NCBI GenBank assembly: GCA_963779905.1
Contig: CAWAAF010000010.1
Span: forward strand, 457,957 to 521,956
Direction of reading: 5' to 3'
DNA length: 64,000 bases
DNA from: an uncultured Chloroflexia bacterium
Lineage (GTDB): Bacteria > Chloroflexota > Limnocylindria > Limnocylindrales > CSP1-4
The notes under the pieces are model-generated. The model did not search any database. It was not told the DNA's origin and saw nothing but the letters and a program-made list of their open reading frames with translations. Shown piece after piece: positions 1 to 64,000 of this stretch. The position numbers were made by a program, and so were the translations under genes. Each line of letters starts with the position of its first letter. The first letter of the stretch is position 1.

Positions 1-791
1 TGCTGCCGACGGCCATTCCGGACAAGGGCAAGGTGCTGACCGGCCTGTCGCGCTACTGGTTCGCCCAGACGTCCGGCCTCGTCGCCAACCACCTTTTGGG
101 CACTGACCCAGCGGCGCTGCCGGAGCCGTTTGCTGGCGCGGCGGCGGAGCTGCGCGGCCGCGTGATGATCTGTCGCCGGGTCGACGTGCTGCCCGTCGAG
201 ATCATCGTCCGCGGCTACCTGTCGGGCAGCGGCTGGAAGGACTACCTGCGCACCGGCGCAGTCTCGGGCGTCGCGCTGCCGGCTGGCCTGCGCGAGTCCG
301 ACCGGCTGCCCGAGCCGATCTTCACGCCCTCCACCAAGGCCGATGTCGGACATGACGAGAACATCGACTTCGAGACGATGTCCGGCCTGATCGGCCGGCC
401 GATGGCCGAGCGCGTGCGCGACCTCGCTCTCGAGCTGTACTCGTTCGCCGCGCGCCGCGCCGAGTCGGTCGGGCTGATCCTGGCCGACACCAAGTTCGAG
501 TTCGGCATCGAGCCCGGGAGTGGCGAGCTGCTGCTGATCGACGAGGTCCTGACACCTGACTCCAGCCGCTTCTGGGATGACGCCACGTACGAGCCGGGCC
601 GCTCGCAGGCATCGTTCGACAAGCAGTTCGTGCGCGACTGGCTCGAGACGCAAGACTGGGACAAGACGCCGCCTGGGCCGGAGCTTCCTTCGGCAGTTGT
701 CGATGGCACGCGCGAGCGCTACCGCAATGCGTTCGAGCGCATCACGGGCAGCAGTCTCGCCACGTACCTGCGCGAGGACACCATTGCCTGA
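1..791 (+). CDS. purC: SAICAR synthetase (phosphoribosylaminoimidazole-succinocarboxamide synthase), 5' partial
   Basis: ORF 33..791 translation is a full-length SAICAR synthetase body (…LLLIDEVLTPDSSRFW…). The frame is open to the window start, so the gene is truncated at the window edge. Stop TGA 789-791 overlaps the purS start. Confidence 0.9.
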   Translation, partial: LPTAIPDKGKVLTGLSRYWFAQTSGLVANHLLGTDPAALPEPFAGAAAELRGRVMICRRVDVLPVEIIVRGYLSGSGWKDYLRTGAVSGVALPAGLRESDRLPEPIFTPSTKADVGHDENIDFETMSGLIGRPMAERVRDLALELYSFAARRAESVGLILADTKFEFGIEPGSGELLLIDEVLTPDSSRFWDDATYEPGRSQASFDKQFVRDWLETQDWDKTPPGPELPSAVVDGTRERYRNAFERITGSSLATYLREDTIA

Positions 792-1035
792 CTACCGCTT
801 CGCCGTCGCCGTCATGCCCAAACCGGGCATCCTCGACCCACAGGGTCGGGCGGTCGAACAGAGCCTCGGCCACCTCGACGTTGGCGGTGTGCGTGACGTG
901 CGCGTCGGGCGGCACGTCGAACTGACCGTTTCCGCCAATGGTGAGATCCAAGCGCGAGAAGTCGTCGCGCGCCTCGCCGAAGAGTTGCTCGCGAACCCGC
1001 TCGTCGAGACCTACCAGCTGGAGCGGCTCGCGTGA
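784..1035 (+). CDS. purS: FGAM synthase subunit PurS
   Basis: TTG at 784 lies in the frame of ORF 577..1035 and gives LPDYRFAVAVMPKPGILDPQGRAVEQSLGHL…, about 83 aa. Size and position between purC and purQ are typical of PurS. Confidence 0.8.
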   Translation: MPDYRFAVAVMPKPGILDPQGRAVEQSLGHLDVGGVRDVRVGRHVELTVSANGEIQAREVVARLAEELLANPLVETYQLERLA

Positions 1036-1706
1036 GGGTCGGGGTCGTCCGCTTCCCGGGCTCCAACTGCGACGCCGATGCCCTCCACGCAGTCGAGTTG
1101 GCCGGTGCGGAAGGGGTCTATCTCTGGCACGAGGACCCCGACCTGCATGCTGCCGACGCGCTGATCCTGCCCGGCGGCTTTGCCTACGGGGACTACGTGC
1201 GCGCCGGCGTCATCGCCCGCTTCTCGCCAGTTATGCGGTCCATCGCCGAGGCGGCGGGACGCGGAACCCCGGTCCTTGGCATCTGCAACGGATTCCAGGT
1301 GTTGGCCGAAGCGCGGCTGCTGCCCGGTGCGCTGCTGCGCAACGAAGACCTGCGTTTCGTCCATCGCTGGGTCACCAGCCGGGTCGAGTCTTCGGCTACG
1401 CCGTTCACCGCAGCGATTCCCGCCGGCACATTGCTGCGCATGCCCGTCGCCCACGGGGAGGGCCGCTACTTCAACGACGACGCCACGCTCGACGTGCTGG
1501 AACGCGACGGACAAGTCGTATTCCGCTATCTCGACAACCCCAACGGCTCGCTGCGCGACATCTGTGGCGTGTCCAATGCCCGTGGCAACGTGGTCGGATT
1601 GATGCCGCACCCCGAGCGCGCCGACGAATCGATCCTCGGCTCCGACGACGGCATGCTCTTGTTCAGGGCCCTGGTCGAGTCGGCAGCCTGGGCGACGGCC
1701 GCCTGA
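1032..1706 (+). CDS. purQ: FGAM synthase glutamine amidotransferase subunit PurQ
   Basis: ORF 1032..1706 begins MRVGVVRFPGSNCDADALHAVELAG… and contains the class-I GATase catalytic Cys context (GICNGFQVL). It overlaps the purS end and the purL start. Confidence 0.9.
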   Translation: MRVGVVRFPGSNCDADALHAVELAGAEGVYLWHEDPDLHAADALILPGGFAYGDYVRAGVIARFSPVMRSIAEAAGRGTPVLGICNGFQVLAEARLLPGALLRNEDLRFVHRWVTSRVESSATPFTAAIPAGTLLRMPVAHGEGRYFNDDATLDVLERDGQVVFRYLDNPNGSLRDICGVSNARGNVVGLMPHPERADESILGSDDGMLLFRALVESAAWATAA

Positions 1707-3998
1707 TGATCATCGAAGCCCCAAATCGGGCCCAGTCGGACCTCCACCGCCGGCTCGGCCTGACCGACTTCGAGCTGGGCGAGATCGTGGCCCGCTTGGG
1801 CCGGCAGCCCAACGAGCTCGAGCTGGCCATCTTCTCGGTCATGTGGAGCGAGCACTGTTCATACAAGAGTTCGCGGCCGCTGCTGGGGCAACTCCCCAGG
1901 GAAGGAGCCGGCGTCGTTGCCGGGCCGGGCGAGAACGCCGGCGCGATCTCCATCGCCGACGACCTGGCCGTCGTGTTCAAGATGGAAAGCCACAACCACC
2001 CCAGCGCGGTCGAGCCATATCAGGGTGCGGCCACCGGGGTCGGCGGGATTCTGCGCGACGTGTTTGCCATGGGCGCCCGGCCGATTGCCTTGCTCGATGC
2101 GCTGCGCTTCGGCGATCCGGCGTTACCGCGCACGCAGCAGTTGCTGGACGGCGTCGTCCGCGGCGTGGGCGGCTACGGCAATTGCGTCGGCATCCCGACC
2201 GTCGGCGGCGAGCTCGTGTTCGACGCGGCATACAACGCCAACCCGCTGGTCAACGTGATGGCCATTGGCCTGCTACGCGGCCGGCCTTCGCGGGCGATTG
2301 CCTCTCGGCCGACAGATCTGATCGTGCTCTACGGCTCCGCCACCGGCCGTGACGGTATCGGCGGGGCGAGCGTGCTGGCCAGCGCGACCTTCGGCGTCGA
2401 TGACCCGTCGCGCCGGCCGTCGGTCCAGATCGGCGACCCGTTCGTCGAGAAGCTGATCCTCGAGGTGACGCTCGAACTGGTCGAGCGCGGCCTGGTCGAG
2501 GGCGTGCAGGACCTGGGCGCAGGCGGCCTGTCGTGCGCCACGTCCGAGATGGCGGACCGCGGCGGGTCGGGCATCGAGATCGACATGGCGGCGGTTCCGC
2601 TGCGCGAGGCGGACATGGCGCCCTTCGAGGTCATGATCAGCGAGTCCCAGGAGCGGATGTGCGTCGCTGTCCGGCCCGAACGCGTGGCCGACGTGCTGGC
2701 GGTCTGCCGGCGCTGGGGCGTGCCGGCGGCGGCGGTTGTGGGCCGGGTCACCGACGATGGCGACCTGACCATCGTCGACGGGGGCGAGGCGCTGGCGCGG
2801 ATCCCGGCTTCGGCGCTGGCGTCCAACGGGATCGTCTATCACCGTGAGGCACGGCCGCCGCCAAAGCGGCGCGACGCCCCGGCTCCAGCGGCCCCGCAAC
2901 CGACCGTTGACCAACTCCCAGAGCGCGGCGTGGACCCTACCGCCGTGCTGCGCGAACTGCTCGGCCGGCCCGGCCTGAGCAGTGTCGGCTGGGTGACGCA
3001 GCAATACGACTCGACCGTCGGCTCTGACACCGTCGTCGGCAGCGGTCACGGCGCCGCGGTGCTGCGCATCAAGGGCACGCGCCTTGGGCTTGTCGCCGCG
3101 ACCGACGCCAACGCGACCGTCGCGGCGTTGGATCCGTGGCTTGGAGCGGCGATGAGCGTCTGCGAAGCCGTCCGCAATGTGGTCATTACCGGCGCCCGGC
3201 CGCTGGGCATCACCGACTGCCTCAACTTCGGTGACCCCGAGAAGCCCGAGGCGTTCTGGCAGCTCGGCGAAGCGGTCCGCGGCATTGCCGACGCGGCACG
3301 GGCGTTCGGGCTGCCGGTGGTGAGCGGCAACGTCAGCCTGTACAACGAGTCCGTGGCCGGAGCCATCCTGCCCACGCCCGAGATCGGCGTCGTCGGCCTG
3401 CTCGACGACATCGATAGGCGGGTTGGACCCGCCTTCGTGGCCGACGACGAGGTTGTCGCGCTCGCCGGCGAGAGCGCGCCGGGGCTGGCCGGCAGTGCCT
3501 TCGCGGCGCTTGCCGGCGCGGCCGCCGAGGACGAACCACCGCCGCTCGACATGGCGCGCGAGGTGGTGTTGCAGCAGTTCCTGCTGGCGGCGATTGATGA
3601 AGGCGTGCGTGACCGCCGCGCAGGACGTGAGCGGTGGCGGCCTGGCCGTGGCGCTGGCCGAGATGTCGATGTGGGGCGATCGAGGCGCCGATCTACAGCT
3701 GCACGTGCGAGCCACGCCGGCGGTCGAGCTGTTCGGCGAGAGTCCCTCGCGGGCCGTGATCACGTGTCGGCCGGAGACCTGGCGGCGCCTCGCCGCGATG
3801 GCTGCCGAGCACGACCTGCCGCTCAAACGGCTGGGCCTCACCGGCGGCGATCGGCTGCGCATCGAGCTGGTCGGCGAGGGTGCAACTGGTGCCGCTGAAG
3901 GACGCGGCGCCGACATCGCTGACCCCATCGACGTCGGACTGGCCGGCCTGCGCGACGCCTGGACTGTTGCGTTGCCAGCCCTGTTCGAGGACCGGTAG
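1706..3998 (+). CDS. purL: FGAM synthase II PurL (apparent frameshift near 3600)
   Basis: ATG at 1706 overlaps the purQ TGA (ATGA). The N-terminus MIIEAPNR…SVMWSEHCSYKSS is PurL-like. The last ~130 aa continue in another frame (ORF 3423..3998: …VTAAQDVSGGGLAVALAEM…), implying a 1-nt indel near 3598-3610. The long ORF 938..3898 upstream of 1706 is an out-of-frame artefact. Confidence 0.85.
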
Positions 3999-4001
3999 GG
4001 C

Positions 4002-5416
4002 ATGTGCGGCGTTATCGGCATCTCGTCGCCCGGCGAGGAGGCGGCGCCGCTGGCCGCGCTCGGTCTGTTCGCGCTCCAGCATCGCGGCCAGGAATCGGCC
4101 GGTTTGGCCGTCAGCGACGGCCGTCAGGTGATGGTTTACAAGGACCTCGGCCTCGTCGCGCAGGTGCTCGACGAACGCCGGCTGCCGTCGCTGTGGGCGA
4201 CATGGCGATCGCCCACTGCCGCTATTCGACGACCGGCTCGACGCGCTGGGAGAACGCGCAGCCTGCCTTCAGGCTTGGCCCGCGACGCGACCGTCGCGAT
4301 GGGCCACAACGGCAACCTGGTCAATACGCGCCAGCTGCTCGAGCTGCTACCAGGCGGGCGCGACCGGCTGGCCGGTTCGACTGACACCGAGCTGCTGACG
4401 GCGCTGCTCGCCGAAGAACCCGGCGACGACCTGATCGCCGCGCTGCTGCGCCTGTTGCCGAGGGTGGCGGGCGCCTACTCGCTGGTGGTGATGGACGAGC
4501 AGCGGCTCGATCGGCGTGCGCGATCCGCACGGTTTTCGGCCGCTCGTGCTGGGTAGGCGCGCCGACGGCTGGGTGCTCGCTTCGGAAACCGCTGCGCTCG
4601 ACATCCTCGAGGCGCAGTTCGTGCGCGACGTCGAGCCCGGCGAGATCGTGGTCATCGAAGCGGACGGCGTGCGCAGCATCCGCTTCGCCGAGGCCGACCT
4701 GAAGTTGTGCGTGTTCGAGGCTATCTACTTCGCCCGGCCCGACTCGTACATGCTCGGCCGCAACCTGTACGAGGCGCGCCGGCGGATGGGCGAATGGCTG
4801 GCCGACGAAGCGCGGGCCGATGCCGATGTGGTGGTGCCGGTGCCGGACACCGGCGCGCCGGCGGCGGCCGGCTTCGCCGAACGAAGCAGGCTGCCCTATC
4901 GCGAGGGCATGGTCAAGAACCGTTACGTCGGGACGGACGTTCATCCAGCCATCGCAGACGCTGCGCCAGCGCGGAGTGGCGGATCAAGCTCAACCCGCTT
5001 GCGCGAGGTCGTCCGCGGCAAGCGGCTGGTCGTCGTCGACGACTCGATCGTGCGCGGCACGACGACGCGCCAGATCGTCAGCCTGCTGCGGGCAGCCGGC
5101 GCGGCCGAGGTGCACCTGCGCATCAGCGCGCCGCCGATCTACCACCCCTGCTTCTACGGTATCGATACGCAGATCGAGCGCGAGCTGATCGCGTCGCACA
5201 TGACCGTCGACGAGGTACGCGACTTCGTCGGCGCGGACTCGCTGTCGTACCTGTCGATCGGCGGTGTCCTGTCGGCGCTCGACCTGCCGCGCGACCTGTT
5301 CTGCTTCGCCTGCTTCGACGGCCAATACCCGGTGCCGGTCCCGTACGACGTGGCCAGCCACAAGTTCGTCCTCGAAGACGAGCCGGCGGCACTCAGCGGT
5401 GGCCGGGTCAGTGTGA
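4002..5416 (+). CDS. purF: amidophosphoribosyltransferase PurF (multiple apparent frameshifts)
   Basis: N-terminal MCGVIGI carries the Ntn catalytic Cys. Homology continues across three frames (ORFs 4002..4556, 4004..4384, 4516..5523, 4820..5188) with switches near 4195, 4265, 4510, 4925 and 4975. The PRTase motif [12 protein letters not shown] is present. The likely stop is TGA 5414-5416, just before the purM RBS. Confidence 0.85.
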
Positions 5417-5434
5417 TCAGGGAGGCGTACCGCG

Positions 5435-6480
5435 ATGGCCGGTGTCGACGTCGCGGCCGGCGAGCACGCCGTCGACCTCATGCGGCGGCGAGTCGAAGAC
5501 GACGTTCGGTACGGAGGTGCTGACCGGGCTGGGCTCGTTCGCTGCCGCGATCGCCCTGCCCGCAGGGCTGCGGGAGCCGGTGCTGGTGTCCGCCACGGAC
5601 GGCGTTGGCACGAAGACGGCGATCGCGGCCCAGCTCGGCCGTTACGACACGATCGGTATCGACTTCGTGGCAATGTGCGTCGACGATGTCGTCTGCCTCG
5701 GCGCGCGACCGCTTCTTCTTTCTGGATTACGTCGCCGTCGAACGGCTCGATCCTCGATCGCTGGCGTCGCTCGTCGACGGCGTGGTCGCCGGCTGCCGGC
5801 TGGCCGGCTGCGCGCTAGATCGGCGGCGAGACGGCCGAGCATCCGGGCGTCTGGCAGCCGGGCTACTTCGACGTGGCCGGCTTCTGCGTCGGCATCGCCG
5901 AACGGGCCGACATGATTGCCGGGCCTGCAGGGCCGGCCGGGTGACGCGCTGGTCGGCATCGCCGCCAGCGGCCTGCACAGCAACGGCTTCTCGCTCGTGC
6001 GCAAGATCGTCGCCGAGCACGGCCTCGACCTGGATGCGCCGTTCGCCGACAGCCGATGCCGCGCTCGGCGACGCGCTGCTGACGCCGACGCGCATCTATG
6101 CCGTCGATGCACTCGCTCTGCGGCGAGGAGCTGCGCCGGATCGGGCGGCCTGTGCGCGGTTTCGCCCATATCACCGGCGGCGGACTGGCCGCCAACGTCC
6201 CGCGCGCACTGGTCGGGCACGCAGCGGCGGCCCGAGTCGACCCGACGCGCTGGCCGATGCCGCAGCTGTCAGGCCGCACTCGCCGACGCTCGCCGGCATG
6301 ACCGCGGCTGAAGCTCGCACGGTGTGGAACGGCGGGATCGGCATGGTCGCCGTGGTCGAGTCCTCGGCAGTGCAGCCGGCCATCGCATTCCTCGCCGGTC
6401 GTGGCCTGCCGGCTTGGCACATCGGCGACGTAATCGAGCGCGAGGGCGACCAGCGCTACGTCGAGGAGGGTTTCGGCTGA
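5435..6480 (+). CDS. purM: AIR synthetase PurM (multiple apparent frameshifts)
   Basis: GGGAGG sits 8 nt upstream of ATG 5435. AIR synthetase sequence (…[40 protein letters not shown]…, …[19 protein letters not shown]…) is spread over ORFs 5435.., 4707..5915, 5605..6480, 5916..6311 and 6098..6301. Confidence 0.85.
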
Positions 6481-7045
6481 GGGTCGCCGTCTGCGTCAGC
6501 CGGACCGGCACGAACCTGCGCTCGCTGGTCGAGGCTGCGCGCGCCGGCCGCCTGCCGATCGAGGTAGTGCTGGTCGTCGCCGACCGACCATGCCCCGCGC
6601 TGGCCTGGGCGCACGATCAGGGGCTGCCCAGCGGTCCAGCTCGACGAGACAGGACGCCGATGCGCTGGATCGGACGGCATGGCTGACCTGCTGACAGGCG
6701 CCGAGCCCGATGTCGTCGTGCTGGCCGGCTACATGCGCATCGTCGGCCCGCGAGACGCTGGCCGCGTACGGCGGACGCATGCTGAACGTCCATCCGTCGC
6801 TGCTGCCCGCGTTTCCGGGCGCCAACGCCGTGCGCGACGCACTGTCGGCCGGCGTCAAGACGACCGGCGTAACAGTCCACCTGGTCGACGAGCATCTTGA
6901 TAACGGCCCGATCTTGCTACAGGAGCCGGTCGCGATTGCCCCGACCGACGACGAGGCAAGACTGCTGGAGCGTCTCCACGAGGTCGAACACCGGCTGCTG
7001 GCGCAGGCCGTTTTGCTGGTTGGTTCTGCCGATGCCGCGGACGCG
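6477..7045 (+). CDS. purN: GAR formyltransferase PurN (boundaries approximate)
   Basis: [37 protein letters not shown]… then …DVVVLAGYMRIVGP…MLNVHPSLLPAFPGANAVRDAL…VTVHLVDEHLDNGPILLQEPV, read across ORFs 6324..6686, 6679..6900 and 6710... There is no in-frame stop before purH, and the start codon is unclear. Confidence 0.7.
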
Positions 7046-8653
7046 ATGCTTCCGCCAAAGCGGGCGCTGCTGTCGGTATCCGATAAAAGCGGTCTGACCG
7101 AGTTCGCGAGTGGCCTGATTGCTCTGGGCTACGAGCTGGTGTCGACCGGCGGCACGGCCGCAGCGCTGCGTGCAGCGGGACTCGACGTGACCGACGTGGC
7201 CGCTGTAACCGGCGCCGCCGAGATGCTCGATGGCCGGGTCAAGACGCTCCATCCGAGCATCCACGGCGGCATCTTGGCCGACCGCAGCAAACCGACGCAC
7301 CGGGCGCAGCTGGCCGGCGCCGCCATCGCGCCCTACGACCTGGTCGTCGTCAACCTGTACCCGTTTGCGCAGGCCGCCGAACGGCCTGGCATCACTCTTG
7401 CCGAGCTGGTCGAGGAGATCGACATCGGCGGGCCGGCAATGGTCCGGGCGACGGCCAAGAACTTCGCGTCGGTCGCCATCGTCACCTCGCCCGCCCGCTA
7501 CGAGAACGTTCTGGCCGCGCTGCGCGACGCCGGTGGGGTGCCACTCGCCGTGCGTGCGGCACTCGCCGTCGAGGCCTTTCGCCACGTGGCCGCCTACGAC
7601 GCGCGCATCGTGGCCGAGCTGCCACGGCGGATGGCGGCCGAGATCGAGCTGCCCGACGAGCCGGGCCTCCCCGGCGCGAGCGACCCGTTCCCGACGACGT
7701 TGCCGTTGGCCTTCGAGAAGGTCGAGACGCTGCGTTACGGCGAGAACCCGCACCAAGCCGCGGCGCTCTACCGCCGTCCGGGCACGCCCGCCGGGCGCGG
7801 ACCCTTCGCCGCGGGCATGCAACCGCTCCAGGGCAAGGCGCTCAGCTACAACAATGTGCTCGATACCTCCGCCGCGGCGGCTCTCGCGCGCGACCTGCGC
7901 GGTCCCGCCTGCGCGATCGTGAAACACACCAATCCGTGCGGCGTTGCGCAGCGCCCGAACCTGTTATTGGCGTGGCAGGCGGCGCTCGCCGGTGACCCGG
8001 TCAGCGCGTTCGGCGGCGTCGTCGCGCTGACCGGCACTGTCGACGCCATGCTGGCCGAGCAGTTGGCGGCGATATTCCTCGAGGTCGTCATCGCGCCCGG
8101 CTTCTCCGATGAAGCTCGGCAGATTCTGTCGGCCAAGAGCAACCTGCGCCTGCTCGCCTACCCCGAGCTGACTACCAGCATGAGTGATCTCGATCCGTTG
8201 GCCGAGCTGCGCAACGCCGGCGGCGGCCTGCTGGTGGCATCGGCCGACCTCGGGCCGGACGACCCGGCGAACTGGAAGACGGTCACGTCGCGCGAGCCAA
8301 CGGCTGCCGAGCTGGCCGACCTCGACCTGGCCTGGCGTATCGGCCGCCATGTCAAGTCGAACGCAATCGTCCTCGTCCGCGACGACGCCTTGGTGGGCAC
8401 CGGCGCCGGCCAGATGAGCCGCGTCGACTCGGCCCGGCTGGCAGTCGACAAAGCTGGCGAGCGAGCCCTCGGGGCAGCCTGCGCCTCGGACGCGTTCTAC
8501 CCGTTTCCCGACGCCGTCGAGGTGTGCGTCGCGGCCGGTGTCGCGGCGTTCGTCCAGCCGGGCGGCTCGGTCCGCGACGCGGAGGTCATCGGCGCCGCTG
8601 AAGCGGCCGGCGCGACGATGCTACTGACCGGAGTGCGCCACTTCCGTCACTGA
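7046..8653 (+). CDS. purH: bifunctional AICAR transformylase / IMP cyclohydrolase PurH
   Basis: ATG at 7046 lies inside ORF 6710..8653. MLPPKRALLSVSDKSGLTEFASGLIALGYELVSTGGTA… is the MGS-like IMPCH N-terminus, followed by a C-terminal AICARFT domain. Confidence 0.9.
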   Translation: MLPPKRALLSVSDKSGLTEFASGLIALGYELVSTGGTAAALRAAGLDVTDVAAVTGAAEMLDGRVKTLHPSIHGGILADRSKPTHRAQLAGAAIAPYDLVVVNLYPFAQAAERPGITLAELVEEIDIGGPAMVRATAKNFASVAIVTSPARYENVLAALRDAGGVPLAVRAALAVEAFRHVAAYDARIVAELPRRMAAEIELPDEPGLPGASDPFPTTLPLAFEKVETLRYGENPHQAAALYRRPGTPAGRGPFAAGMQPLQGKALSYNNVLDTSAAAALARDLRGPACAIVKHTNPCGVAQRPNLLLAWQAALAGDPVSAFGGVVALTGTVDAMLAEQLAAIFLEVVIAPGFSDEARQILSAKSNLRLLAYPELTTSMSDLDPLAELRNAGGGLLVASADLGPDDPANWKTVTSREPTAAELADLDLAWRIGRHVKSNAIVLVRDDALVGTGAGQMSRVDSARLAVDKAGERALGAACASDAFYPFPDAVEVCVAAGVAAFVQPGGSVRDAEVIGAAEAAGATMLLTGVRHFRH

Positions 8654-8727
8654 TCGTGCGACACGCTGCATGAAGGCTCCCGAGCACGTGTAATCGTTCC
8701 GACAGTTAGGCTGCCGATAGTTCGGCC

Positions 8728-10708
8728 ATGAGCTCCATCACGATCAACGAGAACCCCGCCGCCCGCGGCCTGCTCGCCTGGCGAGCCCGCGCTGATTGGT
8801 GGGTCTTGCCCGCCGCCATCGGCGTCATCGCGCTGGCAGCCGTCGTCTACCTGTGGAACCTGACGGTCAGCGGCTTCGCCAATACCTACTACTCCATGGC
8901 GGCGCAGGCCGCCGGCCAGAGTTGGTCGGCCTGGTTCTGGGGCTCACTCGATGCCGGCAACTTCATCACCGTCGACAAGCCGCCGCTGGCCACCATGGCG
9001 ATGGGTCTGTCCGTTCGGCTCTTCGGCGTGTCGTCGGGCGCCATCCTGCTGCCCGAGGCGATCTTTGGTGTAGCCACCGTTGCCCTGCTGTACGCGATCG
9101 TGCGCCGCCAGTTCGGGCCGGCCGCGGCAACGCTGGCCGCGCTGGTCGCGGCACTCACTCCGGCCGCCGTGCTGATGTTCCGCTACAACAACCCCGACGC
9201 GCTGCTGACGCTGCTGCTGGTGGGCGCGGCGGGGGCGCTCCTGCGGGCGCTCGAAAACGGCCGCTTGCGGTGGGTGGTGTTGTCGGCGCTACTCGTCGGT
9301 CTCGGCTTCAACACCAAGTTCATGCAGGCATTTCTCGTGCTGCCGGCCTTCGCGTTGGTCTACTTGATCGCCGCGCGCGGCGGCTTGTTGCAGCGACTGG
9401 GCCATCTCGTGGTCGCCGGCCTGGCCGTGGTGCTGGCCAGCGGTTGGTGGGTGGCGGCAGTCGAGCTCACGCCAGCGGCTTCGCGGCCATTCATCGGCGG
9501 CAGTACCAACAACTCGGCGATCCAGCTGCTGCTCGGCTACGACGGGCTGGAGCGGATCCTGGGCTGGTTCGGCTTCGACGGGGCAACGACCGTCGTACCG
9601 GGCCTCGATGGTGGTGGCGGCATCTTCGGCGGCGTGCCCGGGCTGCTGCGCATGTTCAACCCTGAATTCGGCGGCCAAATCGCATGGCTGCTGCCGGCCG
9701 CGCTGGTCGGGCTCGTAGTGGGCCTGATCGCCCGGCGCCGTGCACCGCGCACCGACCTTCGCCGCGCGGCCTACCTGCTATGGGGCGGCTGGCTGGTCGT
9801 CCACGCGGCCGTCTTCTCGTTCATGTCGGGCATCGTCCATAGCTACTACTCGGTGGCCATGGTGCCGGCGATCGGCGCGTTGGTCGGGGCCGGCGCACTC
9901 GAGTTGTGGAGCGCAAAGGCGCGCGGCGGCCGCATCGGCGCGGCCGCGGCCATCACGCTCGGTGCGACGGTGGCCGGCACAGCCTTGTTGGCCGCTGTAC
10001 TGCTGTGGCGCTCACCAGAGTTCATGCCGTGGCTGGCGCCTGTCGTCATCGCGGGCGGGCTGCTGGCCGGCGTCGCGCTGGCCGTGCCCAACCTACCCAG
10101 GCGAGCGGTGGCGGTGGCCGCTGCAGTGGGGCTGGCCGTCATGCTGGCCGGGCCCATCGCGTACTCGATCGAGACGGTCAATGCCCCTCACACCGGTGGC
10201 GATCCGCAGGCGGGGCCGTTCCTGGTCAACACTTCGGCGGGAGCGGGCTCAGTTGGGCCGGTACGCGGCTTTGGTGGTCCTGACGGCGGCGCGGGTGGGC
10301 CCGGTTCAATCGATGGCCGACCACCGGTCGGCGGCCGGTTTTGGCCAGAGCCGCGAACTGACACAGCAATTGATGGACTACCTGGTAGCCAACAAGGGCG
10401 ATGCCACCTGGCTGGTAGCCGTCCGATCGGCCAATGAAGCGGCCGAGGTTCAGCTCGCCACGGGTCAGCCCGTCATGGCCATGGGCGGCTTCAGTGGCAC
10501 CGACCAGGCGTTGTCGCTGGCCGAGCTCGAGTCGGACGTCGCCAGCGGTAGGTTGCGCTACATCCTGATCGAGCACGCGGCCCCGCCATTGGGGCCAAGC
10601 GACGATGGATTGGCCAGGTCAGCCGTCGTCAACTGGGTGACCGAGCACGGCAAGGTCGTCGACGAGGTCGGCGGCGGCGCACTGTACGACCTCAGTCCTG
10701 GCAGGTGA
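8728..10708 (+). CDS. glycosyltransferase family 39-like (ArnT/PMT-like) polytopic membrane protein (apparent frameshift near 10250)
   Basis: ORF 8728..10437 has many TM helices and GT39-like N-terminal loops (…DKPPLATMAMGLSVRLFG…). The conserved C-terminal domain continues in ORF 9740..10708 (…ATGQPVMAMGGFSGTDQALSLAELESDVASGRLRYILIE…). Confidence 0.7.
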
Positions 10709-11000
10709 CGCCGCGCGCCTGCGTTGGACGCCGCTGAACCGCTCTAGCGTTAACGCGTTGTTAGCAGCACCAGGAAACGAACGGTCCACGGTGTACACCC
10801 CCTTGTTATGGTGTAGTGCACGCTGGGAGGTTGCAGCACTGCGGGCCTGGCTGGGTCGCCGCGGGGGAACGAGGAGGGCCGTGGCCAGTTGGGGCTAGGC
10901 CGCACCGATCTACGTAGGCCGTTGCATTGCGCGCTCCGTGAGGCGGTGCAATGCTTCGACAGACCGGGAGCGGGCGCTCCTGCCAGGACGCGGTAATGGC

Positions 11001-12836
11001 ATGGAACCGGTCGTTGAGGTAAAGCACATCCCCAATTTCAGAGGGCTCATCTCGAATCGCCCAGATAGTCGCGCCCTGCGCGCGTCCGTGCTGTTGGCGC
11101 TGCCGTTCGCCTTGACGCTGTCGACAGCCCTGGCGCTGGGCAGTAACCACGTTCAGCACGCGCCGCTGACCGCGCTCTTCTATGGCTACTCGATCACGGT
11201 GCCCATCGCCGTCGCCGTCTACTGGTGGATGCGCCGGCCGGAGTCGGGCATGGGCAACCTGCTGTGCCTGCTCGGCTTGACCTTCGCTTTCTCGTCGCTG
11301 CAGTCGTCGGATAACTCGCTGCTATACAGCATCGGCGTGCTGGCCGATGCGCCGCTCACGCTGCTCGTGTTTGCGCTGCCGCTCGCCTATCCAAGCGGGC
11401 GGCTTTCGTCCCGTGTCGATCGCTTCCTGATGAGCTTGCTGGCCGGTGTCTTGCTCGTGGCCACCGGCGCATGGCTGCTATCGACCAAGGAGGTCGCCAG
11501 CAGCCTGCCGCTCATGGCGTGCGCAGCGGCTTGTCCGCCAAACGCCTTCCAGATGATCACGTTGCCGCCCGGCACGACCGATGTGCTGCGTCTGGTCGCC
11601 TATACGACCTTCGCGGCCATCGCGTTGGGCGTTCTGCTGAGCTTCATCGAGCGGGCTCGGCATCAGCCGGTGGCCATCCGGCACATGGCGCGCGGGTTGG
11701 CCGCAACCTCGCTCGTCGTTCTGCCGGCCTTGATGGTGTTCGTGCTCGCCAGCGCGGCACTCGCGCCGACGGACGCAATCGTGCAAACAGCTGCAGTCGC
11801 ACTCGCTGCGGCGGTCATGCTGTACCCGGTTGGTTTCGCCGTACCGTTGATCCTGGCCGACCTCGATGCGGCGGAGGCCATGCGCTCACTGTTGCATGAC
11901 CTGGCAGCCGACCCCTCCGCCAACCACTGGCGCCAGCAGCTGGCGCGCGTGCTCGAGGACCCAAGCGTCAAGGTCGGCTACTGGCGGGCAGGATCCGCGC
12001 GCTATGTCTCTGCTGATGGCACGGAGTTGGTCAAGCCCGAAGGTGACGGCCGTTACTGGATACCTGTCGAGCACGACTCGCAGCCGGTCGCCGCCATTGC
12101 CGTCGATGGCACCCTCGCCGTCGACCCTGAGCTCGAGCGCGCGCTGGCTGGCGCGACGGCCGTAGCCGTCGCCGCCGACCGGGGACGCGATGCTCGCGCC
12201 GAGCTGCAATTCCGCGCAGCCGAAGCGCCCGAATACGAGCGCGAACGCATGGCCCGCGAACTGCAGGCCGGCACTCAGCAGCGGCTGGCCGCGCTACGCG
12301 TCCAGGTGGCCATTGCCAGTGAAACGGGCGATGCTGATAGCGGGCTGGCGGAGGTCGGCCGCGACCTGGAGCGGGCGATCGCGGAACTGCGCGAGGTCAT
12401 CTGGACAGCTGAGCCAAGCGTCGTTACGCGCGGTGGCGTTGGCCGTGCACTGCGCGGCGTCCGCCAATGGGCGCCCCTGCCCATCCATGTCTTCGATCGC
12501 GAACTGCACCGCCACTCGACCGACGCCGAGATGGCCGTTTATTACTGCTGCCTGGAGGCTATCCAGAACGCGGGGAAGCACGCCGGCCTGGGCGCCACGG
12601 TCACCATCAGGCTCTCCGACGACTATCCCGATGGCATCCGTTTCACGATCAGCGATGACGGCGTGGGCTTCGATCCGGCAACCGCCCAGCGCGGAGCCGG
12701 ACTGCAAAACATGCGCGAGCGCATAACGCTCATGGGCGGGCAGCTGACCGTCGCGCGCAGGCGTGAAGGCGGCACGGTCGTTTCGGGGACGGTCCGCGAC
12801 CTGCCGCCGATGCCGATCATGGCGCCGCGGCACTGA
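11001..12836 (+). CDS. sensor histidine kinase, NarL-family type, with polytopic N-terminal membrane domain
   Basis: ORF 10938..12836 with internal ATG 11001 (MEPVV…). It has about 7 TM helices, then a HisKA_3-like region (ERERMARELQAGTQQRLAALRVQ) and HATPase_c motifs (…NAGKHAG…, DDGVGFD…GAGLQNMRERI). Confidence 0.8.
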   Translation: MEPVVEVKHIPNFRGLISNRPDSRALRASVLLALPFALTLSTALALGSNHVQHAPLTALFYGYSITVPIAVAVYWWMRRPESGMGNLLCLLGLTFAFSSLQSSDNSLLYSIGVLADAPLTLLVFALPLAYPSGRLSSRVDRFLMSLLAGVLLVATGAWLLSTKEVASSLPLMACAAACPPNAFQMITLPPGTTDVLRLVAYTTFAAIALGVLLSFIERARHQPVAIRHMARGLAATSLVVLPALMVFVLASAALAPTDAIVQTAAVALAAAVMLYPVGFAVPLILADLDAAEAMRSLLHDLAADPSANHWRQQLARVLEDPSVKVGYWRAGSARYVSADGTELVKPEGDGRYWIPVEHDSQPVAAIAVDGTLAVDPELERALAGATAVAVAADRGRDARAELQFRAAEAPEYERERMARELQAGTQQRLAALRVQVAIASETGDADSGLAEVGRDLERAIAELREVIWTAEPSVVTRGGVGRALRGVRQWAPLPIHVFDRELHRHSTDAEMAVYYCCLEAIQNAGKHAGLGATVTIRLSDDYPDGIRFTISDDGVGFDPATAQRGAGLQNMRERITLMGGQLTVARRREGGTVVSGTVRDLPPMPIMAPRH

Positions 12837-12851
12837 CGGCGAGGCCGCTCA

Positions 12852-14690
12852 ATGCTAGGCGCGTCAGCGGGCCGGGCGGTGAACGGTGGCGCAGCCTTCG
12901 CCAATCACGCACGAGCGGCCCTCACCGCCCGGGTGGCGACCCGTGACCAGCTTCAGCTCGCTGTGTGGGTGCTGTTCCCGGCGGCTGCGCTGAGTGCGGC
13001 CTGGTGGACGCTCCAGAGCAGCAACGTCGTCTTGCCCGAGGTGCGGGCGGCTTACCTCGTCTACTCAATTGCGGTGCCAAGCGTCATTGGCCTGTTGTGG
13101 TGGCGGTCGCGGCCGGCAAGTGGCGTGGGGCCGTTGCTCGTCGCGCTCGGGCTGTCGGCGTGGTTCTTGAGCTGGCAGGCGGCCAGCGAGCCGTTGGTAG
13201 TCGCGCTGGGTGTGGCGTCCACCGGCCTGGTCGCGTTCGAGATTTGCTACCTGTGCATGTCCTTCCCGACCGGCCGGCTGACCACGCGCTTCGAGCGCTG
13301 GGTGGCGCTCGGCATTGGCATCGCCCTGGCCGTAGCCTGGCTGCCGGTTTTGATTGCGCCTGATGACTCGATCAAGCTGGCGCTTTGCTCGCCCGGCTGC
13401 CAGCCCACATTGGTTGACGTCAATAGCGGCTCGGCGATGGCGACGCGCCAATTCATCATCGCGGCGACCAACATCGTCGCCGCGGCGGCGGTGCTGGCCG
13501 TCGTGGGCGCGCGCTACGTTCGCGCTTCTGCTCCGCGCCGGCGCGCTTCACTCGTCGTGCTTGGCGTTTCCGCCTTTTTCCTCATTTCGTGGATCGCCGC
13601 CTACGCCGCCCGGCTCGGCTCGCCGCTCAACGTCAACGTGGTAGCTCAAACGTCGAGCCTGCAACTGGTCGCCCGAGTCGTCCTGCCGCTGGGCTTCCTG
13701 GCGGCATTGCTCCATGCCGAGTATTACGCCGCGGGCGCCGTCCGCCGGCTGGTCGTGGGGCTTGGTAACGGCGTTTCGATGAGCCAGCTGCGGGCTGTGC
13801 TGGTGGCCGCCGTGGGCGATCCGGACCTGCGCATCGGCGTGTGGGACGGTAACTTGCGGCGCTACATCGACAGCGACGGTAGCGCTTTCAGCTGGCCCAG
13901 CGCGGGGTCGGGTCGGGCCGTGCTGCCCATCAACCGCAACGGGCAGCCCGTGGCCGCGATCGTGGCTGACGAGGCGGTGGTGGCCGAGCCGGAGCTGCGC
14001 GACGCCGCCGCCACGGCGACCGTGCTGGCCATCGACGAACAACACATCGAGAACGAGTTGATGGCGCTGCGCGCCAAGGCCGTCGCCGCCGGTGACGCCG
14101 AGCGCATGCGCATCGTGCGCGACCTCCACGACAGCGCCCAGCAGCAGCTGGTGGCGCTGCGCGTGCGCGTGGCGCTGCTGGCCGGCTCGGCGGCCGAATT
14201 CGAAGGCAAGGCAGGCGATGACCGATCGATTGGCGGCCGAACTGGATAGCTCGATTGCCGAGCTTCGCTCTCTGACCCGCCGCCTCCTTGCGCCATCGAG
14301 CATCGCGGCCGGCGTCGCGCCGGCGTTGCGCACGTGACAACCTCGTGGCCGATTGCCATCACCGTCCACGACCGCGGACTGGGCCGGTACGACGACGTCA
14401 TCGAGAAGACCGTCTTCAGCTGCTGCGTCGACGCCATCCGTAACGCTGTCGAGCACGGTGGTCAAGACGTGCGCGTGTCGGTCCGGCTGTTCGAGAAGAA
14501 CGGCTACCTGCGCTTCGTGGTGCGCGACAACGGCCGCGGTTTTGACCCGGCCGATATTCCCAGCGGATCGGGCCTGACCATGATGAACGACCGCGTCGTA
14601 CTCGCTAACGGCTGTTTGTCGGTAATCTCAGCGCGGGGGCGCGGCGCGATGGTGGTGGGCACCATCCCGGTAAACAGGGAGAGCGATTGA
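12852..14690 (+). CDS. sensor histidine kinase paralog (apparent frameshifts near 14230-14340)
   Basis: Same architecture as the upstream kinase, including the shared motif NGQPVAAI…D…L…PEL. The H-box …DLHDSAQQQLVALRV… is present. The HATPase region is in ORF 14334..14690 (…NAVEHGG…DNGRGFDP…GSGLTMMNDRV). Confidence 0.75.
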
Positions 14691-15430
14691 AGGCTTCGAC
14701 GACCTGGCGTCCTCGCGTCCAACCGGGCACGCGCGCCAACAACGACCCGATTCGAGTGGTCGTCGCAGATGACTCTTATCTGATCAGGGAAGCGATGGCT
14801 GCCGTCCTGGCGACGAGCGACCGCGTCGATGTGGTGGCCATGTGCGCTGACGGCGACAGCCTATGGGCGGCCATCGAGCGCGAAAGCCCCGACGTGGCGA
14901 TCGTCGACATCCGCATGCCCCCTTCCGGCGACCAGGAAGGCATCAACATTGCCAGCCGGCTGCGTCGCGAGCGGCCCGAAATCGGCTTGATTGCACTCAG
15001 CCAGTGGGCCGAACCGGCCATGGCCATGGCTTTTCTTCGACCCAGTCCGGAAAGCCGCGGCTACTTGCTGAAGGAGCGGCTGCACGACGGCCATGAGCTG
15101 GTCAACGCGATCGAAGTGGTCGCGGGTGGCGGCTCGGTGATCGACCCTATCGTCGTCCAACACCTGATCGATGGCGCGCGTCGCGCGCCGCGCTCGCCCG
15201 TCGACGAATTGACTCCGCGCGAGCGCGAAGTGCTGTCGCTGATGGCGCGCGGCAAGAGCAACCGCGCCATCGCCGAGGACCTGACGCTGACCAAGCGCGC
15301 GGTTGAAAAGCACGTCGGCTCGATCTTCATGAAACTCGAGCTGGACGATGAAGAGGTCGTCAGCCGGCGCGTGGCGGCGGTGCTGATGTACCTGGCCGGC
15401 ACCGGCGGCCGCCTGCCCGACGAGTCCTGA
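14687..15430 (+). CDS. two-component response regulator, NarL/LuxR family
   Basis: REC domain (VVVADDSYLIREAM…VAIVDIRMPP…) plus a C-terminal LuxR HTH (LTPREREVLSLMARGKSNRAIAEDLTLTKRAVEKHVGSIFMKL). Confidence 0.9.
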   Translation: MKASTTWRPRVQPGTRANNDPIRVVVADDSYLIREAMAAVLATSDRVDVVAMCADGDSLWAAIERESPDVAIVDIRMPPSGDQEGINIASRLRRERPEIGLIALSQWAEPAMAMAFLRPSPESRGYLLKERLHDGHELVNAIEVVAGGGSVIDPIVVQHLIDGARRAPRSPVDELTPREREVLSLMARGKSNRAIAEDLTLTKRAVEKHVGSIFMKLELDDEEVVSRRVAAVLMYLAGTGGRLPDES

Positions 15431-15585
15431 CCGTCTGGGACAGCCGGCGCAAAGTGACCTGCCCGCCAAGGGTGGCGGGCACTCTCCACGCTGGCCTGTC
15501 CGCGCCATGGCACTTGACGCTCCGGATCATCAGTTTCTGAGCATCGCGCCACTTCACGACGCGCTGCTCATCGGAGAGGGTCGAA

Positions 15586-15855
15586 ATGGACGTTGGAACC
15601 GAGGCTCGGCGCCTGGCGGGATTGGCCACCTACTTCGTGTGGGTGGGCTGGTTCTTCGTGATTTACGCACTGGTGGCCGGCATCTTCTGGTTCATTGACC
15701 TTGCCAACTCGCCCACCATCAACTGGCTGCAGGCGTTGGGATTGTCGGCCGCCGCAATTGGGGTGCCCATCTTCCTGGCCCTACTCGTGGCCGCGGTGGG
15801 TCACACGATGCGGCTGTTCGCGCTGTACGTCGGCAGCAAGTCGATGGCGAGCTAG
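15586..15855 (+). CDS. small hypothetical membrane protein (3 predicted TM)
   Basis: ORF 15586..15855; GGAGAGGG lies 6 nt upstream of the ATG. The product is hydrophobic and 89 aa long. Confidence 0.5.
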   Translation: MDVGTEARRLAGLATYFVWVGWFFVIYALVAGIFWFIDLANSPTINWLQALGLSAAAIGVPIFLALLVAAVGHTMRLFALYVGSKSMAS

Positions 15856-15878
15856 GAACAGAGCGTGGCCTACCGGCC

Positions 15879-16361
15879 ATGAAACCGGTCAAGGTCCTCG
15901 TCATCGACGACAGCGCGGTCTTCCAGGCAGCGTGTCGGGACGTGTTGCGCTGCATACCGTCGTTCGTCGAAGTCGGCCAGGCGTGGACCGGTGAAGAGGG
16001 CGTGTCGATGGCGGCCACGCTGTACCCGGACCTCGTCCTCGTCGACATCATCCTGCCCGGCATCGATGGGCTCGAAACCTGCCGGCGGCTGCGCGCCCTC
16101 AACCCACCGCCATTGGTGGTGCTGTGTTCGGTTGACGACGATCCGCGGGTGCCCGGCCTGAACCTGCCGTGTAGCGACTCGCCTTACATCAGCAAGGCCG
16201 CCTTCTCACCCAACGCCCTGCTTGACGTATGGCGCCGTCACCGTGAGACACCGGCGGACCCCATTGTTCGTGACACGGGCGCGACTCGATGCTCGGCTCG
16301 AAGCACAAGGTTTCAAGACGTTCCCAACGGAGGTTCGGTACATGTCCATGGGCCCAGTTGA
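15879..16361 (+). CDS. single-domain CheY-like response regulator (orphan)
   Basis: MKPVKVLVIDDSAVFQ…DLVLVDIILPGIDGLETCRRLRAL… is a REC domain with the phospho-acceptor Asp context. The C-terminal tail may be frame-corrupted. Confidence 0.7.
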   Translation: MKPVKVLVIDDSAVFQAACRDVLRCIPSFVEVGQAWTGEEGVSMAATLYPDLVLVDIILPGIDGLETCRRLRALNPPPLVVLCSVDDDPRVPGLNLPCSDSPYISKAAFSPNALLDVWRRHRETPADPIVRDTGATRCSARSTRFQDVPNGGSVHVHGPS

Positions 16362-16767
16362 GCTACTGGTGTTGAAGTTTCCAGGTAATCACTTCACGGG
16401 CGAGATCCTGCCCGCGCTGCGTGAGTTAGTCGACTCGGACACGATCGGCATCATCGACATCCTGCTCGCCGTGACGGACGAGGACGGCAACGTCTCGGCC
16501 ATGGAGATCAGCGACGACTCGGACGCGTATAGCGTCCTCGCGCCGGTCGTCAAGGACATCCAGGGTTTGCTGACGCCGGCCGACATCGAAGCGCTGGCCA
16601 AGCAGCTGGGCCCGAAGACGACGGCAGCCGTGATGCTGTTCGAGAACAAGTGGGCGACCAAGTTCCGGGATGCCGTCTTGAACGCGGACGGGGAAGTCGT
16701 CATGTTCGAGCGTATTCCGAAGCAGGTCCTCGACGCGATGATGGAGGAACCCGTCGCGGTGGCATGA
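16342..16767 (+). CDS. conserved hypothetical protein (DUF6325-like)
   Basis: ATG at 16342 is preceded by GGAGG. Product: MSMGPVELLVLKFPGNHFTGEILPALRELVDSDTIGIIDILLAVTDEDGNVSAMEISD…. Confidence 0.5.
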   Translation: MSMGPVELLVLKFPGNHFTGEILPALRELVDSDTIGIIDILLAVTDEDGNVSAMEISDDSDAYSVLAPVVKDIQGLLTPADIEALAKQLGPKTTAAVMLFENKWATKFRDAVLNADGEVVMFERIPKQVLDAMMEEPVAVA

Positions 16768-16812
16768 ACCGCGGCGTTCACATTCGGCTCGAGACAGAAG
16801 GGGAACTCAGAA

Positions 16813-17162
16813 ATGATGCGTAGACGCCGGGGACTGGTTGGCGCGATGGCCACCACTGCCGTCGTAGCCGGCACTGCCGGGGCAGTGCGCCACCATCAAG
16901 ATCAGAAGTACGCGAACCAGGCGGCCGAACAACAGGCCGACTCTGCGGCCGTGCAGAACCAGCAGGACATGGCCCAGATGCAGCAGCAGATGGCTGAGAT
17001 GCAGGCGCAGCAGGCCCAGCAGGCCGTGGCGCCGGCACGCCCCGGCTGCGGCGGCACCATCGCTGACCGACCAGTTGAACTCGCTGGCCCAGATGAAGGC
17101 CTCCGGCATCCTGAGTGAGGCGGAGTTCGAAGCAGCCAAGGCGAAGCTACTCGCCGGCTAGC
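16813..17162 (+). CDS. SHOCT-domain small protein with Gln-rich region (apparent frameshift near 17040)
   Basis: ORF 16813..17118, then the C-terminal …TTQLNSLAQMKASGILSEAEFEAAKAKLLAG* in another frame ending at TAG 17160-17162. A short C-terminal oligomerisation (SHOCT) motif is present. Confidence 0.5.
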
Positions 17163-17170
17163 CCCCGACC

Positions 17171-17665
17171 ATGGCTGAGCTGGTCGTCATCGGCTATCGC
17201 GACGAACGCACCGCCCAGGCGGTAATGGTCAAGCTCCACGAGCTGGAGCGAGATCTGATCGTCCAGCTGGCGGGCAGCGCCGTCGTCGTCAAAGGTTCGG
17301 ACGGCCAGCTCCACGTCACCACACCGACTCATGCGACCGGCATGGGCGCGGCGACCGGTGCGATTTGGGGCACGATCATCGGGCTGCTTTTCTTCATACC
17401 CATCGGTGGCATGCTGATCGGTGGGGCGATGGGCGCGCTCTTCGGCAAGATGAACGATCTGGGCGTGAAGGACGAGTTCAAGCAGCAGGTGAATGACCTG
17501 CTGCAGCCCGGCTCGGCCGGCGTGGTGATGCTGTTTCAGAAAGCCACGCCCGACAAGACGATGGCCGCGCTTCAACCCTTCGGCGGAACCGTGCTCAAAA
17601 CCTCACTGACCAACGAAGCCGAGCAGCATCTGCAGGAGGCACTCTCGCAGACCGCGGCCCTCTGA
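17171..17665 (+). CDS. DUF1269-family membrane protein (general stress-associated)
   Basis: MAELVVIGYRDERTAQAVMVKLHELERDLIVQLAGSAVVVKGSDGQLHV… plus a Gly-rich TM segment, which is typical of DUF1269. Confidence 0.7.
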   Translation: MAELVVIGYRDERTAQAVMVKLHELERDLIVQLAGSAVVVKGSDGQLHVTTPTHATGMGAATGAIWGTIIGLLFFIPIGGMLIGGAMGALFGKMNDLGVKDEFKQQVNDLLQPGSAGVVMLFQKATPDKTMAALQPFGGTVLKTSLTNEAEQHLQEALSQTAAL

Positions 17666-17692
17666 GCGCCCGGTCCACGCATTGAGCCTGGC

Positions 17693-17986
17693 TCAGTAGG
17701 TCTCGCGGTTCGGTACGGCGTAACGGCCGCCCCAGGCGGACGTTCCATATCCGGCCAGGTCGATCACGACTGCCAGACCAATCCAAACCCAGTCGAACCC
17801 CTGAATGCCAGTCGCCGGGTTCCATAGCAGCACGTAGAAAAGCGTCGTGAACGGCAGAAAGATGATGCCCGCTATTGCAAACAGCGGGCTGAGCGCTGCC
17901 TGGAACAGGGCCGGCCTGGCCAGCCAGATGAACAGCAGCGCGACTCGCGGAAAGAACGCCCCCAACAGTACGACCAGGCAACCCAC
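17693..17986 (-). CDS. hypothetical small membrane protein
   Basis: GTG start with GGAGGG 8 nt upstream on the reverse strand. The 97-aa product has 3 predicted TM helices. Confidence 0.45.
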   Translation of the reverse strand: MGCLVVLLGAFFPRVALLFIWLARPALFQAALSPLFAIAGIIFLPFTTLFYVLLWNPATGIQGFDWVWIGLAVVIDLAGYGTSAWGGRYAVPNRETY

Positions 17987-18133
17987 GCGCCCTACCCTCC
18001 AGCTGTCAGCCGCGCCGTCACGTCCGGAGCCGGTCGCGCTGCTCCGCCAGCGTCAGCGCTGACCGTGTCTGCGTCCAGCGGGCAGACGCACCCCCCGCGG
18101 GCTGGCACGCACCACGCCGAGGACTGGGTACGA

Positions 18134-18352
18134 CTACGCGCCGGGCAAGTGCTCCGCCGCTGCTGACTTGACCGCGCCGGCCAGGCGCCAGCCCTCAGCA
18201 GCCAGGCCGTAACCGAGCGCGCCCAGAACAACGAGCCCAGCCGACGTTGTGGCGATTGTTGTTGCGGCGTGACCTACTTGCCCGCGCCGATTGGCCCACT
18301 CTTCGGCAGCGAGAACCGAAGCGACGGCGACTCCAAGGCCCAAAAGGATCAT
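18134..18352 (-). CDS. hypothetical small membrane protein (2 TM)
   Basis: ORF only, with a hydrophobic product. It overlaps the 5' extension of the LuxR ORF, which is probably non-coding there. Confidence 0.3.
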   Translation of the reverse strand: MILLGLGVAVASVLAAEEWANRRGQVGHAATTIATTSAGLVVLGALGYGLAAEGWRLAGAVKSAAAEHLPGA

Positions 18353-18549
18353 GCGCTTGGCAGCCTAGCGCGCTGCCGGAACCCGTCGAGCAGGCGGGCA
18401 CGATATCGGCCGTCGCGCGAGCACCAACGCGAGCAGCAAGACGATCGCTAACCGGCTGGCGCGCCCGCACAGGTTTCGGCACGCCCCCCGCGGCTAGACG
18501 CGTACGCCCCATTGCCCGCATACCGTTGCGTGCCGACCCTAGGCCAGAG

Positions 18550-20811
18550 GTGACCGCAACTAGGTATGAGGTCCTGCCGCGCAGCCCCCAGCGGCGGCGC
18601 GGCGAACAACCGTTTGATCTGCCGCCGATCCTGGGTGAGGTTCCGGGTCGGCCGGGTCGAACGGTACGTCGCCACGCCCTGCTCGCGACGCTGCGCGAGG
18701 AACACGCCGCGCGCGTGACGCTGATCACCGCACCGGCCGGCAGCGGCAAGACGACGTTGCTGCGGCAATGGGCTCATGAGAATCCGCGGCCGGTGGCGTG
18801 GCTCAGCTCGACGCCAGCCTTTTCGGACCCGGTTGTTCTGGTGCGCGCGCTGGCGCAGGTGATCGGCAACGCCATGGGCGGCGCGGTGGCTGACCTACCG
18901 CCGGCGGCGCGCGGCGCGGACGCGTTCCGCAGCCTGGCTCGACTTTGCCGCGCCATCGCTCTCGACGGCCGGGCGATGCTGCTGATCGTCGACGACATCC
19001 ACGAGCTCGATGACAAGCGGGCCTTGGACGTTGTCGCCTACCTGGCCGACAACATGCCGGCCACCTGGAGCATCGGGTTCGCCACCCGGCGCACCGTGGG
19101 CCTGCCGGTTGCTCGTTGGCGCATCAACCGCAGCCTGGCCGAGCTTGGCTTCAGTGACCTCGCCATGGACCAATCCGAATGCACGCAGATGTTGCGCGAT
19201 CTCGGCCTCGACACGAGCGACGAGCTGGCCCGCGAGATCCACGAGCGCACTGAGGGCTGGGCGGCAGGCATCTACCTCGCCGGCCTCTCGCTGAAAGCCG
19301 GCCATCGCTCGACCGGGGCGGCGGTCACCGGTGACGACGACATGATCCGGACGTATCTCGAAACGGAGATCCTGGCCGGCATGGAGCCCGCCACCTACGA
19401 CATGCTCGTGCGGACGTCGGTCGTGGACGAGGTCAGCGGTCCGCTGGCCGATGCGATCACCGGCGGCAGTGGCTCGGCGGCGCGCCTCTATGAGCTCGCC
19501 CGCAGCAACCAGCTGGTTATCCCACTCGACGGTCAGCGGCGCTGGTTCCGCTACCACTACCTGCTGCGTGACCTGCTGGCGCGCCGGCTCGAGGAGCTGC
19601 CTGCCGGCGCCGCGGAGGCTCATCGCCGCGCGGCGCGCTGGTTTGAGTCGGCCGGCCGGCTGGACGACGCGATCGAGCACGCACTGGCCGCCGGCGATGC
19701 TGACGAAGCAGCGCGGCTGACGCTGTCGGCGGTTGATCCTCTTTACGCCAGTGGCGAGCTGGGCAAGGTCAGGAGATGGGTCAGCGCATTACCCGTTGAG
19801 GCGGTGGTGGCGCGCCGGTCATTGGTCCTGGTGGCTGCGCTGACCGATGCCTTCGAGGGCGATGCCAACGGCGCCAACGCGTGGGCCGACGCAGCTGGAG
19901 CTGCCAGCGCTGCGTCCGCTGGTGCAGTCGACGATGGCGGGCCGGACGAAGCCCTGCTGCGGGCCGTGCTCTGCCAGCACGGGCCGGTCCAAATGCTGCG
20001 TGCGGCGACCGATGCCCTGATCACCCACGACAGCGGCTGGCGCTGGCGTCCGCTGGCCAACCTGGCCGCCGGTGCGGCGCGAGCGATGCTCGGCGATGAG
20101 CCACTCGCCCAGGCTCAGTTTGCCGAGGCCGAACAGTCACCTCACATTGGCACCTCTATCGGGCGCTTCGCGCTGCGTGCCGAGCGCGCCCTGGCCGCGG
20201 CCGCCCTGCGCCAGTGGCCAGAGGCCGCCGCCACCCTCGCCCTCGACCGGCGCGCCATGACCGCCGACCCCTGCGCCGGTGGCGCGCTCGGCGTGCCGTG
20301 GCTCGTGGCCGACGCGCGGCTGGCCATCCATCGCGGCGACCGGCGCCTGGCGGAGCAGCGGCTCGGGCAGGCGCAGGCAACGCCGTCGCTGTTGTCGCCG
20401 GCTGTGCCTTGGCTGGCGGTGCGCACCCTGATAGAGATAGCTCGAGCGAGGCTGTTGTTGGGCGACTCACCGGCCGCCCTGGCCGCGTTGGCCAAGGCAC
20501 ACACCGTGATCGACGCCCGGCCCGAGCTGGGCAAATTGCCGGCAATCGTCGATGACGTGACCAGCGTGGCCGTTGCCAGCAGCGTCGAGAAACTGCCTGG
20601 CGGGTCGACCCTCACGGCGGCCGAATTGCGCCTGCTGCCCCTGCTCCAGACCTACCTCAACTTCGAGGAGATCGCCGAGCGGCTGGGCGTCAGCCGCAAC
20701 ACGGTCAAGACCCAGGCGATGTCGATCTACGCCAAGCTCGGCGTGACGTCGCGCGGCGAGGCCGTTAACAGCGCCGTCGGCTACGGCCTGCTCGAGGACA
20801 TCTTCGCCTAG
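18550..20811 (+). CDS. LAL/MalT-like large ATP-binding LuxR-family transcriptional regulator
   Basis: Walker A (LITAPAGSGKTTLLRQW), a TPR-like middle region and a C-terminal LuxR HTH (…LNFEEIAERLGVSRNTVKTQAMSIYAKLGV…). A GTG at 18550 is a plausible start; the ORF extends to 18247. Confidence 0.8.
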   Translation: MTATRYEVLPRSPQRRRGEQPFDLPPILGEVPGRPGRTVRRHALLATLREEHAARVTLITAPAGSGKTTLLRQWAHENPRPVAWLSSTPAFSDPVVLVRALAQVIGNAMGGAVADLPPAARGADAFRSLARLCRAIALDGRAMLLIVDDIHELDDKRALDVVAYLADNMPATWSIGFATRRTVGLPVARWRINRSLAELGFSDLAMDQSECTQMLRDLGLDTSDELAREIHERTEGWAAGIYLAGLSLKAGHRSTGAAVTGDDDMIRTYLETEILAGMEPATYDMLVRTSVVDEVSGPLADAITGGSGSAARLYELARSNQLVIPLDGQRRWFRYHYLLRDLLARRLEELPAGAAEAHRRAARWFESAGRLDDAIEHALAAGDADEAARLTLSAVDPLYASGELGKVRRWVSALPVEAVVARRSLVLVAALTDAFEGDANGANAWADAAGAASAASAGAVDDGGPDEALLRAVLCQHGPVQMLRAATDALITHDSGWRWRPLANLAAGAARAMLGDEPLAQAQFAEAEQSPHIGTSIGRFALRAERALAAAALRQWPEAAATLALDRRAMTADPCAGGALGVPWLVADARLAIHRGDRRLAEQRLGQAQATPSLLSPAVPWLAVRTLIEIARARLLLGDSPAALAALAKAHTVIDARPELGKLPAIVDDVTSVAVASSVEKLPGGSTLTAAELRLLPLLQTYLNFEEIAERLGVSRNTVKTQAMSIYAKLGVTSRGEAVNSAVGYGLLEDIFA

Positions 20812-21788
20812 GACTTCTTCTTGTCGTTGACCGCGACGGCTTCGGCGGCGCCCGCCGGCGCGGTGTCGGCATGATGGCCATCGCCCGTATCGGGTCCACC
20901 AAGTTGCGCGCGCATGCCCTGCAGCATGTCGCGCTGTTCCTTGCTGACCGTGGGGTACTGCGGATCGATGTCGATGAGGGCGTTGGCGATAACTGCGGCA
21001 GCCGCGACGCGCGCAAACGGTTTGCTGTCGGCCGGGATGACGTACCACGGCGCCCATTCGGTGCTGGTGTGGCTGAGCACCTCAGCGAAAGCCTTCTGGT
21101 AGTCGTTCCAGAAAGTCCGCTCCTTGGCATCGTTGGTCGAGAACTTCCAGTTCTTCTCCGGCTCGTCGATGCGTGACAGGAAGCGGCGGCGCTGCTCTTC
21201 GTTACTGACATTGAGGAACAGCTTGACGACGCGGATGCCGTTCTCGACGAGGTGATGCTCCCAGTCATTGATCGAGCGGTAGCGGCGCTGCCAGATGTCC
21301 TTGCCTCGACGCAGGCTGGGCGGCAGCTTCTGGTTCTTCAAGAACTCCGGATGGACGCGCACGACGAGCACTTCCTCGTAGTGCGAGCGGTTGAAGATGG
21401 CGATGCTGCCGCGTTCCGGCGACACCTTCTGGTAGCGCCACAGGAAGTCGTGGTCAAGGTCCTCGCTGGACGGCACCTTGAAGCTGTGCACCGACACGCC
21501 CTGCGGGTTGACGCCGCTCATGACGTGGCGGATGGTGCCGTCCTTGCCGGCCGCGTCCATCGCCTGTAGGACGACCAACAGGCCGTAGGTGTCTTGAGCA
21601 GCGAGACGGGCCTGGTAGTCGGCCAGCATTTCGACGCCCTGGGCCAGCACCTCTTTGGCATCCGCTGCGCGTCGAGCCCGCTTGCCTGACTCGGGATCGA
21701 AGTCGTGCGGCAGCCTGACCTTGCTGCCTGGCTTTACCCGGAACGGCTCGATGAACTGCGCGATCCGCTTGTTCGAAATCTTGACCAT
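20808..21788 (-). CDS. polyphosphate kinase 2 family (polyphosphate:nucleotide phosphotransferase)
   Basis: PPK2 motifs (…VLQAMDAAGKDGTIRHVMSGVNPQG…, …FNRSHYEEVLVVRVHPE…). The internal Met MVKISNK is the likely start. Confidence 0.85.
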   Translation of the reverse strand: MVKISNKRIAQFIEPFRVKPGSKVRLPHDFDPESGKRARRAADAKEVLAQGVEMLADYQARLAAQDTYGLLVVLQAMDAAGKDGTIRHVMSGVNPQGVSVHSFKVPSSEDLDHDFLWRYQKVSPERGSIAIFNRSHYEEVLVVRVHPEFLKNQKLPPSLRRGKDIWQRRYRSINDWEHHLVENGIRVVKLFLNVSNEEQRRRFLSRIDEPEKNWKFSTNDAKERTFWNDYQKAFAEVLSHTSTEWAPWYVIPADSKPFARVAAAAVIANALIDIDPQYPTVSKEQRDMLQGMRAQLGGPDTGDGHHADTAPAGAAEAVAVNDKKKS

Positions 21789-21799
21789 TGGACGTTCCT

Positions 21800-24569
21800 T
21801 TAGCTCGCCGGAACCGGCACGGGCGCTGCCATGTTCTGCCGCGCGGGCTCCACGGTGCGGATGCCCAGGAACTTGCGTCCCTCGGCGACGATCAGCATGG
21901 CCAGCGAAACGACCAAGCAGATTGCCCACTGATCGAGAGTCAGGCTGACCGTGTCGAGAATGCGGTGGAACACGTTGAGCTCAGTCGCCAGCAGGATGGC
22001 CACGAGCGACATGCCCACCGTCTTGAGCAACGTGGGGTTGGCCAGCAGCACGTCGAAATCGAGAATCGAGTGCTCTTCGTCGGCCGTCTCCAGGGCGAAC
22101 CAGATGTTGGAGAACGAGAAAGCCACCAGGGCCATCGTTCTCGCCGTGGAGTCGCCGTAGAGTGGCGTGGCCCACCAGATGATGCCGAGCGTCAGCAAGC
22201 CCATGACCGCGCCACTGACAATGAGCCAGGTCAGCAGCCGGCGCGGCAAGATGGCCTGCTCTGGCGGGCGCGGCGCGTCGTTCATGAGCCCTTCGCGCGC
22301 CTTGCCGTAGCCAAGCCCAATGGCCAGGAAGACCTGCACGGTGAAGTTGATGTACAGCGTCTGGAGTGGCAGGAAGGGCACGCCCTCGAGCAGGTTGAGG
22401 ATGCTCGAGCCCAGGAAGATGACGATGTAACCGAAGAGCACGGCCATCTGGAAGCGGATGTAGCGCATCAGGTTGTCGTAGAGCGCGCGGCCGAGTTCGA
22501 CGGCCTTGACGATGGTGGCGAAGTTATCGTCGGTCAGGATCATGACCGCTGCTTCCTTGGATACTTCGGTGCCGGTGATGCCCATCGCCACACCGATGTC
22601 GGCCTTCTTGAGCGCCGGCGCATCGTTCACGCCGTCACCGGTCATGGCCACGATGTGGCCCTTCGTCCGCAGGACGTCGACGAGGTGGACCTTGTCCTCT
22701 GGTGCGACGCGGGCGATGACGCCGATGCCATCGATTTCGCGCTGAACTTGATCGTCGCCCATCGCCGCGAACTCAGAGCCGGCGATGGCCCGGCCCTTGA
22801 TGCCCAGTTGGCGGGCGATCGCTTCGGCGGTGACAGCGTGGTCACCGGTGATCATGCGGACCTGGATACCAGCCGATTGGGCAGTGGCAATTGCCGCCTT
22901 GGCCTCGGCCCGCGGCGGATCAACGATGCCGACGAGTGAGAGCATCGTCAGGTCGCTGACCAGCGGCAGCAAATCGGCCGCCGACGGGTCGAACTTGTTC
23001 GGGTCGAGGTCGCGGTAGGCGGTGGCCAGCACGCGCAGGCCCTGCCGGCCCAGGCGCTCGTTCTCTTCCAGGTAGTGCGCTCTGACGGCGTCGGTGAGGG
23101 CGACTTCGCGGCCACTGCCGTCATCGCCCTTGGTGGCACGGGCGAGCAGCTGGTCCGGTGCGCCCTTCACGTACGCGCGCACGACCTCCGTGCCTGCGTC
23201 GTTGGTCATCTTGTGGAAGGTCGCCATCAGCTTGTAGGCGGCGTCGAATGGCACCTCGGCCAGTCGCGGGTAGCGCTCGCGCGTCAGGACCGGGTCGACG
23301 CCACCCTTGGCCGCCAGGACGACCAGTGCACCTTCGGTGGGATCGCCAACCAGGCCGCCGTCCTTGGCGACCGCGTCCGAGGCCAGGGCCATCGGCAACC
23401 AGTAACGGTCGAGCGAGCTTCTGCTCGTCGCCCGCCACCCGGTTGATCTGGCCGGTGGTCGAGTAGCCCTCGCCCGTGATCGTGTAGCGGTGGTCGCCGA
23501 CGACCATTTCGACCGCGGTCATCTGGTTGAGCGTCAGCGTGCCCGTCTTGTCCGAGTTGATGGCCGATGTCGAACCGAGCGTCTCTACCGAGCGCAGGCG
23601 CTTGACTATGGCGCCGGCCTTGGCCAAGGTCGACGTGCCCGAGGCGAGGATGGTCGTCACCACCGCCGGCAGGCCGGTCGGGATGGCCGACACGGAAAAA
23701 GCAACCGCTGTCAGGAAGAGTGTGTCGAACGACAGGTTGCGCATCAGGCCCAGCCCGATCGAAGCGGCAAGCGCCAGGCCGGCGATGACCAGGATCTGGT
23801 TGGTCAGCGCGTTGAGTTGCTTGGTCAACGGCGACTCTTCGGACTTCTGCTGCTGGAGCATGCCCGAGATGTGTCCCACTTCGGTTTGCATGCCGGTGGC
23901 CTCGACGACCATGGTGGCCGCACCACGGGTGACCTGCGTGTTCATGAACGCCATGTCGACGCGATCGCCCAGAGCCGAATCGGCGGCCACTGGCTCTACC
24001 TGCTTCGGTACCGGCGCACTCTCGCCGGTCAGGGCCGACTCATCGATCTCGAGGGTGGCGGCATGGACGATCCGTCCATCGGCCGGCACCAGGTCGCCCG
24101 CCTCGACCATCACGATGTCGCCGGGCACTAAGTCGGCCATCTCGACGACCTGGACTTCGCCGCCACGCCGGACGCGTGACTTGACGACCATCATCTTCTG
24201 CAGCGCGGCGACACTCGCCTCGGCCTTGCCCTCCTGGCTCATGCCCAGGAAGGCGTTGAGCAACGTCAGGCCGATCAGGACGACGCCGGTGGCGAACTGG
24301 TTGGGGATGAACAGACTGACGATGCCCGCGACCAGCAGGACGATCTGCATCGGATCGGCGTACTGGCGCAGGAACACGCTCAGGCGCGACTCGCGCGGTG
24401 CGTCAGCGAACTTGTTTGATCCGTATTTTGCGCGTCGCGACTGGACCTCGGTGGCGGAAAGCCCGGCCGACTCCTCCACTCCCTGATCTCGAAGGGCCTC
24501 TTCGACAGTCAGGGCATACCAGGCCTTCTTGGCCGGTGCTGCCGGTGCGGGGGCCGCCGCAATCGCCAT
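21800..24569 (-). CDS. cation-transporting P-type ATPase (P2-type, Ca/Mg-like; apparent frameshift near 23400)
   Basis: The N-terminal half is ORF 23121..24569 (…TGESAPV…). The C-terminal half is ORF 21800..23398 (…MTGDGVNDAPALKKADIGVAMG… hinge motif and HAD domain). Confidence 0.85.
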
Positions 24570-24682
24570 AGTGAATCCTCCGTCTCGCGCTGTGCACTAA
24601 CTCTCGATTGCGACGGGACGGGCGGGCATCATCCCTACGGGGTGAACCGCAAGCGACGGCCACCCTTGCGCCATGGCCAGGA

Positions 24683-26195
24683 TCAGGCGCCGATTACGAC
24701 GTCCAGAGAGATGACGATCACACTGAGAATGACCAGCAGCCCGAGCACCGGCAGCACGAAGCGGATCCAGGTGCCATACGGAACGCGCGCGATGGCCAGG
24801 CCGCCCATTACCACGGCCGACGTGGGCGTGACCAGGTTGACCAGGCCGTTGCCCGTCTGGAAGGCGGTTACGACTACTGCCGGGTCGACGTTGGCGAAGC
24901 TCGCCAACGGCGCCATGATCGGCATGGCCACCGTCGCCAGACCGGACGAGGACGGGATCAGGAACGACAGTGGCACGAAGGCGGCGTACATGAGGTTGGC
25001 GAAAGCGACGCCGCCGATACCAACGAGCGCTTGCTCAAGGGTGTTGAGGACGGTGTCGGTGATCTGGCCGTTGTTCATGATCACGGTCACGCCCCGAGCA
25101 ATCGCGATGATGAGCGCCACTCCGAGCAGGTCGCGCGCGCCGTTCACGAAGGCGTCGGTGAACTTGCCTTCCTTCATGCCGGCAACGACGCCGATGACGA
25201 TCGCGAACAACAGGAACGAAGCGGTCATCTCGGGGAACCACCAGAAGTGCGTCGGGATCCGTAGATGCCCAGGTCGGACCACGGCACGACGCCGATGATC
25301 ATCACCACGAAGGCGAGGAAAAAGACGACCAGTACCCACCTTCTGGCGGCGGCTCGTCGGTTCGGCCGCAGCAGTATTCATGGCGTCAGCGTTAAAGGCG
25401 GCGATGTTCGCTTCACGTTCGGACGCCACCATCGACTTGCTCGGATCGTTCTTGACGCGCCGGGCGTAGCGCATCACGTACCAGATGCCGATGGCCGTCC
25501 CGATGACCAGGATGATGATCGCGGGCGATAAGACCGTCGCTGATGCTCACGCCGGCGAAACCGGAGGCGATGCCGGTCGAGAACGGGTTGATCGTCGAAC
25601 CGATCACGCCGATGCCGCAGCCCAGTAGCAGCAGCGCCGCGCCGGTGAGCGCGTCGTAGCCGGCGGCGATCATCACCGTCACGATCAGTAAGTAGAAGGC
25701 GAGGCTCTCTTCGGCCATGCCGTAGGTCGTGCCGCCCAGGGCGAAGAGGACCATCAGGATCGGGATCATGCGCAGCTCCCGGCCGCGCAGGCGCTGCACG
25801 ACGCGCCCGATGCCGGACTGGATGGCACCCGTCTGCATGGTCACGCCCAGGAAGCCGCCGATGACCAGGATGAACAGTGCGACGTCGATCGCGCCGAAGA
25901 GGTCACCCGAGTTGTAGTACGAGATCGAGCGGTCGTCGCCCTCGATGCCGTACATGCCGTTGATCGGGGCGGTCAGGGTGTCGACGAGGATGCGCGCCGG
26001 GTTCTGGTCGACGCGGTGGTACGTGCCCGGGATGGGCGAGCCATCGGCGTCGTAGTCGTATGTGCCGGCCGGGATAAGCCAGGTGGCGATCGCGACCACC
26101 ACGATCAGGATGAACAGGATCGTGTAGGCCGACGGCAGGCTGAAGCCGCGCTTCTTCTCGGCCGGCGCGGCCTGCTCTTCAGCGGCGGCGGTCAT
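24683..26195 (-). CDS. YfcC-family (C4-dicarboxylate anaerobic carrier-like) putative arginine/ornithine transporter
   Basis: AAGGAGG lies 6 nt upstream of the ATG (complement of 26193-26195). The product is YfcC-like and polytopic (…GFSLPSAYTILFILIVVVAIATWLIP…); ORFs 25413.. and 24683..25477 join by a frameshift. Confidence 0.75.
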
Positions 26196-27734
26196 GCGGA
26201 TCCTCCTTGGGTCTTCGGGCGCCAGTGGCGGCGTGGTGGGTGGCGCCGCGTCGGGCGAGGCTTCCGTGCTGCCGGCTGATGGGTCGATCCGCTCGATGTG
26301 GAAGCCGGTCAGGGCGTAGATGAGCGAGATCAGCGGGCTGAGCAGGTTGAAGAACGCGTACGGGAAATACGCGATCGTTGGCACCCCCAGCACGCCGGCC
26401 ATGTAAGCGCCACAGCTGTTCCATGGCACCAGCGGCGACGTCACCGTGCCTGCGTCCTCAACGGTGCGCGACAGCATGCGCGGCGCGATGCCGCGCTGGC
26501 GAAAGGCGACGCGGTAGACCCGACTCGGCATGACGATCGACACGTATTGGTCGCCGGTCACGATGTTGAGCCCAATGGCGGTGAAGATGACTGCGGCCAT
26601 CAAGGCGCCGGCGGACTTCGCTCGTTGCACGATCGGCTCGATCAGCCGATCGAGGAAGCCGGCGCTCTCGGCGATGGCGGCGAAGCTGAGCGCACCGAGG
26701 ACGAGCCAGATGGTGGTCAGCATCGAATCCATGCCACCGCGCGAAAAGAGGTTGTCGATGGCCGGGATGCCGGTGTTGGAAACGAAGCCGTTGGCCATCG
26801 CCAACCAGAGCGCCTTCAGGTTGGTCGCCCACGAGGCCGGCTCGCCGACGAAAGCGGTGATGACCTGCGGCTGAGTGAACCAGGCCATCACGCCGGCCAA
26901 CACCGCACTGGCCAGGATGCTCAGGAAGGGCGGCGCACGGCGCAGTGACAGGATGATCAACAGCACCATCGGCAGCAGGTTGAGCAGGCTGATGTTGAAC
27001 TCGCCGGCGAGCGTTGCCTGGGCCGCCGTCCGGTCGAACGGCGGTGCTTCGCCGACACCCAGGAAGCCGAGGATGGCGAAGCCTATGGCGGCGATGATCA
27101 ACGAGGGAAGGGAGGTCCAGATCATGGCGCCGATGTGCTGCTGGGTCGTAACGCCGCCGACCATCGACGGCACCAGCACCGTCGTCTCCGAGATCGGCGT
27201 CATCTTGTCGCCGAAGTAGGCGCCCGAGATGACTGCACCCGCGGTGATCACGGTAGAAGCGCCTAGCGCCGGTGCCAGCGCTACGAGCGCCACGCCCAAC
27301 GTTGCCGCAGTCGTCCACGAGCTGCCGATCGATAGCCCGACGAGCGCGCAGATGACCAGCGCGGAGAGGTAGAACACGCTCGGCTGGAGCAGCGCGATGC
27401 CGTAGTACACGATCGTCGGGATCGTGCCGGCCATGTTCCAGGTGCCGATGAGTGCGCCCACGCCGAGCAGGATGTAGACAGCGCCCATGGCAGAGGCAAC
27501 GCCGCCAATGGCGGCATCGCGGATGGCCGCTGTCTGATGGCCCAGCCGCCAGGCCATGAAGCCGGCAAGCATTGCAGCCAGCAGCAGTGAGACCTGCAGC
27601 GGACCGCCGGTCGCATCGGTGCCGAACAGCACGACGGTCGTGATGATCAGCACGATGAGGATGCCGATGACGATGAGCGACTCGGCGAAGCTCGGTTTGC
27701 GCGGTGCCTTGGCCTCGGTAATGCCGTCAGCCAC
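26192..27734 (-). CDS. NhaC-family Na+/H+ antiporter-like transporter (apparent frameshift near its 3' end)
   Basis: The N-terminal ~500 aa of ORF 25413..27869 are NhaC-like (…[31 protein letters not shown]…). A TGA in an alternate frame overlaps the yfcC ATG (ATGA). A GTG start overlaps the arcC stop. Confidence 0.7.
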
Positions 27735-28639
27735 GGGTAACACTCGTGCCGTGCGTGCCGGCGACGACACCGCCGATCTCGGCGAGGGTGCCGATAGCGG
27801 CGCGCTTGCCGGTGCGCTCGGCGAAATCGCGGGCGGCTTCGACCTTGGGCCCCATCGAGCCAGCGGCAAAGTTCATGCCGGCCAGTTCGGTTGTCGTTAT
27901 CTGCTCGATGCGGCGCTGCTGTGGCGTGCCGAAGTCGAGGTAAACGCCGTCGACGTCGGTCGCCATGACAAAGACGTCGGCCTCGAGCTCGCGCGCCAGC
28001 AGCGCCGACGCGCGGTCCTTGTCGATGACGACCTCGGCGCCGATCAGGCGCTTGGTGCTCGTTCTCGTACATGGTCGGCACTCCACCGCCGCCGGTACAG
28101 ATCACGACGGCGCCCTTCTCGAGCAGCCACTTGATCGGCCGGATCTCGAAAATGCGCGTGGGCAGCGGTGAGGGCACGACACGCCGCCACATGTTGCCGT
28201 CCTGCTTGATCGCCCAGCCCTTCTCCTGGGCCAGGCGTTCCGCGTCGGCCCGTTCATAGACCGGACCGATGAACTTGTCGGGGTGGGTGAAGGCCTGGTC
28301 GTCGGGGTCGACCTCGACCATCGTCAACACCGTCGCGAAGGGCTTCTCGAACGGCAGCAGGTTGCCCAGCTCCTGCTCGATCAGGTAGCCGATCATGCCC
28401 TCCGTCTGGGCGCCCAGGACGTCGAGCGGGTAGGTCTCGACTTCCTTGTAGGCGGCACCCTGTAGGGCGAGCAGGCCTACCTGCGGCCCGTTGCCGTGCG
28501 AGATGACCAGCTCGTGCTCGAGGGCAACCGGGGCCAGCGCCTCGGCGGCAACTCTGACATTGGCGCGCTGGTTGTCGGCGGTCATCGGCTGACCGCGACG
28601 GAGCAGCGCGTTACCGCCCAGAGCTACGACGATGCGCAC
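27727..28639 (-). CDS. arcC: carbamate kinase (apparent frameshift near 28060)
   Basis: …[13 protein letters not shown]… N-terminus and …[40 protein letters not shown]… C-terminus sit in two frames (ORFs 27647..28738 and 27727..28086). Confidence 0.85.
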
Positions 28640-28649
28640 GAACGGACGC

Positions 28650-29666
28650 TCAGCTGCCGATGGTGGCGACCAGGACGGCCTTGATCGTGTGCATCCGGTT
28701 TTCTGCCTGATCGAACACGATCGACGCCGGCGATTCAAAGACTTCGTCGGTGACTTCCATCTCCGAGATGCCGTGGTCTTGGAGCATCTGCTTGCCGACC
28801 TTGGTCTCGGCGTTGTGGAAAGCGGGCAGGCAGTGCATGAACTTGGTGTTGGGGTTGCCCGTGGCGGCCATCGCGCGCGAGTTGACCTGGTATGGGCTGA
28901 GCAGCCGGATGCGTTCCGTCCAGACCTCCTTGGGCTCGCCCATAGAGACCCACACGTCGGTGTACAGGTAATCGGCGCCCTTGACGCCCTCCTCGACCGA
29001 CGCGGTCAGGGTGATCCGTGCGCCGGTCTCACGGGCGATGGCCTGGCATTGCGCGACGAGCTCGTCGTGCGGCCACAGTTCCCTGGGCGCCACCAGCCGG
29101 ACGTCCATGCCCAGCTTCGCGCCGCCGACGAGCAGCGAGTTGCCCATGTTGTTGCGCGCGTCGCCCATGAAGGCGTACGCGATCTGGGTCAGCGGCTTGG
29201 ACGAGTGCTCGCGCATGGTCAGTATGTCGGCCAGGATCTGCGTCGGGTGGAACTCATCGGTCAGGCCGTTCCACACCGGCACGCCGGCGTAGTCGGCCAG
29301 GGTCTGCACCGTTTCCTGGTCGAAGCCGCGGTATTCGATGCCGTCGTAGATCCGGCCCAGCACCCGTGCGGTGTCCTTGACGGTCTCCTTGTGGCCCATC
29401 TGCGACGACTGCGAGTCGAGGAAGGTGACGTGCGCGCCCTGGTCGTAGGCCGCCACCTCGAAGGCCGTTCGCGTTCGCGTCGAGGTCTTCTCGAAGATCA
29501 GGCAGATCTCCTTCTGGTGGAGATGCTCCGGCTCGGTCCCCGCCTTCTTCTGCGCCTTCAACTCGGACGCCAGGTCGATGAAATAGCGGATCTCATCGGG
29601 TGAGAAGTCGAGCAGCTTGAGGAAGTGGCGGCCCTTCAGGTTGGGCGCCACGGCGGTCATCGTCAC
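28650..29666 (-). CDS. arcB: ornithine carbamoyltransferase (catabolic context)
   Basis: The ORF is intact. The STRTR carbamoyl-phosphate motif and the HCLP motif are present. It lies between arcA and arcC. Confidence 0.9.
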
Positions 29667-29679
29667 GGTCGGCTCCTTA

Positions 29680-30990
29680 TCAAATGGGATCGCGGACCAG
29701 CGGACAGGTCATGCAGTGACCGCCACCGCGGCCCTTGCCGATCTCCGATCCGTCGATGGTCAGTACTTCAATGCCGGCCTTGCGCATGAGCGTATTGGTG
29801 TACTCGTTGCGCTCATAGGCGACGACGACGCCCGGCTCCAGGGCGACGACGTTGTTGCCGTCATCCCACTGCTCGCGTTCGGCCTGCCACTTGTCACCGC
29901 CGGTCTCAATGACGCGGATGGCAGGCAGCCCGAGAGCGTCCTTGATCGCGCCCAGGAACGAGTCGTCCTTGCGCACATCGAGCGTGCCCGGCTTGTCGCC
30001 CGGCCGGACCGAGTAGGCAGTGATCGAGTTGACCACTTTGGGGAACATCGTCACCACGTCGCGATCGAGGAACGTGAAAACGGTGTCGAGGTGCATGTGG
30101 GCCCGGTCACGGGTCATGCCGGCGGCGATGACGCGCTCCGCGGCACCCTTCTCGAACAGCGCCAGCGCGATCTTTTCGATCATTTGGCCGGTGGTGCGCT
30201 CACTCATGCCGATGGCCACCGCGCCGTTGCCGATGGGCATGATGTCGCCGCCCTCGCTGCTGACTCGCCCGAACAATTCGCCCTCGACGTCGCGCGAGTA
30301 CCAGAACTCGAAGTCGGCGTTGGCGAAGTCGGGATGGAAGCGGTAGATGGCCTCCAGGTTGAGCGCCTCCAGCCGGCGCGCCGGCCAGTACATCGGGTTG
30401 ACCACCACGCCGCCGTAGATCCACGCCGATGGGTCGCGCGTGAAGTAGCTGTTGGGCAGCGGGCGCAGCACGAAGTCGTCCGGCTCCATCGCCGACACGA
30501 CCAGCGAGCGGCCGGCTATCTGACCCTCACCGACGTCGGATACGCCGCCCTTCTCGATCAGAGCCAGGGCCTCTTGTGCCGTCAGGCCGCCGATAAGGTG
30601 GTCGGCGAGAGTCACCGCGTCGACCGAATCCAGGTAGCCGCGCGCCTCGTCGGCCACGCCGGCGCCGACCGTGAACTGGGTCACCGCCCGGTCGAGTACC
30701 CACTTGCGCGCCTCGGCGTTGGTCAGGGTCTGCGCCAGCAGCTCTTCGAGGTAGACCACCTCGACGCCGCGCGAGCGGACGAGGTCGGCGAACATATCGT
30801 GCTGCTGGCGGGCGCGACGCACCCACAGCACGTCGTCGAACAGCAGGTCGTCGTGGTTCTCCGGCGTCAGCCGCGACAGCTCGAGATCTGGCCGGTGAAC
30901 CATCACCTTGCGCAGCTTGCCGACCTCGGAGTGGACGCCAAGGGCCGTCGCGCCAGACTGCGTGCCCGTTGGCTCGGTGGCGATCGCCAT
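29680..30990 (-). CDS. arcA: arginine deiminase
   Basis: [10 protein letters not shown]…[21 protein letters not shown]… is full-length ADI. It is the first gene of the arc operon on the minus strand. Confidence 0.9.
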
Positions 30991-31156
30991 GATCGTTTCT
31001 CCTCGTGTGACGAGGTCGCAATTCAGCCTCGTCGCGCCTGTTCCATGGGACCGCCGCAGGGGGCATTGAGGCATCACCCACAACGGATGAGCACGCTGCT
31101 GCGCGCGTTAGCGGCGGGTTAACGGGCGGGTGGTGCGGCCACGACATTGCAGGACA

Positions 31157-31180
31157 CCGGCAGGCACGATTGCCTGCCGG
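31157..31180. promoter_or_regulatory. perfect 10-4-10 palindrome (CCGGCAGGCA-cgat-TGCCTGCCGG) in the arcA 5' leader
   Basis: Read directly from the sequence. It lies about 170 nt upstream of the arcA start, inside a 400-nt non-coding leader. Confidence 0.35.
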
Positions 31181-31394
31181 TTACAGCCAGCGGATTGTTC
31201 GGCCAGCCGTCACAGAGTTCCTTACATAGCTTTTACCGCTCAATTCATGGCAGGACACGGCTGCCACGCTTCGAGAGCCGCGTCGGCGACCGGGTCCTTG
31301 CTGGGGCTTGCGACCGCGCGGCACAACCGGGGGGCGAGCCCGTCCCTAGCCCCCATGGGAGGGCTCGCCAACCGGTCTTCGCTTGTCCCCTCGC

Positions 31395-32606
31395 CTATCC
31401 TTCGGTTGAGCGCGCCTTCTGGTTGCGCGGCCGCTCCGGGCCATTGGCCGGTGACTTGATGTCGTCATTGGCCGTATGCATGAGCAGCGCCGTCGTGATG
31501 TCGTCGGCCGGTCCAACCTGGACCATCGCCCGCGTGTTGGAGGCCAGTGCCTTGGCCACGTCCAGGCGCTGGCTCTGCACGTCCCATTCGAGGGCGGCGG
31601 GGTAGTCGCGCAGTCGCTCCTCCAGCCGTTCCAGTCGCGCGACTTCGTTGGCTGCCTCGAGCTCGATCTGTTCGCGCCGGGCGGCAATCTTGCGGCGGGT
31701 GCGCTCGTCACGATCGTTCTGCCGCAGCAGCTCGAGCGTGTGCTGTTCCTGTTCCTCGGCGCGTTGGAAGGCGGCCAGCCCCTGTGCCTCGCGGGAGGCC
31801 ACGAAATCCATGGGCAGGCTGATGTGAGTGATCACCACGCGCTTGACGTTGACGCCATAGGCCGTCAGCACTTCGCTGATGTCCTGGCGAAGCTTGTCGG
31901 TGTCGGCCTCGCTCATGTCGATGACGTCGGCCGCCGTCTTGCCGCGAATCAGCACGCGCAGGCTTTGCTGGCAGGTCGCCTGGCAGACCTCGTCGAAGTC
32001 TGGTGCGGTGATGGCGAAGACGAACTTCTCGGGTGAGTCGATGGTGAAGGTCATCACCATGTCGAGATTGGTGCGCACGTCATCGGCTGTCGGCACGTTG
32101 AGCGCCGGTGCGCCGAAGGGGATCTCGCGGGTGGCGACGATGTGGCTGACCGGCAGCATGGGCAGCACGAAGTGCGTGCCCGGGCCAACCGTCTTGAAGA
32201 ACTTGCCGGCGCGCAGCAAGACGGCCTGCGAGCCCATCGGGACCGGCACGACAAAGGCGCGGAACAGCCCGGCGACGATGGCGACGATGCCGCCGGCCAC
32301 GATGGCCGCCTTCAGCGCCAGGTTGATGTCGATGAAGAGCGCGGCAACGATGGCGATAATGCCGCCGGCGATGAAGTCGATGCGCGTCCGCCGGGCGCGG
32401 TCGGGCAGCACGACGACCGGGAAGTGGCCGGCTTCATTGGGCGTGGCGAAGGCGGCCGCCGCTTCGTCAAGAGGCGCGCGAGCCTGGGTCAACTGGGGCG
32501 TCGTCACGGCCTGCACCAGCGCCGCCTGGGTGGCGGCCGTGATCTGTGGCGGCGGGCCGGCGGGAGCCGGCGGGGGCGCCGGGATGGCAGCAGTGTCAAC
32601 GGCCAT
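31395..32606 (-). CDS. SPFH/band-7 (stomatin/prohibitin-like) membrane protein
   Basis: An N-terminal TM pair, then an SPFH core (…ATREIPFGAPALNVPTADDVRTNLDMVMTFTI…) and a C-terminal coiled-coil. Confidence 0.8.
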   Translation of the reverse strand: MAVDTAAIPAPPPAPAGPPPQITAATQAALVQAVTTPQLTQARAPLDEAAAAFATPNEAGHFPVVVLPDRARRTRIDFIAGGIIAIVAALFIDINLALKAAIVAGGIVAIVAGLFRAFVVPVPMGSQAVLLRAGKFFKTVGPGTHFVLPMLPVSHIVATREIPFGAPALNVPTADDVRTNLDMVMTFTIDSPEKFVFAITAPDFDEVCQATCQQSLRVLIRGKTAADVIDMSEADTDKLRQDISEVLTAYGVNVKRVVITHISLPMDFVASREAQGLAAFQRAEEQEQHTLELLRQNDRDERTRRKIAARREQIELEAANEVARLERLEERLRDYPAALEWDVQSQRLDVAKALASNTRAMVQVGPADDITTALLMHTANDDIKSPANGPERPRNQKARSTEG

Positions 32607-32624
32607 GGCTGATTACTCTCCTCC

Positions 32625-33956
32625 TCAAGGCGTCACCGCCGATTCGGGCAGCGGGCGTGACGATGCCAGTGGCGGGGGTGCGCTCGCGGGGCGATAGGCG
32701 ACGGGAACATAAGCCGGGGCGGTGCCCTCGGACGGTGTGACTCTGGCGACGGCGGTGGTCCCGGGCAGGACACCGGCGGGCATGGGCGGCTCGGACAGCC
32801 GGCCAGCGAAGTAGCGCACGAGGTCGACGGCGATGGCGACCATGGGCGCCGCGAGCAGCAGCCAGATCAGACCAAACTGGCCGATCAACACCACGCCCGG
32901 CACCATGATCGCGGGATGGACGGTCAGGCGTCGCTCCATGATCCGGCTACCGATCAGATTGCCGCCGACGAGGCGAGCGACCACGAAGATCACCAGGTAG
33001 GTGACGGCTCGATCCGCACCGAATGGCAGCAAGAGCAAGGCCGGCACCAGCCCGAGAATCGGCCCGATGATCGGGATGACCTGCGCCGCTCCGATCAGCG
33101 TGGCGACCGCCAGCGGTTCGTTGACAGTTGGGCCGCCCAGGTGCGGGGAGATCAGGCAGGCGACGTAGGCGACGATGCCCACCAGCACGCCCGAGGCGAC
33201 GTACCCGCGCAGGTACGAACCCGCGGCGCGGTCGACGATGGCGACGACGGCCCGCGCGTCGTCGCGCAGGCCCGGGCGCGACACGCTGGTACAGCGCCGC
33301 GCGCTGCTGGCGATGGGCACCCAACACGGTCAACAGCCACGCCGGCAGAACGATCAGGCCGAGCAACGTGGCGAGCGCGCCGAGTAGCGTCTGGATGGCC
33401 AGGCCGGCGAGGCGCTGCAGGCTGCCCGACGCATCGGCCAGGGCGGCCTTGATCGCCGATGCGAGCGCCTCCAGGGCTGGCACGACGATGACCTGGCTAC
33501 CGTCCGGCACCGTCGCCTGGCCGGCCTGCCAGCGGTCGATGGCATCCTTGATCTGTTGGGCGGTGGGCAGCTCGCCGGCGAAGCGGACGAACGCGCCGGC
33601 CAGCGGCGGCAGCACGACCGCGAGCACCGCCACAACGAGCGCCACGGCCGCCAGGACGGTAATGACCGCGGCCAGCCAGCGCGGCAGGATTCGGTCCAGC
33701 GCGTCGACCAGCGGAATCAGCAGGTAGGCGAAAAGTCCGCCGAAAATGAACGGTACGACCGCCGGCCAGGTCGCCGTGCCCAGCCACAGCGCGCCGCCCA
33801 CGACGACACTCAGGAGTACGACACGCCCAATCGCCTGCGGCGTGACGGTGCGTAGCCGCGCCCGCAGCGCTGCCCATTGGGCCGCGGCGTACTGCTGACG
33901 GGTGGCGAGGTCCTCGTTCAAGAGCTTGCGCGGAGTATGAGGCGTGAGGGCCATGA
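32625..33956 (-). CDS. AI-2E family (PerM/YdiK-like, UPF0118) transporter (apparent frameshift near 33300)
   Basis: ORFs 32947..34206 and 32625..33320 join by a frameshift. Both parts carry AI-2E transporter family features (…IPIIGPILGLVPALLLLPFG…). Confidence 0.75.
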
Positions 33957-34135
33957 CGCGATGGCGCCAGCCGTCATCGGGAAAGCGTGCATGCACGTCA
34001 CGTCGTGCGCGTTGCGTTGGCTTGGTAATGGCACCCTGCGAGGACACCGGCCGGCGCCATTGCTCGGTCGTGGCGGCGGCTCGGATGCTGCGGGGCCGGG
34101 GCGGCAGAGTTCTGTGGAGGGATTGTCGAAGGGCT

Positions 34136-35113
34136 ATGGGACGACGGTGGCACAACCTGGTCACTGGGCTGCTGGCGACGGTTGCCTGCCTGTTGGTCGT
34201 CGCCACCTTGCTGGCCAGTTGGACCTACGCGACCGTTCTCAATACCGACCGCTTCGTCGGCACCGTTTCCACCGTGACCGCCGACCCGGCGGTCATCACG
34301 TCGGCCAGCAACAAGCTGGCGGCACAGGTCGTGCAGGGCTTCCAGATCCAATCCCGGCTCGAGGCGCTGCTGCCCGACCGGCTCGATCCACTGGCGGCCA
34401 AATTCACCCAGGCTGTCCAGGACCGCATCGCCGCCGCCGCCCAGCGCGGGCTGTCGAACGAGCGCTTCCAGCAGTTCTGGGTGTCGGCCCTGCGCACGAT
34501 GCATACGCGCCTGCTGGCATTGCTGCGCGGCGATGCACCCAACGCGGACCTCTCCAATGGCGTGTTGACTATCGATCTGCTGGGCGCAATCAGCGAGGTG
34601 TTGCAGGAGCTCCAGCAGAACGGCGTTATCGATCAGTCCATTCAATTGCCGCAATGGTCCGGCGAGGACAGCAAGCAGATCACCATCGACATCCTCAACA
34701 GCCAGCTGTCGCTGACCCTGCCACCTGACTTCGGCGAAGTCGAGGTAACCAACGTGGCCTTTCTCGAGCAGGCGTCGGCCATCGTCAAGGCCGCCGACGT
34801 CGGCGTCTTCATCCTGGCTCTGCTGTCGCTCATCATCCTCGTCGCCGCGGTCTGGCTGGCCGACCGGCGCAAGCGAGCAGTGCTGCTCATGACCGCCTTC
34901 ACCCTCGTCCTCTTGACGATCGTGTGGCTAATCACCGGCTATGTCGGCGGACCGCTCGCCGCCGACATCGCCGAGAGTCAAAACCTGGCTCTGATAAAGG
35001 CCATGGCCACCGAGTTGGCCGGCTCACTGATGGGCTTGCTGGGCGCCGCCGCACTGTTGGTGGCTGTAATCGGTATCGCAGCGGCGTACTTTGTGCGCAA
35101 TCGCTCCGCCTAA
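34136..35113 (+). CDS. hypothetical membrane protein
   Basis: ORF 33944..35113 with internal Met 34136. It has an N-terminal TM helix, a soluble region and C-terminal TM helices. Confidence 0.5.
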   Translation: MGRRWHNLVTGLLATVACLLVVATLLASWTYATVLNTDRFVGTVSTVTADPAVITSASNKLAAQVVQGFQIQSRLEALLPDRLDPLAAKFTQAVQDRIAAAAQRGLSNERFQQFWVSALRTMHTRLLALLRGDAPNADLSNGVLTIDLLGAISEVLQELQQNGVIDQSIQLPQWSGEDSKQITIDILNSQLSLTLPPDFGEVEVTNVAFLEQASAIVKAADVGVFILALLSLIILVAAVWLADRRKRAVLLMTAFTLVLLTIVWLITGYVGGPLAADIAESQNLALIKAMATELAGSLMGLLGAAALLVAVIGIAAAYFVRNRSA

Positions 35114-35140
35114 CCTCAAGCAGCTGAGGGAGCCCATCCG

Positions 35141-37322
35141 TTGATCAACCGCCTTATCTCCTTCTATCGGCTGCAATTCGAGCTGCTCTGGAAGTGGCGG
35201 CCGGGCCGGCGCGCGCTTTTGAAGCGCGGCATTGTGTCGCTGGTGGTGGGCACGGTGGCCATGCTGCTCACGGCGGTGATCTTGCCCGGCGTCAAGATCG
35301 ACAACCTCGCGACGCTCGTCTTTGCCGTGGTCCTGCTGGCGCTCGTCAACGCCCTCGTGCGGCCGGTGATCCTGGGCGCTTTCGCCAGCGTTTCGGCGGT
35401 GGCCGTCATTTTGGGTACGTTGATCTTCCAGGTGCTGGCCTTCTTCCTGATCGACTGGCTGCTGCCGGGCTTCCATCTGACCGGCGTGATTCCGGCCTTC
35501 TTCGGTCCGATCGTGTTCGCGCTGTTCAACACGATCCTGTCGGCCATCCTGAACACCGACGCCGAACCGTCGCTACTACGCCCAGCTGGTGGCGCGTCTC
35601 GCGCGCAACCGGCCCGACCGCATCGATAGCGATAAACCGGGCGTGGTCATCGTCCAGATCGACGGCCTGGCCCAGCCCATCCTGGCCCACCAGATCCGCG
35701 CCGGTCGCGTGCCCTTCCTGGCCAAGTGGATCCGCTCGGGCCAGATGAAGCTCGACAAATGGACGGCCCTCCTGCCCTCCCAGACGTCGGCCAGCCAGGC
35801 CGGCATCCTGCATGGCAACAACAGCTTCATTCCCGCCTTCCGCTGGTGGGAAAAGGACAGCCAGCGGATGCTGGTCTCGAACCATCCGGCCGACGCCGCC
35901 GAGATCGTTACGCGGGCCTCGAACGGCGAGGGGCTGCTGTCCAACGATGGCGCCAGCGTGGGCAACCTGGTCACCGGCGATGCCGTTCGCGCCTACCTGA
36001 CCATGGCGTCGATGACCAACCCGCAGCAGGGCCTGGGCCAGAGCCGCGCCTGGTATTCGTTCTTCGTCAGCCCGGACAACTACCTGCGCGTGCTGGTGCT
36101 CTCGATAGGCGAAGTGATCAAGGAATACTTCCAGGCATCGCGCGCCAATCGGCGCGGCATCGAGCCGTCGATGCACCGTGGCTGGCCCTATCCGGTAGTG
36201 CGCGCCGCCACCAATGTCGGGCTGCGCTCACTGTCGACGGCGCTGGTAATGGAAGAGATGTACCGCGGCACGCCGGTCATCTACGTCGACTACACCGATT
36301 ACGACGAGATCGCCCACCACTCCGGCCCGGAGCGCTCCGAGACGCTCGACGCGCTCGACGGCGTGGACACGCAGGTGAAGGCACTGGTCAAGGCGGCCGA
36401 GGATGCGCCGCGGCCGTACAAGTTCGTGCTACTGGGTGACCACGGCCAGAGCCTCGGCGCGACGTTCCGCCAGCGCTACGGCTACACCCTGCAGGAGCAC
36501 GTCGCCAAGCTGATGGGCGGCGCCACGGACGTCGAGGCGGCAACCGGTCGCGTCGAAGAGTGGGGACCGATCAACGCCGCCGTCACCGAAGCTTCACGAG
36601 CGGGGGGCGCAACGGGCGCGATGGCCCGTGCCGCCGCCGGTGGCAATACCAAGGACGGTGCCGTCGACTTCGCGCCCGAGGAGGAACAGGTAGCCGAAAC
36701 CGGCGACAAGACCGACAAGCAGCCGCCCGAGCTGGTTGTCTGCGCCAGCGGCAACCTCGGCCTGATCTACTTCCCGCGCCTACCCGGGCGAGTCTCGCTC
36801 GAGCAGATCGACAAGACCTGGCCCGGCCTGGTCGAGGGCATGATCAACCACCCCGGCGTGGGCGTGATCATGGGCCATTCACTCGCGCGGGGCTCGGTGG
36901 CGCTGGGCAGGGACGGCGCGCACTACCTGGAGAGCGATGAAGTCGAGGGTGTCGACCCGCTGGCCCAGTACGGCGAGCACGCGCTGACCGGCATGCGCCG
37001 TGTCGACGGTATGGCCAACTGCCCGGACCTCGTCGCGGTCAGCCTGCTCGATCCGGCGACCGACGAGGTGGCCGCCTTCGAGGAGCTGATCGGTTCGCAC
37101 GGTGGCCTGGGCGGCGCGCAGACGAGCCCGTTCATCCTGCACCCGGCGGAGTGGACCATCGACGAGCCGATCATCGGCGCCGAAGCCGTTTACCGGCAGA
37201 TCCGCAAGTGGCTGTCGGGCGTTGGCATCGAGCTTGGCAAGAACGGCGGTCAGCCGGCCCCGTCAGTCAAGGTCGAGGCTGCCGCCGGGCTCGATCACGC
37301 AAACGCGGGTAGTCGGAGCTAG
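35141..37322 (+). CDS. phage-holin-family-4-like 4TM domain fused to alkaline-phosphatase-like (nucleotide pyrophosphatase/phosphodiesterase) domain (apparent frameshift near 35580)
   Basis: The N-terminal ORF 35141..35629 is hydrophobic. ORF 35589..37322 continues without a break (…GILHGNNSFIPAFRWW…, DHGQS…). This fusion is recurrent in actinobacteria. Confidence 0.7.
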
Positions 37323-38006
37323 TTCGGCCACCGCCGTCGCAAACTGGCGCGCCGGTTGGTCGGGCATCAGCCGGCGCATGCCCATCGGGTAGAGCGAGCC
37401 CCAGTGAATGGGCACGGCCACGCGTGCCCGCAGCAGGGCCGCGGCTTCGGCGGCGCGGCGCGGGTTCATGTGGCCGGGTCCCAGTCGCGGTCCCCAACCC
37501 CAGATCGGCAGTAGTGCGACATCGGGCGTGGCGATGGCCGCCATGCCCTCGTAGATGTCCGTGTCGCCGGCGAAGTAGACGCGCTGGTCGCCCTCGATGA
37601 CGTAGCCCAGCGCCTGCGCTGTTGGCCCAAGCGGCGGCCGCTGCCCACTGTGCTCGGCCTTGACCACGTTGATGGCCACCTGGTCGATGTTCAGCACGTC
37701 GCCTACGCCCACCTCTTCAACATCCGTGAAGCCGAGCCGCTTGACGATCTGGCCCAGGCCGCGCGGCAGGATGACTCGCGTCGAGCGCTCGAGCAGGCGC
37801 AGGGATGATTCGTGCAAGTGGTCGTAGTGCGCGTGGCTGATCACGACTGCATCGAGGCCGTCCTCGAGCGAGCGCAGGTCGATGGGTGCGCTGCGCAGGA
37901 CCCCGGCCACCCGTTGACGAAGGATCGGGTCGGTCAGGATCTTGAGCCGGCCGGTCTCGATCAGGACGGTGGCGTGGCCGAGATAGGTCAGCCGGGTGTT
38001 GCCCAT
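37263..38006 (-). CDS. MBL-fold metallo-hydrolase
   Basis: HxHxDH motif (VISHAHYDHL) and downstream His/Asp ligands are present. The start is MGNTRLTYLGHATVLIE. Confidence 0.8.
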   Translation of the reverse strand: MGNTRLTYLGHATVLIETGRLKILTDPILRQRVAGVLRSAPIDLRSLEDGLDAVVISHAHYDHLHESSLRLLERSTRVILPRGLGQIVKRLGFTDVEEVGVGDVLNIDQVAINVVKAEHSGQRPPLGPTAQALGYVIEGDQRVYFAGDTDIYEGMAAIATPDVALLPIWGWGPRLGPGHMNPRRAAEAAALLRARVAVPIHWGSLYPMGMRRLMPDQPARQFATAVAELAPTTRVCVIEPGGSLDLD

Positions 38007-38204
38007 CCACTCACTGTTGCGCGCCGGGCGCCGTCCAGTCGACCGCGCGCGCACCACCACGCCCACGCCCGAGCGTGAACGGAGGTCCCCCGTACCAAGT
38101 GGCTAGGCCCGCAAGGAGGGGCAGGTACGGAAGGACTGCTACCACCTAACCGCACCAGACCTTACCGTCCCGCCCAAGTAGTGCCCCGCACCACACCAAA
38201 CGCT

Positions 38205-38290
38205 ACTGAAACAAGGCAAACCCGCCGCGAGACGGGGACGCAAAGCCAGGGATCTCCGGCCCCTAGACGGAGACCGCCCGGTTGCCAGAT
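38205..38290 (+). ncRNA. candidate c-di-GMP-I (GEMM) riboswitch
   Basis: The hallmark motifs GGCAAACC (38214-38221) and GACGCAAAGCC (38236-38246) are 14 nt apart, matching the spacing in the Vibrio cholerae Vc2 aptamer. The intervening CCCGCC-GCGA-GACGGG can form P2 with a GNRA loop. Downstream TCTCCG/CGGAGA forms a P3-like stem, and GGUUGCC closes the aptamer. It lies 35 nt upstream of the S8 peptidase-GGDEF/EAL operon. Confidence 0.55.
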
Positions 38291-38324
38291 AAGCGGACCG
38301 ACCAGGGACAGGGAGGAAACCCAG

Positions 38325-40112
38325 GTGTCGCTCGCCGCTCCAGCCAACTCATCGTCGCGCCGGCTGCCCATCGCCGCCGTTGTCGCCCTCTCGCTCGCCC
38401 TCGCGCTGCTGCTTACGCTCGTCGCCGTTGGCGCGCCCAGCGCAGGCGCCGGACTGACCCACGCCGGCAGCGCCCGCATCCAGTTCCTGACCGACCCCTA
38501 CGACGGCCTGTCCGGCTCGCTCTATAACGTCAACCAACAGATCAACGCCGACAGCTATTGGTCCAACGGCTACACCGGCGCCGGCGTCGACGTCGCGCTG
38601 ATCGACAGCGGTACCGCGCCCGTCGCCGCGCTCGCCGGATCTGACAAGGTCATTTACGGGCCCGATGTGTCGTACGAGAGCGGCCAGGACAGCCTGCGTA
38701 ACCTCGACACGTTCGGTCATGGCACACATATGGCCGGCATCATCGCCGGACGCAGCGACGGCTTCCAGGGCGTCGCCTACGGCGCCCGCATCGTCAGCAT
38801 GAAGGCGGCCGACGCACACGGCCAAACCAACCTCGCCCAACTCGTGGCCGAGATCAAATGGGTAACTCAGCACGCACACGACAACGGCATGAACATCCGC
38901 GTGCTCAATCTCTCGTTCGGCGCGCTCCCTACGAGCGGCTACCGCAAGGACGATCTCGCTTATGCAGTTGAACGCGCATGGAGCGCCGGCATCGTCACAG
39001 TCGTTGCCGCCGGCAATGAGGGGGCGCCCTCCAACGGCCTCGACACACCTGCCTTCGACCCCTACGTCATCGCTGTCGGTGCCGACAATCCTCAGGGCAC
39101 GATCGACGTAAGCGATGACAACGTCGCCTCGTTCAGCAGCCGCGGCAACGGCTGGCGCGACCCGGACGTCATCGCCCCCGGCAAGAGTGTCGTCAGCCTG
39201 CGCGTGCCCGGCTCATACCTCGATGATCAGTATCCGGACGCCCGCGTGGGCACCGACTACTTCCGCGGCAGCGGCACCTCGCAGGCCGCAGCCGTCGTCT
39301 CAGGCGCGGCCGCTTTGATCATCAGCCAGCGACCGAACATCACGCCCGACCAGCTCAAGGGCCTGCTGAAGGCGACGGCCCAGCCGATCCCGAACGCCTC
39401 CTACTCCGCCCAGGGCGCCGGCCTGATCAACCTCGGTGCCGCCTTCGATGCGAACACGCCCAGCTCCCCTCAGTACTGGCAGCATTCCAACGGCAGCCCG
39501 CAGGGTGTGTGGGGCAGCGTCGCCGACGCCACCGGCAACTCGTGGTCGACGGCCAGCGCCGGCAACTCGTGGTCCGGCAACAGCTGGACCAGCAGCGGCT
39601 GGACCGGCCCGGGCTGGGATGACGACACCACCTCAACGCAGGGCAACTCGTGGTCGACCAAGATGTGGCTGGGCGTCTCGTGGACCAAGCCAAAGGGCGA
39701 CAAGGTGCCGCCGGTCCAGGCCGAGCCACAAGACCGCGGCGTTTGCACTCAGTGGTTCCTCGAAAAGAAGCGCGACTCCAACGGCGTGTCGTGGGGCAAG
39801 AAGACCAAGAAGGTCCACACGTCCGCCGGCGGTTCACGCGACCGCGACGAGTTCGGCGTGTCGTGGGGCAAGCGTGACAAGGGGATACACGGCAACCGCA
39901 GCCAGTCGCTTGACTTCTGCGACTGGAAGCACGAGCAGTGGGAGTCAAAGAAGGTCGTCCGCACGGACACCTCCGGTGGCCAGTCAGTCGACACTTCGAA
40001 CAACTTCCGTGAGCTGGGCGTGTCGTGGGGCAGGCGCAAGGGGGGACCCAGCTCGCCCACCTCGGCCACCGATGAGCCGGGCGCATATCGCAGCGGATGG
40101 AGCGTGGAATGA
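38325..40112 (+). CDS. secreted S8-family subtilisin-like serine peptidase with C-terminal Trp-motif repeat tail
   Basis: GGGAGG sits 8 nt upstream of GTG 38325. A signal/TM segment is followed by the catalytic triad contexts DSG, HGTHMAG and GTSQAAAVVSG. The C-terminal ~190 aa carry repeated NSWS / GVSWG(K/R) motifs. Confidence 0.85.
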   Translation: MSLAAPANSSSRRLPIAAVVALSLALALLLTLVAVGAPSAGAGLTHAGSARIQFLTDPYDGLSGSLYNVNQQINADSYWSNGYTGAGVDVALIDSGTAPVAALAGSDKVIYGPDVSYESGQDSLRNLDTFGHGTHMAGIIAGRSDGFQGVAYGARIVSMKAADAHGQTNLAQLVAEIKWVTQHAHDNGMNIRVLNLSFGALPTSGYRKDDLAYAVERAWSAGIVTVVAAGNEGAPSNGLDTPAFDPYVIAVGADNPQGTIDVSDDNVASFSSRGNGWRDPDVIAPGKSVVSLRVPGSYLDDQYPDARVGTDYFRGSGTSQAAAVVSGAAALIISQRPNITPDQLKGLLKATAQPIPNASYSAQGAGLINLGAAFDANTPSSPQYWQHSNGSPQGVWGSVADATGNSWSTASAGNSWSGNSWTSSGWTGPGWDDDTTSTQGNSWSTKMWLGVSWTKPKGDKVPPVQAEPQDRGVCTQWFLEKKRDSNGVSWGKKTKKVHTSAGGSRDRDEFGVSWGKRDKGIHGNRSQSLDFCDWKHEQWESKKVVRTDTSGGQSVDTSNNFRELGVSWGRRKGGPSSPTSATDEPGAYRSGWSVE

Positions 40113-42791
40113 GCGCGCGCACCCTCGCCGCGCCCATCGTTGAGCGCTTCGCGGGCCGTTCACTGACCGGCTCACAGCGGGTCTGGCTGCTCAACCTGGC
40201 GCTGAGTGCCTCAGCGCTCAGCCTGTTCGCCCTGCTGGTCGTGCCTTTGCCGGCGCGCAGCGTGGGCCCATCGATGCCCTGGCTCGCCCTGGCCGCGCTG
40301 TTCTACGCCGCCGAGATCCTCGTCGTGCACTTCCAGTTCCGGCGGGAGATTCACACCTTCTCGCTGTCAGAGATCCCGTTCGTGCTCGGCCTGCTGTTCG
40401 CCACGCCCGTCGAGTTCGTGCTGGCCAACGTTGCCGGCGCCGCCCTGGCGCTGGTCATCCACCGCCGCCAACCGCCCATCAAGCTGATCTTCAACGTATC
40501 CCAGTTCGCGCTCGGCGCAGTGCTGGGCGTGGTCGTCTTCAACGTCTTGCGCAGCGGCGCCACGGCGCCTTCGCCGACGCTGTGGGTGTCCGCCCTGATG
40601 GCGACGCTGGTGGCCAACCTCGTCGGCATCCTGACCATTGCCATCGCCATCGCCCTGTCGGAGCGGCGCATCGAGGTGCGCAAGCTGACCCAGGTGCTCA
40701 AGTTCGGCTTGGCCGTCGGCACCACCAACACCATCGTCGTGCTTACCGCGGTCACCTTCCTGTGGGCAGACCCGGAGATGCTGTGGATCCTGGCCCTGCC
40801 GGCCGTGCTGCTGTATCTCGCCTATCGCGCATACATGTCAGAACGCGAGAAGCACGAGAGCCTCGAGTTCCTGTACGAGTCGACGACCATCCTGCAACGG
40901 ACGCCGGAGCTCGACACGGCCATCGTGCAGCTGCTGGGCCATGCCCGGAAGATGTTCCGGGCGGAGGTCGCCGAACTGACGCTGATGCCGCACGGCGAAG
41001 CGCGTGACGCGCTGCGCACGAGGCTGGGGCCGGCCGACGAGTCGCGCGTGATGGAAGCCGTCCGCGCTGCCGAACTGGCCGACATCTGGCAGCGCCTGCA
41101 GGAGAGCGATAACGGATTCCTCATCCGCCGATCCGATACCGATGCTGCCGCCACGCTTACGACCAACGCCGGCTACGAAGTCCGGGACGGTTTGGTCGCG
41201 CCTCTCCGCGGTGACCGCGGCGTGCTCGGCCTGATGGTTGTCGCCAATCGCCTGGGCGATGTCAGCACATTCGACGACGACGACGTGCGCCTGCTCGAGA
41301 CGCTGGCACGCCACGCCGGCGTCGCCCTCGAGAACGGCCGGCTGGGGGAATCCCTCAAACAGCTGACCGAGCTCAAGGAGCAACTGCGCTACCAGGCCTA
41401 CCACGATTCACTGACCGGCCTGGCCAACCGCGCCCTCTTCCTGGAGCGCGTCGGTGAGGCGTGTGACGCGTCGAAGCGCCGGCAGGGGCCGATCGTTCTG
41501 TTCGTCGACCTCGACGACTTCAAGACGGTCAACGATTCACTCGGCCATGCCGCCGGCGACGCCCTGCTGTCGGCGGTCGCCGACCGGCTGCGCGGCTGCC
41601 TGCGCCCGACCGACCTGGCGGCCCGCCTGGGCGGCGACGAATTCGCCATCCTGCTCGAGGGCGGCGAGGTCGAACACGCCCTCGCCATCGGCGAGCGGAT
41701 CATCGGCGCGCTGCGCGCACCGTTCTGGGTCGACGGCAACGAAGTCGATGTGCGGGCCAGCGTCGGCATCGCCACCCGCACTTCGCAGGACGACACGCCC
41801 GACAACCTGCTGCGCAACGCCGACGTCGCGATGTACACGGCCAAGGCGCGCGGCAAGGCGCGCGTGGCGCTGTTCCAACCCGAGATGCATGCCGCGGTGG
41901 TGGCTCGCCACGCCCTGACTGGGCGGCTGCAGAAGGCGCTGGCCGAGCAGCAGTTCGTCATCCACTACCAGCCCATCGTCGACCTGCACACGGGTGCGAT
42001 CAACGGCGCCGAGGCCCTCGTGCGCTGGCGCCAGCCCGACCGCTCACTGATGCCGCCAATGGAGTTCATCCCGCTGGCCGAGGAAACGGGCCTGATCCTG
42101 CCCATCGGTCGCTGGGTGCTCGAGACGGCCTGCCGGCAGGCCGCGGCGTGGTCGCGACTCGTCCCCGGTCGCCACTTCAAGATGGGCGTCAACCTGTCGG
42201 CACGCCAGGTCCAGCAGGCAGGTTTCGTCGACGAGATCGCCGAAATCCTGGAGCAGTCCCACCTTGACCCAACCGCCCTTGTGCTCGAGATCACCGAGAC
42301 GGTGATGATGCAGGACACGGCGGCCACCAGCGCCAAGCTGGCTGCGCTCAAGCATCTCGGCATCAAGCTCGCCATCGACGACTTCGGCACCGGCTACTCG
42401 TCGCTCTCGTACCTGCGCCGCTTCCCCGTCGACGAGCTCAAGATGGCCAAGCCCTTCGTCGAGGTCGCCGGCCCGCGCCGGCGCGACTCGGCCTTCGCTT
42501 CGGCCATCATCGCGCTTGGGCCACTCCCTCAGCCTGTCGATCGTCGCCGAGGGCATCGAGCGCGCCGAGCAGCTGCGCGTGCTGCGCAAGCTCGGTTGCG
42601 ATCAGGGCCAGGGTTACTTCTTCGGCCAGCCGATGGAGGCCGGCCGACTATCTGCCCTGCTGCTGGCCGGCCAGCGCATCGTCGACAACCAGGAACCGGT
42701 TGCACTGCCCGTGACCGGGCAGACCCAGGCCGTCACGCGACGGCGCACGGCCGGCCCTGCTCACCGCGAAACCGCAATCCGCATCTCCTAG
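40109..42791 (+). CDS. membrane-anchored GAF-GGDEF-EAL c-di-GMP turnover protein (apparent frameshift near 42500)
   Basis: Its ATG overlaps the peptidase TGA. Five or more TM helices are followed by a GAF domain, a GGDEF domain (…RLGGDEFAILL…) and an EAL domain (…QPIVDLHTGAINGAEALVRW…, …LAIDDFGTGYSSLSYL…). The C-terminus is in ORF 42516..42791. Confidence 0.85.
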
Positions 42792-42796
42792 GCACG

Positions 42797-42822
42797 GGGG
42801 CCGGGAGGCTGGGCCCGGCCCC
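42797..42822 (+). terminator. GC-rich hairpin after the GGDEF-EAL gene (no U-tract)
   Basis: GGGGCCGGG-aggctgg-CCCGGCCCC lies immediately after the stop. Confidence 0.3.
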
Positions 42823-42877
42823 GTCGTGCCACTCGGCATAACATTCGTGTGTGACTGCCGACCCTGGGACAACTGGT

Positions 42878-43183
42878 ATGGCCGACGCCGTAGTCGTCGC
42901 CGACAACCCGGAAGCGAGCCGCTACGAGGCGCATCTCGACGGCCAGATCGCCGGCTTCTCCGAGTACCTGAGTAAGCCGGGCCGGCTCGTCTTCACTCAC
43001 ACCATCGTCGAGCCGGAGTTCGAAGGCCGCGGCATCGGTTCCAAGCTCGTGCGTGAGGAGCTCGACGATGTGCGCCGGCGCGGCCTGAAGGTGACCGCCA
43101 TCTGCCCGTTCGTGCGCGCCTACATCCGCCGCCACGCCGAATACCAGGACCTGGTGGCCGTTCACGATGACCGAAGCAGCTGA
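42878..43183 (+). CDS. small GNAT-family N-acetyltransferase (YjdJ-like)
   Basis: MADAVVVADNPEASRYEAHLDGQIAGFSEY…FEGRGIGSKLV…; about 100 aa. Confidence 0.7.
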   Translation: MADAVVVADNPEASRYEAHLDGQIAGFSEYLSKPGRLVFTHTIVEPEFEGRGIGSKLVREELDDVRRRGLKVTAICPFVRAYIRRHAEYQDLVAVHDDRSS

Positions 43184-43634
43184 ACCGGCGACGGCCAGAC
43201 CGGCCGGGCCCGAATCGACGCTGGTCTGCGCCAGCTGCGGCCGGAAGAACAAGATCCGACCGTCGGCCACCGGCGCGCCGCACTGCGGCAACTGTGGCAA
43301 GCCCCTGCCCTGGCTGGTCGAGGCCGACGACAGGACCTTCGACGTCGAGGCAAATGCTGCGCCGGCGGTAGTGGTCGACCTGTGGGCGCCGTGGTGCGGC
43401 CCGTGCCGCTTCGTCTCGCCCATCCTCGAGGAACTGACTCGCGAATACGCCGGCCGGCTGAAGGTGATCAAGGTCAACGTCGACGACAACCCGGTCACCC
43501 AGCAGCGCTATCAGGCGTTCAGCATTCCCACTCTCGTCGTGCTCAAGGGCGGCCGGCAGGTCGATCGGATCGTCGGCGCGATGCCCAAGAGCCAGCTGGC
43601 TATTCGGCTTACGCCCTACTTGCTCCGCACCTGA
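43167..43634 (+). CDS. trxC: thioredoxin with N-terminal zinc-finger extension (Trx2-type)
   Basis: CxxC…CxxC N-terminal Zn finger, then a WCGPC active site. Confidence 0.85.
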   Translation: MTEAAEPATARPAGPESTLVCASCGRKNKIRPSATGAPHCGNCGKPLPWLVEADDRTFDVEANAAPAVVVDLWAPWCGPCRFVSPILEELTREYAGRLKVIKVNVDDNPVTQQRYQAFSIPTLVVLKGGRQVDRIVGAMPKSQLAIRLTPYLLRT

Positions 43635-43646
43635 GGCGCTGCCGGC

Positions 43647-44010
43647 ATGTCGCACCACGGGAGCGGCACGATCACCCAAGAGCGAGAGCGACGACAAGAC
43701 CGCCTTCCGCCGGCTGGTGCCGGACGACGAGCGGGTCACCACCCGGCCCATGTTCGGCAGCGTCGCCGCGTTCGCCAACGGCTACATGTTCATGGGCCTG
43801 TTCGGCGACGAGCTGTTCGTGCGGCTGCCCAACGACGAGCGCGTGGCGCGCCTCGAAGCCGGTTGGCACAACCTGGAACCCATGCCCGACAAGCCGATGC
43901 GCGATTACGTCGTCGTGCCTGGAGACTGGCGCATGAAGGCGGAGGAAGTGCGCAGCTGGGCTGATCGCGCGCTCGAGTACGTACTGGGGCTACCGCCCAA
44001 GAAGAAGTAG
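43647..44010 (+). CDS. TfoX N-terminal domain protein (apparent frameshift near 43695)
   Basis: …RLVPDDERVTTRPMFGSVAAFANGYMFMGLFGDELFVRLP… is a TfoX_N pattern. The start ATG at 43647 is in a neighbouring frame. Confidence 0.55.
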
Positions 44011-44022
44011 GCGGTCGGGCGG

Positions 44023-44121
44023 CTAGTAGCCGCCGTTGCTGCCGCCATTGCCGCAGGCCACCAGCACGAGCAAGCAAGCCAGGGCGAGAAGCAGCGGCGC
44101 CATTTGCGTGATTCGCAGGGT
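44023..44121 (-). CDS. possible tiny lipoprotein-like ORF (signal peptide + LVAC lipobox + GNGGSNGGY)
   Basis: The ORF translates to MTLRITQMAPLLLALACLLVLVACGNGGSNGGY*. There is no supporting RBS, so this is very tentative. Confidence 0.2.
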   Translation of the reverse strand, partial: TLRITQMAPLLLALACLLVLVACGNGGSNGGY

Positions 44122-44369
44122 CATTCGTGGCTCCATCTCAGTTGGTTTCGCCCCGAAGTACGACGCGATCGTAAAGGCGGACCGCGGATTAGATGTAGTT
44201 GACACGTAGGGCGAGCAACTTTTGCGAGAGTGGACCGTGTCGCACGTAATAGTGGGGAAACAAAGCACAAAACGAAGTCGGCTCACGCGACGCGGGGCTG
44301 GGGCTCCGCGCAAATCGGGCCGCCGACGATCTGGCCGTACCCCCTCTCCGGCCAGTACCGCCGATCCAA

Positions 44370-44408
44370 CAGGCGCCCGGGTTGACCGCCGGGCGCCTGC
44401 TTTATTCC
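44370..44408. terminator. intrinsic terminator hairpin (11-bp stem CAGGCGCCCGG/CCGGGCGCCTG, 8-nt loop) followed by CTTTATT; bidirectional
   Basis: It lies 25 nt downstream of the stop of minus-strand paralog A. There is a T-tract on the plus strand and an A-tract on the 5' side. Confidence 0.5.
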
Positions 44409-44430
44409 GGCGACCTATTGTTTGACGAGG

Positions 44431-47860
<3,430 letters not shown>

Positions 47861-47866
47861 CCCAAT

Positions 47867-47909
47867 CCCTCCCTGCGCCGGTCAAGCCGGCGATTTGTCC
47901 TCGGAGGGA
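47867..47909 (-). promoter_or_regulatory. 5'-leader hairpin sequestering the SD (anti-SD CCCUCC pairs with GGGAGGG) of paralog A
   Basis: The reverse-strand mRNA reads …CCGUCCCUCCGAGG…CAGGGAGGGAUUGGGAUG. The same arrangement is conserved upstream of paralog B. Confidence 0.4.
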
Positions 47910-48005
47910 CGGCATTAGCTGGACCTACCGCCCCCCGGATGTGGGGCGAATCTAGCCCCGCCCCACGCCCGATTGGTGGTCAGTTTGTAAACCGCTTGTT
48001 TACGG

Positions 48006-50681
48006 CTACTGCATCAGCAGGTCGAGATTCCTCGTCGTGTCGGCGACGAGTTGGGTTGAGAAGCGGTACGAAACGGTCGACGGAGCCGGCGGGTTAAGGC
48101 CCTTGAGTCCATTGGTCGACAGCTTCAGGCCGATGTAGTAGTTGCCGGCCACCGGTGCGGTGAAGGTGACGCTGATCGTGCCCGAGCTGGCGTCGGTCGA
48201 AGTCTGCGTGATGGTCGCCTTGAGGCCGCCGCCGCAATCGGAGCGGTAGACGTTGCTGCCGCCGCCCAGGGCAAGCAGCGTCGAGAGGTTGCCGGTGGTG
48301 ACCGACTGGTTGACGGTGAATGAGTTGCTACCCGCCGGTGCGGAAACGCGCACCCAGTACATGACCGTGCCTTCCGACAGCTTGTTGATCTTGCCCTTGT
48401 TGAGGCTGTAGCCAAGCTGGCCGAGCGTCGTCGTCGTACCGTTGGCGAATTCCGAGCAGCTCGAGCCACTGGCAGTGAGTTGGCCCGTGCCTGCCCACAG
48501 GTTGGTCAGGTGGAACGTCCAGGTGGCTGAGCCGGCGCTGGCAACGAAGTCGTATGCACCGGCCGTCGAGTTGGCGTGAACCGTGACCACCAGGTTGCCG
48601 TTCGAATCGGTCGCGTACGGGCCTGTCCCGACAACCGACGCCGAGGCGCCGGACGCTGGTCCAGCGAAGGTGACGTTCGCTGCGGGAACAGGGTTGCCGT
48701 AGCTGTCGAAGACGGTCAGGCCGAGCTGGTTGGCGAAGTCGGTGCCCACGACCGTGCTCTGGTTGTCGCCCGCATTCAGCGTGACGCTGGCCGGAGCGCC
48801 GGCATTGTTGGTCAGGTTGACGCTGGTCGCCGCATTGCCCGCCGCAACACCAAGTTTGTAGGTGCCTGCCAGGTGTTGGCGTGCAGCGTCACCGTCAGGT
48901 TGCCGCTCGCATCGGTCGTGTACGGACCGGCATCGACGACCGAGCCCGACGCCCCGCCCAGCGGCAGCGTGAACGTCACGGTGGCGTTGGGCACGGGATT
49001 GCCGTAAGTGTCGACCACGCTCAATCCGAGCTGTGTCGGAAAGTCAGTGCCAACGACGGTGGCCTGGTTATCGCCCGCATTGACCACGACCGACGCCGGC
49101 GCGCCGGGATTGTTCGTCAGGTTGACGCTGGTCGACGCGACGCCGGCGGCAACTCCCAGTTGGTAGCTGCCGGCGACTGTGTTGGCATGCAGGGTCACGA
49201 CGAGGTTGCCGTTCGCGTCAGTCGTGTAGGGACCGGCTTCGACGACCGAAACCGACGCGCCGGAAGCGGGCGGCGTGAACGTGACCGACCGGTTGGGCAC
49301 GGGGTTGCCGTAACCATCAGAGACGGTCAGGTCGAGCGCCGTAGCGAAGTCGGTGTCGACGACGGTGGCCTGGTTGTTCCCGCCGTCGAGCGTGACGTTG
49401 GCCGGCGGTCCCGCCGTATTGGTCAGGTTGACGCTGGTTGATGCGCTGCCGGCGGCAACTCCCAGTTGGTAGCTGCCGGCGACGGTGTTGGCGTGCAGGG
49501 TCACGGCTCAGGTTGCCGTTCGCATCGGTCGTGTACGGACCGGCTTCGACCACCGACACCGACGCGCCGGAAGCGGGCGGCGTGAAGGTGACCGTCGTAT
49601 TCGGCACGGGCTGGTGGGCGACGTCGTAGACGGATAGCGACAGTTGGGTGGCGAAGTCAGTCGCGACGGTCGTGCTTTGCCCGTCGCCGCCATTGAGCGC
49701 GACGGACGCCGGCGGGCCCACATCGTCGTTGGTGAGCGTGCCCACGCCCTGCCCGTCGGCCACATTGGCGCCCGCGACGTTGGTGACGTTGACGAAGAAC
49801 GACTGATCCGGCTCGAACGTCGAGTCGCCGTTCACGGTGACGTCGAAGCTGTAGCTGGATTGACCGGCCGGGATGGTCTGGCCGGTCAGCGACCGCGCCA
49901 CGTAGTCGTTGTCGGCGACGGTCGCCGAGTTATCGGCGGTGGCAATGTCGAAGGTCACGCCGCCGGCGGGCGCGGCGGTCGAGAGGCTGACGGCGAACGA
50001 ATAAGTCGACGTGCCGGAGTTGCCTTCGTTGTGCTGTACGTCGCCGACCGACAGGTTGGGCGTGACGCCATTGCAGTTGGAGGTGTGCGAACCAAGGTTG
50101 GCCGAGTCGTCGGTGGCGAAGCCATCCCATTCGACGCTCGGGTCAAAGGCATCGCTGGCATTGGTGTCACCGGTGCAGACCGACGCCTTGCGGCGCAGGG
50201 TGTTGTCGGCGGTGCTGGTCAGGTCAGTTCCCCACTCGGTGCCCGGGTTGACACCGACCTGGCCGATGACGTCGAGGACCACGGTTCCGCGACGCAAAAC
50301 GAGGGCGTCGTTGCCGTTGTACCAGGTGGCTGTGCTCAGCTGATCGGCCTGCGCCAGGATCGACGCATTCGCCGTTGCCAGCGCAATGACGAAGACGTCG
50401 CCGTCGGCGACGGTGCCGCTCAGAAACTCGGTCCGACCCGGGCTGGTCGCGCCGTTGAAGAACATCTGGATGTTGTAGGACGCCCCGTCGAGCGAGACCG
50501 GCGCGCCCGTACCGTTGTAGATCTCGAGCGCCCGATTGTTGGACGTTCCCTCGATGTACTCGGAAAAGAACAGGCCACTGGCCGCCGCGGCGACCGGCAG
50601 CGGCACTGCCAGGGGCAAGGCAGCCGATAGCAGCGACACCCCCACAAGGGTCGGCATCAGCGCCCGCGCGCGCGTGAACAT
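48006..50681 (-). CDS. giant secreted LTD - Calx-beta - Big-repeat protein, paralog B, lacking the nuclease domain (apparent frameshifts)
   Basis: The N-terminus [62 protein letters not shown]… is near-identical to paralog A. It is followed by Calx-beta and at least five ~100-aa Big repeats (ORFs 49317..50681, 48812..49504, 48006..48749). Confidence 0.75.
48540..49640. repeat. tandem ~300-nt coding repeats (Big/Ig-like units)
   Basis: Recurrent strings such as CCCAGTTGGTAGCTGCCGGCGAC(G/T)GTGTTGGCGTGCAGGGTCAC occur at ~48858, ~49150 and ~49461 inside paralog B, and again at ~44865 inside paralog A (44520..45130, not annotated separately). Confidence 0.7.
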
Positions 50682-50687
50682 CCCAAT

Positions 50688-50741
50688 CCCTCCCTCCGCC
50701 GGTTGCCCCGGCGACGTGCCCGCGGGAGGACGGTATTGGGC
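50688..50741 (-). promoter_or_regulatory. 5'-leader hairpin sequestering the SD of paralog B (UCCUCCC pairs with GGGAGGG)
   Basis: The reverse-strand mRNA reads …CCGUCCUCCCGCGGGCACGUCGCCGGGGCAACCGGCGGAGGGAGGGAUUGGGAUG. Confidence 0.4.
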
Positions 50742-51137
50742 CAGTCGACCGCCCCCCGGTGTCGATCCGGTCTAGTACCGCCGGCGCCCGACTTCTGCCA
50801 GTCTTGGCTAGGAAGTCGGTAGCGGCCAATTACCTGCTCGGGCTACTTGAGCGGGGGGTACTGCTCCGGCTCTTGGCGGTCTGGGCCACCCGAAACGGTG
50901 ATCACACGCACCTCGGCGGCGGCCCGCACATACCCACTCGTACTGCCGCACCTCTGGCTCGACTGGCGCGGCCTCCTACGTCAGCGCCGGGTTCTGGTAG
51001 CTGCCGGCGACGGCTTGGTACCTGCTCGTTGACGCCGAGCACCCGTGCTTGGTCCTCCGCCCTATTGGAGTAGTACTCACGCCTGCAGGCGAGCGAAGCG
51101 TGGCGTGCGCGCGCACCACCATGCCGCGATGAGAACG

Positions 51138-51407
51138 CTATCGGCGCGAACCAACGTTCAAAAGCCAGCGGATGATGACGGCGCCGACGAACGCGACGAT
51201 GAACGCGCCGATCCAGCCGTAGATCACGTTTGTGCCCAGCAGCCCCTTCGCCAGGAAGCCGCCCAGCACGCCACCAAGAACACCAATAAGGATGTTGGGC
51301 AGGCAGCCACGCGCCGTCTGATTCCCGCGCACGACCATGCCCGATAGGGCGCCCGCCAGAAAGCCGATGACGATCCAGCCGATGATGCCCAGATCAAAGA
51401 CGGGCAC
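51138..51407 (-). CDS. GlsB/YeaQ/YmgE-family (transglycosylase-associated) small membrane stress protein
   Basis: MPVFDLGIIGWIVIGFLAGALSGMVVRG…; Gly-zipper TM helices; 89 aa. Confidence 0.8.
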   Translation of the reverse strand: MPVFDLGIIGWIVIGFLAGALSGMVVRGNQTARGCLPNILIGVLGGVLGGFLAKGLLGTNVIYGWIGAFIVAFVGAVIIRWLLNVGSRR

Positions 51408-51551
51408 GCGCAGCTCCTGTGCGAGTCAGATTGCAAGGCATCGTACAGGTTGAACGGCGAGACGCCGCGGGACTAGGATTCCCGCACTCGAGTGGTCGAG
51501 CCGCTTTTGATCCGAAGCCGGATCCGGCTTACGACGCCCGTGGAGGTTGTT

Positions 51552-52650
<1,099 letters not shown>

Positions 52651-52662
52651 CGAGTAGCAATA

Positions 52663-52697
52663 GAAAGAGGCGGCTGTGCAGCAGCCGCCTCTTCTGT
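52663..52697. terminator. bidirectional intrinsic terminator (AGAGGCGGCTG / CAGCCGCCTCT stem) flanked by T-rich tracts on both strands
   Basis: It lies between the convergent ABC ATPase gene (end 52650) and the GGDEF gene (end 52712). Confidence 0.6.
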
Positions 52698-52711
52698 TAT
52701 TCGGCTTACGG

Positions 52712-54694
52712 CTACCCCGCCGTTGGCGCAGGCACCGCTCCGAGGCCGTGTGACATGGCCGGTACCGGCGCGCGCGCCGGCAGCGCCGGTTCGCGTCGAC
52801 CGTCGACTGCCTGTTCGCTGGCGGGCGTTGTTTCTGGCGCCTGCTCCCGCCGTCCGGGCCGCGAGCGCTTGGCTGAATACATGGCCGAGTCGGCTGCCTG
52901 CAGCAGCAGCGTTGCCGTCCGCCCGTTTTCCGGGTACATGGCCAGTCCGCCACTGACCCCAACTCGCGCCGTGGCGCCGCCCGAAAGCTCATGGCGCCGC
53001 TCGCGGATGCCGACGATGACTCGCCGCGCAACTTCCTGGGCGCCATCCTCGGTGGTGTCGGGCATGACCACGACGAACTCGTCGCCGCCGTAGCGAGCAA
53101 CGATGTCGTTGGCCCGCACGACATTCCGGATCGTGCGCGCGACCTCGCGCAGCACCCGGTCACCGTCGGCGTGGCCGTACTTGTCGTTGATCGGCTTGAA
53201 CTCGTCGAGGTCGAGCATGAGCACCGACAACGTGCTCTTGTTGCGCGCAGCACGGGCCACTTCCTGACGCAGCCGGTCCTGCAGGTAGCGGTGGTTGTGG
53301 GCGCCGGTCACCTGGTCGATGTCGGCGGCATGGCGCAGTTGCTCCAGCAGGTGTGCATTTTCCAGGCCGGCCGCGGCCGTCGAGGCCATCGTCTGGAAAA
53401 CCTGCATATCGCCAGGGCTGACGTGGCGCTTGGCACGCAGCGAGATCAGCTCGACCAGCCCGACGGACTTGCCGCCGGCGGTGAGCGGCAGCATCAGCAG
53501 CGTCTTACCACCCATGTCGGCCAATGCGCGCGCTTCGGCAGCGGCGTCATCGGTCGAGTCGCAGTGGATGACGCGCGGTTTAGCGCTGCGCAGCACGCTC
53601 CACGTGGCCGGAAACTCGGCGATATCCGTCACGCCGTCCGGCTGCTCGATGCCGTCCTGGGCAAGGCCGGTCAGGACGGTCGAGTTTTCCTCCCAGCGCG
53701 AGATCACACAGGCGTCCATCCGGCTGGCGGCACGCATCTTGGCGGCCAGCGCCCGGGCCAGCGTCATTTCGTCGGTGGCGCCGCTGGTGGCCTGGCTGAT
53801 GTCGAGCAATGCGGCGAGCTCTTCAACGAGCTCCTCGCGCGCGCGCAGCAATCGTGCGTTCTCGACGGCGACAGCGGCCTGATCGGACAAGACCTGCACG
53901 AGGCGGAGGTCGTCGTCATTGAAGTGGCGCGGGGTGCGAGCAAGCAGGCTGATGACGCCGTTCACCCAATCGTCAGCACGCATCGGCACGACGAGCATTG
54001 ACCACGTTCCGGGTCGCTCGGCACCGGCGTCCGCAATCTGCGGCACCACGAACGGGGCGCCACTGGTCAAGGCACGCCAGATCGCGCTGGCCGGCATGCC
54101 ATCGGCGGGCAATGGCTGTGGTTGACCATGACCGTCGACAGGCGCGCCGCTGACCGCGACCAGCTCGAGCGTCGGTGGCCCGGCTGTCGGATCGGCCAAT
54201 GGTGGATTGCTCATGTAGACGTGGACCTCTTCGCAGTCGAAGATCCGGCGCGCCTCGTCACACACGACGCTACCCAGGGCGGCCATTACCGCTTCGATCG
54301 AGGTCAACCGGGTCAGTTGCGCCCCCACGCGCTGGACTGTTTCGAGCTGGCGCGCCCAGGTCGATCCTGTCGCGCCAACACCGGCCACGACGTTGGTCGC
54401 GAATTGGCGCGCATAGAGCCGCGCCAGGGCAATCTCGTCGCGCGAGAAGTCCTGGCGGCCCACCCGTTCCAGCACGACGGAGCCGCCCGAGGCGTCAGGC
54501 ACGGCAACGATCAGCTGGCGCTCTGCATCACCCTCACGGCGCAGAATCCGCGTGAGCGGGTTGGCCACTCCGGGCGGGCGGCCAATGGTGGCCATCGGGC
54601 GCAGCGCCCCGTCGGCATCGGCCAGCAGCAGGACGCCCGACTGAGCGCCCACCGCCTGGCACAGCTCGGATAGGGTTCGGGTGAGGTCAGCCAC
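52712..54694 (-). CDS. GAF-GAF-GGDEF diguanylate cyclase
   Basis: Two GAF-like regions, then GGDEF (…RYGGDEFVVVMPD…) with an I-site-like context. Confidence 0.85.
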   Translation of the reverse strand: MADLTRTLSELCQAVGAQSGVLLLADADGALRPMATIGRPPGVANPLTRILRREGDAERQLIVAVPDASGGSVVLERVGRQDFSRDEIALARLYARQFATNVVAGVGATGSTWARQLETVQRVGAQLTRLTSIEAVMAALGSVVCDEARRIFDCEEVHVYMSNPPLADPTAGPPTLELVAVSGAPVDGHGQPQPLPADGMPASAIWRALTSGAPFVVPQIADAGAERPGTWSMLVVPMRADDWVNGVISLLARTPRHFNDDDLRLVQVLSDQAAVAVENARLLRAREELVEELAALLDISQATSGATDEMTLARALAAKMRAASRMDACVISRWEENSTVLTGLAQDGIEQPDGVTDIAEFPATWSVLRSAKPRVIHCDSTDDAAAEARALADMGGKTLLMLPLTAGGKSVGLVELISLRAKRHVSPGDMQVFQTMASTAAAGLENAHLLEQLRHAADIDQVTGAHNHRYLQDRLRQEVARAARNKSTLSVLMLDLDEFKPINDKYGHADGDRVLREVARTIRNVVRANDIVARYGGDEFVVVMPDTTEDGAQEVARRVIVGIRERRHELSGGATARVGVSGGLAMYPENGRTATLLLQAADSAMYSAKRSRPGRREQAPETTPASEQAVDGRREPALPARAPVPAMSHGLGAVPAPTAG

Positions 54695-55274
54695 CGACAG
54701 CCACCGGCCCCGGTGACGCGACCGACCCAGCCGGGCGGGCGGACATCGTGCGCGCGATGAACCATCCGCCGCCGACTGCGATCAGCAGGTCGCCGACCGA
54801 GAAGACATTGGCGAAGGGCAGCGCACGCGGAACGGCGAACACGTCGCCAAGCAGGGCCAGGCGCGTCGCGGCCGATGCGAGCGTCGAGTTGGTCAGCACG
54901 TCCTGCGGGACTCCGGTCATGCCGTGGAGTGACGCCCACGCGTCCGGCGAGGCGGGCATGACGCCGCCGTTGGCTACGACGGCAAAGAGGTTGAGCGCCG
55001 CGCCGACCAGGATGAATCTGAAGCCGGGCCGGCCGATGTTGGCGATCAACGCGGCCAGTACGACCAGCGTCGAGCCGACATACAGCCCGGGCCCGACCGG
55101 CAGGTCCTTGGCCAGCATCGTGCCCAGCGGCGGGCTGAACAGCAGCAACTGAAAGAGGAGGCCGCCGACGGCCAGTGGCGCCAGGCGGATGCGCAGGTCG
55201 GCCAGCCGACCAATCGACCCGCCGGCCAGCAGGCCGGCCAGCAGCCCTATCGGCAGAGCGTAAAGAAGCAGCAT
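54687..55274 (-). CDS. DUF5317-family membrane protein (typical partner of GGDEF proteins)
   Basis: MLLLYALPIGLLAGLLAGGSIGRLADLRIRLAPLAVGGLLFQLLLF…; polytopic. Its 3' end overlaps the GGDEF gene start. Confidence 0.6.
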   Translation of the reverse strand: MLLLYALPIGLLAGLLAGGSIGRLADLRIRLAPLAVGGLLFQLLLFSPPLGTMLAKDLPVGPGLYVGSTLVVLAALIANIGRPGFRFILVGAALNLFAVVANGGVMPASPDAWASLHGMTGVPQDVLTNSTLASAATRLALLGDVFAVPRALPFANVFSVGDLLIAVGGGWFIARTMSARPAGSVASPGPVAVGG

Positions 55275-55401
55275 CGGCCGATTTCCGGGCGCGCGAAAAC
55301 CCGTTCCAGCATCCTGGAAATCCCCTACTCCCCCTTCGACGCGCCGCGCGGGGCGCGCCGATTAAAACGCTATTGGTCGCCGGGCCAGATGCCCGACGCG
55401 C

Positions 55402-55488
55402 CTACCACCAACGGAAGGGCGCACCCAGTACCAGAAGGAAGGCGGCGAGTGCCAAAAGCGTCAGCGAGACCGAGCGAAGTGTTCCCAT
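55402..55488 (-). CDS. possible 28-aa membrane micro-protein (MGTLRSVSLTLLALAAFLLVLGAPFRWW)
   Basis: ORF read from the reverse strand. A GGAGAG lies immediately upstream but with poor spacing. Speculative. Confidence 0.15.
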   Translation of the reverse strand: MGTLRSVSLTLLALAAFLLVLGAPFRWW

Positions 55489-55663
55489 CTCTCCATCACT
55501 CCGAGTAACTTTGCGGCACCGGCAGTGGGCCCACCGGTGGCCTTGCTCGCGATCCTATGGAGCGCACTCGGAACAGGGCTATGAGAAGGTGGTACTGCCT
55601 GTCGTGAGGTTTGGTGGGGTGCGCGGCGGTCTGTTATAGGACGACCCCGGGCATACTCCGGCG

Positions 55664-56239
55664 ATGAGTGTTGACAGAAAGCACGAAACGCTGGTCGACA
55701 GCGTCGAAGTGGCACGCGGTAAGCTGCTGACCATTCGTCGCGACACGGTCCTCGGCATTGACGGCGGAGAGCATGTCCGGGAGGTGGTCGCCCATCCGGG
55801 CGGTGTGGCGATTGTTCCGCTGACCGCGGACAACAAGGTTGTTCTCATCCGCCAATACCGGCACGCCGTGGGCGAGGTGCTATGGGAGATCCCCGCCGGC
55901 ACGCTGGACAGGCGCGACGGCGGTGGCGTCGAGGACCCGGACGAGGCGTCGCGGCGCGAACTGGGCGAAGAAATCGGCCATAGCGCCGGCTGGTGGCTCA
56001 AGCTGGGCATGTTCTACACGACGCCCGGCTTCACCAACGAAGCGATGCACCTCTACCTGGCGCGCGACCTGACGCCGATCGAGGGCTACGAAGGCCCGGA
56101 GCCGGACGAGGATCTGGTGCCTGAAATGGTGCCCGTCAGCGAGGCGCTCGAGTTGGCAGACAGCGGCCAGATCCGCGATGGCAAAACGCTGGTTGGGCTG
56201 TTCTGGCTGGGTCGCTGGCTGACCAAGAACGAGGGCTGA
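55664..56239 (+). CDS. NUDIX hydrolase (ADP-ribose pyrophosphatase-like)
   Basis: Nudix box GX5EX7REUXEEXGU (…GTLDRRDGGGVEDPDEASRRELGEEIG…) with an ADPRase-like fold. Confidence 0.85.
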   Translation: MSVDRKHETLVDSVEVARGKLLTIRRDTVLGIDGGEHVREVVAHPGGVAIVPLTADNKVVLIRQYRHAVGEVLWEIPAGTLDRRDGGGVEDPDEASRRELGEEIGHSAGWWLKLGMFYTTPGFTNEAMHLYLARDLTPIEGYEGPEPDEDLVPEMVPVSEALELADSGQIRDGKTLVGLFWLGRWLTKNEG

Positions 56240-56248
56240 TCGCGCGAG

Positions 56249-57245
56249 CTACGGCCAGGTGATCGTCGAGCGGAGCAGGACCTGGTCGACAACCGACTCC
56301 TGCGTGTTGTCGATGGCCGCCTCGTAGTTCTTGCCGGCCAGCACCGGCCGCACGGCTTCGGCGTGGTCGCCCTCGCCCCCGGACATCGGTGGCTCGCCGC
56401 CCTGACCGTCGAGGTCGGTCAGCACGATCAGGTACGGGTAGTCACCGCCCTGCCCATCGTCCCAGGCGGCGGTCAGGTGCAGCTCGCCCTCGGCGATCGG
56501 GGCGACGCGAACGCGGAAGCCCGTGTAGTTCGGGCTGTCGCGCCCCTGGAAGCGGAAGTCGGAGAGTTGGAGCGCGGGATTATTGGCCGCCCAGCGGATG
56601 CGCAGCGTGGCCGCCGGACTGCGCCCGGGATGGTCACCGAATAGCCAGATGGTCCAGGGCCCCGGCGCAGTGGGCGTTGCCGTCAGGCCGCCCTCGTCGG
56701 TCACGATGCAGGATTCGTCGGGCGGCTCGACCGAGGCGTCGCCCTGGTACAGGCACATGCGCACGGTGCCGGCGGTCACGTCCGAAAGATCTACGTGAAT
56801 GTCGCCCTTGCCCTCGACGTTGAAGGTGATGCGCCGCGGAATTGCTTCGGGTGCGATCAGGTCGTCGATGCCCAGCAGGCTGAACGTCGCATCACGCGCG
56901 GTCGCGTCTCCAAAGGCGGCCTGGCTGGAGGACGGAGTCGGACTGGGTAGGTCTGTTGGTTGGCCAGACGGTGCGGAGGTTGATGGGGCTGGCGCCGATG
57001 TCGAAGGCCGGCTGGTCGGTCGCGGATGGGGCAGCCGACGGACTACCCGACGGCCTTCCCGACGGACTGCCTGACGTGGCGGCCACCGACGACGGTGTGG
57101 GCGATGACGAGGCCGACGGCCCGAAGAAGCCACCGAAAAGGACGGCCCCAATCAGCAGCAGCGCGATGACGCCAACGACAATGGCGGCAAGCCCGACCTG
57201 CCGTTGCCGTCTGAGCTCGCCTGGATCTGGGTTCCTGACCGCCAT
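56249..57245 (-). CDS. hypothetical membrane-anchored exported protein with Ser/Pro-rich linker (apparent frameshift near 56900)
   Basis: The N-terminal TM helix and S/P-rich stretch are in ORF 56892..57269. The globular C-terminal domain is in ORF 56249..57151. Confidence 0.5.
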
Positions 57246-57265
57246 CTGGCGGCGGCGCGGTCCGC

Positions 57266-57682
57266 TCACGGACCAAGCCGCTCGAGCGCCTGACGGTAGA
57301 GCGCGCTGTTGGGTGCCAGCGCCACGGCCAGCCGCAGGTGCGTTCGTGCGCTATCGCGCTGGCCAATCTGCTTCAGCGATTGGCCCAGGCCGAAGTGGGC
57401 GTACGCGGATGAGGGCTCGATCTCGAGCAGTTCCTCGAACACATCGGCCGCCAGCTGATGCTGGCCGCTGTTGTAGTAGGCCCGCGCCAGCGGTTCAACT
57501 ATCGAGCCCTTGCCCGGTTCCAGCCGCTTGGCCCGTTCGAGCAGGACGGCGGCCTGCGCGTTGTGTCGTCGCTTCATCAGAGTCTTGCCGCGCTGCAGGA
57601 GGCCGTACGCGGTCTCGCGCTCGGCCAGCTCGTTGAGCACGCGCTCCACCCGCTCGGCATCTTCACGCGCCTCGTCGTCCAT
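57266..57682 (-). CDS. tetratricopeptide-repeat protein
   Basis: About three TPR units (…AYYNSGQHQLAADVFEELLEIEPSSAYAHFGLGQSLKQIGQRDSARTHLRLAVAL…). Confidence 0.7.
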   Translation of the reverse strand: MDDEAREDAERVERVLNELAERETAYGLLQRGKTLMKRRHNAQAAVLLERAKRLEPGKGSIVEPLARAYYNSGQHQLAADVFEELLEIEPSSAYAHFGLGQSLKQIGQRDSARTHLRLAVALAPNSALYRQALERLGP

Positions 57683-57717
57683 CGCCTGAATCCTGACACG
57701 GCCCCCCGCGAAGGCGC

Positions 57718-58749
57718 TCAGAGCCAGGCGGAGAGATCCACCGGTTGGAGGCGCGGCGAGGCGGTGATGCCCGGGATCCGGCCGCGCTTGGCAATCGGCT
57801 TGCCGTCGATCTCTTTGAGGTCACCGGTGAAGTCGATGGGCCGAGCGCCGGCGATGTACGACCCCACGGCGTACGAGTCGACCGGTGCGCCGTACAGCTT
57901 GAACTCGCCGATGCGGTCCGGCGTCATGCCACCCGAAACGATGATCTTCACGTCGCGATGGCCCGCCTGGTCAAGGCGAGCGCGGCACTCCTCGACCAGC
58001 GCCGGTGTGACGCGGCCGCGCTCGACCGGTGTGTCGAGGCGGATGCCATACAGACGATCACCCAGCGCCTCGGCCACTCGCAGCGCCTCTTCGGCTTCGT
58101 CGCGGAATGTGTCAACCAGCACGATGCGCGGCACGTCACCCGGCATGTGCCGGTCAAAAGCCTGCGCCGCCTGCACCGTGTCGCCAAAGATGAGCACCAG
58201 CGAATGGGGCATCGTGCCGGTGGGGGCCAGTCCGGCCAGTCGCGCGCCGGCGGGCGTCGACGCGCCCACGCAACCGCCGACGATGGCCGCGTAGTCGAGC
58301 GCGTGGCTGACATCCGGGTGGACGTGGCGCGCGCCGAAACTGATGACCGGCTGCGGCGCAGCCGCATCGACGCACTCCTGGGCGGCCGTCGCCCAGCCCG
58401 TCATCTGTGCCATCAGGCCCAGGATTGCCGTCTCGTACAGCGCGAACGCGCGATAGCGGGCGCGGATGCGCAGTACGACTTCCTTGGGCGAGATGACGTC
58501 ACCATCGGCCAGCGCTTCGACCCGGGCGTCATCGACCGCCGCGTCGGCCAGCACTTTGGCCAGCAGCGACTTCGCCTCGTCGATGCCGCACAGCACGGCG
58601 TCGCGCCGGGCGAAGACCTCCATCGCGACAACCGGATCGAGGTTCTCCGCTTCCAGGATGTCTTCGGCATTCTTGAAGTAGACGTCCGCCGAATCGGCCG
58701 ATAACACGGCGCTGGACAGTGGGCGCCGGGTATGCGGAATGCTGGTCAC
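57718..58749 (-). CDS. short nicotinate phosphoribosyltransferase-like (type II PRTase family)
   Basis: A 343-aa product with a NAPRT/QPRT-like barrel (…IVLVDTFRDEAEEALRVAE…IRLDTP…VKIIVSGGM…). Confidence 0.7.
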   Translation of the reverse strand: MTSIPHTRRPLSSAVLSADSADVYFKNAEDILEAENLDPVVAMEVFARRDAVLCGIDEAKSLLAKVLADAAVDDARVEALADGDVISPKEVVLRIRARYRAFALYETAILGLMAQMTGWATAAQECVDAAAPQPVISFGARHVHPDVSHALDYAAIVGGCVGASTPAGARLAGLAPTGTMPHSLVLIFGDTVQAAQAFDRHMPGDVPRIVLVDTFRDEAEEALRVAEALGDRLYGIRLDTPVERGRVTPALVEECRARLDQAGHRDVKIIVSGGMTPDRIGEFKLYGAPVDSYAVGSYIAGARPIDFTGDLKEIDGKPIAKRGRIPGITASPRLQPVDLSAWL

Positions 58750-58836
58750 GGTCGTTGCTGGGGCCTCGATAGCTGAGCCGGGTGGGCAGCCGCTGAAGGT
58801 GGGCGCGAGTTTAGCAGGGCCGATTCGGGCGGCCGA

Positions 58837-60322
58837 CTAGGGCGACGGCGTAGGCGACGGGTAGTTCAGCCCGCCAGCGGTGTCTGCCCAGTAGGCGAAG
58901 AGGTCGGCGAACGGAACGCCACTGTCCGCCGATGCGTAACCAGTACCGAGGATGAGTGCCGGTTCGTGCGTCCAGTACATCCACGAGCCGTCGGCGACCA
59001 CGCCGGCGACGCGGCCGGCCGGATCGTAGCCGTTGACCTTATACGGCCCCTCGCAGGGCAGCGGCGACGGCGCGTCAAAGCAGTTCGCGACTTCGCGCGC
59101 GATATTGCGGTACTGCAGCCAACCGTCATACGAAGCGTTGAGCGAATCGACGTCCGGATAGGCGGCGTACCAGAAGCTGAAGCTCTGCTCGCCAGAGGTC
59201 ACGAAGCAAAAGAGCTGCGGCGTGTCGAAGGTGCTCGTTTCCTCACAACTGTCGGCGACGTCAGCTGGGCACGACCGCCCAGATCGGCGTGAACGCAGAC
59301 TCCGGGTAGGGCGTGCGACTCGGCACCGGAGTCGGCGAACCCACTGAGTCTGTCGCCGTGGGCTGGTCGGTTGGCTGATCAGTCGGTGCTTCTGTTGGCT
59401 GGTCGGTGGGCTCGTCGGTCGGTTGGTCGGTCGGCTGCTCGGTCGGCTCCAGGGTCGGCGTTGGCGTGGCGACGGCGGTCACGGCGAACGGCCCAACATG
59501 CAGGAGGGCCATCAGCACGAGGCCGACAACCGCCACGGTGACCAGGCCGGCCAGACCCAGCAGCAGCGGCGAGCTGCGTTTCTCTGGCTGCGGCTGGCTG
59601 TAGCTGTAGGCCGGAGCTGGGTAGCTCGGGTAGACCGGCTGGACCGGCGGCGGCGAGTAGCCGCTGTCGGCCGGAGGAATCGGTGGTTGCGCGGCGAATG
59701 CCTGCGTTGGCGGCGGAGGCGGCGCAACGACTGGCGGCGGCGGAGTTGTGGCCTCCGTCGGCGTGGGCGGCGCCGAGGCGGCCGCCGCGCTGGCCGCCGC
59801 CGCGGTGGCGGTTGGGGTGATGGCGGCCGTCGACGCGGGCTTTGGGTGGCGCTGCTTGTCGATCGTGCGCAGCGCCCGGACCAGCGAACTCAGGTCGCTC
59901 TCGAAAGTCGAGTGCGATATGCGGATGGCGTGACGCCGCAGCAGCGGCTTCAGCGATTCGGGCAGCTCCGCGCTTGCTGGCATCGATGCGCCTTCGACCA
60001 GCACCGGGATGACGGGCTTGTCATTGCGCAGGGCGGCCTCGATCTCGAGCCGAACGCGATCGAACTCCTTGCTCAGGCGCGACTCGCCCTGCTCGTCCTT
60101 TGCCCCGACCCACTCCGGTCCGATGATCGCCAGCAGCACGTCGCTGCGCGTGACGGCCGCCTCTACCGCCTCGACCCAGTCTTCGCCCGGACGAAGACTG
60201 TCGACGTCCATGAAGATGTTTTCACGCCCAAAACGCCGGCGCAGCGCGTCGTATAGCCGGCCGGCGTCGGCGCTCGCGTCGGCCCGTCTGTAGCTGATGA
60301 AAACGGTGAGATCGTCGTTCAT
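58837..60322 (-). CDS. membrane-anchored TIR-domain protein: N-terminal cytoplasmic TIR - TM - extracellular PT(D/E)QPT repeats - Cys-containing C-terminal domain (apparent frameshift near 59270)
   Basis: The TIR_2-like pattern is VFISYRRADASADAGRLYDALRRRFGRENIFMDVDSLRPGEDWVEAVEAAVTRSDVLLAIIGPEWV. The TM segment is LLLGLAGLVTVAVVGLVLMALL. The repeats are PTEQPTDQPTDEPTDQPTEAPTDQPTDQPT. The upstream frame of ORF 58837..59202 is open, suggesting one gene. Confidence 0.7.
59350..59452. repeat. tandem 12/18-nt repeats (GGTCGGTTGGTCGGTCGGCTG…) encoding the PT(D/E)QPT motif array
   Basis: Read directly from the sequence, inside the TIR protein gene. Confidence 0.6.
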
Positions 60323-60411
60323 GTGCCTCTTGCCCGGAATTTGACGCTATCACATGGGAAGGTGCGCCGGACCAGCCAGAACGCGTCGGCGCTTTCGTAA
60401 ACTCCGGCCAC
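60323..60411. promoter_or_regulatory. divergent promoter region between the TIR gene and the SLOG-SLATT gene
   Basis: An 89-nt gap separates divergently oriented starts and contains TTGACG (60340-60345). No clear -10 element could be called by eye. Confidence 0.3.
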
Positions 60412-62126
60412 GTGACAACGACCGGCCAGCATGAACCGCGCGTAACGGCGATCCCGGCCAACGGGCCCATGGAACGCGTCGTGACGAGCGCGGGCCTCGC
60501 CATCGGCCGGCCCGTGGTCGTCCTGATTGGCGGCGCGGCAAAGCTCGACGACACCGTCGCCGACCTGCGCGCTCTGATCCGCGACGGCGTGATCGCAACG
60601 GCCCAGGCAGAAGGGGCGACGGTCGTCGACGGTGGAACCGACTCGGGCGTAATGGCCATCGCCGGCCAGGCCCGAGCTGAGCTTGGCGCCACGCTGCCGC
60701 TCGTCGGCGTTGCCCCCATCGCCAAGGTCGCCGTGCCCGGCTCGAGCGCGGGCAAGGGCACGACGAACGTCGAGCCAAACCACACCCACGTTTTGCTCGC
60801 GCCGGGCGACGAGTGGGGCTCCGAATCGCCGTGGCTGATCAGCGCCGCGCGCGTCCTGGGCGGCACGCGACCAGTGGTCGTCGTGCTCATCGATGGTGGA
60901 CCGCTGGCGCTGCAGGAAGCGATGGCCGCGGCGGCACAGGGCTGGCCGCTACTGACCATCGCCGGTACCGGCCGGACCGCGGATGTCCTGGCCAGTTACT
61001 CGGCCGGCTTCGACGGGTCCGCTTCAGGCTCCGGCCGGCAGCGCGGCGCGATTTACGTCCTCGACGCCGACGAGGGTCCAGCTGCGCTGGCCGACATGCT
61101 GGGCGGTCTGCTGCGAGGGAAGAAACCGGCGGTCAGGCAACGTGAGAGCCCGACCGAACCGGAGAAGATCGAATATCCCGCCCTCTATGCCGCCGCGGCC
61201 GACGCGGCGCGGCGCGGGCAGCGAAGCTACAAACGGCTGTCGGCGGCCGAACTGGGCCTGACGCTGCTCGCTCTCATCATCAGCTTCCTGGCCAGCGTGA
61301 CCATCGTGCTCGCCGCTCTGACGACGGGCCTGCGCGAGGCGCTCGACGGCGGTGTCGTGATCGTCGCCGCGCTCTTTTTCCTGCTTGGCGCTGATGATCA
61401 AATTCCTTACCCGATCCTCGTCCTATGACGATGACTGGTTCAATGGCCGCGCCATCGCCGAGACGGTCAAGAGCACGGCCTGGCGCTACATGATGCGAGT
61501 CCCGCCATTCGCCGGTGACGACGCCGATGACGAGCTGACCAGCGAGCTGGCCGCGCCTACTCAACGACAGTGCCGGCCTGCGCCACGCTGTCAGAAACCT
61601 ACCCGGCGATGCGCACCAGCTAACCGCGTCGATGCACACCGTCCACGACCTGGACTTCGATGGACGGCGGCGCGTGTACGTCAACCGCCGGCTGCTCGAG
61701 CAGGCTCACTGGTATCGCCAACGCAGCGCAAAGCACTCACGTTCGGCGGGCCGCTGGTTCTGGGTGGCGATCGTCTGCCAGGTGCTGGCCGTGCTCAGCG
61801 CACTGCTCGCGCTGGCCGCGGTCGCGGCGCATCAAAACTCGGACGTCATCACTCCTGTTACGAGAGCGATGTCACTGCTGGCGTCACTTGCCATCGCCGT
61901 CACCGCCTGGACGCAGCTGAGCCGGGACGACGAGCTGGCGCGTTCCTACGCAGTCTCGTTGCAGGAGCTGCTGTTGATCGCCGGCGCCGCCGAGCGCGCC
62001 AAGACCGAGGAAGTCTTCGCCGCCGTGGTGCGCGATGGCGAGGGCGCCATCTCCCGCGAGAACGGTGCCTGGGTCACCAAGCGCACCGAGCGGCACGAAT
62101 CGATCGAGTTCGGGCGCGCCGACTAG
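60412..62126 (+). CDS. SLOG-like (LOG/DprA/TRPM-type Rossmann) nucleotide-sensor domain fused to a 4-TM membrane module with a SLATT-like C-terminus (two apparent frameshifts near 61400 and 61560)
   Basis: The N-terminal ~250 aa contain a Gly-rich Rossmann signature …VVVLIGGAAKLDD…ATVVDGGTDSGVMAIAGQA… and …VVVVLIDGGPLALQEAMAAA…TIAGTGRTADVL. TM pairs follow at ~61260-61400 and ~61740-61900, then …ELARSYAVSLQELL…. Homology-like reading continues through three frames. Confidence 0.6.
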
Positions 62127-62699
62127 TGGCAACCGCATCGGCGCCCATTGCCAGGCCGGCCCAGCCAAAAGGCTGGCTAGCCACGTTGGGCGTGCTGGCA
62201 GTCATGCTCGGCATTGTCGGCGCGGGTTTCGTCGCCGCCGCCGCGTTGTCGTCGGTGCCGGACAAGCCCATCACAGTCGCCGACGGGGTTCAGGTGGTCA
62301 TCCCAGCGCAGTGGGAGTTCGTCGGCCGCAGCGACGACGGCAAGACCATCGAGCTGACGCGCGGCAACGCCACGGTCGACGTCACGGTGGTCGAGGATTC
62401 CGACGAGACGACTGCCCTTGAGCACGTTCGCGCCGACTGGGCACAAATTCCGACCCTTTCTATGGGCGACATTGGGCCCGTCGCCGACGCCCGCACTGAC
62501 GGCAAACCAGCCGCGCGATTTGCCTATTCCGGCACGATCCCCGGTGCTGGGCCTGCCGGGGGCGGTCGAGGGCGAGGTGACCGCCGTCCGGGGCAGCGAC
62601 AGCGTGGCGGTCGTGTTCGACGCGTGGGCGGGCCAGGGCGAGTTCGCCAATGCCAGCGACGCGATCGCCAGGATCATTCGCGAGACGACCATTCCATGA
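62127..62699 (+). CDS. hypothetical membrane-anchored extracytoplasmic protein (apparent frameshift near 62540)
   Basis: A GTG start directly follows the SLOG-SLATT stop. There is an N-terminal TM helix (LATLGVLAVMLGIVGAGFVAAAAL), and the C-terminus is in ORF 62418..62699. Confidence 0.4.
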
Positions 62700-64000
62700 C
62701 GGACGCCGTGCAGACCCTGCAGCCGCCGCCCCCGCCACCGCGGGCGCTCACTGTCGGGCCGCGCCGAGCTCCGCGCTGGGGCGTCCAGACCGGCCTGCTC
62801 CAGCCCGGCCAACCGGCGTTCTGGCTGTACGTGATGCTGACCGTGCTCGGCCTGCTCTACGCCGTTTTCGTGCAGCTGGCCGAGCTACTGGTCTCGCCCG
62901 CCGGCTGGCTGGTGTCGTGGGCGCTGCTGCTGCTCTACATCGTGCCGGTGCTGCTGGTGATCAGGTTCCTCGACGCGTACGAGCGCGAGCCGCGCTCGAT
63001 GATGTTCGGCGCGTTCGTGTGGGGCTTCGTCGTCGCCTTCCTCTTCGGCGGCCTGAGTAACGACCTGTGGGGCATCGTCATCAGCAAGCTCGGCGGCGCG
63101 GAGTTTGCGGCCAACTGGAGCGCGGCCCTGACCGCGCCGGTCAACGAAGAGATCTACAAGTACCTGGGCCTGGTCGTGCTGTTCCTGATCGCGCGCACCG
63201 AGTTCGACGATCTGCTGGACGGCTTCGTCTATGGCGCGTTGATCGGTCTCGGCTTCGCCGTGGCCGAAGACCTCATGTATTTCATCTTCAACTTCGGCGG
63301 CAGTGTTGCCGACGTCATCCAGGGCTTCTATGTCCGCGTCGTGCTGTCCGGCCTGTACGGGCACGTCACGTTCACGGGCATCGCCGGCATTGGCTTCGCC
63401 TACTTCGTGACAAGGCGTGGAGATAAGTCGTTCGGGCGGCGGCTGGCCGTCGCCATCGGGCTGCTGCTCGTTGCGATGGCCGCGCACTTCGTGTGGAACT
63501 CACCGCTCTTCGACGGCCTGCCGATCTTGCTCTACGTGACCGTCAAGGGCTTGCCCTTCCTGATCGGGCTGATCGTCCTGCTCTACCTCGCCCGCAAGCG
63601 CGAGAACGACGACCTGGCCGCCATCCTGGCCAACGAGAAGGGTCAGGCCGGGCTGCTCGATATCGAGATGGACGATCTGCGCAGCTGGCGCGTGCGGCGC
63701 CAGACGAGCAAGCGCGTGGCCAAGGCGGCCGGACCTGCCGCGGCGCGTCTGTTCAACCAGCTGCAGAAGGAGCAGCTCAAGCTGGCGCTGGTGGCCAGCT
63801 CGGTCGACTCGAACGAGGACGCGTCGTTGCTGGCGCAGCGAGCGCGCTGCCAGGACCTGCGCTTCCAGCTGTGGCAGATCCCGGGAGCGACCGCCGCGCT
63901 CGGGTTGACGCCCGACGCGGTCGACGCCGCCCACTTGGCCGCGCCTCCGCCGTGGTCCCCCAGCGGCACAGTCGTGCAGGGCGGCGCATGGGCCATGGCC
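62696..64000 (+). CDS. PrsW-family intramembrane metalloprotease, 3' partial
   Basis: ATG at 62696 overlaps the previous TGA. The PrsW motifs EEIYKYLGL…, FGFAVAEDLMYF and HVTFTGIAGIGFAYF are present. The frame is open to the window end. Confidence 0.75.
   Translation, partial: MTDAVQTLQPPPPPPRALTVGPRRAPRWGVQTGLLQPGQPAFWLYVMLTVLGLLYAVFVQLAELLVSPAGWLVSWALLLLYIVPVLLVIRFLDAYEREPRSMMFGAFVWGFVVAFLFGGLSNDLWGIVISKLGGAEFAANWSAALTAPVNEEIYKYLGLVVLFLIARTEFDDLLDGFVYGALIGLGFAVAEDLMYFIFNFGGSVADVIQGFYVRVVLSGLYGHVTFTGIAGIGFAYFVTRRGDKSFGRRLAVAIGLLLVAMAAHFVWNSPLFDGLPILLYVTVKGLPFLIGLIVLLYLARKRENDDLAAILANEKGQAGLLDIEMDDLRSWRVRRQTSKRVAKAAGPAAARLFNQLQKEQLKLALVASSVDSNEDASLLAQRARCQDLRFQLWQIPGATAALGLTPDAVDAAHLAAPPPWSPSGTVVQGGAWAMA

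Follow-up and report, generated by a model that had tools for sequence, protein, structure and literature searches.

A probable c-di-GMP-I riboswitch in the leader of an S8 peptidase and GGDEF-EAL operon of an uncultured soil lineage

The locus described here raises the question of whether a 258-nt gap between two genes holds an RNA that senses c-di-GMP and, if so, which genes the RNA controls and in which direction. The gap lies in the window (the whole stretch of DNA that was analysed, 64 kb in length), which comes from an uncultured, high-GC soil lineage, and to our knowledge c-di-GMP signalling in such uncultured soil lineages is almost wholly unstudied. A preliminary description had placed a GEMM-I (c-di-GMP-I) riboswitch at 38205-38290. 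When the whole 64-kb window was scanned with Rfam 15 at gathering thresholds, the sole match was RF01051 at 38205-38289 on the + strand, and its coordinates coincided with those of the earlier call. The score of 60.0 bits clears the gathering score of 35, and the match spans model positions 1-87 of 87 with an E-value of 3.1e-9 (64 kb, both strands, 4227 families). The second family of c-di-GMP riboswitches, c-di-GMP-II (RF01786), was not matched anywhere in the window at its gathering score, and a relaxed cut-off of E<=1 brought up no match in 38100-38400 either. The single-sequence folding energy of the aptamer was unremarkable (z -0.59 against shuffles), and the full leader and the ribosome-binding-site hairpin likewise had z-scores near 0. 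The ordinary folding energy of the aptamer is normal for short GC-rich RNAs and was counted neither for nor against the family call. Since covariation was too sparse to contribute, the assignment to the family is based on the Rfam model score and on conservation in related loci.

The genes and operon elements around the aptamer are the following.

37263-38066, - strand: metallo-beta-lactamase-fold gene, divergent, upstream of the aptamer
38312..38316, + strand: Shine-Dalgarno GGAGG, 8 nt before the S8 start codon, conserved in the leader alignment
38325..40112, + strand: S8 (subtilisin-family) peptidase with a GTG start (Pfam PF00082, E 1e-41)
40109..42791, + strand: multi-pass membrane GAF-GGDEF-EAL protein (Pfam; tblastn to the related loci L082 and L084)
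42792..42825, + strand: GC-rich hairpin directly after the GGDEF-EAL stop, with no U tract (MFE -34.9 kcal/mol, z -2.1)

The downstream operon had been read as an S8 peptidase followed by a membrane GAF-GGDEF-EAL protein, and Pfam matches, the N-terminal signal-like segment and the hydrophobic segments bear this out. In the peptidase, the catalytic residues D94/H132/S319 are invariant, the N-terminus is signal-like and contains RR, with a hydrophobic segment at residues 11-45, and the C-terminal region is Trp-rich with GNSWS/GVSWG repeats. The second protein contains about six hydrophobic segments followed by the GAF, GGDEF and EAL domains, and its GGDEF motif, RxxD I-site, EAL motif and DDFGTGYSS are all intact. 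The start of this gene, earlier set at 40097, was corrected to the ATG at 40109 on the basis of intact orthologues, and there the two genes share 4 nt (ATGA), the start of the second lying across the stop of the S8 gene. At about 42517-42521, a single surplus base throws the EAL domain out of frame (tblastn against L082 and L084, 87-89% identity), and past this point the remainder of the domain continues in a different frame up to the stop codon at 42789-91. Because purN-purH of the same window switches frame twice and sister contigs of the same ENA accession series carry fragmented genes, we consider the frameshift probably an assembly indel rather than the mark of a pseudogene. The hairpin directly after the stop codon, which recurs in near-identical form after the stop codon in L082, L084 and L087, probably marks the operon's 3' end. 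On the same strand, it is followed by genes for GNAT and thioredoxin proteins.

The elements of the aptamer itself are listed below, with numbering of the predicted ligand contacts according to the equivalent positions in known class I aptamers.

38205..38289, + strand: c-di-GMP-I (GEMM-I) aptamer (RF01051, 60.0 bits), conserved in 16 other loci
38206..38208, + strand: 5' strand of P1, CUG, pairing with CAG 38286-38288; CG pair in 13/13, the other two pairs in 10/13
38201-03 with 38293-95, + strand: possible P1 extension CGC:GCG across an internal loop, a by-eye reading
38215, + strand: G20-equivalent, predicted ligand contact, from alignment to RF01051 and RF03167
38221..38236, + strand: first hairpin (P1b, called P2 in the preliminary description) with a GCGA loop at 38227-38230, from the RF01051 alignment
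38239..38242, + strand: C44-equivalent 38239 (partner the G83-equivalent 38276) and A47-equivalent 38242, from model alignment
38244..38283, + strand: second hairpin (P2, called P3 in the preliminary description), with AGCC-A-GGG...CCC-GGUU at the base and UCUCCG/CGGAGA distally
38285, + strand: C92-equivalent, predicted ligand contact, from model alignment

The sequence hallmarks that had prompted the original call were all recovered. The two GEMM-I segments, GGCAAACC at 38215-38222 and GACGCAAAGCC at 38237-38247, are separated by exactly 14 nt (CGCCGCGAGACGGG), and this spacer closes a six-pair hairpin, 38221-26 with 38231-36, around a GCGA loop of the GNRA type at 38227-30. The hairpin contains one C25.A32 mismatch, and the relatives have C-G or U.G in place of this C.A. 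The P3-like stem, in which UCUCCG 38253-58 pairs with CGGAGA 38268-73, and the closing GGUUGCC segment at 38280-86 were likewise found as described. Together, P1 and the two hairpins could form a three-helix junction, joined by GGCAAAC and ACGCAAAGC. The two helices of the second hairpin were paired in 98.9% and 92.2% of cells in an alignment of 13 leaders, and the possible P1 extension CGC:GCG is present in both window-like clades, with an analogous CGGC:GCCG in L003 (both read by eye). The C44-G83 pair and the contact between a GAAA tetraloop and its receptor have been described in PMC11705072, and in class I aptamers the ligand is contacted by G20, A47 and C92, with a universal C:G interhelical pair (PMC4744006). 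When the window was aligned to the Rfam models, the canonical equivalents of the ligand contacts and of the interhelical pair were all present, namely G38215, A38242, C38285 and C38239:G38276. No CUAAG...UAUG tetraloop receptor was found in 38244-38283, although a GNRA loop is present in the first hairpin. The docking of a GNRA loop into such a receptor is the common 'type 1' architecture and is not universal in the c-di-GMP-I family.

Conservation was examined at two distances. Close S8 homologues (56-92% identity) were found only in metagenomes, and DNA was recovered for 12 loci (L081-L092), five of which encode one identical S8 protein, leaving eight distinct homologues. The aptamer precedes the orthologous peptidase gene in all 12, with RF01051 matches of 57-63 bits that end 31-37 nt before the aligned S8 start, and the window aptamer ends 35 nt before its own S8 start. 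The S8 gene is followed by an intact GGDEF-EAL gene in 8/12 close loci; the downstream gene is fragmented in three, and one contig ends too early. The gene for the TM-GAF-GGDEF-EAL protein was found downstream in 11/11 assessable aptamer loci. At the greater distance, the survey covered 80 genomes, each representing a species, that encode an S8 relative at 43-56% identity, and the aptamer was found in four of them (L002, L003, L029 and L030), all Chloroflexota. The same S8 and TM-GAF-GGDEF-EAL genes follow it in the three of these four that were checked (3/3). In the other 76 genome loci, a covariance model built from the riboswitch leaders found no match, and neither did Rfam in the 13 of them that were sampled, so that a riboswitch before these more distant S8 orthologues was rejected. 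In 58 of the 76 riboswitch-less genomes, a GGDEF-EAL homologue nevertheless starts no more than 1.5 kb downstream of the S8 gene. Since the pair is kept there without the riboswitch, we suggest that the S8/GGDEF-EAL pair is old and widespread, and that within one subclade the riboswitch appears to have been added to it. The S8 relatives are divided between Actinomycetota and Chloroflexota. Among the PurH relatives with a legible phylum label, the closest is a Chloroflexota MAG at about 70% identity, and the host lineage is probably Chloroflexota-like.

At the level of the RNA, the named structure was paired in 93.9% of cells among 13 unique leaders, compared with 31-46% when the partners were slid. 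A covariation check on the same 13 unique leaders gave two pairs with double changes, which is not above shuffles, and we attribute the sparse covariation to the leaders being too alike.

The conserved region extends beyond the aptamer, to about 125 nt upstream of it in nine leaders whose upstream genes differ. Three further elements were distinguished there.

38083..38133, + strand: conserved upstream block with GTCCCCCGTACCAAGNGGCTA, GGTAC(G/T)GA and the inverted repeat CCGTACC...GGTACGG, from invariant columns in 9 loci
38163..38168, + strand: candidate -10 hexamer TACCGT (TANNNT type), proposed from conservation
38178..38194, + strand: small hairpin GUAGUGC-CCC-GCACCAC close to where the transcript is predicted to begin, from the leader alignment

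The element ACCNTACC(G/T)T at 38159-68 is conserved in 13/13 close leaders, and the TANNNT element has a T(G/T)NT(A/C)C element at 17-18 nt on its upstream side. A scan with the sigma-70 consensus found no promoter in the leader. From this arrangement, it is plausible that the TANNNT element is a promoter with a transcript start near 38176. In place of the small hairpin at 38178-94, L087 and L092 have GCAGU...ACUGC and GCAGUG...CACUGC, and one compensatory pair, U-A to C-G, can be read from the alignment of these two loci, while RNAalifold paired the region differently. The upstream block lies upstream of the proposed promoter, and its GTCCCCCGTACCAAGNGGCTA and GGTAC(G/T)GA motifs are restricted to riboswitch-bearing loci. 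It gave no Rfam match even at E<=5 and its consensus fold by RNAalifold was weakly supported, and on these grounds a known RNA was rejected. Possibly the block is a transcription-factor site, which we offer as a guess.

When metagenome contigs were scanned for the exact pattern of the subclass core, at least 126 instances were found on at least 120 contigs, mostly from soil. Among the matches listed, Peptidase_S8 was the commonest downstream family, with 26 of 79 ORFs of at least 100 aa. The second commonest target among these matches was an unannotated family of about 210 aa (about 16-22 downstream ORFs) with an N-terminus resembling MPYIIRP and a C-terminus resembling DDVYVDPYSR, which is absent from the window. 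HD_5 (HD-GYP-type) proteins accounted for 2/79, and the remaining downstream ORFs of the matches listed encoded, for the most part, various glycosyl hydrolases and further proteins that are putatively extracellular. Start codons across the subclass lie mostly 10-60 nt after the aptamer, again among the matches listed.

How the aptamer might act on the operon was considered from the sequence between it and the start codon, where one further element was proposed.

38293..38335, + strand: tentative hairpin enclosing the ribosome-binding site, with GCGGAC 38293-98 pairing with GCUCGC 38330-35, ACC 38301-03 with GGU 38324-26, and GGG 38305-07 with CCC 38320-22

A consensus scan gave no terminator-like site on the + strand of the leader, the lone match falling within the first hairpin on the minus strand, and an intrinsic terminator in the leader was therefore rejected. 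Because no terminator is present, the Shine-Dalgarno begins 22 nt after the aptamer and the starts in the subclass are mostly 10-60 nt away, we consider the mode of control probably translational. In the proposed hairpin, the loop holds the Shine-Dalgarno, and the start codon is part of the stem. This topology is found in 13/13 leaders, with an inner stem of GGG:CCC in one clade and GUGC:GCAC in another, and its stability is not above that of dinucleotide shuffles (z -0.4 to +0.8).

We propose the following route. The aptamer would be located in a 5' leader of about 150 nt of the bicistronic operon, and the binding of c-di-GMP at the three-helix junction, through G38215, A38242 and C38285, would lock P1, the 3' strand of which lies only 4 nt from the hairpin that has the Shine-Dalgarno in its loop and the GUG start in its stem. 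In this way, the ligand signal would alter how translation of the peptidase is initiated, and the ATGA overlap would pass the effect on to the GGDEF-EAL protein. Two alternative pairings would then set the direction. First, the folded aptamer would withdraw UCUCC (38253-57), which is an alternative partner of the Shine-Dalgarno. Second, it would withdraw the linker GCG (38293-95), which closes the ribosome-binding-site hairpin, by way of the extended P1 with CGC 38201-03. Both pairings weakly predict an ON switch.

Folding models were in part consistent with this direction. In the free-state ensemble of the window clade, the GGGAG of the Shine-Dalgarno pairs with UCUCC (38253-57) with a probability of 0.87-0.96, and when the aptamer was enforced the accessibility of the Shine-Dalgarno rose from 0.20 to 0.52. 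In L084/85, L087/92 and the four Chloroflexota leaders, enforcing the aptamer left the accessibility of the Shine-Dalgarno and start codon unchanged. The pairing of the Shine-Dalgarno with UCUCC is found only in the window clade, and a single switching mechanism for all clades was rejected. When 37 unique leaders were compared, the accessibility of the ribosome-binding site went up in 18 and down in one upon enforcing the aptamer. The mean gain was +0.053 compared with +0.030 when flanks were swapped between leaders (p 0.026), a marginal difference in a test that ignores relatedness, and the flank-swap effect was not significant for the Shine-Dalgarno alone or for the start codon alone. Competition between the extended P1 and the ribosome-binding-site hairpin caused little change of accessibility in the models. 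Based on these observations, and given translational control, we lean modestly towards an ON switch.

Here, we need to consider that the same genuine aptamer may work as an OFF switch, so that high c-di-GMP lowers the production of the protease and the GGDEF-EAL protein. A P1 stabilised by the ligand could stack on the start-codon hairpin, or could free an anti-Shine-Dalgarno element, and P1 does end only 4 nt before the ribosome-binding-site hairpin. In the models, moreover, the start codon stays largely paired, with an unpaired probability of 0.03-0.35 in free and constrained ensembles alike. Precedents point the same way, as Vc2 represses translation when P1 forms (PMC11705072) and the class I riboswitches of C. 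difficile are mostly OFF switches, including one before the protease gene zmpI (PMC6200980). Against this, enforcing the aptamer gave no overall decrease of accessibility (1/37 leaders down versus 18 up), and the free-state partner of the Shine-Dalgarno in the window clade lies inside the aptamer. An OFF switch is thus a possibility to be taken seriously, and we continue to lean towards the ON switch.

Control at the level of transcription or RNA fate is another route by which the aptamer could act, through Rho-dependent termination, a GC-rich terminator without U residues, or access of an RNase. High-GC organisms often have no U tracts at their terminators; the operon's own 3' hairpin has none, and the consensus terminator scan is blind to such signals. 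The conserved 5' hairpin at 38178-94 could in addition hint at control of RNA stability. However, the stretch from the aptamer to the start codon is just 35 nt long, its one stem-loop holds both the Shine-Dalgarno and the start codon, and the short spacing recurs across the subclass. We therefore regard a transcriptional or RNA-fate mechanism as unlikely and keep translational control as the working model.

As to the ligand, we considered whether the aptamer has an altered specificity and responds to a different dinucleotide, as a member of the GGC variant (RF03167, c-di-GMP-I-GGC) or as a cGAMP-type GEMM-I RNA. RF03167 scored 57.8 bits on the window and was the top match in L002, L003 and L030, and the second hairpin of the window is short and receptor-less, as in the RF03167 model. 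The window score nevertheless falls just short of the RF03167 gathering threshold (59 bits). At the diagnostic position, where the consensus of the variant model reads G (GACGCGAA), the window and its 16 relatives all read A (GACGCAAAG); with A38242 instead of G in all 17 sequences, the GGC variant was rejected. The cGAMP-sensing GEMM-I RNAs, studied by Kellenberger and by Nelson in 2015, reportedly have A instead of G at the G20-equivalent, and the window has G38215 at this position, which does not agree with the cGAMP class. In addition, the downstream genes include GGDEF-EAL and HD-GYP-type (HD_5) proteins, which argues against a variant ligand. A specificity variant therefore appears most improbable, and from the canonical contacts together with A38242 we predict that the aptamer senses c-di-GMP.

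Finally, the resemblance might be due to chance, or the RNA might be a degraded remnant that regulates nothing. This reading would fit a single-sequence fold no more stable than shuffles and a broken EAL frame downstream, but we give it practically no weight, as it is effectively refuted by the E-value of 3e-9 across the full-length RF01051 model and by near-invariant conservation among homologous loci with different flanking genes, and the frameshift is probably an assembly error of the kind seen in purN-purH. Taken together, we conclude that 38205-38289 is very probably a genuine c-di-GMP-I riboswitch controlling the S8 / GGDEF-EAL operon.

Judged by its sequence, the window RNA is an ordinary further instance of the well-known class I c-di-GMP riboswitch family, and it leaves our knowledge of how the class works unchanged. 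What it adds is a high-confidence c-di-GMP riboswitch candidate in an uncultured high-GC soil lineage, where a secreted serine protease and a bifunctional c-di-GMP enzyme would be placed together under RNA sensing of c-di-GMP, a predicted arrangement that would amount to an autoregulatory loop. Whether such a loop would be a feedback in nature depends on which activity dominates, GGDEF or EAL, and the EAL frame is broken in this assembly. The more intriguing by-product is the S8-GGDEF/EAL cassette. The wider observations, namely that this pair is kept across phyla and that, among the matches listed, S8 is the commonest target of the aptamer and an unannotated secreted family the second, may serve better than the riboswitch itself as entry points to the c-di-GMP physiology of soil Terrabacteria. 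A broader and rather doubtful reading is that the riboswitch and the two proteins of its operon, the secreted peptidase and the membrane c-di-GMP enzyme, form a self-contained c-di-GMP circuit. In such a circuit, S8 followed by GGDEF-EAL would be a widespread, undescribed signalling cassette of Actinomycetota, Chloroflexota and Dormibacterota, in which the protease signals to or processes the membrane sensor, and to which one soil subclade would have added an RNA feedback input. That subclade would also use the same aptamer to control the secreted family of about 210 aa.

An association of c-di-GMP riboswitches with genes for GGDEF and EAL proteins was reportedly described earlier, in work by Sudarsan in 2008. 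Among the RNAs with which the window can be compared, RF03167 is very similar in sequence outside the binding site and shares the high GC content and the short, receptor-less second hairpin; it differs in its defining G at the A47 position, where the window has A38242. The aptamer had also been said to mirror Vc2, the RF01051 member in the tfoY leader of Vibrio cholerae, and this holds in part. Vc2 and the window share the family, the three-helix junction, the G20, A47 and C92 contacts and the C44:G83 interhelical pair; both have a GNRA loop on the first hairpin, and in both no terminator follows, which is consistent with translational control. The likeness is incomplete in the loop and its receptor: the Vc2 loop is GAAA and that of the window is GCGA, and the second hairpin of the window has neither the 11-nt tetraloop receptor nor its CCUAAG...UAUGG sequence. 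The linker to the ribosome-binding site is also much shorter in the window (22 nt), the host of Vc2 is a gammaproteobacterium rather than a high-GC soil lineage, and Vc2 is an OFF switch, whereas modelling of the window leans weakly towards ON. Cdi-1-12, which precedes zmpI in Clostridioides difficile, is a class I riboswitch that controls a secreted protease (PMC6200980), as is proposed for the window. It differs in that the protease is a zinc metalloprotease and not an S8 serine protease, in that control is transcriptional and OFF with a terminator, and in that the transcript is monocistronic. With a class I aptamer, no terminator and a presumably translational output, the window RNA would work in the manner of Vc1 or Vc2. 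Class I precedents for the direction of control exist both ways, with Vc2 and most C. difficile switches being OFF (PMC11705072, PMC6200980) and Vc1 being ON (PMC4744006). Vc1, a class I aptamer in the gbpA leader of V. cholerae, regulates a chitin-binding adhesin and has no c-di-GMP enzyme in its operon, in which it differs from the window; through it, c-di-GMP activates the expression of a secreted protein (PMC4744006), as we propose for the S8 peptidase of the window.

When we compared the riboswitch-less genomes among the species-representative loci with S8 relatives (L001-L080), 58 of the 76 kept an S8 peptidase gene followed by a TM-GAF-GGDEF-EAL gene as neighbours on the same strand, and these included genomes of Blastococcus, Geodermatophilus, Actinoplanes, Dormibacterota and Chloroflexota. 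Examples of the pair are as follows:
L007, 5001-9101
L012, 5001-9109
The two genes look like a widespread two-gene cassette, which is apparently new to description. The C-terminal third of the S8 peptidase in the window (39530-40100, residues ~400-595) consists of Trp-rich repeats, in which GNSW(S/T) occurs four times, GVSWT once and GVSWG(K/R) three times, with charged stretches between the units. The Trp positions are kept in the homologues and no Pfam domain was found in the region, which may be involved in cell-wall or substrate binding.

The GAF-GGDEF-EAL gene (40109-42791) differs from its intact orthologues of 892-900 amino acids by one inserted base within a run of GGGCC (42517-42521). 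The insertion shifts the frame part-way through the EAL domain, the remainder of which, including EGIE and QGYFF, continues in a different frame. This frameshift is probably an assembly indel. Compared with homologues of 690-760 amino acids, the purN-purH fusion gene contains two frame changes (6450-6780), suggesting indel errors in the assembly of the window, and fragmented genes were also observed in the sister contigs L081, L085 and L086. The window contains a second c-di-GMP gene 10 kb downstream of the operon, with no riboswitch ahead of it:
52712-54694, minus strand, GAF-GAF-GGDEF protein gene

Upstream of the aptamer, we observed two further elements:
38083-38133, conserved block with the motifs GTCCCCCGTACCAAGNGGCTA and GGTAC(G/T)GA and the inverted repeat CCGTACC/GGTACGG
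38178-38194, small hairpin at the predicted mRNA 5' end, with a compensatory change in the metagenome loci L087 and L092
The block is common to loci whose upstream genes differ, and it gave no match in the Rfam search. The block may be an operator 5' of the proposed promoter, and the hairpin may serve as a 5' stabiliser.

Among the metagenome loci listed, the second commonest gene 3' of the riboswitch subclass encodes a secreted-protein family of about 200-230 amino acids, which has no Pfam domain and is absent from the window. Its members show an MPYIIRP-like N-terminus, a signal peptide, conserved Cys and a C-terminus resembling DDVYVDPY[SA]R:
L094, 975-1616
L130, 218-814
L204, 524-1129
about 15-20 further metagenome loci
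Two long contigs from metagenomes carry tandem copies of the aptamer core, spaced 126-134 nt apart, ahead of genes for S8-like peptidases:
L133, 2764-2926
L164, 1432-1602
Two core copies are also present in the contigs L099, L113 and L158, at a spacing of about 520-560 nt.

Finally, a strong hairpin (42792-42825), conserved and rich in GC, lies immediately 3' of the GGDEF-EAL stop codon. It has no U tract and resembles the U-less terminators that have been reported in high-GC bacteria.
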